Assembly (NCBI GenBank): GCA_963848135.1
Contig: CAWKCK010000003.1
Span: 806,001-870,000, forward strand
Origin: an uncultured delta proteobacterium
GTDB taxonomy: Bacteria > Desulfobacterota > Desulfobacteria > Desulfobacterales > SG8-13
Length of the DNA stretch: 64,000 bases
Direction of reading: 5' to 3'
The position numbers and the translations under genes are program-made. How positions within the stretch are numbered: position 1 is the first letter of the stretch; the number at the start of each line of letters is the position of its first letter. Positions 1 through 64,000 of this stretch are shown here, in pieces. The notes below the pieces were generated by a model, which worked only from the letters and a program-made list of their open reading frames with translations, did no database searches and had not been told where the DNA came from.

Positions 1-348
1 GTTTGTCAGCAGGGTATTGGCCGCACAGTAACAGCCGGCACCTTCGGGTTGACCCATTACGATAAGATCGTATCCTTCTCCCTCCACTATCGCTTCCTCG
101 AGGCGCATTTCCATGAAGATATCCTTCGTCATACCGCTGGGAACTTGGCCTTTTTTCATGTCCTCGCGAGCGTTCCCGAGGGTGGTGTTTAATTTGAGGC
201 CCAGGACCTCGTTGAAATTGGCGTTGCAGTCGGCGTCGACCGCCAAGACGGGGGTCTTGCCGGCTTTAACCATATATTTGACCAACAATCCGGCAAGAGT
301 TGTTTTACCGGTTCCGCCTTTACCGGCGAGAGCAACTGAGAATGGCAT
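1..348 (-). CDS. cooC: CO dehydrogenase/acetyl-CoA synthase nickel-insertion ATPase CooC/AcsF (5' part only; runs off window start)
   Basis: Not in the ORF track; translated by hand: MPFSVALAGKGGTGKTT...VLAVDAD...MGQPEGAGCYC. Deviant Walker A (GKGGxGKT) plus the CooC GCYC nickel motif; AAGGAG RBS upstream. Confidence 0.9.
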   Translation of the reverse strand, partial: MPFSVALAGKGGTGKTTLAGLLVKYMVKAGKTPVLAVDADCNANFNEVLGLKLNTTLGNAREDMKKGQVPSGMTKDIFMEMRLEEAIVEGEGYDLIVMGQPEGAGCYCAANTLLTN

Positions 349-788
349 CTGATTTTTCTCCTTTTCGTGCGAATATTAGCACAGTTTTCAATCGTGTTGA
401 ATTTATTTAGGCCAGTTGAGCCATACAGTCAAGTGTCATCGGATCCGGATTACCGTGAGAGAAATTATTGAATGCCCCCCCAGTCCATAGGCATATCAGG
501 CAGATTGGCTGGCAATCTTAACGGGTCTCAAATACCTTGCCAAGGAGGCGAATCATGTGCTAATTGTTACAAAATCATATAAATATCAATACTATCGGAA
601 TTGCAAAATCAAATCACGCTTCGATCGGATACGAGGATATTCATCAACTTTATAGTGGGGCAGACCGGTGAAGAATCAAGGGCAATGTTCGAACGGTAAG
701 CCCCTTTATCGCAACGTATTCTTCAAGCCAATGAAATGAGTGTGAGTGACGACGAACGAGTAATGTCCAAACGATCACAGGAGGATGC

Positions 789-1943
789 ATGGAATTTGAA
801 CTGAACAAAACGCAGAAAGATATCCAGAAAGCCGTAAGAGAGTTCGCTCGAGGAGAGTTTGACAAAGATCTGATCCTGGAACTTGAAAAAAAACATGAAT
901 TTCCAGAAAAAATATGGCGCAAGGCCTGTGATCTTGGATTGATCGGCGTCCACTTTCCGGAAGAGTACTCCGGGCAAGGTTTGGGCTGTCTTGAGGATAT
1001 TCTGGTGATCGAGGAGCTGTGCCGCGGAGATTCGACCATGGGCAGCGCGATTGCCCTGTCGAGTTTTGCCTCCGAAATTATTCTGCACTGGGGCAGTGCT
1101 GAAATGAAGGAGAAATACCTATCCGCGGTGGCCGAAGGCCGGATGCTTTCTGCCGGTGCTTTCACAGAGCCGGATCACGGTTCCGATATTACCTTGATGG
1201 ACACTACCGCCGTAAAAGATGGTGACGAATGGGTTATTAACGGTACCAAAACATTTATTACCAATGGGGGCCTCGCCGGATTCTACTCCGTCATGTGCCA
1301 GACTGAATCTGAGGTAAATCCTACCTACCGTGGGATCAGTATGCTTTTGGTCGAGTCCGATCGGAAAGGGCTGTCGACCATGGATGTGGGCAACAAAATG
1401 GGCATTCACATGATGGCCACGGCCGAGGTGAATTTCAAGGACGTTCGGGTTCCCATCCAAAACCTGATCGGGGAGGAGAACAAGGGTTTTTACCATGTGC
1501 TGCATTTTTTTGACGAGAGCCGGATTCAGGTCGCCGCCCAGGCTCTGGGAATCGCCCAGGGTGCCTTCGACCGGGCACTTGATTATGTCAAGAAGCGGGA
1601 ACAGTTCGGCCGAAAAATCGCCCAGTTTCAGGTAACCCAGCACAAACTGGCGGACATGGCCACAAAAATTGAACTGGCGCGTCTTATGACGTACAAGGCG
1701 GCTTGGAATTTCGATCAGGGGCGCATCGATCCGAAGCTGACGTCCATGGCGAAGATGGTCGCGGCCCGGACGGCCGTCGAAGTCGCCGATGAAGCGATCC
1801 AATTGTTGGGCGGATACGGTTATATGACCGAATACGAGGTTGAACGGTTTTATCGTGATGCCAAGATCACAGAGATTTACGAAGGAACCAAGGAGATTCA
1901 GAAGAATACTATCGCCAGTGCTGTGCTGGGCAAGTTAAAGTAA
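789..1943 (+). CDS. Acyl-CoA dehydrogenase
   Basis: FTEPDHGSD, WVINGTKTFITNG, REQFGR, LGGYGY, IYEGTKEIQ motifs; AGGAGG RBS. Confidence 0.95.
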   Translation: MEFELNKTQKDIQKAVREFARGEFDKDLILELEKKHEFPEKIWRKACDLGLIGVHFPEEYSGQGLGCLEDILVIEELCRGDSTMGSAIALSSFASEIILHWGSAEMKEKYLSAVAEGRMLSAGAFTEPDHGSDITLMDTTAVKDGDEWVINGTKTFITNGGLAGFYSVMCQTESEVNPTYRGISMLLVESDRKGLSTMDVGNKMGIHMMATAEVNFKDVRVPIQNLIGEENKGFYHVLHFFDESRIQVAAQALGIAQGAFDRALDYVKKREQFGRKIAQFQVTQHKLADMATKIELARLMTYKAAWNFDQGRIDPKLTSMAKMVAARTAVEVADEAIQLLGGYGYMTEYEVERFYRDAKITEIYEGTKEIQKNTIASAVLGKLK

Positions 1944-2006
1944 TTCCCGGCGGCAACACCACCATATACGCTTAGAGTTCCTCAGAGAACAGAAAGAGGG
2001 GATGTC

Positions 2007-2321
2007 ATGTTGGAGATTGTCAAAAAAGCCATGATGACGGGAATCGGAATGGCCCTGTTGGCAAAGGACGAGATGGAGGATCTCGCCCGGGATGTTGTCG
2101 AAAAGGGCAAGATGACCGAGCAGGACGGGAAAAAATTTATCAGCGAGCTGCAGAAGAGATATGAGGATGTGCAGGGCAAGCTTGAAGAGCGGGTTGAAAC
2201 GACGGTCAGAGACATACTCAAAAAGATGGATGTCGTTACCGGCGAGGATCTGAAAGCGATCAAGAAAGAAATTCGAGAATTGAAAAAGGCGGTCGGCAAA
2301 GATTCAGATCCTGAGGATTAA
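2007..2321 (+). CDS. Phasin/PhaF-like small helical protein
   Basis: 104 aa: KKAMMTGIG...VEKGKMT...EERVE...MDVVT.EDL; helical pattern typical of this family; sits directly upstream of a UbiB-family gene. Confidence 0.65.
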   Translation: MLEIVKKAMMTGIGMALLAKDEMEDLARDVVEKGKMTEQDGKKFISELQKRYEDVQGKLEERVETTVRDILKKMDVVTGEDLKAIKKEIRELKKAVGKDSDPED

Positions 2322-2394
2322 TTTCTGCTGACAATAAATTGCACCTGATCCTCCGTCCCGGTACCGGATCGGACCACCCGCAGGCAGGCCTCTC

Positions 2395-4092
2395 ATGCTG
2401 AGCATCAGAAAACTCGGCGTCATCGGTCGTACATATCGTAATTTAAACCGCTACCGGCAGATACTGGCGGTGTTGTTCAAGTATGGCTTTGGTGACTTCC
2501 TCGAGTTGCTGAAACTCGATCAGTATGTTGAAGCCGGTTTGCAGCTGATTTCAAAAAAACAACCGGTTCATTTCGAGAAACTTACCCACCCCCAGGGGCT
2601 GCGAATGGCCCTGGAGGAACTCGGGCCGACATACATCAAGTTGGGCCAGATTCTATCCACCCGCCCGGACTTGATACCGGTCGAGTTTCTTCGGGAATTG
2701 GCCAAACTGCAGGATAAAGTCCCACCGTTTCCCGCCCAAGACGCTCGCAGCATCATAGAGAGCGAGCTGGGGTCTACCGTCGAAGACCTTTTTGCCGATT
2801 TCAACGATGTACCATTGGCATCGGCCTCCATCGGCCAAGTTCACCGGGCAACATTGCGCACCCACCAGAAGATTGCCGTCAAAGTCCAGCGCCCCGGTAT
2901 TCAGAAGACCGTTGAAGCCGACCTTGAGATCATGCTCCACCTGGCCACCTTGATGGAAAAAAATATCGAGGAGCTTGCTTTCCACCGACCGGTCAACATT
3001 GTCAATGAATTTGCCCGCACCCTGGAGAAAGAACTCGACTATCAACTCGAAGCCGCGAACTCCAAACGTGCAGCCTTCAATTTCGCATCAGATCCCGATG
3101 TCAGCATTCCATCGATTTATGATGATTTCTCGACGACTCGGGTGTTGACCACAGCATTCGTGGACGGCATAAAAGTTTCCGATATCGAGCGTTTGAAAGC
3201 CAGTGGACTGGATTGTAAACTCATCACCGAGCGTGGTGCCGATATTTTGCTACGAATGATATTCGAGCACGGTTTCTTCCAGGCCGACCCTCACCCCGGC
3301 AACCTGTTTGTCCTTCCGGGTAATGTTATTTGCCTGATCGATTTTGGTATGGTGGGCGCTGTCGACCGCGGCTCCCGCGAGATCTTTGTCGACCTGCTGG
3401 ATGGCCTTTTAAAAAAAGATGCCCAGCGGGTCGCACAGGTCATGCTTCAGCTTACGGATTGGGAAGAGGAACCCCAAACCCGAATTTTCGAGTTGGATGT
3501 TGCCGACTTCATGGCCCGGCACCTTTACAAACCATTGAAGGATATCAGCATCGGCGGATTGCTGCACAACCTGCTTGAACTGGCATCCCGTCACCGGCTC
3601 AGAATTCCACCGAACATCTTCCTCATGATGAAATCCCTCACCACTGTGGAAGGTGTGGCGCGCATGCTCGATCCGGAGTTCGATATCTTCACCACAGCCG
3701 GCCCCTTCATCCGGCGTGTTATTGCGGGCCGTTTTTCACCGCATCGGCTGTCGGGCGACCTGTACAGGTTTGCGGCTGACTTGATTAAATTTACACAACA
3801 ATTTCCTCAGGATCTGCTCGAGATTTCCCGCCTGATCCGTCAGCAGCGGTTCTACCTGAAAACGGAGAATCAAGGATTGGACCGTACGCTGGCGACCCAT
3901 GACCAGATCAGCAACCGCATTGCTTTTTCGATTATCATCGCCGCCTTGATTATCGGTTCGGCCTTGATCGTTATTTCCGAGATTCCGCCTTTGTTCTACG
4001 GTATATCCTTGATCGGTATTATCGGGTTTACGGCCGCGGCTGTCATGGGAATCTGGCTGCTAGTGGCGATTCTGCGAAAGGGTCGTCTGTAG
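2395..4092 (+). CDS. ABC1/UbiB (AarF) family atypical kinase with C-terminal membrane helices
   Basis: LGPTYIKLGQ (KxGQ), ASASIGQVH, AVKVQRP, ADPHPGN, IDFGMVG motifs. Confidence 0.92.
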   Translation: MLSIRKLGVIGRTYRNLNRYRQILAVLFKYGFGDFLELLKLDQYVEAGLQLISKKQPVHFEKLTHPQGLRMALEELGPTYIKLGQILSTRPDLIPVEFLRELAKLQDKVPPFPAQDARSIIESELGSTVEDLFADFNDVPLASASIGQVHRATLRTHQKIAVKVQRPGIQKTVEADLEIMLHLATLMEKNIEELAFHRPVNIVNEFARTLEKELDYQLEAANSKRAAFNFASDPDVSIPSIYDDFSTTRVLTTAFVDGIKVSDIERLKASGLDCKLITERGADILLRMIFEHGFFQADPHPGNLFVLPGNVICLIDFGMVGAVDRGSREIFVDLLDGLLKKDAQRVAQVMLQLTDWEEEPQTRIFELDVADFMARHLYKPLKDISIGGLLHNLLELASRHRLRIPPNIFLMMKSLTTVEGVARMLDPEFDIFTTAGPFIRRVIAGRFSPHRLSGDLYRFAADLIKFTQQFPQDLLEISRLIRQQRFYLKTENQGLDRTLATHDQISNRIAFSIIIAALIIGSALIVISEIPPLFYGISLIGIIGFTAAAVMGIWLLVAILRKGRL

Positions 4093-4241
4093 GGGATAGA
4101 AATACGAATTATGGCGGGCCGGGTCTCGGCGCCGTTTCTAAAAGTGACGCACGTCATATCCGGTACCCCCGTTACGGATACCCTATCAAACGCACCACAT
4201 CGCAATCAATCGCCAGGTCTTGGACAACCCCGATCAATTGA

Positions 4242-5915
4242 TTATACAACGCTATATCCCGGCCCTTCTCCGCCTTCCGGGCAAGTCCAGGTGATGTTTC
4301 GGTAGGGGTCCTTGATGTCGCAGGTCTTGCAGTGAAAGCAGTTGGAGGGGTTGAGCTTCAGCCGTTTTTGTCCCGTCATACCGTCAGTTTCAATTTCGTA
4401 AACACTGCCGGGACAAAACCGCGTACAGGGGCTGCGATAGGTATCGTAACATTGGGTAACGCAAAGCTGGGTGTCGTGGACAATCAGATGTGACGGTTGG
4501 TCTTCGCGATGAATGGTCTTTGACAGGAATACCCCGGTCAATTTATCGACGTAGAGCTCTTCGTCATAGGCGGATTTGTCGAGTTGTCCACTGTCGATGG
4601 TTGTTTCGGCAGTTGCGGGTTTAAGGGTCGTGCTGTCCTCTTCGAGTGGCATATGATCGATCAGCCCGCGTCCTTTGGATACATATTGGGCCCCAAGGTG
4701 GATGAATTTCATCAATCCTTTCTTAGCGAGCGCCTGCGAGAAATTTCTGCCCTCATATATCTCGTTTTTCAACCAGTTGGATTCAAACAGGGACTGATAA
4801 TCGGCAAGAGAGTCTTCGGTAAAGCGGTTGCGCTCCAGGGCAGCGGTAATGGCCTCGGCGGCCAGCATGCCTGATTTCATTGCAACGTGAATTCCTTTCA
4901 GCGCGGGTGAATTGTGAACCGCGGCACAACCGCCGACGAATACAGCCCCATTGACGGCCAGTTTCGGCATGCTGAAATAACCGCCGGTGCTTACGGTACG
5001 GGCACCCTGCTCGATGACCTTGCCGCCGTTGATTATTTTAGCCACAAAGGGGTGCTTTTTGAATCGAATGAACATTTCATAGGGATCGATCAGTGGGTCT
5101 TCATAACCCAGCCCAGTCAGAAAGCCGACAGCGGCCTTGTTGTCCATCATTTCATAAATGAACCCTCCACCGGGCGTGTCCAAACCAAGCGGATAACCAA
5201 GAAAATGGATGTCGTTACCCTTGCTGTTGGAAAAATAATTATCGGCAGGCAGTTGAATCACTTCTTTGATACCGGTTTCGTAAATTTGGGGCATTTTTCC
5301 GGCGGAAACGGCCAGCTGCTTCTCAAGATTTTTGAAAAGGCTGCCCCTGGCGCCTTCACCGAATACCGTTACCTTAGCTTTTAGGTCGATACCCGGTTCG
5401 AAGTTGGCTTTTTGCTCACCCTCCTTGCCCAGGCCTTTGTCGCCGGTGCGAACCCCGGTGACGGTCTGCCGTGCGTCATCGAGCAGCACATCGGTACCGG
5501 CAAATCCCGGAAAAATGTTGACGCCCATCTCTTCGGCGATCCCCCCCAGCCAACGGGTGAATTTCGATTGGCTGATAATATAAAATCCTCTGTTGTGAAG
5601 GTAACGGGGTGCCAGAGGAGCGCGCAGTGCCCGGTCACGGGTCAGATAATAGAATTCGTCATCCCGAACGACGGTCTCAACCGGGCAGCCGTTATCCATG
5701 TGATCCGGCAGAAGCTCGTTTATGGCTTTTGGATTGAGAATGGCACCGCTGACAGCATGAGCGCCGACGTCAGCCCCTTTTTCGATCAGCGCGACCTCGA
5801 GGTTCAGATCTTTCTCCCTGGCTAGCTGCATCAAACGGATGGCACCGGCCAAGCTGGCGGGACCACCGCCGACAAACAAGACATCAAAATCTATGGATTC
5901 GCGCTCTACGCTCAT
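4242..5915 (-). CDS. Electron transfer flavoprotein:quinone oxidoreductase (FAD + 4Fe-4S)
   Basis: RESIDFDVLFVGGGPA, EKGADVGAH..SGA, KGIHVAMKSGMLAAE, C-terminal RFCPGSVYE...NCFHCKTCDIKDP; AAGGAG RBS before ATG 5915. Confidence 0.93.
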   Translation of the reverse strand: MSVERESIDFDVLFVGGGPASLAGAIRLMQLAREKDLNLEVALIEKGADVGAHAVSGAILNPKAINELLPDHMDNGCPVETVVRDDEFYYLTRDRALRAPLAPRYLHNRGFYIISQSKFTRWLGGIAEEMGVNIFPGFAGTDVLLDDARQTVTGVRTGDKGLGKEGEQKANFEPGIDLKAKVTVFGEGARGSLFKNLEKQLAVSAGKMPQIYETGIKEVIQLPADNYFSNSKGNDIHFLGYPLGLDTPGGGFIYEMMDNKAAVGFLTGLGYEDPLIDPYEMFIRFKKHPFVAKIINGGKVIEQGARTVSTGGYFSMPKLAVNGAVFVGGCAAVHNSPALKGIHVAMKSGMLAAEAITAALERNRFTEDSLADYQSLFESNWLKNEIYEGRNFSQALAKKGLMKFIHLGAQYVSKGRGLIDHMPLEEDSTTLKPATAETTIDSGQLDKSAYDEELYVDKLTGVFLSKTIHREDQPSHLIVHDTQLCVTQCYDTYRSPCTRFCPGSVYEIETDGMTGQKRLKLNPSNCFHCKTCDIKDPYRNITWTCPEGGEGPGYSVV

Positions 5916-6346
5916 GATCAATCTCCTTCATTTTTCGATCCGCAGGCCTGAGTATGCGATGCGATGGCCGCTGGCGATAACCCTCATCCGAACGATGTAA
6001 GTGCGTCGGCCTGGGTAATTGGGCCAAACGCACCTTCATTATGCGGGAGTCGATCGCCGCCACCCGTGTACCGGCACTCTGTAGCACGGCTGACGATTTT
6101 TGTAAATCGGATTGATGTCTTGAATATCGTGTCAACAGACTTACTATCTGTCGGGATGAAAATTCATTTTTTCTTAATTATTCGAAGAATCGGGAAGGTC
6201 CATTTTGTAGAGAGCGTCATGAATCATCAGCTCAACCGGTTGCTGGTGATACGCAGATAACCTATTTCGCCGACGCGAGGCTTGGCGAAAGAAACCCATC
6301 AACGACATCACTGTCAAGGTCATTCCAAAAAGAAGGAGGACGATCT

Positions 6347-7363
6347 ATGAATCGCACTGTTCTCATATCGGTTGCCCAGCGACTCGTGGCCGCGGGCAAA
6401 GGCATTCTCGCTGCCGACGAAAGTTCACCGACCATCAAAAAGCGTTTCGACACTATCGGCGTTGATTCCACCGAGGACAATCGCCGGGCCTACCGCGAGC
6501 TACTTTTTACAACACCCGATGTTGAAAGCCATATCAGCGGAGTGATTCTCTTCGATGAAACGCTACGACAGAAAGCCAGTCAAGGCGATCCTTTCCCACG
6601 GCTTTTGGAAAGCCGGAGGATCATACCCGGCATCAAGGTCGATCAGGGCGCCAAACCATTGGCCGGATTCAGTGGAGAGAAGATAACCGAAGGGCTGGAT
6701 GGTTTGCGCCAACGCCTGGCCGAATACAGAGACCTTGGCGCGAAGTTCGCCAAATGGCGGGCGGTGATTACAATCGCAAATGACATTCCTTCTCAATTTT
6801 GCATTGATGCCAATGCCCGCGCATTGGCGCGGTACGCTGCCTTGTGCCAGGAGGCTGACATTGTGCCGATCGTCGAACCAGAAGTACTCATGGACGGCAC
6901 GCATGGCATTCAACGTTGCCAGGATGCGACCGCCGCAACCCTGCAAAGCGTATTTTCAGCACTCTTTGAACATTGCGTCTTGTTAGAAGGTATGCTACTC
7001 AAGCCCAACATGATCCTCTCCGGGACTGATTGCCCGACCCAGGCAAGTGCAGAGGAAGTGGCCGAGAGAACCGTCCACACCTTCCGGCAGGTGGTACCGG
7101 CGGCCGTTCCGGGTATCGTGTTTCTTTCCGGTGGCCAGAGTTCCGAACGCGCGACAGAGCACCTCAATCTAATGAACGCCCTTGGCAAGAGCCCGTGGGA
7201 GTTGAGTTTCTCATATGGTCGGGCATTGCAGGAACATACCCTCAAAGCATGGAAGGGGCGGGTCGAGGCGACCGCAGCCGCCCAGAAAGCATTTTATCAT
7301 CGTGCCCGCTGCAACGGTGCTGCGCGGTACGGTAAGTACAGTAAAGAAATGGAACAATCGTGA
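6347..7363 (+). CDS. fba: Fructose-bisphosphate aldolase, class I
   Basis: GKGILAADES, GIKVD, AKWR, PIVEPEV, LLKPNM (Schiff-base Lys), FLSGGQS, SFSYGRALQ. Confidence 0.96.
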   Translation: MNRTVLISVAQRLVAAGKGILAADESSPTIKKRFDTIGVDSTEDNRRAYRELLFTTPDVESHISGVILFDETLRQKASQGDPFPRLLESRRIIPGIKVDQGAKPLAGFSGEKITEGLDGLRQRLAEYRDLGAKFAKWRAVITIANDIPSQFCIDANARALARYAALCQEADIVPIVEPEVLMDGTHGIQRCQDATAATLQSVFSALFEHCVLLEGMLLKPNMILSGTDCPTQASAEEVAERTVHTFRQVVPAAVPGIVFLSGGQSSERATEHLNLMNALGKSPWELSFSYGRALQEHTLKAWKGRVEATAAAQKAFYHRARCNGAARYGKYSKEMEQS

Positions 7364-8217
7364 GCGGTTTCTGGCAATGGTGGCAGCACATTCCCGAGCA
7401 TTTAGATCCGGTGATCATCAGTATCGGTTCCTTCAAACTGCAATACTATGGGATGATGTACGTCGTCGCTTTTGCGCTGACATACATGCTTGTTGCCTAC
7501 CGGTTGAAACGCGAACGCCGATTTCAGGTTAACAATGAGCAGCTTCAGGCGCTGATCACATACATGATGCTGGGAGTTATCATCGGCGCGCGCTTGGGTT
7601 ATGTCCTTTTTTACAATGCGCCATACTTTTTGAGACATCCGCTGGAGATTATTCTACCGTTCGATTTCTCAGACGGTGTTCGGTTCACCGGTATTACCGG
7701 TATGTCTTTTCATGGGGGGCTCATCTGCGTTATCTTGTTTGCTTGGTTTTATTGCCGTAAGAACGGCCTCAGTTTCCTCGAGATGGCTGATCTTTTCATT
7801 CCGGCGATACCACTGGGGTACACATTCGGCCGTCTCGGTAATTTTATCAATGGTGAGTTGTACGGCCGGATGACGACCGCCCCCATCGGCATGTTCTTTC
7901 CCCTGGCACCTGGAAATTCACTGCGTCATCCATCACAGCTTTACGAGGCTTTCTTCGAAGGCATTTTTCTTTTTATGGTCCTTTGGAGTCTAAGGCGTAG
8001 GATTCGCCTTCCAGGCGCCATGCTGGGGTTTTATCTGATCGGGTACGGCACGGTAAGGTTTTTTATCGAATATTTTCGCCAACCCGATGCTCATCTCGGA
8101 TTCGTTCTGTCTTCATTTTCAATGGGACAGGTGCTGTGCCTGTTGATGATTGCTACCGGTATATTGCTTCTTCTGTTTCTCAAACGCCGAAGCAGAAGAA
8201 TGGCAAGCAGCCACTGA
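7360..8217 (+). CDS. lgt: Prolipoprotein diacylglyceryl transferase
   Basis: GARLGYVLFY, GMSFHGG, GRLGNFINGELYGR, HPSQLYE; GTG start overlaps the fba stop. Confidence 0.96.
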   Translation: MSGFWQWWQHIPEHLDPVIISIGSFKLQYYGMMYVVAFALTYMLVAYRLKRERRFQVNNEQLQALITYMMLGVIIGARLGYVLFYNAPYFLRHPLEIILPFDFSDGVRFTGITGMSFHGGLICVILFAWFYCRKNGLSFLEMADLFIPAIPLGYTFGRLGNFINGELYGRMTTAPIGMFFPLAPGNSLRHPSQLYEAFFEGIFLFMVLWSLRRRIRLPGAMLGFYLIGYGTVRFFIEYFRQPDAHLGFVLSSFSMGQVLCLLMIATGILLLLFLKRRSRRMASSH

Positions 8218-8278
8218 AGGGTATTCAAACCGATCGACCATTTAATCCCATTCACGCTGACAAAAATGGTTTTGGAAG

Positions 8279-9673
8279 ATGACACCACTTTATCTCTACA
8301 ACAGTCTATCCCGCAGGAAAGAAGAGTTCAAACCGCTCAAGGAAGATTACGTCGGCCTCTACACTTGCGGGCCGACGGTCTATAATTTTGCACACATCGG
8401 AAATCTGCGGACCTATATTTTCGAAGATATTTTAAAACGGGTTTTGCTCTACAACGGATATCGTGTGAAGCACGTGATGAACATTACCGATGTCGGGCAC
8501 CTAACCGGTGACCGTGATATGGGCGAAGACAAAATGGAGAAAGGGTCCCTGCGCGAAGGCAAAACCGCGTGGGAGATTGCTGCACATTATACCAAAGCCT
8601 TTCAACGCGACATCGACCAACTCAACATTCTTCCCCCCGATATCTGGTGCAAAGCCACCGATACGATCCCTGAACAGATCACCTTGATCGAGATACTGGA
8701 GCAAAAGGGGTATGCCTATCGAACCTCGGACGGGATCTACTTTGACACGTCCAAGGTTGAAGACTACGCTAAGCTTTCCAACCAAAACCTCGATGCGCTT
8801 CAGGAAGGCGCACGGGTAGAAAAAAATCCCGAAAAGCGCAGTTTGACCGATTTTGCTCTGTGGAAGTTCTCGCCGACAGGCGTCCAACGCCAGATGGAAT
8901 GGGATTCACCCTGGGGGATGGGCTTCCCAGGCTGGCACATCGAATGTTCGGCGATGAGTATGAAGTTTCTGGGAAAAAATCTCGATATTCACTGCGGCGG
9001 GACCGATCACATCGATGTTCATCACACCAATGAAATCGCGCAATCGGAAGCCGCCACCGGGAAGAAGTTTTTCAACTTCTGGATGCATGGTGCCTTCCTC
9101 AACATCCAGGGTGGTAAGAAAATGGCCAAAAGTGCCGAGAATTTCCTGACCCTCGAAAACACTTTTACCCGGCGGGGATTCAGCCCTCTGGTCTACCGGT
9201 TCGCGGCCTTTCTGAGTCATTACCGCAAACCGATGGAATACAGTGACGAGGCTGTGGAAGCCGCGCGCAATGGCCTGGCGCATCTGCAGAACCAGGTTCG
9301 CGGCCTAATGAGCTTAAACCAGGAAGATGGTGCCATCCATGCGGCCTATAAGGAAAAATTTCTCCTGGCCATCAACGATGATTTGAACTTGCCGCGGGCC
9401 ATGGCAGCCGTGCAGGAATTATTAAAGGCCGATATCAGTATGGCAGATCGACTGGCAACGGTATTGGATTTCAACCGTGTTCTGGGCCTCGACCTTGACT
9501 GTGTGGAACAAGACGAGCGCTTGCCCGAGAATCTTCAGAATCTTGTTGAAAGTAGACAAAAAGCCCGGGCAGAGAAAGACTGGGCGCTGTCCGACAGGTT
9601 GCGGGATGAAATCCAGGCCCTCGGATACGTGGTGCAGGATTCCAAAGCCGGTATGAAGGTTTACAAACAGTAG
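8279..9673 (+). CDS. cysS: Cysteinyl-tRNA synthetase
   Basis: YTCGPTVY, HIGN, GFPGWHIECSAM, KMAKS. Confidence 0.97.
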   Translation: MTPLYLYNSLSRRKEEFKPLKEDYVGLYTCGPTVYNFAHIGNLRTYIFEDILKRVLLYNGYRVKHVMNITDVGHLTGDRDMGEDKMEKGSLREGKTAWEIAAHYTKAFQRDIDQLNILPPDIWCKATDTIPEQITLIEILEQKGYAYRTSDGIYFDTSKVEDYAKLSNQNLDALQEGARVEKNPEKRSLTDFALWKFSPTGVQRQMEWDSPWGMGFPGWHIECSAMSMKFLGKNLDIHCGGTDHIDVHHTNEIAQSEAATGKKFFNFWMHGAFLNIQGGKKMAKSAENFLTLENTFTRRGFSPLVYRFAAFLSHYRKPMEYSDEAVEAARNGLAHLQNQVRGLMSLNQEDGAIHAAYKEKFLLAINDDLNLPRAMAAVQELLKADISMADRLATVLDFNRVLGLDLDCVEQDERLPENLQNLVESRQKARAEKDWALSDRLRDEIQALGYVVQDSKAGMKVYKQ

Positions 9674-9680
9674 ACTATCA

Positions 9681-9781
9681 CCTAAAGTGAGCGTTTCAAA
9701 TTTTAAATGGAGGGGGAACTGCTTCATTTATAAGGCATTCTATCATAGTTTGATTTTAAAATTTGAAACGCTCACTTTAGG
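9681..9781. mobile_element. MITE (non-autonomous miniature inverted-repeat element), 101 bp
   Basis: Perfect 27-bp terminal inverted repeats CCTAAAGTGAGCGTTTCAAATTTTAAA (9681-9707, reverse complement 9755-9781), flanked by direct repeat TATCA (9676-9680, 9782-9786); AT-rich and non-coding. Confidence 0.85.
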
Positions 9782-9783
9782 TA

Positions 9784-10569
9784 TCACTTAATCAGTCGAT
9801 GGCGCATCGTTTTCAGACCGAGGATGGTAAATACGAGGAAAAACAGGACCAAATAGGCAAGACTGATCACCGCCGGTGTCTCGCTGGCACCGAGACTCAA
9901 CCGCCGGGTCAATTCCGTAAGATGATAGAGGGGAAAAGCCAACGCCAAAGACTGGGCCCAGCCCGGCAAGTTGGATACCGGGAAAAATGTGCCGCTGAAC
10001 AGGAACATCGGTGTGACAAACAGGAAAATCGGCAGGTTGAACATATCGATGGTCGGCGTGATTCCTGTAAAAAACATACCCACGGCCCCGAAGGCCAGGC
10101 CGCCGAGAAAGGCTGTAGGGATCAGCAACAGGCCGGAGGGAAACTGGATATAGCCCAACGTCCCGAGTACCATCAGCATGATCGTGGTTGCCCCCATGGC
10201 TTTGGTGGCACTCCAGACGATCTCTGCCAGAATGATCTCTTCTATCGACAAGGGCGTTGCGAGCATTCCGTCAAAGGTTTTCTGGTAGTACATGCGCACA
10301 AATGAACCATAGGTGGTTTCAAAGAAAGCATTCCACATAACAGCGGTGGCTATCAACGCAGGGGCAATGAAGGCGGTGTACGGCAGAGAGGTGCCACCGT
10401 AGCGGACATCACCGATCATTCCGCTGAAACCCAATCCGAAGGCCAGGATATAGAAAAGCGGTTCGAGTAGGGGCGTGATGAAATTGACCTTCCAAATTTT
10501 GCGATAGACGATAAGATTGCGTTCCCACACCCTTAAAAACCGCCATGAAAAAGCGGACAAATCGATCAT
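9784..10569 (-). CDS. ABC-2 transporter permease, NodJ-like
   Basis: VWERNLIVY, LLEPLFYILAFGLG, FVRMYYQKTFDGMLATPL, FLFSGTFFP; ATG 10569 overlaps the ATPase stop (ATGA). Confidence 0.88.
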   Translation of the reverse strand: MIDLSAFSWRFLRVWERNLIVYRKIWKVNFITPLLEPLFYILAFGLGFSGMIGDVRYGGTSLPYTAFIAPALIATAVMWNAFFETTYGSFVRMYYQKTFDGMLATPLSIEEIILAEIVWSATKAMGATTIMLMVLGTLGYIQFPSGLLLIPTAFLGGLAFGAVGMFFTGITPTIDMFNLPIFLFVTPMFLFSGTFFPVSNLPGWAQSLALAFPLYHLTELTRRLSLGASETPAVISLAYLVLFFLVFTILGLKTMRHRLIK

Positions 10570-11477
10570 TCTCTCAGTTCCCTTCCCGTCAATCGCAAAA
10601 ACACATCCTCCAGACTGCTGTTTCGGAAAATGCATGTATCGGAACAAAAACGTTCGCGAATCGTATCGTCCAGCTCCTCTCCTTCCCGTACATAGAGAAT
10701 CATGCGACGGCCAAGGTCATCGTGCTCAATGCGATGTTCTTTCACATAATCCCGCAACGCCTGATCCGGACCCTCCAACTCGATGACATGACGACCGGCG
10801 TGACGGGGGATCAGTTCGGCAGGTGGGCCTTCCACCAGAATCTGGCCATGATCGATGATCACCAGGCGGTCGCAGAGCCGGGTGGCTTCTTCCATATAGT
10901 GGGTGGTTATCAAGACCGTCAAACCGCTGTCCTTCAGGGCATTCAATTTTTCCCATACCTGGTGGCGGGATTGAGGATCTAGGCCCGTCGTCGGTTCGTC
11001 AAGAATGAGCAGGTCGGGTGTGTTGATCAAGGCTCGGGCCAGAATGAGGCGGCGGGCCATCCCCCCTGACAGCTCCATGACTTTGGCCTTTTTTTTATGG
11101 GTCAGGGCAAAGAATTCAAGCAGATCGTTGGCTCTTTCGGAAGCCATTTTATTGGAAATCGAAAAATAGCGGGCGAAAACGCGCAGATTCTGTTCCACCG
11201 TGAGGTCCGGGTCGAGCGTGTTTTCCTGGTGGCAGACACCGATACGGCTTTTGATGCGCCGCCAGTTGTCCCTGATGTCGAGGCCGAAAAGACGCAGTTT
11301 GCCCCCAGAGGGCGGGGTAAAGCCATAGAGCATCCGTATGGTGGTGGTTTTCCCGGCACCGTTGGGCCCCAGCAGGCCGAAAAACTCCCCTTCGGCCACG
11401 GAAAACGAGATGTCTTTGACTGCGGGTTTCCCATCGAAATGCTTGTTGAGATTTTGAACCTCTATCACCTCTGGCAT
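10566..11477 (-). CDS. ABC transporter ATP-binding protein, NodI-like
   Basis: GPNGAGKTT, LSGGM, LILDEPTTGLDPQSRH, TTHYMEEA. Confidence 0.92.
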   Translation of the reverse strand: MPEVIEVQNLNKHFDGKPAVKDISFSVAEGEFFGLLGPNGAGKTTTIRMLYGFTPPSGGKLRLFGLDIRDNWRRIKSRIGVCHQENTLDPDLTVEQNLRVFARYFSISNKMASERANDLLEFFALTHKKKAKVMELSGGMARRLILARALINTPDLLILDEPTTGLDPQSRHQVWEKLNALKDSGLTVLITTHYMEEATRLCDRLVIIDHGQILVEGPPAELIPRHAGRHVIELEGPDQALRDYVKEHRIEHDDLGRRMILYVREGEELDDTIRERFCSDTCIFRNSSLEDVFLRLTGRELRE

Positions 11478-11501
11478 GCGGTAAAGACTCCCCTGATAGG
11501 C

Positions 11502-12836
11502 TTAACGATCGATTTCCAGGCGCATCCCGGCAGGCTGTGGATCCACCAGATTACGATGGTAGGCCAGATGGCCGGAGACGATGGTCGCCGCCACCGATGA
11601 CCGGAAGGTGAGCCCTTCGAAGGGTGACCAGCCGCAGCGGGAAAGGATCGGCTGGTTATCGACAGTGTGCCGGCGGTTCAGATCGATCAGCGTCAAATCG
11701 GCCCAGTAACCCTCACGAATGAACCCACGGTCTTTCAACCGGAAGAGCCGGGCGGGTGCATGGGCGGTTTTTTCGGCGATGAGGGGCAGGTCAAACGTGC
11801 CATTGTGATGATGTTCCAGCAAACAGACGAGAGCCTCCTGGACCAGCGGCAGGCCCGCCGGCGCCTTGAAATAAGAATTCTGTTTCTCCGCCAGGGTGTG
11901 GGGGGCATGATCGGTGGCTATCACGTCGATTTGGTTATTCACAACCGCTTCAACCAGGGCCATTCGATCACTGTGGGTCTTTATGGCAGGGTTACATTTT
12001 ATGTGCGTGCCACGGTCGGCGTAAGATCCTTCATCGAAAAACAGGTGATGAATGCAGACTTCGGCCGTGATCCGTTTGTCGGGTTGCCGACGGTCGGATA
12101 GCAGGCTCATTTCTTTGGCTGTTGTCAAATGCAGCAAGTGCAGTTGCGTGTCATTTTTTCGGGCCAGATCAACCGCCAGAGACGAAGATCGAAAACAGGC
12201 CTCTTCACTGCGAATATAGGGGTGAACCTGCATGGGCACGTCTTCACCATACCTGGAGCGCATTTTTTTTTCGTTGGCCAGGATTGTTGGCGTGTCTTCA
12301 CAGTGGGTGGCGACCAATGTCGGGGTTTCCGCGAAAATGCGTTCCAAGGTTTGTGGGTTGTCCACCAGCATATTGCCGGTGGATGCACCCATGAACACTT
12401 TGATGCCGCAGGTGGCGGCCGGGTCAAGCGCCCTGATTTCCTCAATATTATCGTTGGTACCGCCCAGGTAGAACGAATAGTTCGCGAACGATCTTCCCGC
12501 GGCCAGAGCATATTTTTCTTCCATTCTTTTCCGAGTAGTGGTCGGCGGAAGAGTATTCGGCATATCCATAAAGCTGGTAATACCGCCGGCGACCGCTGCG
12601 CGGGATTCGGTGTGGATATCGCCTTTGTGGGACATGCCCGGTTCACGGAAGTGTACCTGATCGTCGATCATACCGGGGAACACAAATTGACCGCCGGCAT
12701 CGATCAGTATCGTTGCATGTTGCGATGACAGATCGCCTCCCAGCTGCAAGATTCGACCGTTGGCCACATATATATCACCGGTTTCTATGCGGCCTTCGTT
12801 GACGATTTGTGCATTAACAATCAGGATCGATTTCAT
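11502..12836 (-). CDS. pyrC: Dihydroorotase (amidohydrolase superfamily)
   Basis: PGMIDDQVHFREPG, DMPNT, IKVFMGASTG, KCNPAIK, IATDHAPH. Confidence 0.88.
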   Translation of the reverse strand: MKSILIVNAQIVNEGRIETGDIYVANGRILQLGGDLSSQHATILIDAGGQFVFPGMIDDQVHFREPGMSHKGDIHTESRAAVAGGITSFMDMPNTLPPTTTRKRMEEKYALAAGRSFANYSFYLGGTNDNIEEIRALDPAATCGIKVFMGASTGNMLVDNPQTLERIFAETPTLVATHCEDTPTILANEKKMRSRYGEDVPMQVHPYIRSEEACFRSSSLAVDLARKNDTQLHLLHLTTAKEMSLLSDRRQPDKRITAEVCIHHLFFDEGSYADRGTHIKCNPAIKTHSDRMALVEAVVNNQIDVIATDHAPHTLAEKQNSYFKAPAGLPLVQEALVCLLEHHHNGTFDLPLIAEKTAHAPARLFRLKDRGFIREGYWADLTLIDLNRRHTVDNQPILSRCGWSPFEGLTFRSSVAATIVSGHLAYHRNLVDPQPAGMRLEIDR

Positions 12837-13157
12837 GCTTTCCAGATTCCGGCAGTGCAATTATTAGCGCTATCGAAAGAGTCCTAACACAGCGCGATCG
12901 TAAAAGCAAAAACGATGCAATGTTTGGCAAAATGTGATCAGACAGCACTCACTCTAAAAGATAATCTTCCTTAAACATACCCTGGTTTGTCGAATAACTT
13001 GAAAAACGGCGGCACACTAAAGATACAATGCATACAGGGCATAGCGGTTGTTAAAAAACGTGCTGTTATTCGAACATTTTTTACAACATCCAACGGATAC
13101 CAGCTTTCCGTATTTCGGAACTTGTTTTTAAAAGCAGGATATTTGACATGAAGGCAT

Positions 13158-14039
13158 TTAAGCGACCAGGGAATGCAACCACTCAAGGTTTCGCGCGTCC
13201 CAACCCTCTTCTTTAACGCCTTTCGGCGTTTCGATTATCTTCGGGACAGATCTGAAGAACGGATCGTTCATGATCAGCCTGAAGCATTCGATACCAATGG
13301 TTCCCTTTCCGATATGTTCGTGGCGGTCAACCCTTGAACCCAGTTCTTTTTTCGAATCGTTGAGATGCAACAGGCGCAGATGGTAGAGACCGACAATTGT
13401 ATCGAAATCCGTCATCGACTTATTGAAAGCGGTTTGAGTTCGGATGTCATAGCCGGCGGCAAATATGTGGGCAGTGTCGAGGCAGACCCCGATTCGGTCT
13501 TTTTGACTGACACCCTGGATCAATTCGGCGATATGTTCAAAACGATGGCCGAGACTAGTTCCCTGGCCGGCAGTGGTTTCTAAAAGCAGGCGAACTGTGG
13601 CATCGGGTACTGCTGCTAACACCTGATTGAGACCCTCGGTGAGGCGTCTGATTCCCTCTGTTTTGCCGCAGCCCATATGCGCACCCGGGTGCATGACCAC
13701 ATAAGGTATGCCCAATTGCGATGCACGGTTTATTTCTGCACGGAGGGCCCGACCCGACTTTGAGCGCTTGTCCCGATCCGGTGAGGCCAGGTTGATCAGG
13801 TATGATGTGTGGGCGGCCGTGTGGACGATACCGGATTTTTCCGCAGCCGTCTTAAAATCCGCTATGTCGACGGCCGTGAGCACCCGTTCTTTCCAGGAGC
13901 TGGTATTTTTAGTAAAGACCTGAAAGGCATTACATCCCAAAGCTTTGGCGCGGTGGACAGCATTGCAAAGCCCCCCAGCAATCGAAAGGTGGGCCCCCAG
14001 AAGGATGGGGTCTGAAGAAGCTGTGTTCTTATGACTCAT
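13158..14039 (-). CDS. nfo: Endonuclease IV (AP endonuclease)
   Basis: LGAHLSIAGG, HTSYLINLAS, HPG, LETTAGQG, CLDTAH, HLNDSK, DRHEHIG, ETPK. Confidence 0.95.
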   Translation of the reverse strand: MSHKNTASSDPILLGAHLSIAGGLCNAVHRAKALGCNAFQVFTKNTSSWKERVLTAVDIADFKTAAEKSGIVHTAAHTSYLINLASPDRDKRSKSGRALRAEINRASQLGIPYVVMHPGAHMGCGKTEGIRRLTEGLNQVLAAVPDATVRLLLETTAGQGTSLGHRFEHIAELIQGVSQKDRIGVCLDTAHIFAAGYDIRTQTAFNKSMTDFDTIVGLYHLRLLHLNDSKKELGSRVDRHEHIGKGTIGIECFRLIMNDPFFRSVPKIIETPKGVKEEGWDARNLEWLHSLVA

Positions 14040-14149
14040 ACGAATGCCTGACCGCGAAAAATTTGTGATATCTATTCAGGGGGTGATAAAATAGAACTTA
14101 TCCATGGTGAAACTAACGGGTTATCAACACGACCTAAGGGGACTCGATT

Positions 14150-14674
14150 ATGCCGGAAAACAGGAATGTCATTCTCATTGGCATGCCGGGTGTCGGTAAA
14201 ACCACCGTTGGCGTTTTACTGGCGGAACAATTGGGATTTGCCTTCATGGACACCGATATTACAATCCAGTCGCGCGAAAAGCGACGGCTCCAGCAGATTA
14301 TCGACAGCGACGGTCTGATGGCGTTCCGCCGGGTCGAGGAGAGTGCGATCCTGTCAATCACGGTCTGTGCTCACGTGATTGCTACCGGTGGCAGCGTCGT
14401 TTATAGTGAAAAGGCCGTTTGGCATCTTAAATCCGGCGGAACGATCTGCCACCTGGATGCGGACCCCGATTGCCTGCTGTCGAGGATCGACAACATGGAC
14501 AGTCGGGGCATTGCCATGCCGCCGGGTCAGAGTTATGTTTCGCTCTACGACGAGCGTCACCCCCTGTATATTCAGTCCGCCGACTTTACCATCGCCGTAG
14601 ACAAAATGACACCCGGCCAAGCCGCGCGGGCGATTACTAACATACTCCAAAATCGTTACCGCTTTTCCGTCTGA
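14150..14674 (+). CDS. aroK: Shikimate kinase
   Basis: LIGMPGVGKTT, DTD, FRRVE, IATGGSVV, ERHPLY. Confidence 0.9.
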   Translation: MPENRNVILIGMPGVGKTTVGVLLAEQLGFAFMDTDITIQSREKRRLQQIIDSDGLMAFRRVEESAILSITVCAHVIATGGSVVYSEKAVWHLKSGGTICHLDADPDCLLSRIDNMDSRGIAMPPGQSYVSLYDERHPLYIQSADFTIAVDKMTPGQAARAITNILQNRYRFSV

Positions 14675-14717
14675 CCCCAATAGCGGCAGGCTGGCATGTC
14701 GGATAGCGTTTTAAGTT

Positions 14718-14744
14718 AAGGGTTGCGGCGGTGACCCTTGTTTC
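14718..14744 (+). terminator. Possible intrinsic terminator after aroK
   Basis: AAGGGTTGC-GGCG-GTGACCCTT hairpin (2 G-U pairs) followed by GTTT. Confidence 0.4.
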
Positions 14745-14812
14745 AGGAGTAAGAGCCAACAGAGCACATCGCGCGTCGTCTTATGGCCGCAACACGTTAT
14801 TTTTTGTTGATT

Positions 14813-14847
14813 TTGTCATCTAAGGGGTTAATATTACAATATTGTAT
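14813..14847 (+). promoter_or_regulatory. Putative sigma-70 promoter of the NifA-like gene, overlapped by a TTACA-N4-TGTA palindrome
   Basis: TTGTCA (14813-14818), 16-nt spacer, TACAAT (14835-14840); perfect palindrome TACAATATTGTA at 14835-14846. Confidence 0.55.
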
Positions 14848-14906
14848 TATCTGGATGCCATACCAACGTAATTAAATGTCAATTCACTGAATGCACGGTA
14901 ACGTTG

Positions 14907-16439
14907 ATGGATGAGATTAAAAGATTTGAAGAGATAACGCTGTTGTATGAAATCAGCAAAGCGTTGAACGAACACCTTGAGCTTAAAAAATCCCTATATA
15001 AGGTTCTGGATATTTTGTCCACATCTCTGCAGATGCAGAGGGGCACGATAACGATATTCGATCTTCTGCGAAACGAGATTCATATCGAGGTGGCTCACGG
15101 AATATCCAGAAGTGCGGTATCGCGGGTTAAATACCGCCTCGGTGAAGGGATAACCGGTCGCGTCATTCAGACCGGCAAAGCAATTGCCATTCCCAAAATC
15201 AGCGAAGAACCCCATTTCCTCGACCGGACAGCGTCCCGCAAGTCAAAAGACTTTAAGGAATTGTCATTTTTCTGCACACCGATAAAAAAAGGCAATCAGG
15301 TTGTCGGCGCATTGAGTGTCGACCGATGGTATGATGAAGAATACAATCTTGGCGAAGGTAAGAAGCTGCTTTCTGTCGTCGCCACAATGGTGGCCCAACA
15401 TGTGATCAACCTGGAGACCATACAGCGCGAAAAAGAGCAGTTGCGCGAAGAGAACCGTAGGCTCAAAAAGGAATTGGAAAACAAGTATCGCATCACAAAC
15501 ATCATCGGGAACAGTAACAAGATGCGGGAGGTTTTCCAAATGATTTTTCAGGTTTCCAAGAGCAATGCCACCGTTCTCATCCGCGGTGAAAGCGGTACGG
15601 GTAAAGAATTGGCTGCCAACTCGATTCATTACAATAGCCATCGTGCCAAGAATGCCTTCGTTAAGGTCAACTGTGCCGCTTTACCGATTAATTTAATTGA
15701 AAGTGAGCTGTTTGGGCACGAAAGGGGCGCTTTTACCGGGGCCATCAGGCAGAAACAGGGCAAATTCGAAATGGCCAACAAGGGGACCATTTTCCTGGAT
15801 GAAATTGGTGCGATCGGCCTAGATGTCCAAGCCAGCCTCTTACGTGTGTTGCAGGAGAAAGAGATTGAACGGGTCGGAGGGCACAAAAACATCAAGGTCG
15901 ACGTCAGGGTTATCGCCGCTACCAATAAGAATTTGGAAGAGGCCGTAGAAGAAGGGACATTTCGCGGCGATCTCTACTACCGGCTCAATGTATTTCCGAT
16001 CTACATGCCGCCCTTGAGAGAGCGCAAGACCGACATCCTGCTTCTGGCTGATCATTTCCTCGAAAAATACGCCCAGGAAAACGACAAAGATATCCGTCGT
16101 TTTTCAACCCCCGCCATCGATATGCTCATGAACTATCACTGGCCCGGTAACGTGCGCGAACTGGAGAATTGTATCGAACGGGCTGTCCTGCTGTGCGAAG
16201 AAGGGGTGATTCACAGCTACCATCTACCGCCGACCCTGCAGACCGGTGTTGAATCCGATACTCTTCCCGCCCTTTCCCTGGAAGAGGCGGTTTCCAATCT
16301 GGAGCGGGAAATCATCGTGGATGCGCTCAAAAATACCCGCGGCAACATTACCCAGGCCGCCGATCTGCTCAAGACAACTGTGCGAAAATTCGCCTACAAA
16401 GCCAAGAAGTACGGCGTTGTATACCGCCATTACCGTTAA
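14907..16439 (+). CDS. Sigma-54 enhancer-binding protein, GAF-AAA+-HTH (NifA-like; no receiver domain)
   Basis: N-terminal GAF (YRLGEGITGRV..G.AIAIP), GESGTGKE, ESELFGHERGAFTGA, FLDEIG, WPGNVRELEN, Fis-type HTH (RGNITQAADLL). Confidence 0.92.
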   Translation: MDEIKRFEEITLLYEISKALNEHLELKKSLYKVLDILSTSLQMQRGTITIFDLLRNEIHIEVAHGISRSAVSRVKYRLGEGITGRVIQTGKAIAIPKISEEPHFLDRTASRKSKDFKELSFFCTPIKKGNQVVGALSVDRWYDEEYNLGEGKKLLSVVATMVAQHVINLETIQREKEQLREENRRLKKELENKYRITNIIGNSNKMREVFQMIFQVSKSNATVLIRGESGTGKELAANSIHYNSHRAKNAFVKVNCAALPINLIESELFGHERGAFTGAIRQKQGKFEMANKGTIFLDEIGAIGLDVQASLLRVLQEKEIERVGGHKNIKVDVRVIAATNKNLEEAVEEGTFRGDLYYRLNVFPIYMPPLRERKTDILLLADHFLEKYAQENDKDIRRFSTPAIDMLMNYHWPGNVRELENCIERAVLLCEEGVIHSYHLPPTLQTGVESDTLPALSLEEAVSNLEREIIVDALKNTRGNITQAADLLKTTVRKFAYKAKKYGVVYRHYR

Positions 16440-16759
16440 TAGGGTGTCAGACTCTTGACTCCCATACCGAAGGCTTTGACCCCGGTTTTTTCCAATATTT
16501 CCGACCAGCGGACTTCAGTGAGTAGGATTGATGCGACCCGTTCGCAGATGGCACAGTCAAACGGGCCGGAGCAGGGCTGTCTGTGGATGATGAGGTATGC
16601 ACCGGGATTGAAGTGTGTGTTCGCTTCAAAGTACATGCCGGACGGCGTATAGTTTTTTGCAACAGCGCGGTGGATTTTGTTTGAATTGAATCGAGAAAAG
16701 GTAATCGGGCACTCCAAGTCGATTCTACGACTGAACCGTCTGTCTGAATTTGTACTCAT
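16436..16759 (-). CDS. PilZ-domain protein
   Basis: DRRFSRR (RxxxR), NYTPSGM (D/NxSxxG-like), EVRWS, GMGV; stop overlaps the activator stop (TTAA). Confidence 0.7.
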   Translation of the reverse strand: MSTNSDRRFSRRIDLECPITFSRFNSNKIHRAVAKNYTPSGMYFEANTHFNPGAYLIIHRQPCSGPFDCAICERVASILLTEVRWSEILEKTGVKAFGMGVKSLTPY

Positions 16760-17027
16760 TGTCGTCCAGTTCCATTTCACATTTTTTGCGCCCCACCGGC
16801 CTTTCAGGTTCGTATAGTATTCCGGTCGGTCTTCCGATGCGGAGCATTTCTTGGTTTTCTGGTTTGCCTGATTTTCTTAATATGCAACCATTGTGTTGCC
16901 TGTCAACTGTGGGGTTTTTCCTGGGATGAGAAGGTGTAAAATCCACCTGGCGTGGCGGTTCGGATATGAGCGGTCTCACCCGTGGGGGCGCACGCTCCAC
17001 ATCATTCACCTTTTGATATAGAGGGGC

Positions 17028-17069
17028 GGCATGCGCCCCCCTGCGTTATTCAGGGCGCATGCCTTTTTT
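17028..17069. terminator. Hairpin terminator downstream of glnA (possibly bidirectional)
   Basis: 11-bp perfect stem GGCATGCGCCC (17028-17038) / GGGCGCATGCC (17053-17063); T run 17064-17069. Confidence 0.65.
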
Positions 17070-17082
17070 GGGAGAGGGAGGC

Positions 17083-18495
17083 TTAGATGTCGTAGTAGAG
17101 GAAAAATTCGTGTGGATGCGGTCTCAGGTTGATCGGATTGACTTCATTTTCGATTTTGTACTCGATCCACATGTCGATGGCATCCTGGGTGAACACATCC
17201 CCCTTGAGCAGGAATTCATGATCCGCCTTCAGCGCAGCAAGAGATTCTTCCAGGGAACCCGGTGCCGATTCGACCAGGGCCAGTTCTTCGGGCGGCAGGT
17301 TGTAAATGTTCTTATCGAGTGGATCGCCCGGATCGATTTTGTTCTGAATGCCGTCGATAACGGCCATCAGTACGGCCGAGAACGCAAGATAGCCGTTACA
17401 GGAAGGATCCGGGGTCCTGAATTCGATCCGCTTGGCCTTCGGTGACGATGAGTACATGGGGATGCGGATCGCGGCACTGCGGTTCCGACTGGAATAAGCC
17501 AGGTTGACGGGAGCCTCGAAACCCGGCACCAATCGTTTATATGAATTGGTGGTCGGATTCGTAAACGCGCACAGCGCCTTGCAGTGTTTCAAGATGCCCC
17601 CGATGGCATAAAGGGCTTCCTGTGATACCCCGGCATATTTGTCACCGGCGAACACAGGCTTGTCTTCCTTCCAAATGCTGACGTGCGTGTGCATGCCCGT
17701 TCCGTTGTCCTCGAACAGAGGTTTGGGCATGAAGGTGACGGTGTGGCCGTGACGGTTGGCGACATTCTTCAAAACGTACTTAAACCACATCAGTTGATCG
17801 GCCATTTGCAACAGGGGTTTGAAACGCATGTCGATTTCTGCCTGTCCGGCAGTGGCTACCTCGTGATGCTGGGCTTCAACGTCGATGCCAAGGCTTTCGA
17901 GTGTCAGCACCATTTCGGTGCGCAGATCCTGGAATTTGTCCATCGGCGGTACCGGGAAGTATCCTTCCTTGTGGCGTGGTTTGTAGCCGAGGTTGGGACA
18001 CTCATCCCGGCCGGTGTTCCAGACGCCTTCGACGGAATCGATTTCGTAAAATGCGCGGTTTGTGGCAGATTCGAAACGAATGTTATCGAAAATGAAGAAC
18101 TCGGCTTCCGGTCCGATATAAGCCGTGTCGCCGAGGCCGGTGCTCTTCAGGTAGGCTTCCGCCTTCTGGGCAATGTAGCGGGGGTCACGGGTGTAGGACT
18201 CCCGGGTTATCGGATCGACGATGTTGCAGATCAGGGTAAGGGTCGGTTCCGCGAAAAACGGGTCCATATTCGCGGTGGTCGGATCTGGAATCACGAGCAT
18301 GTCGCTGGCATTGATCGGTTGCCAGCCGCGAATGCTGGAGCCGTCGAAACCAAAGCCATCTTCAAAGCATGATTCCCCCAGTTCACTGATTGGGACGGAA
18401 AAGTGCTGCCACAATCCCGGATAATCCATAAAGCGCAAGTCCATCATTTTCGCGCCTTTTGTTTTGGCGATTTCCAATACGTCTTTGGGTGTCAT
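17083..18495 (-). CDS. glnA: Glutamine synthetase type I (adenylylatable, GSI-beta)
   Basis: [46 protein letters not shown]; adenylylation-site Tyr kept in KNIYNLP. Confidence 0.97.
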
Positions 18496-18606
18496 GAAAT
18501 CCTCCTTCTGGTGCTGTAAGTTAAATTGCGTGTATGCATTTTAATTGCATTGAATATGATTACCGTGCCTTGTCCTGATAACGGGCGGCTAAAGTGGTTA
18601 AAGCGT

Positions 18607-18957
<351 letters not shown>

Positions 18958-19008
18958 TCATTTTATACCGTTAGTTGTGTCAACACTTTCCAAAGTGCGG
19001 TCGGAGCG

Positions 19009-20301
19009 TTACAGGATTTCGAATCCCCGTTCGCCATGCAGTGCGCTATCCAGTCCTTCGATTTCACTGTCCGGGTCGACCCTCAGGCCACCAGTGACGA
19101 ATTTGGTGATATAAATAAGTACGATAGTTCCGACCGCTGTGAATATGGCGGTTGCGACAATTGAAATGATCTGAATCCATAACTGCTTAGGATTGCCATA
19201 AAACAGCCCGGTGCCGGCTTCGTTGACGGCCGGATTGGCGAAAAGGCCCGTGGCCAAGGCGCCCCAGATGCCGCAGACACCGTGGACACCGAAGGCGTCG
19301 AGTGAATCGTCGTAACCGAGTTTCTGTTTGACAACGGCGACACTGTAGAATCCTAAAAGCCCAGCGACGGCACCAATCACTAGCGCTGCCGGCATGTTAA
19401 CGAAACCGGCCGCTGGCGTGATCGCCACCAGACCAGCCACAATTCCGGAGGCCATGCCAAGAACGGTCGGTTTCTTGCTCACAGCCCATTCGGCGAACAT
19501 CCACGCCAGAGCGCCAATGGCGGCGGAGGTATTGGTTACCATAAATGCCGATGCCGCAATCCCGTCTGCTGCCAATTGGCTGCCGGCATTGAATCCGAAC
19601 CACCCAAACCACAACAGGGCCGCCCCCAGTGCCGTGAGTGCTATGCTTGACGGGAACATCGCATCTTTTCCATAACCGATCCGTTTCCCAAGGACGAGTG
19701 CCAGAACCAGGCCGGCGACCCCGGCGTTTATGTGAACCACTGTCCCGCCGGCGAAGTCGAGGGCGCCCATGCTGCCCATCCAACCGCCACCCCAAACCCA
19801 GTGGGCAATGGGACAATAGATAAATGTAAGCCAAAGTCCGGTAAAAACGATCCAAGCGGAAAATTTCATACGATCGACAATCGAGCCAAGCACCAGAGCA
19901 ACAGTGATACAGGCAAAAGTCATTTGAAACAGGGCAAACACGATTGTCGGAATCGAACCTGACAGGCTATCGACACCGATACCGTTCATGAAGACATGCG
20001 ATAGACCACCGATGATGCCGCCTTTATCCGGTCCGAAAGCCAGACTGTAGCCCCACAGCATCCAAATCACGCTGCCGAGGCAATAGGCCACCATCGTCAT
20101 GGCGAAGGTGTTAAGAAGGTTCTTGTACCGGGAGAGACCACCGTAAAAAAGCGCCAGTCCGGCCGGGGTCATCATCATCACCAAGGCCGTTGACACAATT
20201 ATCCAGGCCGTATCGCCCGAGTTCAGCCCGTCGGCGGCAAAAGCGGAAGAAAAAGGGACCAATAACAGGGGGGCTGCAAGCACCCAGGGTTTCATTCTCA
20301 T
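19009..20301 (-). CDS. amtB: Ammonium transporter
   Basis: Signal peptide, GLALFYGG, FQMTFA, DFAGGTVVH, WFGWFGFNAGS, DDSLDAFGVHG, GLDSALHGE. Confidence 0.96.
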   Translation of the reverse strand: MRMKPWVLAAPLLLVPFSSAFAADGLNSGDTAWIIVSTALVMMMTPAGLALFYGGLSRYKNLLNTFAMTMVAYCLGSVIWMLWGYSLAFGPDKGGIIGGLSHVFMNGIGVDSLSGSIPTIVFALFQMTFACITVALVLGSIVDRMKFSAWIVFTGLWLTFIYCPIAHWVWGGGWMGSMGALDFAGGTVVHINAGVAGLVLALVLGKRIGYGKDAMFPSSIALTALGAALLWFGWFGFNAGSQLAADGIAASAFMVTNTSAAIGALAWMFAEWAVSKKPTVLGMASGIVAGLVAITPAAGFVNMPAALVIGAVAGLLGFYSVAVVKQKLGYDDSLDAFGVHGVCGIWGALATGLFANPAVNEAGTGLFYGNPKQLWIQIISIVATAIFTAVGTIVLIYITKFVTGGLRVDPDSEIEGLDSALHGERGFEIL

Positions 20302-20453
20302 CGTGTTCCGTGTCCTCCTTCTTTTTTAAATGTATTGTCCATCGCGGCGCCCAGCACTTGTCATGCGCCTGGAGCCCCTGCAGGCAATCGATTCTCGGGG
20401 CCATATCGCGCCAAAGCCTTTGCGCCGCTTTGCAGGCCGGATATGATCAGCCG

Positions 20454-23090
20454 TTAAATCCGAGCTTTGCGGGCCAAACGTTTTGTGACATTTTCTTTTA
20501 TATTGTCCACCTGATTCGGATCGTCCACCTTCTGCCCATCGAAATCTCTGACGTAAAATACATCGACCACCTGGTCGACTTTTGTGGCTATTTTTGCCAC
20601 CCAGATATCGAGCTGACAAAAGTAGAGGGCATCGGTAATGTTGAACAACAGTCCGGGGTAATCATAGGCGAAGACTTCAATGATCGTGAAAAAACTCGAA
20701 CTGTCATTGTCCACCTCGACACGGTTCGGTCGCCTGTTGGGTGGAGCTTTTCTTTTGCGATAGCGGGAAACTTTTTTATACAGTTCCGATGTCAGGTCCA
20801 AACTGTCGCTCAAAGCGTCTTGTAGGTTTTTTTCGGCAGTGATCCAGCGTTCTTCCTCGAACAGTTGGTCCGGCGGCGGTTTGACTTCGAAGATATCGAC
20901 CGCGATCCGGTTGCGCCAGGTGAAAATTTGAGCGTCGACAATGTCAATGTTGTTAAGCGTAAACACACCGGCAATTTTTGAAAACAATCCGGGTCGGTCC
21001 TGCGCGCAGATTTTTACAGTCCGGGTTCGCGCGTCCGCTGTTCGCGTGATGTTCCAGACAAAGGCGCGCTGACCCAAATTTTGGTAGCGACGAATATCTT
21101 CCAGAATTTGATCCGGTGTGGCGTAAATCAGATATCGTGGAGAAAGGACCTTGAAGAGGCTTTCAAATTCCTGTTTTTCCTCTGCGGTTGTGGCAGCTGC
21201 CAGCGCCCGTTCCTTTTTTCGCTCAATTCCCTCCACAGTTTCGCGGGACGCTAATTCACCGCGTTCAAGTACGTTGAGTACCTTCAAAAATAAGTCTCGC
21301 AGCAGGATAGCCGTCCAGTGATTCCAGGCATTAGGACCGGTGGCCGTGCAGTCGGCAACGGTTAACAGATAGAGCATCTTCAACCGTTCAGGATCTTCGA
21401 TCTCCCTGGCACAGACAATGGCTGTTTCTTCATCGTGGATGTCTCTGCGGGTGGCTGTCTTGATCAGATATAGGTGCTTCTGGATCAGGAACGTAACCGT
21501 ATCGATCTCTTCCGGCCGCATCCCTTTAGCAGCCAGGATATTGCGGACCAATTCGGCACCGGTGTCGGAGTGGTCGTCGCTTTCCACTCCTTTCCCGATA
21601 TCATGTAACAGGGCCGCCCAGAGAAGAAGCTTCTTGCGCTTCAGTTTTTTGTAAATCTCGGCGCAGAGGGGATGGTCATGACCGGCTTGGTTGCCATCGA
21701 AATTCTTGATGGTTTGAACGGTTCGCAGCAAGTGTTTATCGACGGGGTACAGGTGGTATTCGTCGTACTGAATCTGGTTAACGACGTTCGCCATCTCGGG
21801 GATTAACCGTACCAAAAAGCCCGTGTTCAACATTTCTTTGAGAACGTTGAACACCGGTGCTGGAGACAGCAGGATACGTTCAAAGGCTTTTACGGTTTCA
21901 ACTCTGTTGACAAAAGCATTGTCGGCCAAATAATTGAATTCTCTGACTATACGTTTGGCTTCAGTGCTGAGGGGTATTTTGAGTCGGAGGCTTTCTTCGA
22001 AGATGTTGATCAGGAGTTCCGGCCGCTGAAGTACGACTTCCGTGGAATTGAAATTCAACGCATCCCGTTCCACCATCAGTCCGTCGATCTGGGTATTTTT
22101 TAGGGGTTGTTTACGGGGGCGGCCTTTGGTTGTGTATCCGAGTTCATAGAGGAACATCAAATGCTGTTGTTTGATAAGATCCATCTGTCCATGCAGATCA
22201 CCGAGAAAGACCTCTACGGGCTGGTGGCCGTTGTTTTTGTTATAATTTAATGATTCGGCCAACTTGAGCTGGTTTTCAAAGTGGAGTTGGTCGCACTTTC
22301 GGCCGCACAAGAAATGCAACCGGTTGCGTACATTCCAGATAAACGTCAGCGCTTGTGTCAAGCCCTGGTATTCGGCATGGGTGAGGTGACCGGAATATTC
22401 CAGGTCCCGCGGTTGTTTGAGATGATATTTTATGCGTGATAACCAGAGCATCGTATGGTAATCACGCAGGCCGCCCTGGCCATCTTTGAGGTTCGGTTCC
22501 AATCGATAGGTGGAATCACCGAAATTGACGTGCCGTTGACGGTTGGTTTCGATCAGCCAATCGACAACTTTTCTTGAGTGCCGTTGCAATACTTTGCGGT
22601 GGAGCTGCTCCAGGAGCTCTGTATACAGGGGGGACATTCCGCAGATGAAGCGGGCATCCAGCAAGGGGGTGAGAATCTCGTAATCTTCCCGTGCCAGTTT
22701 AAGGCACTCTTTCAGAGAACGGGTGGCATAGCCGACATCCAGACCGACATCCCACAGGGGATAAACGATTTCCTGAATGAGGGATTCAGCACCCTCTGGG
22801 ACATTTTTTTTAAATAAAAACAAAAAATCGATGTCCGAGTGAACACATTGCTCTCCCCGGCCATATCCACCCAGGGCAATAAAAACATATGGGTTCTTTG
22901 CAATTCCGAGGTGGGGGCCGATCATACTAGTTTCAAATCTTTCCCTGAAATATTCATCGATAATTTGGGCAAGCCGCTCCATAAAAACCCGGGGTTTGAG
23001 ATTGGGCAGTTTTAAAAGCAGGGCGTCCCGCTCCTGGCACAGTATTGCGGCCCTATTATCCTGGCGTGCGATCATTCCGGCAGTTCCCAT
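20454..23090 (-). CDS. glnD: PII uridylyltransferase/uridylyl-removing enzyme
   Basis: ALGGYGRGE...SDID (NT), GGLRDYH, YHLYPVDKH and LLHDIGKG (HD), two ACT domains (DRPGLF, DYPGLL). Start placed at ATG 23090 (AAGGGAG RBS, downstream of the sigma-54 promoter). Confidence 0.95.
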   Translation of the reverse strand: MGTAGMIARQDNRAAILCQERDALLLKLPNLKPRVFMERLAQIIDEYFRERFETSMIGPHLGIAKNPYVFIALGGYGRGEQCVHSDIDFLFLFKKNVPEGAESLIQEIVYPLWDVGLDVGYATRSLKECLKLAREDYEILTPLLDARFICGMSPLYTELLEQLHRKVLQRHSRKVVDWLIETNRQRHVNFGDSTYRLEPNLKDGQGGLRDYHTMLWLSRIKYHLKQPRDLEYSGHLTHAEYQGLTQALTFIWNVRNRLHFLCGRKCDQLHFENQLKLAESLNYNKNNGHQPVEVFLGDLHGQMDLIKQQHLMFLYELGYTTKGRPRKQPLKNTQIDGLMVERDALNFNSTEVVLQRPELLINIFEESLRLKIPLSTEAKRIVREFNYLADNAFVNRVETVKAFERILLSPAPVFNVLKEMLNTGFLVRLIPEMANVVNQIQYDEYHLYPVDKHLLRTVQTIKNFDGNQAGHDHPLCAEIYKKLKRKKLLLWAALLHDIGKGVESDDHSDTGAELVRNILAAKGMRPEEIDTVTFLIQKHLYLIKTATRRDIHDEETAIVCAREIEDPERLKMLYLLTVADCTATGPNAWNHWTAILLRDLFLKVLNVLERGELASRETVEGIERKKERALAAATTAEEKQEFESLFKVLSPRYLIYATPDQILEDIRRYQNLGQRAFVWNITRTADARTRTVKICAQDRPGLFSKIAGVFTLNNIDIVDAQIFTWRNRIAVDIFEVKPPPDQLFEEERWITAEKNLQDALSDSLDLTSELYKKVSRYRKRKAPPNRRPNRVEVDNDSSSFFTIIEVFAYDYPGLLFNITDALYFCQLDIWVAKIATKVDQVVDVFYVRDFDGQKVDDPNQVDNIKENVTKRLARKARI

Positions 23091-23129
23091 TTCGGCTCCC
23101 TTGGACTCAGAAATACGAAATTTATCCTG

Positions 23130-23145
23130 TGCAATGGACGTGCCA
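23130..23145 (-). promoter_or_regulatory. Sigma-54 (-24/-12) promoter of glnD
   Basis: Minus strand TGGCACGTCCATTGCA, exact match to TGGCAC-N5-TTGCA, about 40 nt upstream of the glnD start. Confidence 0.88.
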
Positions 23146-23174
23146 CCGGGTATCTTCCAACGAAGCGCTGGTGT

Positions 23175-23187
23175 TATCAACGAATTG
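23175..23187. promoter_or_regulatory. IHF binding site
   Basis: TATCAACGAATTG matches WATCAANNNNTTR and lies between the sigma-54 promoter and the upstream palindromes. Confidence 0.6.
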
Positions 23188-23220
23188 GGCGTGGGCAGTT
23201 GTCTTGGGAGCGAATCAAGA

Positions 23221-23266
23221 TTTACATATTTGTAAAGATTTAGTCGCAAATATTACAAATATGTCT
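23221..23266. promoter_or_regulatory. Tandem upstream activator sites for the glnD sigma-54 promoter
   Basis: TTTACA-TATT-TGTAAA (23221-23236) and TTACA-AATA-TGTCT (23253-23266); centres 31 bp apart, about -110 and -140 from the expected transcription start. Confidence 0.65.
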
Positions 23267-23614
23267 GTCCTGTGTTCAAAAGAGAGGTGTACTTTTTAGT
23301 GGCGGGCGCAACCGCCCATTTTGGGTGCTATTGGGTGGTTGCGCTTTGTGGCGCGATAACCATTTGTAAATTTAGTAAAAAGTTACGTCAACTTTGTACC
23401 TTCAATCCGATTATTCCCTGCCTGGGCGGGTTTTTACGACCGCGTCCTGATTGCTCTTTTGAGTCCATCCCTCTCACCGTGGGACAGGAAGGATTCGCTG
23501 GGGAGGTGCGCTGGCGGCTATCACGAAGAGGAGAAAATAGGCCACTTTAAGGCGCTGGCCTGATGCCTGATCTGTGTCGCAAAATGGGTGTTACAAAATT
23601 GTCATATCGATCTT

Positions 23615-26486
23615 CTAATCGAAGAAAGCGCGCCATATATGTTCGATCTTGTTACGCAGCAGACAGAACCTCTCCGCGGGTACTCGGGCGGGCTTTTCTT
23701 GCAGGCTGAGTTTGTGGGCGACGGCCCGATAGATCAAGTACGCGTGCTTGAGAATATGTGCGTCGAATTCATGGATAACATCGGTTTCGATCAGGGTGTG
23801 TATCAAGCGAACGTTATCGGTCCATTCCAGAAGTTCTTCGTGGTCGCTGGCATGGCTCAGCACCAGGTATTGAACCAAAAATTCAATATCCACGATTCCG
23901 CCAGTGTCCTGTTTGATATCGAAAACATCGGTTTCTGGTTCGAGTAGTTCGCGGCGCATCTTCATGCGCATCTCTCGCACTTCGGCCCGCAGTTTTTTCC
24001 TGTCGCGGCGGTGGGCCAGGACGTGCCTGCGGATGTTTTCGAATTGTTTGCAAAGCTGGGGGTCGCCACCAATGGCCCGGGCCCTGATAAGGGCCTGGTG
24101 CTCCCATGTCCAGGCGGTATTCGTCTGGTAGTCTGCGAAGCCATCGATATGGCTGACCAGGACCCCCGAACTGCCGCTCGGTCGCAAACGCATGTCGGTA
24201 TCATATAATATTCCGGCCTGGGTATGCGCCGTGAGGATATGAATAATTCGCTGTCCGAGACGCGCAAAATATTGGTGGTTATCGATAGGAGTGGGGCCGT
24301 TTACTGTTTGTCCCTCGGACGCCGAGTGGAGGAAGACCAGATCGAGATCACTGCCGTAACCGAGTTCAAGGCCGCCCAATTTGCCGTATGCGATGACCGC
24401 AAAGTTTGCAATGGAACTCTCTTCGCCTGTGGCACCGGTCGGCGTTCCGTGTTTAGCTATCAGATGTCGATTGGCCAGCGTGAGCACTTCGCCGATTGAA
24501 ACCTCGGCGATGTCAGACAAATGATCGCTCACCCGCATCAGTGGCAGCACTTCGGTGACATCGGCTGCCGCTACCCGCAGGACATTGACTTGTTTGAAGA
24601 CCCGCAGTGCTTCCATCAAGTATTCAAAATCATCCGGCAGTTGCTCGAGGCGAAACCGAAGTTCTTGTAAGAGCTCAGCCCTTTTAGGGGGGGCATACAG
24701 GGTGCGGGGGTCGAGTAATTCGTCCAGCAACACCGGATGGCGGGCCAGAAAGGTGGCAATGAGTGAGCTGGCGCCTGATAATCTGAATAGATGGTCGAGG
24801 ATGCCGGGGTTTTCCAGCAGCAGTGCCAGGTAGGATGCTCGACCGCCAATGGACTTGACGAGTTCCGCGATGCGGTTCAGAGTGATCAGGGGGTCGGCGC
24901 TCGCACCTGACGTTTTTATCAGCAGCGGCATCAGCTTGTCCAGGCGTGCGCGCCCTTCCTTGCCGAGGGGCCGCTGGGTCAATTCACCACGCACCCGGTC
25001 GATTGTCTCTACGGCTTTACCCGGGTCATCGTATCCAACGGTGGCCAGAACGTTTTGGCGCTGGTTTTCCTCTAAGAGGCCCATCCAGAGGGCGCCCAGG
25101 GCCCGATCGATGTCATCGGGTGTAACTTTTTTCTCCCCCGATTCCAATAGTAGTGAAAAGTGGCGATGCACGTTGTTGAGGTGGGTTTCAAGCGCTCTTT
25201 CCCAATCTGAAAGTTCTGTGATTCCCATGGCAAGCGCCAGTCGTTGCCTGGCTGCGGGATCGATAGGTAATTGATGGGTCTGTTTATCGGCGATTTCCTG
25301 GAGGCGATGCTCAAGAATCCTTAAAAAAATATAGGCTGACCGCAGAGAAGAGCACACTTCCACCGGGACGATATTACCTGATTCCAAAATTGTCAGGATG
25401 AGTCAATATGCGGCGTTGCTGTAGTTTCGGGTTGATTCCGCCGCGAATCATCTGAAAGACCTGCCCGAAAAATTCGATTTCACGAATGCCGCCGCGCCCG
25501 AGTTTAATGTCACCCTTCACCCCCATCCGTTTCACTTCGAGACTGATCCGTTGCTTCATGTCCCGAAGGGATTCAAAGGCACCATAGTCGAGGTAGCGGC
25601 GGTAGACGAAAGGGTTCATTCGTTCCAGCAATTGCTTGCCGGCATTCCGGTCTCCGGCAACTACCCGGGCCTTGATCCAGGCGTAGCGCTCCCATTCTCG
25701 CCCTTGCTGCTGATAATAGTGCTCCATGGCGTCGAAGCTCATCGCCAAAGGGCCGTTTTCACCGAAAGGTCGCAGGCGCACATCGACCCGGAACACGAAC
25801 CCATCTGCCGTGACTTTTCCGAGCGCCTGAATTAACCGTCGACAGACGCGCATGAAAAACTCTTCGTTGCTCACAGGCGCTTCACCGCCGGAGGTTTCAC
25901 CACTCTGAGGGTAGGCGAAGATGAGGTCGATGTCGGATGAAAAGTTGAGTTCTTCACCGCCGAGCTTACCCATACCGAGAACGACGAGCGTCTGTCGCGT
26001 TCCGTCCTGGCATACGGGTACGCCATAGATCGTGCAGAGCTGACGGTGGATGAAGGCATGCGTCTCTTCGATGCAGGCCTCGGCCAGGCTTGTCAGCTCG
26101 GCCATAGTGGCGAACAGGTCCGCCCATCCGCACAGGTCGCGCCATGCAATGCGGACCATCTCACGCTGCCTGAATCGTCGCAGGGTTTTTTCGAGGTGCA
26201 CGTCTTCATCGACTTGGGCCAACAACGGACGTAATTTATCGGTATACGCACCGGTCTGGTAGGGATTCTCAAGATCTCCGCTGGCTGCCAATTCCATGAG
26301 AAGCAGAGGGTTGCGGACGCAGGTTTCAGCGACAAAATCGCTGAAAGCAAAAACGTGGCAGGCGGCCTGTTGCAGTTCGGTTGAGAGTGAAAGGGTCGTG
26401 CCGTTTTCCACGGCCGCCACCTCCAAGGCTTGCCATTTCGCATGGGCTTCCCTGGCGAGGTCGGCGGGGAGAGTATTTGCGGGCAT
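23615..26486 (-). pseudogene. glnE: Glutamine synthetase adenylyltransferase/removase, split by a +1 frameshift near 25400 (ORFs 25374-26486 and 23615-25387)
   Basis: 5' ORF has GMGKLGGEELNFSSDID, VDVRLRPFG, GREWER, GGIREIEF; 3' ORF has AYGKLGGLELGYGSDLD, DMRLRPSG, WEHQAL, GGIVDIEF. Removing one base at 25400-25403 gives continuous ...QRRIL.ILTILESGNIVP. Confidence 0.85.
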
Positions 26487-26489
26487 GAG

Positions 26490-27230
26490 TTATTCCATGT
26501 TCAGATGGGCCTGTTTGAGTATGGAAATTGCGCTGGGAATTTGGCTGAACCGTGTGATAAGGAATGCCGAATAGCCGAATTTGTCAATTTGCAGGTCGAA
26601 TGCGGACGTCTGGTCGAAGTCATCCGGGGCGCCACGAACGGTGATTCGGAGTGCTTTCTCGTGGGGCAGGACTTTTATTGTCCAGAAAATTTCGGGCGTT
26701 TCGTCGAATTTGGCTGAACGGGGCTCATAGTTCAGTTCGCCGGGGAACAGGCTGCGGATTTCCGACAGCAGTTTTTCTCCCAGATCTCGAACATCTACCG
26801 TCAGCTCGCTGAGAAACAGTTTGTCACCGGTGGCCAGTGTTTGAGACAGCTCGAATTCCGCATTTTTCTCTTTTTTCTGATCGTCGGCCGTCGGTGTCTG
26901 CGGTTTTTCGTCCGGCGTTTCGTTCGGTTCTGCCGGGGTCAATTTTTCCGAATCCACGATCCTTGGCGGATCGATGTCATCGGTGCTCAATATGATCACC
27001 TGGTCTGTGCTGCCGATATTCAGAAGAATGACGCGATCGGGGTCAAAGGTAATGGCTTGAGAAGCCTGGTTAAAATCCACCTCGGATTCTATTAACAATA
27101 CGCTGAACGGTCCCGATCGGCTTGCGCACTCACCCAGTGTGGCGGCGTCATCCGGTTCGAGCGTGGCCCGCCAGATGCCGGTGTCGACGTGTTTGGCGCT
27201 GTCGATCGTCATTTTAAGTTTTAATCCCAT
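26490..27230 (-). CDS. Hypothetical two-domain protein with acidic Pro-rich linker
   Basis: 246-aa ORF with GGAG RBS, stop 3 nt before the glnE start; linker TPAEPNETPDEKPQTPTADD. Confidence 0.75.
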   Translation of the reverse strand: MGLKLKMTIDSAKHVDTGIWRATLEPDDAATLGECASRSGPFSVLLIESEVDFNQASQAITFDPDRVILLNIGSTDQVIILSTDDIDPPRIVDSEKLTPAEPNETPDEKPQTPTADDQKKEKNAEFELSQTLATGDKLFLSELTVDVRDLGEKLLSEIRSLFPGELNYEPRSAKFDETPEIFWTIKVLPHEKALRITVRGAPDDFDQTSAFDLQIDKFGYSAFLITRFSQIPSAISILKQAHLNME

Positions 27231-27712
27231 CGTCACTCTCCACTTCGGCTTCCGGTTGGAACACGGCCGATCGGTATGGTTGGTTAGAATACACCTAAGA
27301 TGATTAAAGACTATAATTTAGCGTAAATCGGCAATGAAATCAACTCATCGACGCCAAGGATGCAACCTGTTGGGTTTATGAAAGGGGGCACGCCGACAAT
27401 ACGGTGACGGAAACGCGCGATTCATACCGATATTCCAATCAACATTTGGTTTTCGTATGCCACGCTTGTTGCCTAATAGAAAGAAATATATTATGAGGTC
27501 TTTTCTTTACCGGACCGCCGCTCCTAAGCTTTTTGCCGTTGGCGATGCCCGCCAAATGATCGATTGCAGGAGGGAATCATTGGAATATCTCGATCCCTAG
27601 ATTACCATTTAAGAAGACACGGCTCAATGTGGATCCCAATGTTCATCGTGCGGCACCTGGGGCTTGGTTGTAAATACACCCATGAGTTAACCTTGTGGGG
27701 ATGGATGTTGCG

Positions 27713-28414
27713 ATGAAGCGATTGCACTACCTTCAACACGTTCCATTTGAGGATATCGGTACGATTAGAGCCTGGGCCGAGGCGGCCGGTATGACGATCC
27801 GTGGGACGCGACACTTTCTTAATGAAGATCTGCCATCCGTTGAAGAATTGGACTGGCTGATCATTATGGGCGGTCCGATGAACGTCGCCGAAGAGGTATT
27901 GTATCTCTGGCTGAAAGAAGAAAAAAGACTCATCCGCCAAGCCATCGCGCAACGCAAGACAGTTCTCGGCATTTGCCTCGGTGCCCAGCTCATCGCTGAT
28001 GCAATGGGCGCCTGTGTCCGCCGCAACGCCTATCGAGAGATCGGCTGGTTCCCCGTTCGCAAGACAGATGAGGCGGGAAGGGCCACCATTTCGGCGGCCC
28101 TTCCGGACGGTTTTCTAGCGCTTCATTGGCACGGTGATACATTCGACCTTCCCGAAAGGGCCATTCACCTGGGGCGCAGTGCGGCCTGCGAAAATCAGGG
28201 TTTCGTACTCGATGAGCGGATCGTTGGGCTGCAATTTCATCTCGAGGTCACTCCTCGTGGCCTTGAGCGGCTGATCCACCATTGCCGGAGCGAAATTGAC
28301 GGCAGCCTTTACGTTCAGAGTCCAGAGATCATGCTGGCGGATCGTAACCGTTTTGCTTCAGCCAACACCGTCTTAAACAATTTGCTGGATCGCCTGCTGG
28401 ACGTTGATCATTGA
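27713..28414 (+). CDS. Class I glutamine amidotransferase, stand-alone (GuaA-like)
   Basis: QHVPFED, MGGPMN, GICLGAQL (Cys nucleophile), WHGD, QFHLE (His-Glu). Confidence 0.9.
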   Translation: MKRLHYLQHVPFEDIGTIRAWAEAAGMTIRGTRHFLNEDLPSVEELDWLIIMGGPMNVAEEVLYLWLKEEKRLIRQAIAQRKTVLGICLGAQLIADAMGACVRRNAYREIGWFPVRKTDEAGRATISAALPDGFLALHWHGDTFDLPERAIHLGRSAACENQGFVLDERIVGLQFHLEVTPRGLERLIHHCRSEIDGSLYVQSPEIMLADRNRFASANTVLNNLLDRLLDVDH

Positions 28415-28610
28415 AAGGGAGCTCGGCCCACTGTTCATCGTCCTGAACGCGACAATCCAAGCCGAAAATTTCGCCAACGCTGAAAAGATTTCCTGAAATT
28501 TCCGAACGGAGGTCATGCGCCTTGCACTGGGGCCCTTTAACTGCTAATAGACCAGATCTCACAGGCATTTCTCAAGTGACAGGACAGATTAAACAGCTGA
28601 AGACATCACC

Positions 28611-29747
28611 ATGAACGCAATATTGGCCCTTGAAGACGGGCGCACATTTCCATGCAGATCCTTTACCGGATCCGGTGAAGCCACCGGCGAGGTGGTTTTC
28701 AACACAAGCATGACCGGCTACCAAGAAGTCCTCACAGATCCTTCCTATCGGGGCCAGATGGTGGTCATGACTTATCCTCTGGTGGGCAACTACGGCATCA
28801 ATCCTGATGACATCGAATCCGGGCGCATCCAGGTTGCCGCTTTTATCATCAAAGAATATCAACCATATCCCAGCAATTTCAGAGCTACGAGCACTCTGGC
28901 CGATTACTTGACGTCTCAGGGTATTCTGGGCCTCCAGGATCTCGATACCCGCGCCCTTACCCGGCATATCCGCAATGCCGGAGCCATGCGGGCCGTTGTG
29001 TCCACTGAGGACTTGGATCCTGCATCTCTGGTGGCCCGAGCCAACGAGATCCCGACCATGGCGGGACAGGATCTTACCCGGAGTGTGACGACCACAATGC
29101 CCTATTACTGGTCCGAAGGGCGGCCGGAAGCATTAACGAATGATACGCCTCTGGATATCAGCGTTTGGCGCAACCGCGGTGCAAAACGCCGCATCGTAGC
29201 ATTCGATTTTGGCATCAAATTTAATATTCTCAGGTGTTTAGAAAAGGAAGGCTTCGAAGTTGTGGTGGTCCCATCGGCCACCGCTGCCGAAACTGTCAAG
29301 GCCTTGGTTCCTGACGGGATTTTTCTGTCCAACGGGCCTGGTGATCCCGAACCCGTTACCGATGCCATCGAGACGATCCAGCATCTGATTGGTTTCCGGC
29401 CCATGTTCGGAATCTGTCTCGGGCACCAACTTCTCGGGCTGGCCCTGGGCGGCAAGACCTTCAAGCTTAAGTTCGGTCACCGGGGTGCCAATCAACCGGT
29501 GAAAGATCTGTTGACTGGTCGGATCGAGATTACGTCCCAGAATCATGGATTCGCCGTTGATCTGGAGTCAATCAGAGGCAATGACGTGGAAATCACCCAT
29601 ATTAATTTGAATGACAATACCCTTGAGGGATTCCGCCACCTGAGCGTCCCTCTCTTTGCGGTTCAGTACCATCCCGAGGCCGCTCCCGGCCCCCACGATT
29701 CGCGCTATCTTTTTAACCGTTTCAAAGACCTTATCGACAAACAGTAA
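28611..29747 (+). CDS. carA: Carbamoyl-phosphate synthase small subunit
   Basis: [47 protein letters not shown]. Confidence 0.97.
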
Positions 29748-29779
29748 GCGACGTTGATGCTGAAAACCGAGTGAGAGCC

Positions 29780-32700
29780 ATGCCCAAGCGCAGCGATATT
29801 AACAAAATTCTGATCATCGGCGCCGGACCCATAATCATCAGTCAGGCATGTGAATTCGACTATTCGGGAACCCAGGCATGCAAGGCCCTGAAAGAAGAGG
29901 GTTTCGAAGTCATTCTGGTTAACAGTAATCCGGCCACTATCATGACTGATCCTGAAATGGCGGATCGAACCTACATCGAACCGGTTACTCCCGAAACAGT
30001 GGCCATGATCATCGAGAAAGAACGCCCGCATGCCCTCCTGCCAACCATTGGGGGACAAACCGGGCTCAACACCGCCGTTGAGGTCGCTCGAATGGGCGTT
30101 CTTGACCGCTATGGCGTCGAGTTGATCGGGGCGAACATTGCCTCCATTGAAAAAGCCGAAGACCGGGACCAGTTCCGCTCCGCAATGAATCGCATCGGAC
30201 TTAAGATTCCCCGGAGCGGCATCGCCACGAATATGATTGATGTGAAGCAGATCAGTGATGAGATCGGATTTCCCATCATCGTTCGTCCGAGCTACACTCT
30301 CGGGGGAACCGGCGGCGGCGTGGCCTACAACCCCGAAGAGCTTGAAACCCTTTCCCAGGCAGGATTGGACGCCAGTCTTATTCACCAGGTCATGCTCGAG
30401 CAGTCGGTACTCGGGTGGAAGGAATACGAACTTGAAGTCATGCGGGACAGGAACGACAATGTGGTCATTGTCTGTTCGATTGAAAATATGGACCCGATGG
30501 GAATCCACACTGGAGACAGTATTACCGTAGCACCGGCTCAAACCCTCAGTGACAGGGAATATCAAATGATGCGCAATGCCTCCATTGCCATCATGCGGGA
30601 GATCGGTGTCGATACGGGGGGGTCCAATGTCCAATTTGCCATCAATCCGGAGAACGGAGAGATGATCGTTGTGGAAATGAACCCCCGGGTGTCGCGAAGC
30701 TCCGCCCTGGCGTCCAAAGCGACCGGATTTCCGATTGCCAAGATCGCGGCAAAACTCGCCGTCGGTTATAGCCTGGATGAGATACCCAACGATATTACCG
30801 GTGAGACTTACGCGTCTTTCGAACCCACACTCGATTATTGTGTCGTCAAAATTCCCCGTTGGACCTTTGAGAAGTTCCCCGAAACATTGGACGTTCTGAC
30901 CACCGCCATGAAATCGGTGGGAGAGACCATGTCGATCGGGCGCACGTTCAAAGAGGCCTTGCAGAAGGGAATCCGGTCACTTGAAATTGGCCGTTATGGC
31001 TTCGGCGCCGACGGGAAGGATCTGTGGAATATTGACGCCCTTGATGAACAGTGCTTATCGCAGGGCGAGATCGAGCAGAAATTGGCGATTCCAAACTCCC
31101 AGCGTCTTTTTTTCCTGCGTTACGCTCTACTTTCCGGAATGTCGATCGAGGCGATTTATGATCTCACCGGGATAGATCCCTGGTTTTTATACCAGTTGCA
31201 AGACATCCTCACCCTTGAAAAGCAGATAAAGCAGGAGCGTAGTCATCCGCCGTCGGCAGCGCTGCTGCAGCGGGCAAAATCATTCGGGTTCTCCGACATT
31301 CAGCTGGCCCATCTGATCGGTGGTAATGAGGATGACGTCCGTCGCCTTCGCCTGCAGCTTGGAATCCAGCCGGTATATAAATTGGTGGACACCTGTGCCG
31401 CCGAATTCCGGGCGGCGACTCCCTACTACTACTCCACCTATGAAACCGAAAATGAAGCCCGGGTGTCGGACCGCAAGAAGGTGATGATTCTTGGTGGCGG
31501 ACCGAATCGAATCGGCCAGGGAATTGAATTCGATTATTGCTGCGTCCACGCCTCTTTTGCTCTTAAGGAAGAGGGGGTGGAAAGCATCATGGTCAACAGC
31601 AATCCCGAGACGGTCAGTACGGACTATGATACCTCCGACAAACTCTATTTCGAGCCACTCACAAAAGAAGATGTGCTTCAGATTGTGGCGACCGAAAAAC
31701 CCGACGGGGTAATTGTGCAATTTGGCGGGCAGACGCCGTTAAACTTGTCTGTGGGGCTGCACAAGGAGGGTGTACCGATTCTCGGAACCCAGCCGGAGAG
31801 CATCGATCGGGCCGAAGACCGCGAGCTGTTTCAGTTGATGCTCAAAAAATTGGGGCTGGTTCAGCCGGAAAACGGCACGGCAGTTTCGGTGGCGGATGCC
31901 CTGGAAATTGCAGATGCTATCGGCTACCCTGTTATTGTCCGACCGTCCTACGTTCTGGGCGGCCGAGCCATGAAAATTGTATACGATCGCTGCGACTTGG
32001 AGAGTTACAGCCGACTGGCTATCATGGCCTCCCCCGAACATCCCATTTTGATCGACAAATTTCTCGAAGATGCCATCGAGGTCGATGTTGATGCCATATC
32101 CGACGGTGAAACCACGATCATCGGTGGCATAATGGAGCACATTGAAGCCGCGGGCGTTCATTCGGGAGACTCTGCTTGCGTGCTACCGCCCTACAGTCTC
32201 GACGCCGATATTCTCGAGGAAATTACGGCGGCAACCAAAGCCATGGCGGCCGAGTTGAAGGTTATCGGGCTGATGAATGTCCAGTATGCCATCAAAGGCG
32301 AGCAACTTTATGTTTTGGAAGTCAATCCTCGGGCTTCCCGAACGGTTCCGTTTGTCAGCAAAGCCACCGGTGTACCGTTGGCCAAACTGGCAACCAAAGT
32401 GATGCTTGGGCTCAGCCTGAAATCCCTCGGATTGGACCGGGAGTCCAAACCGGTTCACGTGTCCGTCAAGGAAGCTGTGTTGCCTTTTGACCGGTTTCCG
32501 GGTGTGGACACTCTGCTCGGCCCGGAAATGAAATCAACCGGTGAGGTGATGGGCATAGATATGCAATTCGGAACGGCCTACGCCAAATCACAGCTGGGTG
32601 CGGGACAGAAACTGCCGGCTTCAGGATCCGTGTTTATCAGTGTCAAGGATAGTGACAAAGCAGATATGCTAACGGTTGCGGCCAAATTTCACGCCATTGG

Positions 32701-33016
32701 TTTCAAAATCATCGCAACCCGGGGGACCGCCCGACTCCTGGCAGATAACAATATTCCCACCGATGTCATCAAGAAGGTTTCATTGGGCCGACCACACGTC
32801 GTCGATGCCATCAAAAATGGAGAGATCCAGCTGGTTATAAATACCGGCACCGGAGATACGCCCAGGCAGGACGGCTACAAGATCCGTCGAGCGGCAATCA
32901 AGTTCGGTATTCCTTACACAACCACTTTGGCTGGAGCCAGGGCTATGTGTCGCGGGCTTGCGGCCCTTAAAGAACAGAATTACACGGTAAAAGCCCTTCA
33001 AGACTATCATCACTGA
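29780..33016 (+). CDS. carB: Carbamoyl-phosphate synthase large subunit
   Basis: [43 protein letters not shown], second ATP-grasp, C-terminal MGS domain. Confidence 0.97.
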
Positions 33017-33098
33017 CAATATCGCAGAAACGTTTGCCGTTCAGGCCAGCTTGCCAATGCGTTCAAGACCCATGAAATCAAGCGATCAGGGAGATGGG

Positions 33099-34538
33099 AT
33101 GAATATAATTAGTCACCTTCAGGAAGACGAAGACAAGCCGAGGGAGGCCTGCGGTATATTCGGTATCCACGGGCATCCCGAATCTGCCCGTTTAGCCTAT
33201 TTCGGTCTTTATGCGCTTCAACACCGCGGCCAGGAAAGCGCCGGCATCGCCGTGTTGCAGTCGGACCGAATAAGGGCCCACAAGGGTATGGGACTCGTAC
33301 CCGATGTTTTCGACAGCTCACACCTCGAACAGCTGAAGGGACCTGCCGCCATCGGGCATGTACGTTATTCGACCACCGGAAGCTCGATCCTCGCCAATGC
33401 CCAACCGTTTGTCGTGCACCACCGCAACAAATCGTACGCTGTTGCCCATAACGGGAACTTCGTCAATTCGCATTCGCTCAAAAAGGAACTTGAGGAGTCC
33501 GGATCGATCTTTCAGACGACCATGGATACGGAAATTTTTCTGCACCTGTTTGTAAAAAATCTCCAACAAGGATTCGAGTCTGCCTTGATCGATACCGTTA
33601 AAAAAATCAAGGGTGCTTTTTCCATGGTGGTGCTGACGTGCAAAGGCGAGCTGGTTGGTATCAAGGACCCCAGCGGCTTCAGACCGTTGTGTCTCGGCAA
33701 GCTTAACGGTCGCTATGTTCTTGCGTCTGAGTCTTGTGCCCTCGATTTGGTCGAGGCCGAGCACATCCGGGAACTCGATCCTGGTGAAATCGTTATCATC
33801 AACGAAGACGGCGTTCGAAGCATTATGCCGCACGAGAAGACCCGTCGCGCGCTCTGTATCTTTGAATTTATTTATTTTGCCCGGCCAGATAGCAATATCA
33901 ATGGTCAGAATGTGTATTTGACCCGTAAAGCCCATGGTCGGTGCCTGGCCGAAGAAGCGCCGGTAGCGGCTGACCTGGTCATGCCTTTCCCCGATTCCGG
34001 CACCTATGCCGCCCTGGGTTACTCGGAGGCCTCCGGCATTCCCTTTGAAATGGGCATGATTCGTAATCACTATGTGGGCCGGACCTTCATCCAGCCGACC
34101 CAGAGCATGCGGGATTTCGGCGTTCGGGTTAAATTGAACCCGGTTAAGAAGCTTCTCAAGGGAAAAGACATCGTTATTATTGAGGATTCCATTATTCGGG
34201 GAACAACCGCCAAGACCCGGGTAAAAGCCTTGCGGGAATTGGGCGTTAAAAGGGTACACATGCGGGTTGCCGGTCCACCGCACCGCTTCCCCTGCCACTA
34301 TGGGATCGATTTTTCCACCAAGGGAGAATTGATTGCCGCCAAAATGTCGATAAATGAATTAAAGGATTTTCTCGGACTCGAATCTCTCCATTATCTCAGT
34401 ATCGACGGCCTCCTCCGATCCACCAGTGTTTCCGAACCTCAAAATTATTTCTGCAAAGCCTGTTTTGACGGCTGCTATCCCGTCGAATTCGATGTAAAAT
34501 TATCCAAAGACTGTCTTGAAAGAAGACAGGCAATTTGA
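33099..34538 (+). CDS. purF: Amidophosphoribosyltransferase (propeptide/Fe-S type)
   Basis: EACGIFG, LQHRGQES, GHVRYST, EDSIIRGTT, CHYGID, CKACF. Start could also be 33072. Confidence 0.95.
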   Translation: MNIISHLQEDEDKPREACGIFGIHGHPESARLAYFGLYALQHRGQESAGIAVLQSDRIRAHKGMGLVPDVFDSSHLEQLKGPAAIGHVRYSTTGSSILANAQPFVVHHRNKSYAVAHNGNFVNSHSLKKELEESGSIFQTTMDTEIFLHLFVKNLQQGFESALIDTVKKIKGAFSMVVLTCKGELVGIKDPSGFRPLCLGKLNGRYVLASESCALDLVEAEHIRELDPGEIVIINEDGVRSIMPHEKTRRALCIFEFIYFARPDSNINGQNVYLTRKAHGRCLAEEAPVAADLVMPFPDSGTYAALGYSEASGIPFEMGMIRNHYVGRTFIQPTQSMRDFGVRVKLNPVKKLLKGKDIVIIEDSIIRGTTAKTRVKALRELGVKRVHMRVAGPPHRFPCHYGIDFSTKGELIAAKMSINELKDFLGLESLHYLSIDGLLRSTSVSEPQNYFCKACFDGCYPVEFDVKLSKDCLERRQAI

Positions 34539-34655
34539 TAAGATTCAAAGGTTAAGTGCGTTTTTATATATGCTACGCTTTCAGCGGTAAGGTGATCCTG
34601 CCGGATGCATAGGTGACTGCTGGTCCATCGACATGTAACCCAGTGCGAGGAAGCC

Positions 34656-35165
34656 ATGATCGAGTCTAAATATCTCAAGGAAAATATAGAAAATATTCAG
34701 AAGTTGATGACCATCCCCGCCTTGAAGAACTTCGAGACCAAGAGTCTCGGGAAGTTGCTGCGCTTGAGCAAGATCCGGCAATACGAACACGGAGAACTCG
34801 TCATCAAGGAAGGCGATCTGGATCCCTGGCTCTATTTTCTGCTTTCGGGTAAGATAAAAATTTCCAAAGCCGGTCACGAAATCGGAACCATCGATCGCAA
34901 AGGCGAAATCTTCGGTGAGATGCGCATTATCGACAGCCTGAGTCGCTCGGCCTCGGTCTATGCTGTCGGTAAAACCGTCTGTATGGCCGTGGACACCTCC
35001 GCCAAGGAACGGCTCTCCAGCGAGGGGACCCGTGATGAAAAATTGGATTTTCTGCTGCTCCTCTACAGAATTTTCGCGGAATACATGTCGATCCGGTTGC
35101 GCCTGACCAACGACGAGCTGATCAAATCCAAAAAACAGGTCGAGCAGCTCAAGAAAACGCCGTAA
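34656..35165 (+). CDS. Stand-alone cyclic-nucleotide-binding domain protein
   Basis: IKEGD...LYFLLSGKIKI...GEIFGEM...RSASV; no DNA-binding HTH. Confidence 0.85.
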   Translation: MIESKYLKENIENIQKLMTIPALKNFETKSLGKLLRLSKIRQYEHGELVIKEGDLDPWLYFLLSGKIKISKAGHEIGTIDRKGEIFGEMRIIDSLSRSASVYAVGKTVCMAVDTSAKERLSSEGTRDEKLDFLLLLYRIFAEYMSIRLRLTNDELIKSKKQVEQLKKTP

Positions 35166-36163
35166 TGAAAAAAACCGTCTCCTTTTCAAGAGACGCCGCC
35201 AACGTCTTTTTTCACATTACAACCCGCTGCAATCTGAATTGCCGTCACTGCTACATCAACACCCACCAACACGGCAATGAAACACTATCCCTGGATGTTG
35301 TCGAACGCTGGCTAAAACTGTTCAGCCAACATGAAGGCAAAGCCAACCTCGTTCTTCTCGGCGGCGAGCCCACACTCCATCCGCAATTGGCGGATATTGT
35401 CAAGACGGCTAGAAAACTCGCATACAACTCGGTTACGATCGACACCAACGGATACCTTTTCCACGATATCCTGTCCAAAGTCGAGCCGGCTGATATCGAT
35501 TACATCAGTTTCAGTCTCGACGGGGCCAGCGCGGCCACAAACGATAAGATCAGAGGGCCCGGTTCATTTGATACCTGCGTGCGGGGCATCCGGAAGGCCT
35601 GTAAGGCCGGGTTTGATATCAGTGTTATCTTCACGGTGAGCAGGGCCAACATTCATGAGCTTCATTTAATGGGCCCACTGCTTCAGTTACTGGAAGTGAA
35701 ACGCTTTTTTATTCAGGTTATCGGTATTCGCGGTCGATCCGTCGCCCACCGATCGGATGACCTGCAGGTTGGGAAAAAGGAGTGGATCAAAATTGTTCCG
35801 GCAGAAGCGGAGAGGATTGCCCGGCTGGGTGTTTCCGTGACATTTCCTAAAGTGTTTCTAACGGCAAACGATACTTTCGAATGCGCCGGGAAAGTCGCAC
35901 AGAATTATTTCATATTTCCGAATGGGCGGGTGTACCGCTGTCCCCTGTGCGAGGACTACCCAATTCACAGCCTGGAAATCACTGAAAACCGTTTGGTCGA
36001 GAACGCCCCGATCAACGAAAACAACTTGTTTCAGCTGGACATTCCCGAGGGCTGCGTGATGAACAAGCTCATACAACCGGACAATTTGTGCTACCGCAGC
36101 GATGGGAAACCCGAGTACAGGATTGCCTGCTGCCTGTTGAAAGAGGAGATTTCACCTGTATAG
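35165..36163 (+). CDS. Radical SAM protein with Cys-rich C-terminal (SPASM/Twitch-like) extension
   Basis: CNLNCRHC, GGEP, DTNG, SLDG; FECAG...GRVYRCPLC...GC...ACCLLK; start overlaps the upstream stop. Confidence 0.88.
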   Translation: MKKTVSFSRDAANVFFHITTRCNLNCRHCYINTHQHGNETLSLDVVERWLKLFSQHEGKANLVLLGGEPTLHPQLADIVKTARKLAYNSVTIDTNGYLFHDILSKVEPADIDYISFSLDGASAATNDKIRGPGSFDTCVRGIRKACKAGFDISVIFTVSRANIHELHLMGPLLQLLEVKRFFIQVIGIRGRSVAHRSDDLQVGKKEWIKIVPAEAERIARLGVSVTFPKVFLTANDTFECAGKVAQNYFIFPNGRVYRCPLCEDYPIHSLEITENRLVENAPINENNLFQLDIPEGCVMNKLIQPDNLCYRSDGKPEYRIACCLLKEEISPV

Positions 36164-36187
36164 CCGTATCCGGTGATCGTGGTTTTC

Positions 36188-36219
36188 AAAAAAACGTTTC
36201 GTCATGCGAACGTTTTTTT
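36188..36219. terminator. Probable bidirectional terminator between convergent genes
   Basis: A-run-CGTTTCG-TCATG-CGAACG-T-run hairpin. Confidence 0.5.
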
Positions 36220-36343
36220 CACCAACCACGAATACTTCCCTTCCGTATTTCGGAGTTTGTTTTTGAAAATCGGTATAACCGTTCGGATCAACTGAAGCGC
36301 TCGGCGACGCTATGAATACGTTTCGCCAAGAAAGGATCGCTTT

Positions 36344-37375
36344 CTAAACATTAAAACGGACATGCAGGATATCGCCGTCCTGTACTTCGTAATCTTTTCC
36401 TTCCAATCTTACCGTACCTTGTTTCCGTGCCGCTGCATAAGAGCCGGCCGACATCAAATCATCATAGGCCAGTACTTCCCCCCTGATAAAACCTTTTTTC
36501 ATGTCAGAATGTATAACTTCGGCAGCATCGATGGCCGGAGTGTTCTTGCGAATGGTCCATGCCCTGACCTCGTCCTCGCCAACGGTGAAAAAAGAAATCA
36601 AACCCAATAGATCGTAGGATTTTTTGATCACCCGGTCCTTGGCTGACGCAGGAATATTGAATTCTTCCAGGAACGCCTCGGCTTCGTCTGCCGCCATCTG
36701 AGCCATTTCCTGTTCGATCTTGCCCCGTATGACCATATGAAATTCATGCGCGACTTGCTCGTGAATATCGGGGAGAGAATCATCTTCATCGTCGTTATTG
36801 AAAAGGACCAGCAGTGGTTTGGCCGACATAAAGGCGAACCCCTTGAGCGGCGATGCGAAGGCCAAATGTGGGTGTTGCCGCAGGGGGGTGTTGCTTTCCA
36901 AAATTTCGGTGCAGTTTGTCAGAAGTCCGCTTTCGTCGGGATCGTTGATCTTGCCCCTTTTCTGGTCCAGGGTGAGCCGTTCCAGGCGTTTTTCGGCCAC
37001 GATGAAGTCAGCCAGGATGAGCTCTTCATCGACGAGTTTGACATCTTCCCACGCCGTTGGATCGGTCAATCCATAGCCGCTGAAATTCCGCACGACGTGA
37101 ATCAGTGCATCACAGTCTCTTACTGCGGTCCAAGTCGACTGGGTTTTGCCGTCAGTTTTATCCATACTGCGGCTGGGCAGAAGGTATTCCACCTGGGCAT
37201 AGGTTGTTTTCTTTGGGGAGTAAATACGGCTAAGAGTGTCGACCCGTTGATCCGGGACCTGAACCGTTCCAATGCGGATTTCGCTCCTGCGGCCGGATTC
37301 TTGGATATTACCGGTGAGCGCCTCGAAAATAGTTGTTTTTCCCGACCCCGGAAGGCCGATAATACCCAGTTTCAT
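36344..37375 (-). CDS. YchF/Obg-like ATPase paralog (DUF933 C-terminus), atypical G motifs
   Basis: MKLGIIGLPGSGKTT, VPDQRVD, DALIHVVR, FFTVGEDEVRAWT, IHSD, RLEGKDYEVQDGD. Confidence 0.85.
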   Translation of the reverse strand: MKLGIIGLPGSGKTTIFEALTGNIQESGRRSEIRIGTVQVPDQRVDTLSRIYSPKKTTYAQVEYLLPSRSMDKTDGKTQSTWTAVRDCDALIHVVRNFSGYGLTDPTAWEDVKLVDEELILADFIVAEKRLERLTLDQKRGKINDPDESGLLTNCTEILESNTPLRQHPHLAFASPLKGFAFMSAKPLLVLFNNDDEDDSLPDIHEQVAHEFHMVIRGKIEQEMAQMAADEAEAFLEEFNIPASAKDRVIKKSYDLLGLISFFTVGEDEVRAWTIRKNTPAIDAAEVIHSDMKKGFIRGEVLAYDDLMSAGSYAAARKQGTVRLEGKDYEVQDGDILHVRFNV

Positions 37376-37612
37376 TCTTCGTAACTTTCCTTCCCCTTGT
37401 ATAACACCGTCCGGGCCGGGGCTATCGGGCCTCGACGCGTTCGGTCGCATCAATCCGAGAAAACCAGCAAATTTTATGAAATCATTACAGGTCATGCCAG
37501 GCGGAAAACATGAACGCCTCAATATGTTGATATTTTCAGGATAACGTCTCGAATGGTATCAATCTCTATAGCACTATCGTTTCGCGGCCCGCAATTGAAT
37601 TATCGAAGGGAA

Positions 37613-37643
37613 CGCAACCGGGAATTGAGGAATCCCGGTTGCG
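37613..37643 (-). terminator. Hairpin downstream of the LEA-like gene
   Basis: 11-bp perfect stem CGCAACCGGGA / TCCCGGTTGCG. Confidence 0.5.
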
Positions 37644-37704
37644 GAGATGAAAACGAATGGGGCGTGTGTACAGTTCCGACAACCAAAAGGCGTAGGGCTT
37701 CGGA

Positions 37705-38223
37705 TTACTCCAAAAGGCTGTCGACGGTGTCATTGAGCCGCAGGTTGCCGGAGGCCTTGAAAGGAAGGGTGGACGGTATCAAGGCGCTGCTCGCCAGATG
37801 GATTCTGCCTTTCAGACCGTAGGAGATGCCAATTTCTCCAGAGGCATTCTGCATTTCCCGTTGCATAAAACGGATAAAAGTCGTGGCAAGATTAAATGCC
37901 GAAGAATAAACGGTAATCGTCACCAAATCACTGCCGAAGGCGGGGATAATTGCCGTTGTTCCGGATACTCCTGTGGCCACAGACTTGTCGTTGATTTCCA
38001 GATCGCACTCTATTCCCTTGATTTCCAAAGGAATGTCGTTACCGTTGATAACCCTCAGGTTCAACTGCAACACTGTTTCGAATAGATCCGCGTTTTCCAC
38101 GCTCAGGCCGGCCAACCGGATTTCCGGGGACTTGAGCGGTTTGCCGATCCCGGCACAACCCGAAAATACCAAAACCAGAGCAGTGATGCCCCACATAAGG
38201 CCAAGATCATGCCATCTTTTCAT
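37705..38223 (-). CDS. LEA type 2 / WHy-domain lipoprotein
   Basis: Lipobox-like FSGC; P.I.LAGL...LRVINGNDIPLEIKGI...LEIND...G.S...IPAFG pattern. Confidence 0.8.
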   Translation of the reverse strand: MKRWHDLGLMWGITALVLVFSGCAGIGKPLKSPEIRLAGLSVENADLFETVLQLNLRVINGNDIPLEIKGIECDLEINDKSVATGVSGTTAIIPAFGSDLVTITVYSSAFNLATTFIRFMQREMQNASGEIGISYGLKGRIHLASSALIPSTLPFKASGNLRLNDTVDSLLE

Positions 38224-38716
38224 ATTTTTGCCCCCCTGTTTACGGTTACACCTGAATTCGCCGTGGTTAGCGAATATTCCGAACGACAACCGCAGGAGCT
38301 TCGTCCATAAGGGTATACAACCTACATCGGTCATCGGGAAATGACAAGAACCAATGCGATGAAGAGGACCGCCATCAATGGGTGACCCAGCAGACGATTG
38401 AAAAGCCATTATTCAATCAAATAATTAAAGTTTTTAGAGAAATATCCGATAGTTTCTTTGCGGCCCCGTGTGGTTTATACGCTTATAGCGGCATCAAGCA
38501 TTGGCTGAGCATCGAAAATTGGCGCCCGTGGAGGGTGCTGATTATGCCGAATTTCGGAACCTGATTAAAAATGAAATTCCTTGGAATCGTTGGCAACATG
38601 GATCCGCCCGCGTGCGGTGGACAGTGCCGGTCAGGCATGTTTTTCAACATGTGCTTATTTGGAGGTTGCCCCTCCGGTTACTTCCCGAAACGTTTAAGGG
38701 TGCAGATACGGTCAAC

Positions 38717-40450
38717 ATGTTGATACCGTTAGATGAAAAAACTGCCAGAACCTGTGCTGCCTGCGTTGGTGCTTTGGATTCAGCGACCGGCCTCGATCCT
38801 TTCGGGCCTGATTGCGAAGAGTTGACCTCCTCGGCAACACGCTGCGACGGCCAGGAAAGATACCATCGCCTCTTTAATGCCGCCGCCCTATCCATCTGGG
38901 AAATGGACCTGTCGGATGTCAAGCGCGCTGTGGATACCCTCAAGCACAGCGGTGTCGATGACATCAGGGGTTATCTCAAGGACCACCCGGAGTATACCCC
39001 TCGGACTTTGAGCACCGTCAGAATCATCGATGTCAATACGGCCACTCTCAAGCTCTTCCGGGTTGAAAACAAATCTGATTTTTTCGAATCGATCGATAAA
39101 TTCCTGACTCCGAAATCCTTACCTGTCTTTTGTGAGTTTCTGGTGGCCCTGTACCAGGAAGAACCGAGCTTTGATGGTGAGGTGATCGGCAGAACGCTGA
39201 GCGGCGAAGATATCAACATCCAGATACATTTCGAATTACCCCGGAACCCGATAAACTACGATAGTGTCATTGTTAGTGCCTTGGACATCAGCGAGCGCAA
39301 ACGCCTGGAAGTCCAGTTCTTAAGCGCGCAGAAGATGGAAGCCATCGGGACCCTGGCCAGTGGGATTGCCCACGATTTCAACAACCTTCTCATGGCGATC
39401 GAAGGCCTGGCGACATTGATGATCCAGGACACCGGATCAGAACATCCCCATTACACCACCCTTCAGAAGATCGAAAAACAAGTTCTTAACGGTGCCAAAT
39501 TGACCGCGCAGCTCCTGGGATACGCCCGGAAGGAACGCCCTCAAGTCACGTATGTCGATCTCAATCAGGTCATCAGAGACACCACCGATGCCTTCGGCCG
39601 GGCGCGGAAACAGATTGCTGTGGACCTAGATCTTGACCAGAATTTGCTCCCTTTAAAAGCGGATCCGGGGCAAATCGAACAGGTTTTGTTGAATTTATGC
39701 GTCAATGCTGCCGACGCCATGCCTGATGGCGGCCGGCTGACTTTGCAGACCACCAACACAACCCATAAAAGTTTTCCGAAACATTTGGCTGCAGTACGGC
39801 CGGGCGACTATGCCCAACTTGTTGTCTGTGACACCGGTGCCGGTATGGACGAAGATACTCGCGCCCGAATTTTTGAGCCATTTTTCACCACAAAGACAAT
39901 GGGCCGGGGGACCGGGTTGGGGCTGGTTTCGGTTTTAGGCATTATTAAAAGGCTTGGCGGTGTGATTGACGTTGACTCTGAAAAAGAACATGGAACCACC
40001 TTCAGGATATACTTACCGGCTTCCCGGCAGGCTTCCCAGAAGAAACTGCCGGCAGCGGGCACCGCGTCGAATGTTCACAGAAGTCAAACCGTTTTGCTCG
40101 TCGATGATGAAGAAGTGGTCCTTGATGTCGGCACACGAATGTTGCAACGAATCGGTCTCACGGTTCTGTCTGCCGGTAACGGTAAGGACGCCCTCCGTAT
40201 CTATGCTGAAAACAAGGACCGGATCGAGTTGGTGATACTGGACATGGTCATGCCGGACATGGGGGGCAAGGTCGTCTTCGATCGTATGAAGCAACTGAAT
40301 TCAACGGTTAAGGTGTTGCTTGCCAGCGGGTACAGCCTCAACGACGAGGCCGCGGAAATCATGCGAAACGGGTGTGACGGTTTCATTCAAAAACCCTACA
40401 ATCTGCAGGCGTTGACGGCCAAGATCGATCAGATTCTTCAGAAAAGTTGA
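38717..40450 (+). CDS. Hybrid sensor histidine kinase (PAS-HisKA-HATPase-REC)
   Basis: AQKMEAIGTLASGIAHDFNN, NLCVNA.DAM, DTGAGM, FEPFFTTK, GTGLGL, LLVDDE...LDMVMP...KPY. Start uncertain (frame open from 38501). Confidence 0.9.
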   Translation: MLIPLDEKTARTCAACVGALDSATGLDPFGPDCEELTSSATRCDGQERYHRLFNAAALSIWEMDLSDVKRAVDTLKHSGVDDIRGYLKDHPEYTPRTLSTVRIIDVNTATLKLFRVENKSDFFESIDKFLTPKSLPVFCEFLVALYQEEPSFDGEVIGRTLSGEDINIQIHFELPRNPINYDSVIVSALDISERKRLEVQFLSAQKMEAIGTLASGIAHDFNNLLMAIEGLATLMIQDTGSEHPHYTTLQKIEKQVLNGAKLTAQLLGYARKERPQVTYVDLNQVIRDTTDAFGRARKQIAVDLDLDQNLLPLKADPGQIEQVLLNLCVNAADAMPDGGRLTLQTTNTTHKSFPKHLAAVRPGDYAQLVVCDTGAGMDEDTRARIFEPFFTTKTMGRGTGLGLVSVLGIIKRLGGVIDVDSEKEHGTTFRIYLPASRQASQKKLPAAGTASNVHRSQTVLLVDDEEVVLDVGTRMLQRIGLTVLSAGNGKDALRIYAENKDRIELVILDMVMPDMGGKVVFDRMKQLNSTVKVLLASGYSLNDEAAEIMRNGCDGFIQKPYNLQALTAKIDQILQKS

Positions 40451-40460
40451 ATCTGGTGCC

Positions 40461-42149
40461 CTATAGCTGGTAACGTGACAATCGCTTTGCACCAAATTGC
40501 ATCGGCAAAAATACCGCGGCCACGCTGATCAGAAGAACCACCGCAAAAGAACTCACCGCCCATAACCCCTGCCAAACAGTCAGGTTTTTTTCCCAGAAAT
40601 CAGCCATGAATATGTAATAAACGGGTCCGGCTTCGAGGGCGGTCACTGTCAGAATGAGCATTGCGCTCAGGATCATGAAGAGCAGCCCTCCGGAACTCGT
40701 AACGGACTGCGCGGGATTTTCGGTCTTGAAATCCGGGTAGGCAGCCCCGATGCCGATGCTGATGGCAACAATGCCCGGCACAATAAAGAAGACGGTTGCG
40801 GTCGAAAGAATCATCATGAGGGCGGTGACATCCAGAAGAATATTCGTGGCCAATGTCAGGAACTCGGTTAATATGAGAAGTGGTGGGTAGTAGATGAAAA
40901 ACTTGATCCAGAGAAAATTTCGGATGGATCCGGGCGATGTTTTTACCAGCCAGAACGCGTCTTTTTCGGCACTTACGGCAGGATATGCAAACCGTCCGGC
41001 AATGGCAGTCAGAACGAACAGGGCCAGGCCCATGTTGAGAAACGAGAGTAGATTTTGCAAGTAGGCGGTTCTGATGGGCGATCTTTCAAGTGGCAGGGCT
41101 TTGAAGTTGTAAATATAGATGAAGACCAACGCAGCAATCAGGAACAGCTGAGACCACTGGCTTTGGTCACGCAAGAATGTTTTGATCTCCTTGGTGGTGT
41201 AAGCCCTTATCGGTCCCGGAAGCAGTGCCGTCAAACGATCGATTCCCAAGCCCCTCCGATAGAGACGTACCTGTGCAGTCTGGGTTTTGGAATACCCGTC
41301 GAAGTAAACCCTATCGGCAAGAGCGACGAGCGCGAACCAGAGTGTTGCCGTGAAACTCCAGATCAATGCCGTGTGAAATCCGCTCTCAGAGAAATTTCCT
41401 TCCAACGATGCCTTTAAAGCGTCAAAGGCCCAGGTCGTTGGCAGAAAAGGCGATGTGGGCGCCTGCAGGGAAGTGACATAGACCAGGACGGTATCGAAAA
41501 CGTCCGGATCAACAAGAGTTTCAGGCTTTAGCAACCGGATGGCCAGATAGAGCACGACAAAGAACAGGATACTCAGAAAAATGAAAATACTCTTCATGCG
41601 GTTGGCCGGCACGATCATGACGACCAGCATGACAGCGGTGGCCCCGATCCCCGAAGCCGTTAGCGCCAGAGGGGCGAACTGCAGCGGTATGCCGAGGTAA
41701 AAAACCGGGCCAGCATGGTATACGATTCCATATGCCATGAAGATTGGTAAGATGTATATTATCACCATCCAGCTGCTGTCTACCGTGGCGTCGATCCAGC
41801 GGGCGATGAAAATCCGGTAGCTCGAGACCGGCATCGAATGGACCAGCTGCAGGTCTCGGCTGAGATAGAGCTTGGAGAGAACTGTCAGAATGCTGCTAAA
41901 GATAAGAAGAGCGAAAGCGACAATCAGGACCATGGAGAGCAACTTGAAATTCAGGATATCACCGATCTCCTCGATCCCCCTAAAGTATTTCAGTACACGG
42001 AGGGAAAGGGTGAACAGACCGGCCCAGAACAACGCGCCGATAGTGCCCAGGAGTATCATCTTGGTCCTGCCGGTGTGGCGATGTTGTCCACGGCCGCTGG
42101 AGATGATTGAAATCAACCGTGGTCTAAGAAGCGTGAGGATATCGGTCAT
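40461..42149 (-). CDS. ABC exporter permease (large, about 12-14 TM)
   Basis: Highly hydrophobic 562 aa; LYLSRDLQLVHSMP, KEIKTFLRD, WLVKTSP; follows an ABC ATPase. Confidence 0.8.
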   Translation of the reverse strand: MTDILTLLRPRLISIISSGRGQHRHTGRTKMILLGTIGALFWAGLFTLSLRVLKYFRGIEEIGDILNFKLLSMVLIVAFALLIFSSILTVLSKLYLSRDLQLVHSMPVSSYRIFIARWIDATVDSSWMVIIYILPIFMAYGIVYHAGPVFYLGIPLQFAPLALTASGIGATAVMLVVMIVPANRMKSIFIFLSILFFVVLYLAIRLLKPETLVDPDVFDTVLVYVTSLQAPTSPFLPTTWAFDALKASLEGNFSESGFHTALIWSFTATLWFALVALADRVYFDGYSKTQTAQVRLYRRGLGIDRLTALLPGPIRAYTTKEIKTFLRDQSQWSQLFLIAALVFIYIYNFKALPLERSPIRTAYLQNLLSFLNMGLALFVLTAIAGRFAYPAVSAEKDAFWLVKTSPGSIRNFLWIKFFIYYPPLLILTEFLTLATNILLDVTALMMILSTATVFFIVPGIVAISIGIGAAYPDFKTENPAQSVTSSGGLLFMILSAMLILTVTALEAGPVYYIFMADFWEKNLTVWQGLWAVSSFAVVLLISVAAVFLPMQFGAKRLSRYQL

Positions 42150-42202
42150 AGTGGTTGTCGCCGGCCGTTTGATATCAGGGTGCGCCTGATGCCGTCGTAA
42201 TG

Positions 42203-42928
42203 TCAGTCGTTGCGTGTCAGATGTAGAAAGGTCTGCTCCAAGTCGGCGTCAGTGACCCCGGCTTCACGCTTGAGATCTTCGGGCGTGCCGGTCGCCTTCA
42301 AGCGCCCGTGATGGATAATACCGATCCGGTGGCAGGTTTTTTCGGCGATTGCCAGGGTGTGCGTCGACATGAAAACGGTTTTTCCTTCGGAGGCCAGGCG
42401 TCCAATGAGGTCTTTTACCATCATAATCGCCATCGGGTCGAGGCCGACCATGGGTTCATCCACGACCAGAACTTCCGGATCGTGAAGTAGTGCTGCGGCG
42501 AAAATCAATCGCTGGCGCATGCCATGTGAATAGGACTCAATCAGTTCGTCGCGCCAGTCATAGAGTGAGAAGCGTTTAAGCTCGCTTGCGGCTTTATCGA
42601 AAAAACCGTTGCGTCCCGATCCATAAAGATCGGCCGTAAATTTCATGAATTCCATTCCGGTCAGCTTCTCATAAAGGTAGGGCCGATCCGGAATGAAGCC
42701 GATCTTTTTTTTGGCCGCTTCCGGTCGTTGACCGATATCAATCCCGCAGATTCTGGCGTTCCCGGCGGTCGGCTGAAGGATGCCGCCAATGATTTTAATT
42801 GTGGTTGTTTTCCCCGCGCCGTTCGGACCGATGAACCCAAACACCTCGCCAGGCCTGACGGTCAAGTTCAGGTCTTTGACGGCTGTAAAGTCGGCATAGG
42901 TTTTGGTGATGCCCTGAAGCTCTATCAT
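42203..42928 (-). CDS. ABC transporter ATP-binding protein
   Basis: GPNGAGKTT, YSHGMRQR, VVDEPMVGLDP, STH. Confidence 0.92.
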   Translation of the reverse strand: MIELQGITKTYADFTAVKDLNLTVRPGEVFGFIGPNGAGKTTTIKIIGGILQPTAGNARICGIDIGQRPEAAKKKIGFIPDRPYLYEKLTGMEFMKFTADLYGSGRNGFFDKAASELKRFSLYDWRDELIESYSHGMRQRLIFAAALLHDPEVLVVDEPMVGLDPMAIMMVKDLIGRLASEGKTVFMSTHTLAIAEKTCHRIGIIHHGRLKATGTPEDLKREAGVTDADLEQTFLHLTRND

Positions 42929-43163
42929 TTTTATACCGTTTTTTTATGCAGTGGTTCTTTCACGATTTTTTCTGGCTTTTTCATTCTCCGGTTGCACGCC
43001 GGTTAACAGCTTCCTTTGAAAGGCGTCGTTTCCGGTCCGGTTGCCAGATTGAAGCGGTTTAGAGCACCTGCCAAACACTGTAGATCGTGCCCAGGCGTGA
43101 TTTTAACATAGCTTGATATAGAATACGAATCAGTATCCGCGATCTAATCGCTTACCGACGAGG

Positions 43164-44669
43164 TCAATCACCGCTGGGTTCGGTGTCCGAATGCAAAACC
43201 GTGATTTCCAAGCCACCGATAGTACTTATCAAATCGACTTGTTGCTGGATACCAGTGGCCAGACGGATATGAGTGGCATCAGCCGGGAGTTGATTATAGA
43301 CGGCATCGGCCGTGATCCACCGCCCCAGATACAAAAGGTTCCAGGCATGATAAAAAAATCTTCCGTTTAGATAAACCAGACCCGTTTCGATTCTGGCCGG
43401 GATTCCAACCGCCCGGGCCAGGGCGGCCAACAGAACGGCGTGTTCATTGCAGTCTCCCACACCGTTTTCCAGAGTGGTCAGTGCGTCGGGCAGCGAAAAA
43501 ACCGGTCTTTTTTCGAGGTTGGCGTGAACCCAGGCAAGGATTGCCTTTGCATGTCCGAGTTTGCTGTTATCGCTTTTGTCAACCAGGGTCTTTGCCAGAC
43601 TCTTAATCTTCGGATGGTCAGAAGCGATAAACGGTGTCGGTTTTAAAAAAACTTCTTCAAGAACGCCGGGGTTACCTTCCGCGATATTCGGCGAAAGGTC
43701 GGTTAGCGTCTCGCGATTCACTGTCAATACATCGCCGACAAAACGCTGCCGTTCACCGTTGAGGTAAAGCCGGTCGGTGCTGATGCCGCTGATTCTCAGC
43801 CGCAGTTTTCTTATCGCCGCCGGGTCGTTGATCACACCATTGATGCCAACCGAAGCAAGACGCGTCAAATCTTCGCTTCCGGCAGAATTGACGGTGGCAA
43901 GCGCCGCCTGGCGGGTAGATTTTTCGAGACGGATGCCCAAAAGGCCCTTTTCCTGCAGGATATCGCCGTTATTATCGATCCAGGCAAATTGATTTACCCC
44001 TTGAAATTGCAACATCATCTTTGTTGCCGGCTGATCGATACCCTCCAATGGGATGCTCTCGGTTCCGACAATGCTGATCCTGAGCGGCACCTGCCCCATC
44101 GTCACGGGGTCGAATACGTCCACTGTAAGAAATTCGCCCGGTTTCAGACCGATCGCCTGCACGGCATCGACGATTCCCGCTACTAGAAAAGGCTTGTTCT
44201 TCAACGGAATCTCAAACCGCCGGGCCGGATCGCTGCCGGAGGTTTCGACTGAAAGGATGTCTCCGGTTACCGTGCCGCTGGCGGTAAAGCTCATGCGTCC
44301 GGATTTGACTGCAAAATCAAATGATTGCAGCGTGAAATCCGCTGCCAACCGTCCCTTGGTCTGCAGGTGGATATCCTGCACCAAACCCATCGTGTTGATC
44401 CGCATGAATACCGTTTCCGCAACAGTGAATCCGCTTCCTTCTTTCTGCCTGGAGACGGATCTGTTGGCGTAACCGACGGGCCTATCCGCCTGATATATGC
44501 GCATCCATGCGTCTCTGTCCGCCAGAGCGTGCAGCGATTCAGTCTCCGAGAGCCGCCGGGTGGATTCAAAGCGGCTGAAAAGATCCAACCGCATCGAAAA
44601 AAGCAGCAAGAAGGCAACGCTGCAGGCGGCGGCGGTTATCAGAAAGGATGGCTTTTTTTGTACGACCAA
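43164..44669 (-). CDS. Membrane-anchored transglutaminase-like protein
   Basis: N-terminal TM helix; catalytic triad GDCNEHA (Cys), YHAW (His), WITAD (Asp). Confidence 0.85.
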   Translation of the reverse strand: MVVQKKPSFLITAAACSVAFLLLFSMRLDLFSRFESTRRLSETESLHALADRDAWMRIYQADRPVGYANRSVSRQKEGSGFTVAETVFMRINTMGLVQDIHLQTKGRLAADFTLQSFDFAVKSGRMSFTASGTVTGDILSVETSGSDPARRFEIPLKNKPFLVAGIVDAVQAIGLKPGEFLTVDVFDPVTMGQVPLRISIVGTESIPLEGIDQPATKMMLQFQGVNQFAWIDNNGDILQEKGLLGIRLEKSTRQAALATVNSAGSEDLTRLASVGINGVINDPAAIRKLRLRISGISTDRLYLNGERQRFVGDVLTVNRETLTDLSPNIAEGNPGVLEEVFLKPTPFIASDHPKIKSLAKTLVDKSDNSKLGHAKAILAWVHANLEKRPVFSLPDALTTLENGVGDCNEHAVLLAALARAVGIPARIETGLVYLNGRFFYHAWNLLYLGRWITADAVYNQLPADATHIRLATGIQQQVDLISTIGGLEITVLHSDTEPSGD

Positions 44670-45108
44670 TTCCGGTGTCCTTCACTTGAGGGTCGCTTTT
44701 CAGTATGTTGATTTCAGCCGCCCGCAATTAAAAGACCGCTGCAACCAGAGAATATTTCTTACAGGGCCCAATGGTGTGCAGCGAGATTTCCCCGATGTGT
44801 TTGCTATGGGTATCTTTACGGTTAAACCGGTATGGCTTTGAAAATAAGAAAGCCGGTTCGAATCGTCAAGGCGGACAACCTATTGTAGCATTTATTCCCC
44901 CTTTACCGACAGAGAGAAACAGGAGACGGCAGCGCCGCCCGGAACCGGACTCCGAAATTGGCGTTGTGGGTCGGTTCGTGGTACAATTTAGGCGTTATAG
45001 TTGACCGGCTTCGGTATACGGGCCGGTCGAATACTTTGACTGGAACTGAACGTGCATTACTTTGGGGGAGTTCCACCCCCGGACCAGCCAACAAAGGAGG
45101 TTGAAATT

Positions 45109-45528
45109 ATGAATAAACCTTTGAACCGGTGCCGTGTCTTGGAGATTGCAGTGGCGATTCTCGTCGGCATGCTATCTTTCGGTGTGGTCCCAACCGGTGC
45201 CGAAGAATTGGTGGTGGAACAGGCGACCATCAGCGTGGATGTTGCTGACCGGGAGCCAATCGATCCCGGTAACAGTTTTCCGGCATCGGTTGCCAGACTA
45301 TACTGCGTTACCAAAGTCGCCGGGGCGATGAGCCCGACAGATGTGACCCATGTCTGGTATTTTGGCGATGTCGAACGGGCGCGCATCAGTTTGGCGGTAG
45401 CAGGGAGTCCTTGGCGCACATACAGCTCAAAACGTCTCCTGCCAAATGAGGTGGGGCCATGGCATGTTGACATTCTGGATGGGATCGGCAATACGATGGA
45501 AACCGTAAGGTTTGACATCACGCCCTGA
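45109..45528 (+). CDS. Exported DUF2914-like protein
   Basis: AGGAGG RBS, signal peptide, DREP...LYC.T.V...HVWY...WRTYSSK...G.W.V. Confidence 0.75.
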   Translation: MNKPLNRCRVLEIAVAILVGMLSFGVVPTGAEELVVEQATISVDVADREPIDPGNSFPASVARLYCVTKVAGAMSPTDVTHVWYFGDVERARISLAVAGSPWRTYSSKRLLPNEVGPWHVDILDGIGNTMETVRFDITP

Positions 45529-45685
45529 TCGTAAAAAGTGTGCCGGGCCCCGGTGACGATTCGATCCGGCGCCCGGCTGTTGCAATACTTGCCCCTGCCG
45601 AGTGCACACCTCCGCGCCGTCCGATCCCCATTGCCATGAACGACTTTTCTGCCGTATGATCCAGGGTTGATAGCGTAATATTACA

Positions 45686-46705
45686 ATGGAGGAGTTTAGT
45701 GTGTATCTGGCGCACAAGTTTATCAGTGGAAAAATCCATTTTTTTATCAGAGAGACGTATCGGGAAAACGAGCACTTGCGCAGCCGGGAACTTTTTGATC
45801 TAGGGACTGATCCTGCCCATTATATCAAGTATCCCGGCGGCAATGCGTATTACATCGACGAAGTTGTTGAAGACGCCTTGGCCGTATTTGGCCTAAACCC
45901 TTCCGGTGATGAACTGGATGACATCTTCTGGAACTTTCTCGAACCGGAGATACGCTATAAAATTGAGCCTTTCCGGCGTAAAGAAATACGTGCGCGGCAG
46001 TCTCGTAGCGCACCTGTGGTTATGAATGCCGCTGAAATTCACCTGTTCGATAAATACCGGCTTTTCTACCTCAAAACTGGCCAAAAAAACTTGCAATATA
46101 TTCATTCCGTGCCGGTAAAAATGTTCCGGGTTCTAAACGCTAAATCGAGAGATGAACTCGAACAGCAGTTTATTTCCATGGAGAGAATCCTTCCAGCGCG
46201 AGAACTAAAGACATACGTCTATACGATTTTCGATCTTCAGAAACATTTCAGCGAGTCCTTTGCGAAAGAGATTCCGGATTTTCTCGATCAGTCGCGGGTT
46301 GACGAATTATTTATGCGCGAGATTTGCACCCTGAACGATGATGAGACATTCTGGTCCGGATTTGATACGGTAAACAATGGATTGGAAGACTACCTGGTCC
46401 GGTATCTGATCATGTTTGTCGACTTTGATTACGAACCGCGTAGCTTTATGGAAGAGTATATCCGCAGGTTCATCAACAGTCGCAGGGATTACCGGCCACC
46501 GATCCCGAAGGCCTCGGTTTCGATGGAAGAAGCCAGCGAGGTCTTTGGTGAGGGTAAAGAAACTTTGGTCAAGATGGATCGCAGTGAATTAACACGACGA
46601 TATCGGCGACGGGCTCGCCGCCTGCATCCGGATGCAGGCGGAAATTCGAAAGCTTTCATCAGACTGACGCGGGCCTACGAAAGCCTTTTACGGCGAAAAC
46701 CCTGA
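45686..46705 (+). CDS. Protein with C-terminal minimal J domain
   Basis: LTRRYRRRARRLHPDAGG...FIRLTRAYESL (HPD motif); N-terminal about 280 aa unassigned. Confidence 0.75.
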   Translation: MEEFSVYLAHKFISGKIHFFIRETYRENEHLRSRELFDLGTDPAHYIKYPGGNAYYIDEVVEDALAVFGLNPSGDELDDIFWNFLEPEIRYKIEPFRRKEIRARQSRSAPVVMNAAEIHLFDKYRLFYLKTGQKNLQYIHSVPVKMFRVLNAKSRDELEQQFISMERILPARELKTYVYTIFDLQKHFSESFAKEIPDFLDQSRVDELFMREICTLNDDETFWSGFDTVNNGLEDYLVRYLIMFVDFDYEPRSFMEEYIRRFINSRRDYRPPIPKASVSMEEASEVFGEGKETLVKMDRSELTRRYRRRARRLHPDAGGNSKAFIRLTRAYESLLRRKP

Positions 46706-46871
46706 CGTATTGGGGACTTATGACGTAACGTCGGCTGATGGGCCAATAATAATCATCATTCAATGACCGGCGGGTTGCCAAGGGTATAAAAGACCGCCAT
46801 GGGCAGATCACAACCCGTTCCCGCGGCCTTGGCGGAGGTCATTGACTCGAAACGGATAGAGGCTATTTAAA

Positions 46872-47867
46872 ATGAAGGAAGGACATTGGAACCCGGGCAC
46901 TCTGCTGGAACTGTCTGGATACTACTGGAAGACTTGTGCGCTGCATGCGGCCGTGAAACTTGATGTTTTTTCTGCTCTGGATCAGGCAGCGGTGTCAGCG
47001 GCAGAGGTGGCAGAGACATGTAACTGCAGTGGTGAGGCCATGCAACGCCTGCTGAATGCACTGACGGCGATGGGTTTGGTGAGCAAAGACGGTGACCGTT
47101 ACACCAACACCGGTTCTGCCAGCAATTTTCTCTCCCGCAGTAGCGAGAACTACATCGGCTTCATGATGATGCACCATTATCACCTGGTGCCTTCATGGCA
47201 CGCGTTGGATCAGTCCGTAATAACGGGTCAGCCGATTCGTCAGGGCGCCTCTCAGAGCGATGAAGAATGGCGCGAGAGTTTCCTGATGGGTATGTTCAAC
47301 ATGGCCATGAATCTGGCACCGCGAGTGGTTCCTCTGCTGGATCTGCGCCACCGGACTCACCTGCTTGATTTGGGCGGCGGCCCCGGCACTTATGCCGTGC
47401 ACTTCTGCCAATCGAATCCTGAACTCAGAGCGACCGTTTTCGATCTACCAACCACCCGTCCGTTTGCAGAAAAAATATTTTCCAGATTCAATATGGCGGA
47501 GCGGATAACTTTCAAGGCTGGTAACTTCATCGATGATGAAATCGGCCAAGGATACGATGTTGCCTGGCTCTCTCATATCATCCATGGAGAGAGCCCTTCA
47601 GACAGTCAGAAGCTCATCGATAAAACCGTGACGTCCCTGAAACCCGGTGGCATGATTGTCATTCACGAATTTATCCTCGACAATGACTTGACCGGTCCCC
47701 TGTTCCCGGCCCTCTTCAGCCTAAACATGCTTCTTGGAACCGCTGGGGGGCGCTCCTATTCCGAGGCCCAGTTGACGGAAATGCTCTCCAATGCTGGCGC
47801 CAGCAACATTCGCAGGATCACCTTCGACAGTCCCAATGATTCGAGCCTCATCCTGGGAACCGTATAG
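46872..47867 (+). CDS. SAM-dependent O-methyltransferase with dimerisation domain
   Basis: LHAAVKLDVF, RLLNAL, LLDLGGGPG, VFDLP, GNFI, LSHIIH, LKPGG. Confidence 0.88.
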   Translation: MKEGHWNPGTLLELSGYYWKTCALHAAVKLDVFSALDQAAVSAAEVAETCNCSGEAMQRLLNALTAMGLVSKDGDRYTNTGSASNFLSRSSENYIGFMMMHHYHLVPSWHALDQSVITGQPIRQGASQSDEEWRESFLMGMFNMAMNLAPRVVPLLDLRHRTHLLDLGGGPGTYAVHFCQSNPELRATVFDLPTTRPFAEKIFSRFNMAERITFKAGNFIDDEIGQGYDVAWLSHIIHGESPSDSQKLIDKTVTSLKPGGMIVIHEFILDNDLTGPLFPALFSLNMLLGTAGGRSYSEAQLTEMLSNAGASNIRRITFDSPNDSSLILGTV

Positions 47868-48065
47868 GACGCGTTTCGTGGTGTTTAAAATCAAACAAAA
47901 GCCTCTGCGCGCTGAGATGTTCGGGTCAGATGCCATCTCCATCTGGATTTGACGCTGAATATATGATAGGGACCCTTCTTGCTTGATATAGGATTCCGGC
48001 CTGCCGGCGGCATCAATCGACAAGGTTGGCAGCCCCAGTAAACACTAACACTACGGAGGAAGTCG

Positions 48066-48398
48066 ATGAACAAAACCCTTCTCATTTTTCTATTATTATT
48101 GGTTCTGCCGGGTTGGGCACTGGCAGGTGAGGAAGGTGCGGCCCTTTTCAAATCCCAGGGGTGCACCTCTTGCCATCGTCCGGACAAGTCGACCAAAGTG
48201 AACCCCTCGCTGGCAGACATTGCCGCGTCGTACCAGGACAAAGAAGATCAATTGGTCCGATACCTAAACGCTGAAGCCGACGCAATTGTCAAACCAGATA
48301 AAGCGGCAATGATGAAACGGTATGTTGAGAGGACAAAAAAACTTTCAGATGCCGAACGAAAGGCTGTGGCCGATTACATTATGAGCTTTGGAAAATAG
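48066..48398 (+). CDS. Monoheme class I cytochrome c (c555/c552-like)
   Basis: Signal peptide, GCTSCH heme motif, PSL..IA..Y, distal Met (AMM), LSDAERKAVADYI. Confidence 0.9.
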   Translation: MNKTLLIFLLLLVLPGWALAGEEGAALFKSQGCTSCHRPDKSTKVNPSLADIAASYQDKEDQLVRYLNAEADAIVKPDKAAMMKRYVERTKKLSDAERKAVADYIMSFGK

Positions 48399-48764
48399 CG
48401 ATCGCGATAAAAGGACGTGGCCATTGCGGCAAGACGGACCGGCCAGCGTTTTCCGGGTGTTGAATGACATCTACTGGCGGGCTCGTTATGAGCCACCAGG
48501 AAAAAAAGTCCCCGGACAGTGGGGGGGTGGGTTCGGCCGCCGCCCCTTTCTTCAATACGATCACTTATCTCGTATCAGCGCCGCGCGTATAGCAGTCCTC
48601 CGTGATCGAAATCGTCAAATGGGCTTTCTTTGGGTCCAAATCCGTATACCCCGCGTTGACAAGGTCTTCCAGCGCCCGCATATTATCTTATCGACAGATT
48701 CAGAACACCCTATCAAACTGAATTCACTCGAATAGCAGTCTCTTCATACCGGAAAGGTGACTCT

Positions 48765-49607
48765 ATGACCGTGGCTCCGAATGCGATCCCAAATACCTGC
48801 TCGTCGCGATGGGTGGTTATTTTCATCCTGACGACCGTTTTCCTGACCGCCTGCGCCCAGGTGCCGATCACCGGTCGGCAGAGTTTGCACCTGGTGCCCG
48901 AGAGTGAACTGCTATCTCTCAGCCTCCAGCAATACGGCGATGTTCTGAATAAAAGCCAACTCTCCAAAGATTCACGTAAAGTGGCCGAGGTTCGGAAAGT
49001 TGGCAACCGTATTGCTAAAGCGGCTGAGGCCTTTCTGGTCGAAACCGGCAATCAAGCGGCTCTGAAAAACTATCAGTGGGAGTTCAACCTGATCGAGGAT
49101 AAAGACAACGCCAATGCTTGGGTGATGCCTGGCGGTAAAGCGGCGGTCTACACCGGTATTTTGCCTTACACCCTAACAGAGACCGGATTGGCCGTTGTGC
49201 TCGGACATGAAGTCGGTCATGCGCTCGCCGAACATGGCAATGAACGCATGAGTCAGGAACTTTTGGCCAATATGGGTGGAATGGCGCTTTCGACCGCCCT
49301 TACGTCTCAGCCGCAGATAACGCAACAGTTGGCCATGGCGGCCTTCGGAGCCGGGACGTCGATCGGTGTTCTGCTGCCCTACAGCCGTCTGCAGGAAAGC
49401 GAAGCCGATCATATCGGTCTGATCCTTATGGCACGGGCAGGGTATGACCCACGGGTGGCAATTTCCTTCTGGCAGAGGTTGAATGCGGCACCGGGGTCAC
49501 GACCGCCGGAGTTGCTCTCCACCCATCCGGCTCCGGAGACACGGATTGCCAACATCAAGGCGCTTCTTCCGCAGGCGATGGGCTACTATCAACCCGCGGG
49601 GAAGTGA
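48765..49607 (+). CDS. M48-family zinc metallopeptidase lipoprotein
   Basis: LTAC lipobox, NAWVMPGG, HEVGH, YSRLQESEAD, LSTHP. Confidence 0.9.
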   Translation: MTVAPNAIPNTCSSRWVVIFILTTVFLTACAQVPITGRQSLHLVPESELLSLSLQQYGDVLNKSQLSKDSRKVAEVRKVGNRIAKAAEAFLVETGNQAALKNYQWEFNLIEDKDNANAWVMPGGKAAVYTGILPYTLTETGLAVVLGHEVGHALAEHGNERMSQELLANMGGMALSTALTSQPQITQQLAMAAFGAGTSIGVLLPYSRLQESEADHIGLILMARAGYDPRVAISFWQRLNAAPGSRPPELLSTHPAPETRIANIKALLPQAMGYYQPAGK

Positions 49608-49960
49608 TCGCTTGTGAGCATTCACAGGGCAACACATCTGCTTTTTTGTCGGACACTTGAAGTACAAAAGTACGTCTGCGCGCCCGACGCCTTGCATTTG
49701 CGTCACCCTGTAAATGATTACAAATAGGTGGCTTGATGCGCCTTGGACGTTGCAACCCTGTGAACGGCTGCGATCGCTTCATTTAAGCCGTCAGAATTTG
49801 GCCTTCCATTGGTGATAGCGCCTTTCGGCCTCTTCTTTCCCAGGAAGGTTTTTTTTCGCTGCCGCATGAATTGCAGTGATCCAAATTCCCTATCCGACCG
49901 AAATCCACCCTCTTAAAACCTGCGGCTATTACCAATTCACCCCACTGCGAGAAAGGGGGC

Positions 49961-51268
49961 TTATGACATTGTGCCCGATTCACAGGTCCGGAAGTACGGT
50001 GCCAGGGTGCGGCGGATACGCCACCGGATCAGGGAAGGGGCCGTGGGTTCGATTTCCCCGGTGTCAACAGCCGGATAGAGATCCGGGAAATACTGGCTGA
50101 GGAGCATGCGGGGCATGGGCCGGTTCAAGTTTTCCAGCAAGCGGTCAACGGATTCGACGACTTCAGGGCAACGCCAATAATAGCGTACCCGGTCGCAGTA
50201 GCTGTATTGGCGCATGAAGTCGACTTCGGCCGCACTCCCCCGGTAATGCGTTTGCCAGTGTTGTGGGTTGGCTTGCATGGCAGATGACAGCGTGTCTCGG
50301 ATCCCCGATAGTCGATATCCTCTTTTTTTATCCAGCCATTCAGTTTCGATATGCGACAAGGCGAAGACGGCTTCGCGGTAAGCATAAGTCAGGCAGGGGC
50401 CAACTTTGAGTATGGTGAAGTGGTCCCGAACCATCCGCGCTATCGTATCCGGAGATTGATAATCCGTCGCGTGAGCCTCGTAGGTCATAATGCCGGGCAG
50501 CGTGGCATGATAAGCGGACAGTTCGGTGGCTTTCTCCGGTCGGTACCTGGCAATCTTTGTGTTGCCGAAATCCACACCGGGTTGAACCACGACGGCGGCC
50601 ACCCGATCCCAGGCTGCCATCAGTCTGTTCCGATGGAAGCACTCCCCGGTTGCTTCAATTATCCGGGCAACATCTTCCGCCGGGGTCACCGCCATCCTAT
50701 CGGTATCTTCGAGACCACCACCCGGCAGTGGAACTTCCGCACCGATGACGTAAAGGGGCAATGGACGGCCGGCGGGGTTTCTTTGAGCTTCCGTTTCAGC
50801 CGCGCGGCACAGTGCCGCCGATCGCTCGGCAACCAATTCAACCGGCAGAGTCGCTTCCGGGTCATCGGCGCATCCCATCCCGGCATCCAGATGGATCTTG
50901 TTGAACCCAGCTTTGACGCATGCCTTCACCAGGGCTGTTGCTCTTCGCATGGCTTGGGCGGCAGGCATCCTTTTCCAGGGATGGGGGCCCAGATGATCGG
51001 CACCGATGATCAACCGCTTTAGGGGAAATCCCGCCGTCGCTGCCAAGGACCGCATATAGAATGCAAAATCAGAAGGTTGCATGCCGGTGTAGCCACCAAA
51101 CTGGTTGACCTGGTTGGATGTGGCCTCCGCCAGTAGGACGGCGCCTCGCGACCTTGCTTCTTCAAAAGCGGCCTCCAATACGGTGCGATGGGTTGAACAA
51201 ACGGCCGTGATTCCGCCAATTTCTCCCTTCAGGTGCCGGGAACGCAGATTTATCAGGTGGTCGTTCAC
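49961..51268 (-). CDS. gatZ: GatZ/KbaZ family protein (tagatose-6-phosphate epimerase / aldolase accessory)
   Basis: VCSTH, EATSNQVNQFGGYTGM, GADHLGP, KIHLD, VVQPGVDF, EAHATDYQ, LKVGP, DRVRYYW. Confidence 0.88.
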   Translation of the reverse strand: MNDHLINLRSRHLKGEIGGITAVCSTHRTVLEAAFEEARSRGAVLLAEATSNQVNQFGGYTGMQPSDFAFYMRSLAATAGFPLKRLIIGADHLGPHPWKRMPAAQAMRRATALVKACVKAGFNKIHLDAGMGCADDPEATLPVELVAERSAALCRAAETEAQRNPAGRPLPLYVIGAEVPLPGGGLEDTDRMAVTPAEDVARIIEATGECFHRNRLMAAWDRVAAVVVQPGVDFGNTKIARYRPEKATELSAYHATLPGIMTYEAHATDYQSPDTIARMVRDHFTILKVGPCLTYAYREAVFALSHIETEWLDKKRGYRLSGIRDTLSSAMQANPQHWQTHYRGSAAEVDFMRQYSYCDRVRYYWRCPEVVESVDRLLENLNRPMPRMLLSQYFPDLYPAVDTGEIEPTAPSLIRWRIRRTLAPYFRTCESGTMS

Positions 51269-51524
51269 AGTGGGAAACTTTCACTTCAATAGGTGTTTTT
51301 GTTCGTTATATTCCTGAATATTCTTCAGTTCGGCATATGACCCAGTTTGGTAATCATGAACAGCGATAATTTTTACTGTTTAACATAAGCCATCTCCAGT
51401 CAGAGGGGAAGGGGTACCAGCGGGCTCTCCGGTGGCTTTAGCCTTCGGATTGACCGATTGACGGTCGTCCTGCCGAACAGCGATGAACCCCGCTTGTTTC
51501 GGTGTCACGCCTGGAACGGTATCC

Positions 51525-53162
51525 TCATTGTATTGCCGATGACCGTGAGTGGCGATCTTCCTGATAAATCATTACACCCATGACAACCATCTGCAGCGCT
51601 GAAAGCCCCACAAAATACCAGATCCAGATTGGCATTCCGCCGAAAAAGGGGCCGGTTTTACCCCAGGACCAGAAATCGATGGATAGGATAAAAATCATAC
51701 CCAGCAGGTAGGTGTATGGCGAACGAAGCCAGGCGGGAGTATGCATTTCGAAGGTTCCTTCCCGGCATGCCAGGTAAAGGTGGGTCAACAGGTAGACCGT
51801 GAACGTTGTCAGCATGACCCATACCACCGGCAGAAAACCACCCGTTGGTATCCATTTCATGTAGAAGGCGACAAGCGCAGTCTCCCCGCAGAGGATGGAC
51901 AGTATCGCCGGCTGAACATACCGGCGCCTGAAATAAAGGCCGAAAATTACCGTGGGGAAAAGAACTGCCAGGCCCGTAAAGGTCTGCGTGGCTATCTGCA
52001 GGATGGTGGCCGGAGGACGATAGGCCAGGGCCAGACCCGCCAGGCTCAGAAAGATGACGAACAGCCTGCCGGTGACAGTGCCTTCCGAAGCTTTGCGGCG
52101 CAAAAGCGGCAAGATATCACGCGTAAATATCGAGCTGAGGGTCAGCAGTTGCGAATCCATGGTGGACATTAATGCCGCCATTCCGGCTGCGATGACCAGC
52201 GTGGCCATGACATCGCCCGATAAGTGTGTCATCAGCAGGGGAAGAATGCGGTCGGCGTCCTTGCCGACAAGATCCGGGATCGACAAGCGGCCGATCACCC
52301 CGATGGCTATCGGCATGATAAAGACGACCGTGCAGACCAACGGATAGAGGAGCATGATGCGGCTGATGGTTCGCTGGCTGCGAGCGGTGAAGAAGCGCTG
52401 GAACAGCTGCGGAAACATTGGATCGCAGAAAAACCAGAGCAACATAAAACTGAGCCAGATACCGGGTAAATATTTACCCGTACCCCCCGGGCGGGAAAAA
52501 AGTTCCGGTGATAGGGATAGAATTTTCTGGTTGGCAGCTGATAAACCACCGTGGTTTTGAACAACGACAATAAGGGATGCCAGCAGCATAACAAACATCA
52601 CAGAGCCCTGGAACAGGTCGGTCCAGGCCACCGCCCGCATTCCGCCCCTCAAGGTATACAGGACAATGATCACCGTTACGAGGATGCAGCCGAAAAAATA
52701 TGGCAGTCCCAGCAGCGCCTCGAGGGCATATCCGGCAGCCATGGGCTGCAGGGCCAGGTAAGGTATGGTAAAGATGATCATGACCATCGCGAAGACGAAG
52801 GAGAGTGCGCGGTTGCCATACAGATAGCGGATCAGTTCCGGTGGGGTGACAACTCCGTGGCTGCGGCCGATTTCCCAGATCTTACGTCCGAGGATCCAGA
52901 ATGTTATCGCCATAAAACCGGTGCCGAATCCCATTATGGGAAAAAATGCATACCCGTCGCGGTAGCCGGCTCCTGATGCGCCGAAGACCGTGAAAGCCGA
53001 AAAATTGGTCGCGACCATCGTTCCCAGCAACACCAGAGTCCCCAGCTTCCGGTCTGCCAGAAAATAATTTTCAGGGGTCGATTTCCAGCGGGTGCGTGTG
53101 GCAATACCGATCAGCAGAACGACGATGAAATAGGCACTGAAAACAATTATTTTTAACAACAT
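51525..53162 (-). CDS. Sodium:solute symporter (PanF/PutP-like) with extra C-terminal 2-TM module
   Basis: YFLADRKLG, ATNFSAFT, GGMRAVAWTDLFQG, AALMSTMDSQLL; GGAGG RBS. Confidence 0.9.
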   Translation of the reverse strand: MLLKIIVFSAYFIVVLLIGIATRTRWKSTPENYFLADRKLGTLVLLGTMVATNFSAFTVFGASGAGYRDGYAFFPIMGFGTGFMAITFWILGRKIWEIGRSHGVVTPPELIRYLYGNRALSFVFAMVMIIFTIPYLALQPMAAGYALEALLGLPYFFGCILVTVIIVLYTLRGGMRAVAWTDLFQGSVMFVMLLASLIVVVQNHGGLSAANQKILSLSPELFSRPGGTGKYLPGIWLSFMLLWFFCDPMFPQLFQRFFTARSQRTISRIMLLYPLVCTVVFIMPIAIGVIGRLSIPDLVGKDADRILPLLMTHLSGDVMATLVIAAGMAALMSTMDSQLLTLSSIFTRDILPLLRRKASEGTVTGRLFVIFLSLAGLALAYRPPATILQIATQTFTGLAVLFPTVIFGLYFRRRYVQPAILSILCGETALVAFYMKWIPTGGFLPVVWVMLTTFTVYLLTHLYLACREGTFEMHTPAWLRSPYTYLLGMIFILSIDFWSWGKTGPFFGGMPIWIWYFVGLSALQMVVMGVMIYQEDRHSRSSAIQ

Positions 53163-53173
53163 ACAGTCACCTC

Positions 53174-53210
53174 CAAATAATAAAGCCATCCCCTTGGGTC
53201 GGGATGGCTT
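53174..53210 (-). terminator. Intrinsic terminator inside the symporter 5' leader (attenuator)
   Basis: 10-bp perfect stem AAGCCATCCC / GGGATGGCTT followed on the minus strand by TATTATTT, then GGAGG and the start codon. Confidence 0.75.
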
Positions 53211-53240
53211 AGCCTTGCATAACCCATTAACAGACTATTA
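53190..53240 (-). ncRNA. Candidate riboswitch aptamer, Na+-I (DUF1646)-like
   Basis: Minus strand UAGUCUGUUAAUGGGUUAUGCAAGGCUA; UAGUC/GGCUA stem; loop UGGGUU can pair with GACCCA in the terminator; lies upstream of a Na+-coupled transporter. Family assignment from memory, not a model search. Confidence 0.5.
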
Positions 53241-53363
53241 TTTCCGATCGCTTGTATCTAAAATCACCCGAACGGTCAAGACCTTGACGGCTAAAATTTA
53301 TCATTGCAAAAAACAGTCAGAACTTATATCCGTTGGTAACACTGTCCCATTCGGAGTATGCAT

Positions 53364-53771
53364 ATGCAACCACAAGCCGCAGCCGGATTATCCCCCTGGG
53401 AGCCCGGCGTCTTCAGCCTGATCATCTATTTTCTCCTCATATTGGTGGTGATTGGTGTTATGCTGTTGCTCTCTTCTTGGCTTGGAGAGAAAAAACCGAA
53501 TCCGGAGAAGTTGCGGGCCTATGAAAGCGGGATCATACCCACCGGCTCTGCCCGGCTCAAATATCCGGTGCCTTTCTTTCTCGTGGCCATCTTCTTTCTT
53601 ATATTTGACGTCGAAGGGGCCTTTATATTTGCCTGGGCCGTTGCCTGGGAAGACTTGGGCTGGACGGGCTGGCTGCAGATATCGTTTTTTATCATCGTTC
53701 TCCTTTTGGGACTTGTTTACATTTGGCGGAAGAAAGGGCTGGAGTGGGGTCCGAAAGCGAAAAACGGATAA
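53364..53771 (+). CDS. nuoA: NADH:quinone oxidoreductase subunit A
   Basis: [26 protein letters not shown]. Confidence 0.93.
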
Positions 53772-56134
53772 ACAACCGTCTGATAAATACCACCGATTAC
53801 CTGATCAACTGGTCACGCCAATATAGTCTCTGGCCCATGTTCTTCGGGCTTTCGTGTTGTTTTGTCGAAGAAGCGACGGTGTTTACCGCCCGCTACGATC
53901 TGGCCCGCTTCGGTGCCGAAGTCCTGCGACCCTCCCCGCGTCAAGCGGATTTATTGATTACCTCCGGTACGATATTTAAAAAAGTTGCCCCCGTCGTTTT
54001 GCGGCTTTACGAACAAATGGCCGAGCCCAAGTGGGTCATATCGATGGGGTCCTGTTCCAACTGCGGTGGGATGTATGATGGTTACAGCGTGGTGCAAGGG
54101 ATCGATCAAATTCTGCCGGTAGATTTATATATCCCCGGCTGTCCGCCACGGCCGGAGGCTGTGGAACAGGGGCTCGTCCTTTTACAGCAGAAAATCATGG
54201 CCGAAGAACGTCCGACACGTGCCATCTTCCGCCTAACCGGGGGTGTGCAGGGGACGATGGCACCGATTCTGGTAGATGGGGAGACCAAGTCCCGCGATCC
54301 CCGGGGGCCGGGGATGTCCGCAACGGCCATCCGCGGGACATCCGTTGTTCCTCCGGGATTCCACGGCTCTCGATCCGATCTGATGTGGACGCCGCCACCG
54401 CGGCGAATCGAACTCGGGTCCTCCGAAACGAATCTTGCCGCTGAACTTCAGGGCACATTCGGCGATGCGGTCCGGCAGGAACCGGAGACGGCGGACATGC
54501 TGTCGCTGCGGGTGGATCGAAAACACATCAAAGATGTGTTGTATCATCTGAAAACCGCTGCGAAAGTCCGCTACCAGCGCCTTGAGGATTTGACGGCTGT
54601 TGACGAATCCGCGCGTCGCGACCGCCCCATGCAGAATGATTACACCCTGGTATACCATCTTCTGTCTTTCGATGGACCGAGCCGGCTGCGCCTGAAAGTC
54701 CCGCTGCTGGCTTCAGATCCGCTCATCGACAGTATTACCGACATATGGCCCTCGGCCAACTGGTACGAACGTGAGGTTTTCGACATGTTCGGGGTGCGGT
54801 TTACCGGCCACCCGAATCTGAAACGGTTGCTCATGCCCGAGAACTGGACGGGGCATCCGCTGCGAAAGAGCCACCCCGGCCGGGCCACCGAATTGCCACC
54901 GTATACCCTTGAAGACGCCCGCAAACTTCAGCCGTTGGATGGCGGCGAATACTTCAAAGAGGACAGCACGGCCCAACACCTCATCCTGAACATCGGACCC
55001 CATCATGTCAGCACCCATGGGTTGCTACGCTACATCGTTGCCCTGGACGGGGAAGAAATCACCGGTCTGGACATGGACATCGGCTACCATCACCGTTCGG
55101 TGGAAAAAATCGGCGAGCGCCAGACATGGCACCAGTTCATACCCTACACCGATCGCGTCGATTACCTGGCCGGCGCCGCCAATAATCTGCCTTATGTCAT
55201 GGCGGTGGAGACTCTGGCCGGGATCGAGGTGCCCACGCGGGCGCAATACATCCGGGTGTTGCTGTGTGAGCTGTTCCGGTTGAGTAACCACCTGGTCTGG
55301 TTTGCGACGTATGCCCACGATGTCGGCGCTATGACGCCCAATTTTTATACTTTTCGTGAACGGGAGATGATCCTTGATATCGTAGAGCTCATCACCGGCG
55401 GCAGGCTGCACCCGTCCTGGTTACGCTTGGGTGGCGTGGCCGCCGATCTGCCGGAAGGCTGGCAGGAAGCCGTAGCGGCTTTTGTGCGGGTTTTTCCCCA
55501 ACGACTTCAGGAATACGAAGCGCTGATCCGCAAGAACCCGATTTTTAAGGCACGGACGTTAGGAATCGGGCGGATTTCACTGGAAGAGGCCATCGACTGG
55601 GGGGTCAGCGGCCCCAATCTGAGAGCCTGCGGTCTCGAATGGGATTTGCGCAAAAAATTTCCCTATTCCAGTTACCAGGATTTCGACTTTGAGGTGCCTA
55701 CCGCCACTGACGGCGATTGCTATGCCCGTTACCTGGTGCGGGTCGAGGAAATGCGCCAGAGTCTGAAGATAATCGAGCAGGTTATCCAGAGGATACCGGG
55801 CGGGCGCACCATCACCGACGATTACCGCTATGTGATCCCGAAGCGTGCAGACATGCTCACCGACATAGAGAGTCTCATCCACCATTTTATAAACGTCACC
55901 CGCGGACCCAAGATCCCGCAAGGAGAGGCGTATGCCTCCTGCGAGATCCCACGCGGGGAGCAGGGTTACTATGTGGTTAGCGATGGAATCGGCTACCCCT
56001 ACCGTTTGCGCATCCGGTCGCCCGGTTTTGCCAATGTGCAGGTGATGCCCTTGTTGAGTGTCGGCGAGACCATTGCCGATCTGATCACAATAATCGGTTC
56101 GGTAGACTATATTCTGCCGGACATCGACCGGTGA
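53744..56134 (+). CDS. nuoBCD: Fused NADH:quinone oxidoreductase subunits B-C-D
   Basis: Nuo[28 protein letters not shown]; Nuo[18 protein letters not shown]; NuoD: GPHH..THG, GYHHR, DRVDY, PDIDR; one uninterrupted frame. Start (GTG) uncertain. Confidence 0.92.
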
Positions 56135-56241
56135 GGTTAAGCCGTGAAGAAAATTATCTCAATGAGGTTTTTTAGCACCTGTTAACCAGAAGCGATTTTT
56201 AATACGTATAGCGGTATTTGAACACAAACTCGATCGGGCCC

Positions 56242-56715
56242 ATGTCGACAATAGAACTTCTAAAAGAACTCGAACAACAGATCGGTGCAGCGGATCATCC
56301 GCGGGAGCTGGCGGTGGACGTGATGTTCGCACTGCAGGAGCAATACGGCTACCTAAGCGATGTCGCACTGGAAGAAGCGGCCGGACTACTGGGGATGTCA
56401 CCGCTGGAGGTTGAGGAACTGGCCACGTTTTACACGTTTATCTACCGCCGGCCAGTCGGAAAATATGTCATTCATCTTTGCGACAGCCTCATCTGCTGGA
56501 TGGACGGGTACATCCCCATCCGCGACTATCTGACCCGTAAATTGGGCATTGAGATGGGCGAAACCACCGCCGACGGTTTATTTACGCTTTTGCCGGTTTG
56601 CTGTATCGGATACTGCGACCGATCCCCGGCCATGTTGATCAATAAAAAGGTTTACGGGCCGCTGACCACAGAGAAGATTGATACCATTCTGGCAGAATTG
56701 AAATCAAACGATTGA
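56242..56715 (+). CDS. nuoE: NADH:quinone oxidoreductase subunit E
   Basis: ATFY, CDSLIC, CIGYC 2Fe-2S ligands. Confidence 0.92.
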   Translation: MSTIELLKELEQQIGAADHPRELAVDVMFALQEQYGYLSDVALEEAAGLLGMSPLEVEELATFYTFIYRRPVGKYVIHLCDSLICWMDGYIPIRDYLTRKLGIEMGETTADGLFTLLPVCCIGYCDRSPAMLINKKVYGPLTTEKIDTILAELKSND

Positions 56716-56820
56716 ATCACTGCCGAGGTTCAAGCGGCAGGGCGGGTACATACACGTAGGTAAGAACAGTAAGTTAACGATTTGCCATCGTCGATGGTGA
56801 ACGCAGACAACCGACTCAAT

Positions 56821-58095
56821 ATGGCGACAGACTATCCCCAGATCTTATTTCAGAATCGTAAACCGGATCGGATTGCCACCATCGACGAATACCGTCGCAG
56901 CGGCGGCTATCAGGCGCTGACGGACATTATGCAGCAGCGGTCCCATGCGGCGGTCAAAAAGCAGATCCTCGATGCGGTGCTGCTGGGCCGCGGTGGTGCA
57001 GCTTTTCCGGCCGGAATGAAGATGGAGACCATTAATGACGCGGCACCGTTTCCACGCTATATGATCTGCAATGCGGATGAAATGGAACCGGGAACCTTCA
57101 AAGACCGGGTATTGATTCATACCGATCCGCACATGCTCATCGAGGGGATGATAATTGCCGCCTACGGGGTATTGGCGGAAAAAGGAATCATATTTATCCG
57201 TCCTGAATATGAAAGTGCAGCCAGAATCCTGGAAAGGGAGATTGAAGTTGCCGAAAAAGCCGGCTTTTTAGGTGCGAACATACTCGGCAGTGACTTTTCC
57301 ATGGAAATTATCGTCCATCGCAGCGGCGGACGATACATTTGCGGCGAGGTGACAGCCCAGCTGAACGCATTGATGGGCAAACGACCGAATCCCAAACAGC
57401 CACCGCCTTACCCCACAGAGAAAGGGCTGTGGGACCAGCCGACCCTGCTCAATAACGTTGAGACACTGGCCTGTGTGCCGCATATTATACGCCATGGACC
57501 GGAGTGGTTCAAGAATCTGGGGCTGACCGAATCCGCCGCCGGGACAAAGATCTTTTGTGTCAGTGGCCGCATCAACCGGCCGGGCTGTTATGAACTTCCT
57601 CTCGGCGTGCGTCTGAGCGAAATCGTCGAAGTTCATGCCGGCGGCATTCGGAACGGGGCTGAATTCAAGGCCTGCCTGCCAGGTGGGGCGTCCACCCGAT
57701 TCATGCCGAAACAGTTCTACGACATTGAAATGGATTTTGAAACCCTTAAGGCAGAAGGCCACCGGCTGGGAACCGGGGCTGTCATGATTTTCGATCATAC
57801 CAACTGCATGGTGGCGGCGACGCTGAACCTGATTGAATTTTTTGCCCGGGAGTCCTGCGGCTGGTGTACGCCCTGCCGGGAGGGATTGCCCTACATCAGG
57901 GACCTGTTGCAGAGGATAGAGACCGGCCAAGGGGAGGAAGAATTTATCCCCATGCTGGAACGCATGAGTCAGCATTTATGGAACGCCTACTGTGCGTTTG
58001 CTCCCGGTGCTGCGGCGCCCCTGGAGAGTCTTTTAACCTATTTCAAAGACGAAGTAAGGGAACACATCGTAAGGAAAAAATGTCCGTTTCAATAA
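56821..58095 (+). CDS. nuoF: NADH:quinone oxidoreductase subunit F (FMN), altered nucleotide pocket
   Basis: GRGGAAF, NADEMEPGTFKDR, YICGEVT, NNVET, ESCGWCTPCREG, CAF. Confidence 0.93.
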   Translation: MATDYPQILFQNRKPDRIATIDEYRRSGGYQALTDIMQQRSHAAVKKQILDAVLLGRGGAAFPAGMKMETINDAAPFPRYMICNADEMEPGTFKDRVLIHTDPHMLIEGMIIAAYGVLAEKGIIFIRPEYESAARILEREIEVAEKAGFLGANILGSDFSMEIIVHRSGGRYICGEVTAQLNALMGKRPNPKQPPPYPTEKGLWDQPTLLNNVETLACVPHIIRHGPEWFKNLGLTESAAGTKIFCVSGRINRPGCYELPLGVRLSEIVEVHAGGIRNGAEFKACLPGGASTRFMPKQFYDIEMDFETLKAEGHRLGTGAVMIFDHTNCMVAATLNLIEFFARESCGWCTPCREGLPYIRDLLQRIETGQGEEEFIPMLERMSQHLWNAYCAFAPGAAAPLESLLTYFKDEVREHIVRKKCPFQ

Positions 58096-58173
58096 ACCAA
58101 TTATTGGCGGGGTTATCGGGCGAGTCAGACTTTAGAGCACTGAAGAAGTTAAACCTCGGCAGAACGACATCAT

Positions 58174-60672
58174 ATGCCTAAACTGATCATCGACAACCAG
58201 GAACTTGAGGTGCCAACCGGAACGAAGGTCATCGATGCCGCAGAAAAGATCGGTATCATGATTCCGCGGTTTTGTTACCATCCAGCGCTTGGATCGGTGG
58301 GTGCCTGCCGTGTTTGCGCCGTCAAATTTTTGCAGGGGCCGATCAAAGGCGTGCAGATGAGCTGCATGATCGATGCCGCCGACGACATGGTGGTTTCGAC
58401 GACCGATGAAGAGGCCGTCGATTTCCGCCGTCACGTCATCGAGTGGCTGATGCTGCATCATCCCCACGACTGCCCGGTTTGCGATGAGGGCGGGCATTGC
58501 CTGCTTCAGGACATGACAGTGTCTGGCGGCCACGGGATCCGGCGCTATCCCGGGAAAAAGCGCACCCATCACGATCAGTATCTCGGCCCCCTGGTTCAGC
58601 ATGAAATGAACCGCTGCATCCAGTGCTACCGTTGTTCCCGTTACTACCAGGAATTCTGCGGATACCAGGACTTGGGTGTCATGGGGATTGGTCATCGCGT
58701 TTACTTCGGCCGTAAAAATGACGGAACCCTGGAAAGCCCGTTTGCCGGCAACCTTACCGATATCTGCCCGACAGGTGTATATACCGATAAGCCCTCGCGA
58801 TTTTTCGGGCGGCGGTGGGATTACGAACGCAGCCCGTCCCTTTGTCTGAATTGCTCCCTAGGCTGTCACACGGTTGTCAGTGCCCGCTATCGGACAATCG
58901 TGCGTCAGGAGGCCCGCCACAGCCCGGCCGTCAACGGATATTTTATCTGTGACAGGGGGCGTTACGGATTTTCCTATGCATCTTTGCCCGATCGGCCCCG
59001 ACGTGCGGCCATCGAAGGAAAGCCAGTTTCGGTCCAGGAGGCCTTGAACCAGGCCGTCAAGCGGATATCCGATATTTCCATGCATTCGGGTGCGAGTGCC
59101 GTTGCATGCGCCGGTTCTTCCCGCAGCAACCTGGAAACCTTGGCGGCACTGGACCGCCTCAGCCGGAAGATGGGCTGGCAAACACCGGTTTTCTGGATGG
59201 AGAAATCTATTGCAGATCGTGTGAAATCGGCCGCTACTGGCCTTGAGACCGATTCGGCCGTCTCCTTGCAGGCGGTTTCGCAGGCCGATATGATTTTGGT
59301 CGTGGGTACCGATCCGATCAATGAGGCGCCCATGCTGGCTCTGGCCCTGCGTCAGGCGCAAAGGCGGGGGGCCCGGGTGGTGGTTCTCGATCCCCGACCG
59401 GTGTCACTGCCGTTCGAATTTCAGCACCTACCGCTGAACCTCGAAGAGATTGACCTGTGTCTGGGAGTGTTGATCAAAAAGACCGTCGAACATGGTGCCG
59501 CCGAAAAAAGGGGTCCGGAAGCCCTTGCGTTTTTGGATGCGATTCAGGAGACACCGCTCTGGGGTATTGATCAGATCGATGCCATCGCCGCAGACTTGAA
59601 GAGCAGTCGGCGGCCCCTCATTGTCTGCGGCACCGATACCGTGACAAATTTCACGCCGGTCCTGGCTGCCGATGCGATCTTGCTGCTGCAGTCGGATAGC
59701 AGAAAGGCCGGTCTTTTTTATGTGCTGCCGGGGCCCAATGCCTTTGGGGCAGCCCTGATAGACCGCAGCGCAGGAGCCTTTGACACGGTGGTCAGTGGAA
59801 TCGAGAAGGGCAACATCAAGGCGCTGGTCTTGGTCGAGTGTGATCCTGTGCGCAATTTTTCAGACCGGGGGCGTCTCGAGCGTGCGCTGGCATCCCTCGA
59901 TCTTCTGGTCGTTCTCGACTATCTGGATAACGGTTCCGTGCAGCAGGCCCATATATTTTTGCCCACGACCACACTTTATGAATCGGGCGGGCTTTTCATC
60001 AACCAGGAGGGCCGGATGCAGGCGGTACCGTCAGCCTACTGCGGTGGTTATCCCATCGCAGAGACCGGTGGGGGCGATCATCCGCCGCGCGACTACGGGG
60101 CCGGTCTGCCGGGCGCCGATCCCGCCGAGGCCGGACAGCTGTTAGCTGCCATTGCGCGTTTCGAAGAACCGGACGGAGAAGAAACGATCACTCGCTCAAC
60201 CCTGCAAACCTGGTTGGCCGAAACCCTGTCGTTAGGGGAAGAATTCATGCCGAACATGACGCTACCTGATGACGGAATTCGGTTGGAAGCGGCCGTCGGC
60301 ACGGCCAGGCGATTTTCCCTTGACTGGTCAGCGGTGGTGGGCCGAAGCCGATCGGGTGAAAAATTCCTGCAACTTCTGACGGTCGAAAGAACCTTCGGCA
60401 CAGAAGAATTGTCATCCTGCTCGCCGCACCTGGAGACCCTCACGTCTGATGCCCGTCTGCTCGTACACAAAGTGGACGCCGAGCACTTGGGCCTCGAAGA
60501 CGGCGATATGGTAGCGGTGACAACCGAATGCGGTTCCGTAAAAGTAAGAGCGCGTATTGAAGAGAACATGCGCGTCGGCGTGCTGGTCCTGCCGCGTCTC
60601 AAGGGAATTGATTGGCAGCAGCTGGGGACGGCACCTGTATATATCGCGCCCGAACAGATTCGAAAAATCTGA
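58174..60672 (+). CDS. nuoG: NADH:quinone oxidoreductase subunit G
   Basis: IPRFCYH, GACRVC, HPHDCPVCDEGGHC, RCIQCYRC, CLNCSLGC (N7). Confidence 0.94.
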   Translation: MPKLIIDNQELEVPTGTKVIDAAEKIGIMIPRFCYHPALGSVGACRVCAVKFLQGPIKGVQMSCMIDAADDMVVSTTDEEAVDFRRHVIEWLMLHHPHDCPVCDEGGHCLLQDMTVSGGHGIRRYPGKKRTHHDQYLGPLVQHEMNRCIQCYRCSRYYQEFCGYQDLGVMGIGHRVYFGRKNDGTLESPFAGNLTDICPTGVYTDKPSRFFGRRWDYERSPSLCLNCSLGCHTVVSARYRTIVRQEARHSPAVNGYFICDRGRYGFSYASLPDRPRRAAIEGKPVSVQEALNQAVKRISDISMHSGASAVACAGSSRSNLETLAALDRLSRKMGWQTPVFWMEKSIADRVKSAATGLETDSAVSLQAVSQADMILVVGTDPINEAPMLALALRQAQRRGARVVVLDPRPVSLPFEFQHLPLNLEEIDLCLGVLIKKTVEHGAAEKRGPEALAFLDAIQETPLWGIDQIDAIAADLKSSRRPLIVCGTDTVTNFTPVLAADAILLLQSDSRKAGLFYVLPGPNAFGAALIDRSAGAFDTVVSGIEKGNIKALVLVECDPVRNFSDRGRLERALASLDLLVVLDYLDNGSVQQAHIFLPTTTLYESGGLFINQEGRMQAVPSAYCGGYPIAETGGGDHPPRDYGAGLPGADPAEAGQLLAAIARFEEPDGEETITRSTLQTWLAETLSLGEEFMPNMTLPDDGIRLEAAVGTARRFSLDWSAVVGRSRSGEKFLQLLTVERTFGTEELSSCSPHLETLTSDARLLVHKVDAEHLGLEDGDMVAVTTECGSVKVRARIEENMRVGVLVLPRLKGIDWQQLGTAPVYIAPEQIRKI

Positions 60673-60755
60673 CCACGTGTTCCGCTTCGACAGAAGTGAA
60701 TAACCGGGTCATGCCCGAAGCGGTGCGAAGACCGTTGGCAAACGTCAATTAAACA

Positions 60756-61757
60756 ATGCTGACAGATACTATGACAACCTGGATAGCCGGTTTTATTGTT
60801 CTGATGATCAAGCTGGTCGTGGTGCTTGTTGTTCTGCTTCTCGTGGCCGCGTATCTGGTATGGGTGGAACGCAAGTTTCTGGCCAGACTGCAGATCCGTT
60901 ACGGTCCCAACCGGGCCGGAAAATTCGGGTTGCTCCAACCCATTGCCGACGCCGTCAAGCTGATCGCAAAGGAGGACACGATACCGGCCGGGGCCGATCG
61001 GGTCATATTTTTACTGGCGCCAGCCGTGGTGGCTGGTACAGCGCTCCTCATGTTCGGTGTGGTTCCATTCGGTGGAGACCTGACGCTCTGGGGACAGAAA
61101 ATCCCCCTGGTGATTTCGGACCTCAACGTGGGGCTGTTGTTCGTTTTCGCCCTATCGTCTTTAGGCGTCTACGGAGTGGCCCTGGGCGGCTGGGCCTCGA
61201 ATTCCAAATTTAGCCTGCTGGGCGGCATCCGCGGTGCGGCCCAAATGATCAGCTACGAGTTGGCCATTGGGCTCTCACTTGTTCCGGTTGTTATGCATGC
61301 CCGATCCCTGAGCCTTGTGGACATCGTCAATGCCCAGGCCGGTTATCCTTTTATATTGTTACAGCCGGTTTCTTTCGCTATTTTTTTCATCGCCGCCATG
61401 GCAGAAAGCAAGCGTATTCCGTTCGACCTGCCCGAAGCGGAAAACGAGCTAGGCGCAGGATACCACATGGAATACAGCGGTATGCGATTCGGGCTCTTCT
61501 TTTTAGGGGAATATGTCCACATGCAGGTTCTGGGCGCCCTGGTGGCGGTTTTTTTTCTGGGAGGCTGGCGTGGTCCCCTGTTACCGCCATGGATCTGGCT
61601 GCTCGCCAAGATTATCATTGTGTCTTTGATCATGATCTGGATCCGGGGGACCCTGCCGCGGTTGCGCTACGATCAGCTGATGGCCATCGGGTGGAAGATT
61701 TTGATCCCAGCAGCGTTGTTGAACATAATGATCACCGGGGCATTGATTTTGCTGTGA
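60756..61757 (+). CDS. nuoH: NADH:quinone oxidoreductase subunit H
   Basis: ERK...Q.RYGPN, GLLQPIADAVK, AQMISYE, PFDLPEAE, PRLRYDQL. Confidence 0.95.
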   Translation: MLTDTMTTWIAGFIVLMIKLVVVLVVLLLVAAYLVWVERKFLARLQIRYGPNRAGKFGLLQPIADAVKLIAKEDTIPAGADRVIFLLAPAVVAGTALLMFGVVPFGGDLTLWGQKIPLVISDLNVGLLFVFALSSLGVYGVALGGWASNSKFSLLGGIRGAAQMISYELAIGLSLVPVVMHARSLSLVDIVNAQAGYPFILLQPVSFAIFFIAAMAESKRIPFDLPEAENELGAGYHMEYSGMRFGLFFLGEYVHMQVLGALVAVFFLGGWRGPLLPPWIWLLAKIIIVSLIMIWIRGTLPRLRYDQLMAIGWKILIPAALLNIMITGALILL

Positions 61758-61853
61758 TCATCGCGTAATCATTATAAATATAATATCATTATCACGTTTT
61801 CGAGAAAATTCGTACATCCGGAAAGTCTACCGGAAAGGAGATAGTCTTAATCG

Positions 61854-62390
61854 ATGGCATCCGTATGGGAGGCAATAGCTGCGTTGGCAGCCGGTTTTGC
61901 GACCACGTTCAAGCACCTGTTTCGCAAACCGATTACCGAGTCGTACCCGGAATTCAAACGCGCCTTGCCGGCGCGCAGCAGAGCCCGGATCGTTCTCACT
62001 CGGGATCCGGACGGGGCTGAACGTTGTGTGGCCTGCTATCTTTGTTCGGCAGTCTGCCCGGTCAGTTGCATTTCCATGCAGTCGGCCGAAAAAGAGGATG
62101 GCCGCCGCTTCGCCACCTGGTTCCGGATCAACTTTGCGCGCTGTATTTATTGCGGCCTGTGCGAAGAAGCCTGTCCGACATCGGCTATCCAGCTGACGCC
62201 GGATTTCGAAAACTGCCGACGCGATATTTTGACCCTGGTCTTCGAGAAAGAAGACCTTCTGGTTGATTCCTGCGGGAAGGACACCGAATACAATTTTTAT
62301 AAATACGCTGGAATTACCACAGCTCTCGGCGGAAAAGGAACCCATGCAAAGGAAGAACTGCCAGTGGATGTGAAAAGCAATATGCCCTAA
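61854..62390 (+). CDS. nuoI: NADH:quinone oxidoreductase subunit I
   Basis: CVACYLCSAVCP and CIYCGLCEEACP. Confidence 0.95.
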   Translation: MASVWEAIAALAAGFATTFKHLFRKPITESYPEFKRALPARSRARIVLTRDPDGAERCVACYLCSAVCPVSCISMQSAEKEDGRRFATWFRINFARCIYCGLCEEACPTSAIQLTPDFENCRRDILTLVFEKEDLLVDSCGKDTEYNFYKYAGITTALGGKGTHAKEELPVDVKSNMP

Positions 62391-62450
62391 AAGGCTGCTT
62401 TACCCGAAAATTTCATCACTCAGAAGATACATTACAGCGGCAATGAGGCC

Positions 62451-62978
62451 ATGACTCTCAGCGCAATTCTATTTTACATCTTATCGGCTATTATACTTGC
62501 GGCAACCGTGCTGGCGGTGACGCGACGCAATCTGGTGCATGCCGTGGTGTATCTGGTCATTTCCTTCTTCGGCAGTGCGCTGCTATTTTATCTCTTCGGA
62601 GCCCCGATGCTGGCGGCCCTGGAGGTCATCATCTACGCCGGGGCCATTATGGTGTTGTTTCTTTTTATCATCATGATGCTCAGGGAGGGACAGTTTAAGG
62701 AAGAGATGTTTCCGCTCGGTCAGTGGCTGCCGGCAGCGGCGATGGCGACGGTTTATATTTTCGTCGGGGCCGTTCTGGTTTACACCGACCCCACCGGCCG
62801 GGAGGTCTTGGTCAGTGCCGTGGCGACGCCGCAAGCGTTCGGTCGCTATGTTTTTGAGAATCACTGGCTGGCAATTGAACTGGTTTCCCTTTTGCTGCTG
62901 ATCGCTCTGGTTGGTGCCTTATATCTGGGCAAATCGTCACCGCACCGTCAACCCCCTGAAAGCAGGAAAGAAACATGA
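62451..62978 (+). CDS. nuoJ: NADH:quinone oxidoreductase subunit J
   Basis: NLVHAV, IYAGAIMVLFLF, IELVSLLLLIALVGA. Confidence 0.93.
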   Translation: MTLSAILFYILSAIILAATVLAVTRRNLVHAVVYLVISFFGSALLFYLFGAPMLAALEVIIYAGAIMVLFLFIIMMLREGQFKEEMFPLGQWLPAAAMATVYIFVGAVLVYTDPTGREVLVSAVATPQAFGRYVFENHWLAIELVSLLLLIALVGALYLGKSSPHRQPPESRKET

Positions 62979-63277
62979 TCGTACCCTTCGGACACGTTCT
63001 TTTCCTGGCCGGCATTCTTTTTATGGTCGGAATGGTATGTGCGGTGGCCCGCAGAAATCTGGTCATGATCTTGCTGGGCGTCGAGATAATGCTCAACGCG
63101 GCCACCATCGCTTTTATCGGCGCCTCTTTACGCTGGCAGGAAATGGAAGGTCAGGTATTTGTCCTCTTCATATTTGCCGTGGCTGCCGCGGAAGTGTCGG
63201 TCGGACTGGCACTCATCATTAGTGCTTACAGGCGGACAGGCTCCATTGATCCAAACAATTACAACCTGCTGAAGTGA
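62975..63277 (+). CDS. nuoK: NADH:quinone oxidoreductase subunit K
   Basis: RRNL...VEIMLNA, GQVF, AAAEVSVGLAL. Confidence 0.94.
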   Translation: MIVPFGHVLFLAGILFMVGMVCAVARRNLVMILLGVEIMLNAATIAFIGASLRWQEMEGQVFVLFIFAVAAAEVSVGLALIISAYRRTGSIDPNNYNLLK

Positions 63278-63284
63278 ATTATAT

Positions 63285-64000
63285 ATGATCGATTCCGGAT
63301 TCGTGCTTCCAACCCTGGCATTGGTAATCTTGGTGACCGCGTTGCCCGCCGCCGCGTTCGCAGCCATCATCGTTTTCCTGCGGCCGTATCCGCGTTGGGC
63401 GGCCGGGGCATCGATCACTGCCATATCGGTTTCCCTGGTAAGCGCTCTCTGGCTGATGTTCAGGCATTGGCACATCGAGGTCCCGATCCAGTATACCGTG
63501 CGCTGGGTCGTGTCCGGAGATCTTTATATTCCATTCGGCTTTCTGCTCGATCCCGTCAGTCTGCTCATGCTGATGGTGGTTGTGGCCATCTGTTTTCTCG
63601 TTCAGGTCTACTCGATCGGTTACATGGCCGGTGATCCGGGATTTTCACGCTACTATGCCTTCATGTCTCTGTTTGCCTGGGCAATGACGTCTTTGACGGT
63701 TTCTCCGACTCTCATTCAACTCTACATATTCTGGGAACTTGTGGGGCTGGCCTCCTATCTGCTGATCGGATTCTGGTATGAAAAATTCAGCGCCAGCGAG
63801 GCGGGGAAAAAAGCCTTCGTTATGACCCGTTTCGGAGATGTGGCTTTTTTCCTCGGTGTGCTGCTGATTCTGCTTCATTTCGGAAACCTCAATATTATGG
63901 ATCTGAACGGGCCTGGTGTTGTCGAGCAAATGGCGCCCGGTATTCTTACCCTTTCGGTTTTGCTGGTATTCGGCGGTATTATCGGCAAAAGCGCTCAGTT
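63285..64000 (+). CDS. nuoL: NADH:quinone oxidoreductase subunit L (5' part; runs off window end)
   Basis: Hand translation from ATG 63285: ...LDPVSLLM...VQVYSIGYMAGDPGFSRYY...FWELVGLASYLLIGFWY...KKAF..TRFGD...GKSAQ. Confidence 0.92.
   Translation, partial: MIDSGFVLPTLALVILVTALPAAAFAAIIVFLRPYPRWAAGASITAISVSLVSALWLMFRHWHIEVPIQYTVRWVVSGDLYIPFGFLLDPVSLLMLMVVVAICFLVQVYSIGYMAGDPGFSRYYAFMSLFAWAMTSLTVSPTLIQLYIFWELVGLASYLLIGFWYEKFSASEAGKKAFVMTRFGDVAFFLGVLLILLHFGNLNIMDLNGPGVVEQMAPGILTLSVLLVFGGIIGKSAQ

Follow-up and report, generated by a model that had tools for sequence, protein, structure and literature searches.

In the complex I operon carried by a 64,000-nucleotide stretch of DNA from an uncultured delta proteobacterium (hereafter the window), the nuoF gene encodes a protein in which, as judged from aligned sequences, the FMN/nicotinamide half of the substrate pocket is canonical and the adenosine-ribose/pyrophosphate half is rebuilt, with a Glu giving way to Val and a nearby Lys to Pro. 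Reasoning from these residues and by analogy with engineered and natural members of the family, we tentatively propose, with slightly less than even confidence, that the nucleotide site is relaxed towards NAD(P)H, its specificity being relaxed or dual rather than strict for NADPH. Complex I is generally regarded as an NADH enzyme, and a natural, widespread and conserved lineage without the gatekeeper Glu would change models of electron flow and ATP yield for sulfate reducers and syntrophs, in which catabolism gives rise to NADPH. The features on which the argument draws are collected in the table.

Table. Genes of the nuo operon and pocket or cluster residues of NuoF in the window, numbered from its first nucleotide
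Feature	Coordinates	Strand	Evidence or remark
nuoA	53358..53771	+	profile matches
fused nuoBCD	53723..56134	+	NF009808, 1405 bits against a cut-off of 1156; mark of the 12-gene 'NUO12' complex I
nuoE, 2Fe-2S thioredoxin-like subunit	56218..56715	+	NF005722, 191.6 bits against a cut-off of 141
nuoF (P0001), FMN-/nucleotide-binding 51-kDa complex I subunit	56821..58095	+	424 aa; Pfam domains, NCBIfam, fold
GMKMETI: Lys67 kept (E. coli K72, FdsB K157); Met68 replaces Trp73	57013..57033	+	alignment
Val177 (E. coli E183, second Glu of CGEETAL), changed	57349..57351 (GTG)	+	Val in 121/121 close homologues
Met185 (E. coli Glu191), changed	57373..57375	+	Glu in 95% of the other members (n = 138)
NPKQPPPYP loop: Lys192 (E. 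coli R198), Pro194 (K200), Tyr197 (F203)	57388..57414	+	alignment
N3 [4Fe-4S] ligands Cys346, Cys349, Cys352, Cys391	57856..57993	+	invariant columns, 37-sequence alignment
nuoG	58174..60672	+	TIGR01973, 512 bits against a cut-off of 470
nuoH	60756..61757	+	profile matches
nuoI	61854..62390	+	profile matches
nuoJ	62451..62978	+	profile matches
nuoK	62975..63277	+	profile matches
ORF running off the window	63285..64000	+	place after nuoK suggests nuoL

The frame of nuoF is uninterrupted over its 424 codons and contains the motifs YICGEVTAQ, GMKMETI and NPKQPPPYP, which an initial annotation of the DNA had singled out and which are seen both in the translation and in the HMMER alignment. The ATG at 56821 is its likely start, over a TTG at 56782, because homologues are mostly 424 residues long. 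The three Pfam domains of the protein, namely Complex1_51K (135 bits), SLBB (34.5 bits) and NADH_4Fe-4S (86.8 bits), all exceed their gathering scores, and Pfam finds no domain beyond these three. It falls below the cut-offs of all three NCBIfam equivalog models for NuoF (TIGR01959, 491.9 vs 558.65; NF008436, 442.5 vs 749; NF010120, 363.9 vs 389). By HMMER, its best PDB relative is E. coli NuoF (7p64_F and others; 410 bits, 46% identity), and its structural model (mean pLDDT 92.1) superposes on the NuoF subunits of E. coli, Mycobacterium and Thermus with TM-scores of 0.92-0.96 and rmsd values of 1.5-1.7 Å, the lowest model confidence falling in the two rebuilt pocket loops (pLDDT 66 for residues 171-180 and 62 for residues 191-200). 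In an alignment of 37 sequences, Arg57 of the FMN-binding GRGG loop is invariant, Gly56, Gly58 and Gly59 occur in at least 90% of the rows, and Asn84, Glu87 and Glu89 of the NADEME motif, along with Lys67, are conserved columns; the FMN motifs and the cysteines of cluster N3 are intact, as had been claimed at the outset.

E. coli positions follow the numbering of the K-12 record and were assigned through the HMMER alignment to the solved E. coli NuoF, in which GMKMETI, GEVTAQ and NPKQPPPYP of the query pair with GLKWSLM, GEETAL and NPRSKPPFP, respectively. Glu183 of the E. coli subunit (Glu185 in Thermus and Aquifex) forms hydrogen bonds to the 2'- and 3'-hydroxyls of the adenosine ribose, repels a 2'-phosphate and is the known gatekeeper against NADPH, wild-type E. 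coli complex I having a kcat/Km for NADPH at least 100-fold lower than for NADH; the K-12 numbering bears out that it is this second Glu which is replaced in the query. The other differences pointed out in the initial annotation are of unequal weight. At the Phe and Lys positions it held to be altered, K200P is indeed unusual, but Tyr at 203 is a normal variant, found in 41 of 127 canonical sequences; likewise, when GMKMETI is set against the pattern G.KWSF, W73M is unusual, but the last residue of the pattern is Leu in E. coli itself. The unusual changes in the query are E183V, K200P, R198K, E191M and W73M. Both residues that bound the rebuilt stretch, a Glu and an Arg with a spacing of six residues, are thus replaced. 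Phe62, the counterpart of E. coli F67, is kept and, together with Tyr197, supplies both adenine-stacking aromatics. A review describes the adenine as stacking between Phe70/71 and Phe/Tyr205, the residue in Aquifex being Tyr205, and the adenosine ribose as held by Glu185 and Lys76 (PMC11677225).

The altered residues recur in relatives of the protein. In a close set of 121 sequences, comprising the query and its 120 best matches (72-91% identical), Val occupies the 183 position throughout, within YICGEVTAQ in 113 cases, YICGEVTAL in seven and YICGEVTSL in one; Pro at the K200 position and Tyr at the 203 position are each present in 120 of the 121. The check on orthologues suggested in the initial annotation thus finds GEVT fixed and the substitutions shared well beyond this one assembly. 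Position 71, a Met in the query, is Arg or Lys in most relatives of the same set. An assembly error or a pseudogene as the source of the altered gene was considered and rejected, given the open frame and the conserved residues.

Genome records yielded 35 related loci, of which 21 come from Desulfobacterota and 11 from gammaproteobacteria, three being set aside. The 21 complex I loci (L006-L026), all from metagenome-assembled genomes of Desulfobacterota, have Val (10), Gly (8) or Ala (3) at 183, and all 11 gammaproteobacterial loci retain GEET together with [KR]PPFP. One of the former (L022) was left out of the residue-by-residue comparison because a wrong ORF had been picked; its motif is GEVT/QQPPPYP. 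The Glu-less loci encode NuoBCD as one open frame and have nuoF flanked by nuoE and nuoG; the gammaproteobacterial ones have separate NuoB and NuoCD. Two of the loci set aside encode Bfu-like proteins of 627-631 residues (L027, L028), and in the third (L039) the nuo genes are broken and NuoF was missed by the motif search; the matches of this metagenome-assembled genome to NuoBCD, NuoE and NuoG are split across frames, reflecting either a decayed nuo cluster or assembly frameshifts. In a wider sampling of the family, 131 of 150 representatives drawn from a library of 1.8 billion proteins match the motif pattern, as GEET (103), GEES (14), GEST (6), GEAT (2), GEEL (2), and GEAS, GEDS, GEDT and GEVT (one each).

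A FastTree phylogeny of 161 sequences was computed from the query, the locus proteins, E. coli NuoF, four paralogues from the same genome and, from the 150 library representatives, the ones that match the motif pattern with enough flanking sequence. In this tree the Glu-less NuoFs group as a single clade (support 1.0), whose sister group is the E. coli/gammaproteobacterial NuoFs (support 0.996), all of which have GEET and [KR]PPFP. Set against the 138 other members, the changes specific to the clade include E183 to Val, Gly or Ala (Glu in 92% of the others), E191 to Met or Gln, and R198 to Lys, Val, Ile or Met (Arg in 88%). The pocket changes extend across the clade and are under constraint. 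Residues at position 203 were compared within and outside the clade. Among the 127 sequences outside it that have the Glu, this position is Phe in 83, Tyr in 41, Leu in two and Ser in one, whereas all 11 non-Glu sequences outside it (nine with Ser, two with Asp) have Arg or His there, a pairing to be read as a pattern and not as a statistical test because the sequences are related. Inside the clade (23 sequences), the position is Tyr in 17, Arg in four and His in two.

NuoFs without the Glu recur in the phylum at large. A sample of 400 other genomes, searched at a threshold of E <= 1e-130, gave matches in 42, of which 30 lack the Glu (Val, Gly, Ala or Thr in its place) and 12 have the canonical residue. 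The former comprise 28 loci (L043-L070; Val 7, Gly 9, Ala 11, Thr 1), L082 (Gly) and L084 (Ala), and at position 203 the 28 have Tyr (11), Phe (1), Arg (7) or His (9). At least three sub-types can accordingly be recognized by motif within the Glu-less clade: that of the query, with Val, Gly or Ala and PPPYP; an Arg type, with GEGT and PPR[ST]; and a His type. Complex I NuoFs with GEGT and PPR[ST] are found at L014-L017, L051 (as PVRS), L055, L057, L058, L060 and L062, and the first four of these are flanked by NuoBCD, NuoE and NuoG. Among the 12 Glu-keepers, four (L075, L076, L078 and L079) retain GEET/KPPFP and have YILGEET, with Leu replacing the Cys of YICGE.

The functional meaning of such changes can be gauged from engineered and natural relatives. 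E. coli NuoF variants at E183 reportedly accept NADP, Morina et al. 2011 being said to have called an NADPH:ubiquinone activity "so far not found in nature". A further comparison is with the NuoF homologue FdsB of R. capsulatus, for which Kumar and Leimkuhler (PMC10671435) report zero NADP+ activity in the wild type and a gain of that activity in E259G, E259Q, E259R and E259K, the first having the best catalytic efficiency, with no gain in E259D. K276A and L279R also gain NADP+ activity; K157 is essential, K157R and K157S being dead; and the changes at E259 and K276 are not additive when combined, one double variant not being expressed. NAD+ activity is retained by all active variants, and those at E259 still use NAD+ with a KM up to 62-fold higher. 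FdsB E259 is equated with the complex I Glu by its authors, and we match K276 and L279 to E. coli K200 and F203 by spacing alone, which is equal in the two proteins (+17 and +20 from E259 and E183); this spacing recurs in a KPPLP relative. The query has thus undergone natural, joint changes at two of the three positions that enable NADP use in FdsB, while keeping the essential Lys. It resembles FdsB E259G and K276A and the E. coli E183 variants in having the same two positions altered, the new residues being small or without charge, and differs from the engineered enzymes in that its changes are natural, combined and fixed in a clade, and that Val and Pro are not among the residues tried in them.

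The natural precedent lies in the HydABC enzymes, of which that of Thermoanaerobacter kivui (structure 8A6T) uses NADP+ and that of A. woodii (7Q4V) NAD+, the NADP+ of the former being held by a Gly-rich loop, Phe205 and Arg340 of HydB according to the available sections of the report (PMC10021017). In the printed alignments, the GEST...PRVRPPRT of T. kivui HydB (8a6t_B) sets Ser320 against E183 and Arg340 against F203; the corresponding motif of A. woodii HydB (7q4v_B) and of the B subunit of the A. mobile NiFe-hydrogenase (7t2r_B) is GEET...RPPFP. The query is like T. kivui HydB in belonging to the NuoF family and in having lost the second Glu (Ser320 there, Val177 here). Unlike it, the query has Tyr at 203 and Pro at 200, where HydB has Arg340 and a retained Arg, and it is without the extra N- or C-terminal Bfu-type Fe-S domains of that soluble, electron-bifurcating enzyme. 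Some sister sub-branches of complex I (e.g., L014-L017, L055 and L057) do have the HydB-like Arg at 203 that the query lacks, and the Arg-type NuoFs of Desulfobacterota, with the Glu lost and Arg at 203, converge on the NADP+ signature of T. kivui; these enzymes are predicted to favour NADPH more than those of the Tyr type do.

The query is expected to bind a dinucleotide, given that neither the nicotinamide/FMN side nor the adenine stack is disturbed. Admission of NADPH to the site is favoured because both the Glu and the Lys are gone and their replacements are conserved, in line with the FdsB mutants and T. kivui HydB, and relaxed use is expected over strict NADPH use because no Arg or His is at hand for the 2'-phosphate and Val is not among the FdsB substitutions. 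The genome, which offers no alternative complex I and no PntB, also speaks for an NAD(P)H site. Against it stand the Tyr at 203, where all 11 non-Glu sequences outside the clade have Arg or His; the nature of Val, bulkier and more hydrophobic than the Gly tried in FdsB (PMC10671435); and the lack of additivity between the E259 and K276 changes in the available account of that enzyme (PMC10671435). Furthermore, a positive charge disappears along with Lys200, model confidence is lowest in the pocket loops, and databases and the literature, in the portions available, name these enzymes NADH dehydrogenases. The suggestion in the initial annotation of a different donor therefore fares unevenly: the changes do sit at positions that decide between NAD and NADP in FdsB and T. 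kivui HydB, but the query has neither Arg nor His at 203.

A serious competitor, to which we give an appreciable though minority probability, is that the enzyme is still specific for NADH and that losing the Glu and the Lys does no more than reduce or adjust its affinity for NADH/NAD+, for instance to ease product release or reverse flow driven by the proton-motive force in an anaerobe, with other features, among them the hydrophobic Val and a rigid PPP turn, keeping NADPH out. The retained adenine stack (Tyr197 and Phe62) and Lys67 would fit this account, as would the absence of the Arg or His seen in the non-Glu sequences outside the clade and the continued use of NAD+, at a raised KM, by the FdsB E259 variants. 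The eight GltD/NfnB-like genes of the genome could, moreover, handle NADPH by other routes. However, with Glu in 92% of the 138 other members, anaerobes included, it would be unusual to lose it and keep the same specificity; all the uncharged and positive replacements tried in FdsB gave NADP+ activity, as far as the accessible text of that study goes (PMC10671435); and sister sub-branches share the non-Glu and Arg pair with the NADP+-dependent T. kivui HydB.

That the enzyme is instead a strictly NADPH-preferring, energy-converting NADPH:menaquinone oxidoreductase of natural origin strikes us as unlikely. Such an enzyme would be in keeping with a joint change at two of the three positions where FdsB can gain NADP use, and with the invariance of Val, and near-invariance of Pro, across 121 sequences; for a related sulfate reducer, moreover, oxidation of acetyl-CoA through the Wood-Ljungdahl pathway has been proposed as a source of NADPH (PMC5109826). 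The query, however, shows no new conserved basic residue to receive the 2'-phosphate, having Tyr at 203 and Met at position 71 where most relatives have Arg or Lys, and NAD+ activity persisted in all the active FdsB variants. Very improbable, and rejected here, is the further idea that no dinucleotide is bound and that electrons come either from a protein such as ETF or ferredoxin, as the initial annotation had suggested, or from some other cofactor: only the rebuilt adenosine-side loops with their lower model scores would point that way, against a conserved FMN loop, NADEME motif, Lys67 and pair of adenine-stacking aromatics, an intact nicotinamide pocket, a protein of three domains with nothing added, and no donor gene within or adjoining the nuo operon.

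Under the relaxed NAD(P)H site that we favour, NuoF would still take a pyridine dinucleotide and pass its hydride to FMN, from which electrons would travel through N3 and the clusters of NuoG, NuoI and NuoB to menaquinone, with proton pumping. A site that no longer excludes NADPH would make the enzyme an NAD(P)H:menaquinone oxidoreductase, and its reverse operation on the proton-motive force would reduce NAD(P)+. It is conceivable, though we doubt it more than we believe it, that the whole Desulfobacterota lineage of complex I consists of natural proton-pumping NAD(P)H:menaquinone oxidoreductases, or of NADP+ reductases run in reverse by the proton-motive force; its sub-branches would then differ in how they meet the 2'-phosphate, some with a non-Glu residue and Arg, some with His, and others, like the query, with Val, Pro and Tyr. 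If true, this would provide a direct, energy-conserving link between the NADPH and quinone pools in sulfate reducers and syntrophs, and the Glu-less lineage would supply natural templates for NADPH-driven proton pumps. It would also mean that a different range of substrates may go unnoticed behind the automatic label "NADH-quinone oxidoreductase subunit F".

In its general organization, the enzyme is like E. coli NuoF and the clade E complex I (7p64, 7awt, 9q8i), with the same domains, FMN site, N3 cluster and a fused C and D; it is unlike the E. coli complex in the five unusual pocket changes and in that NuoB, too, is part of the fusion. Features of the NUO12/clade E enzymes are thus found here in the fused NuoBCD and in the grouping of NuoF with the E. 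coli type. The same operon type with a fused NuoBCD occurs in the 12-subunit 'NUO12' complex I of Geobacter, in the available parts of its descriptions (PMC2825233, PMC4758237), a likeness at the level of the operon. It also occurs in Desulfococcus multivorans DSM 2059, for which the accessible portion of the report records a complete nuoA-N cluster with the NuoBCD fusion, a low abundance of Nuo and a function "still to be resolved" (PMC5109826). A protein of identical type is on record for cultured Desulfococcus: that of locus L045, which has GEVT/PPPYP and is 73% identical to the query, matches exactly an entry named "complex I 51 kDa subunit family protein [Desulfococcus]", and this entry is probably the D. 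multivorans enzyme of that report. The portions available of five papers call the operon type NADH dehydrogenase with no mention of the altered pocket (PMC4453560, PMC4758237, PMC2825233, PMC7894505, PMC5109826), and searches of the main texts of openly accessible papers turned up no description of a complex I NuoF that has lost this Glu.

The operon of the window runs nuoA, nuoBCD, nuoE, nuoF, nuoG, nuoH, nuoI, nuoJ and nuoK, with nuoF between nuoE and nuoG. As listed, with a TTG start at 53723, the nuoBCD frame overlaps the end of nuoA by 49 bases (53723-53771), and its true start may lie further downstream because the family match begins at residue 12. Directly upstream of the operon, at 49961-53189 on the reverse strand, are genes for a GatZ/KbaZ-like tagatose-bisphosphate aldolase subunit and a sodium:solute symporter, with no evident link to nuo; the genes upstream as a whole (these two, an M48 peptidase, a methyltransferase and others) give no clue to the electron donor. 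The genome as a whole has five NuoF-family genes, that of the window included, and one true NuoH, a second NuoH-like match of 113 bits being hydrogenase-like; with a single true NuoH, the operon in the window is therefore the only complex I. DsrA is present above its cut-off, which makes the organism a sulfite or sulfate reducer, and a search of the genome, 98.65% complete, found no PntB transhydrogenase. The NuoF-family genes L001 and L004 of the same genome have GEET/RPPFP. Two further loci outside the window, L003 and L005, encode Bfu/HydB-like proteins of 646 and 648 residues that read GEST...KY[IV]RS, with Ser at the Glu position and Arg at 203, a pair as in the NADP+-dependent HydB of T. 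kivui; judging by these motifs, bifurcating modules of the NAD type and of the NADP type may be present side by side in the genome.
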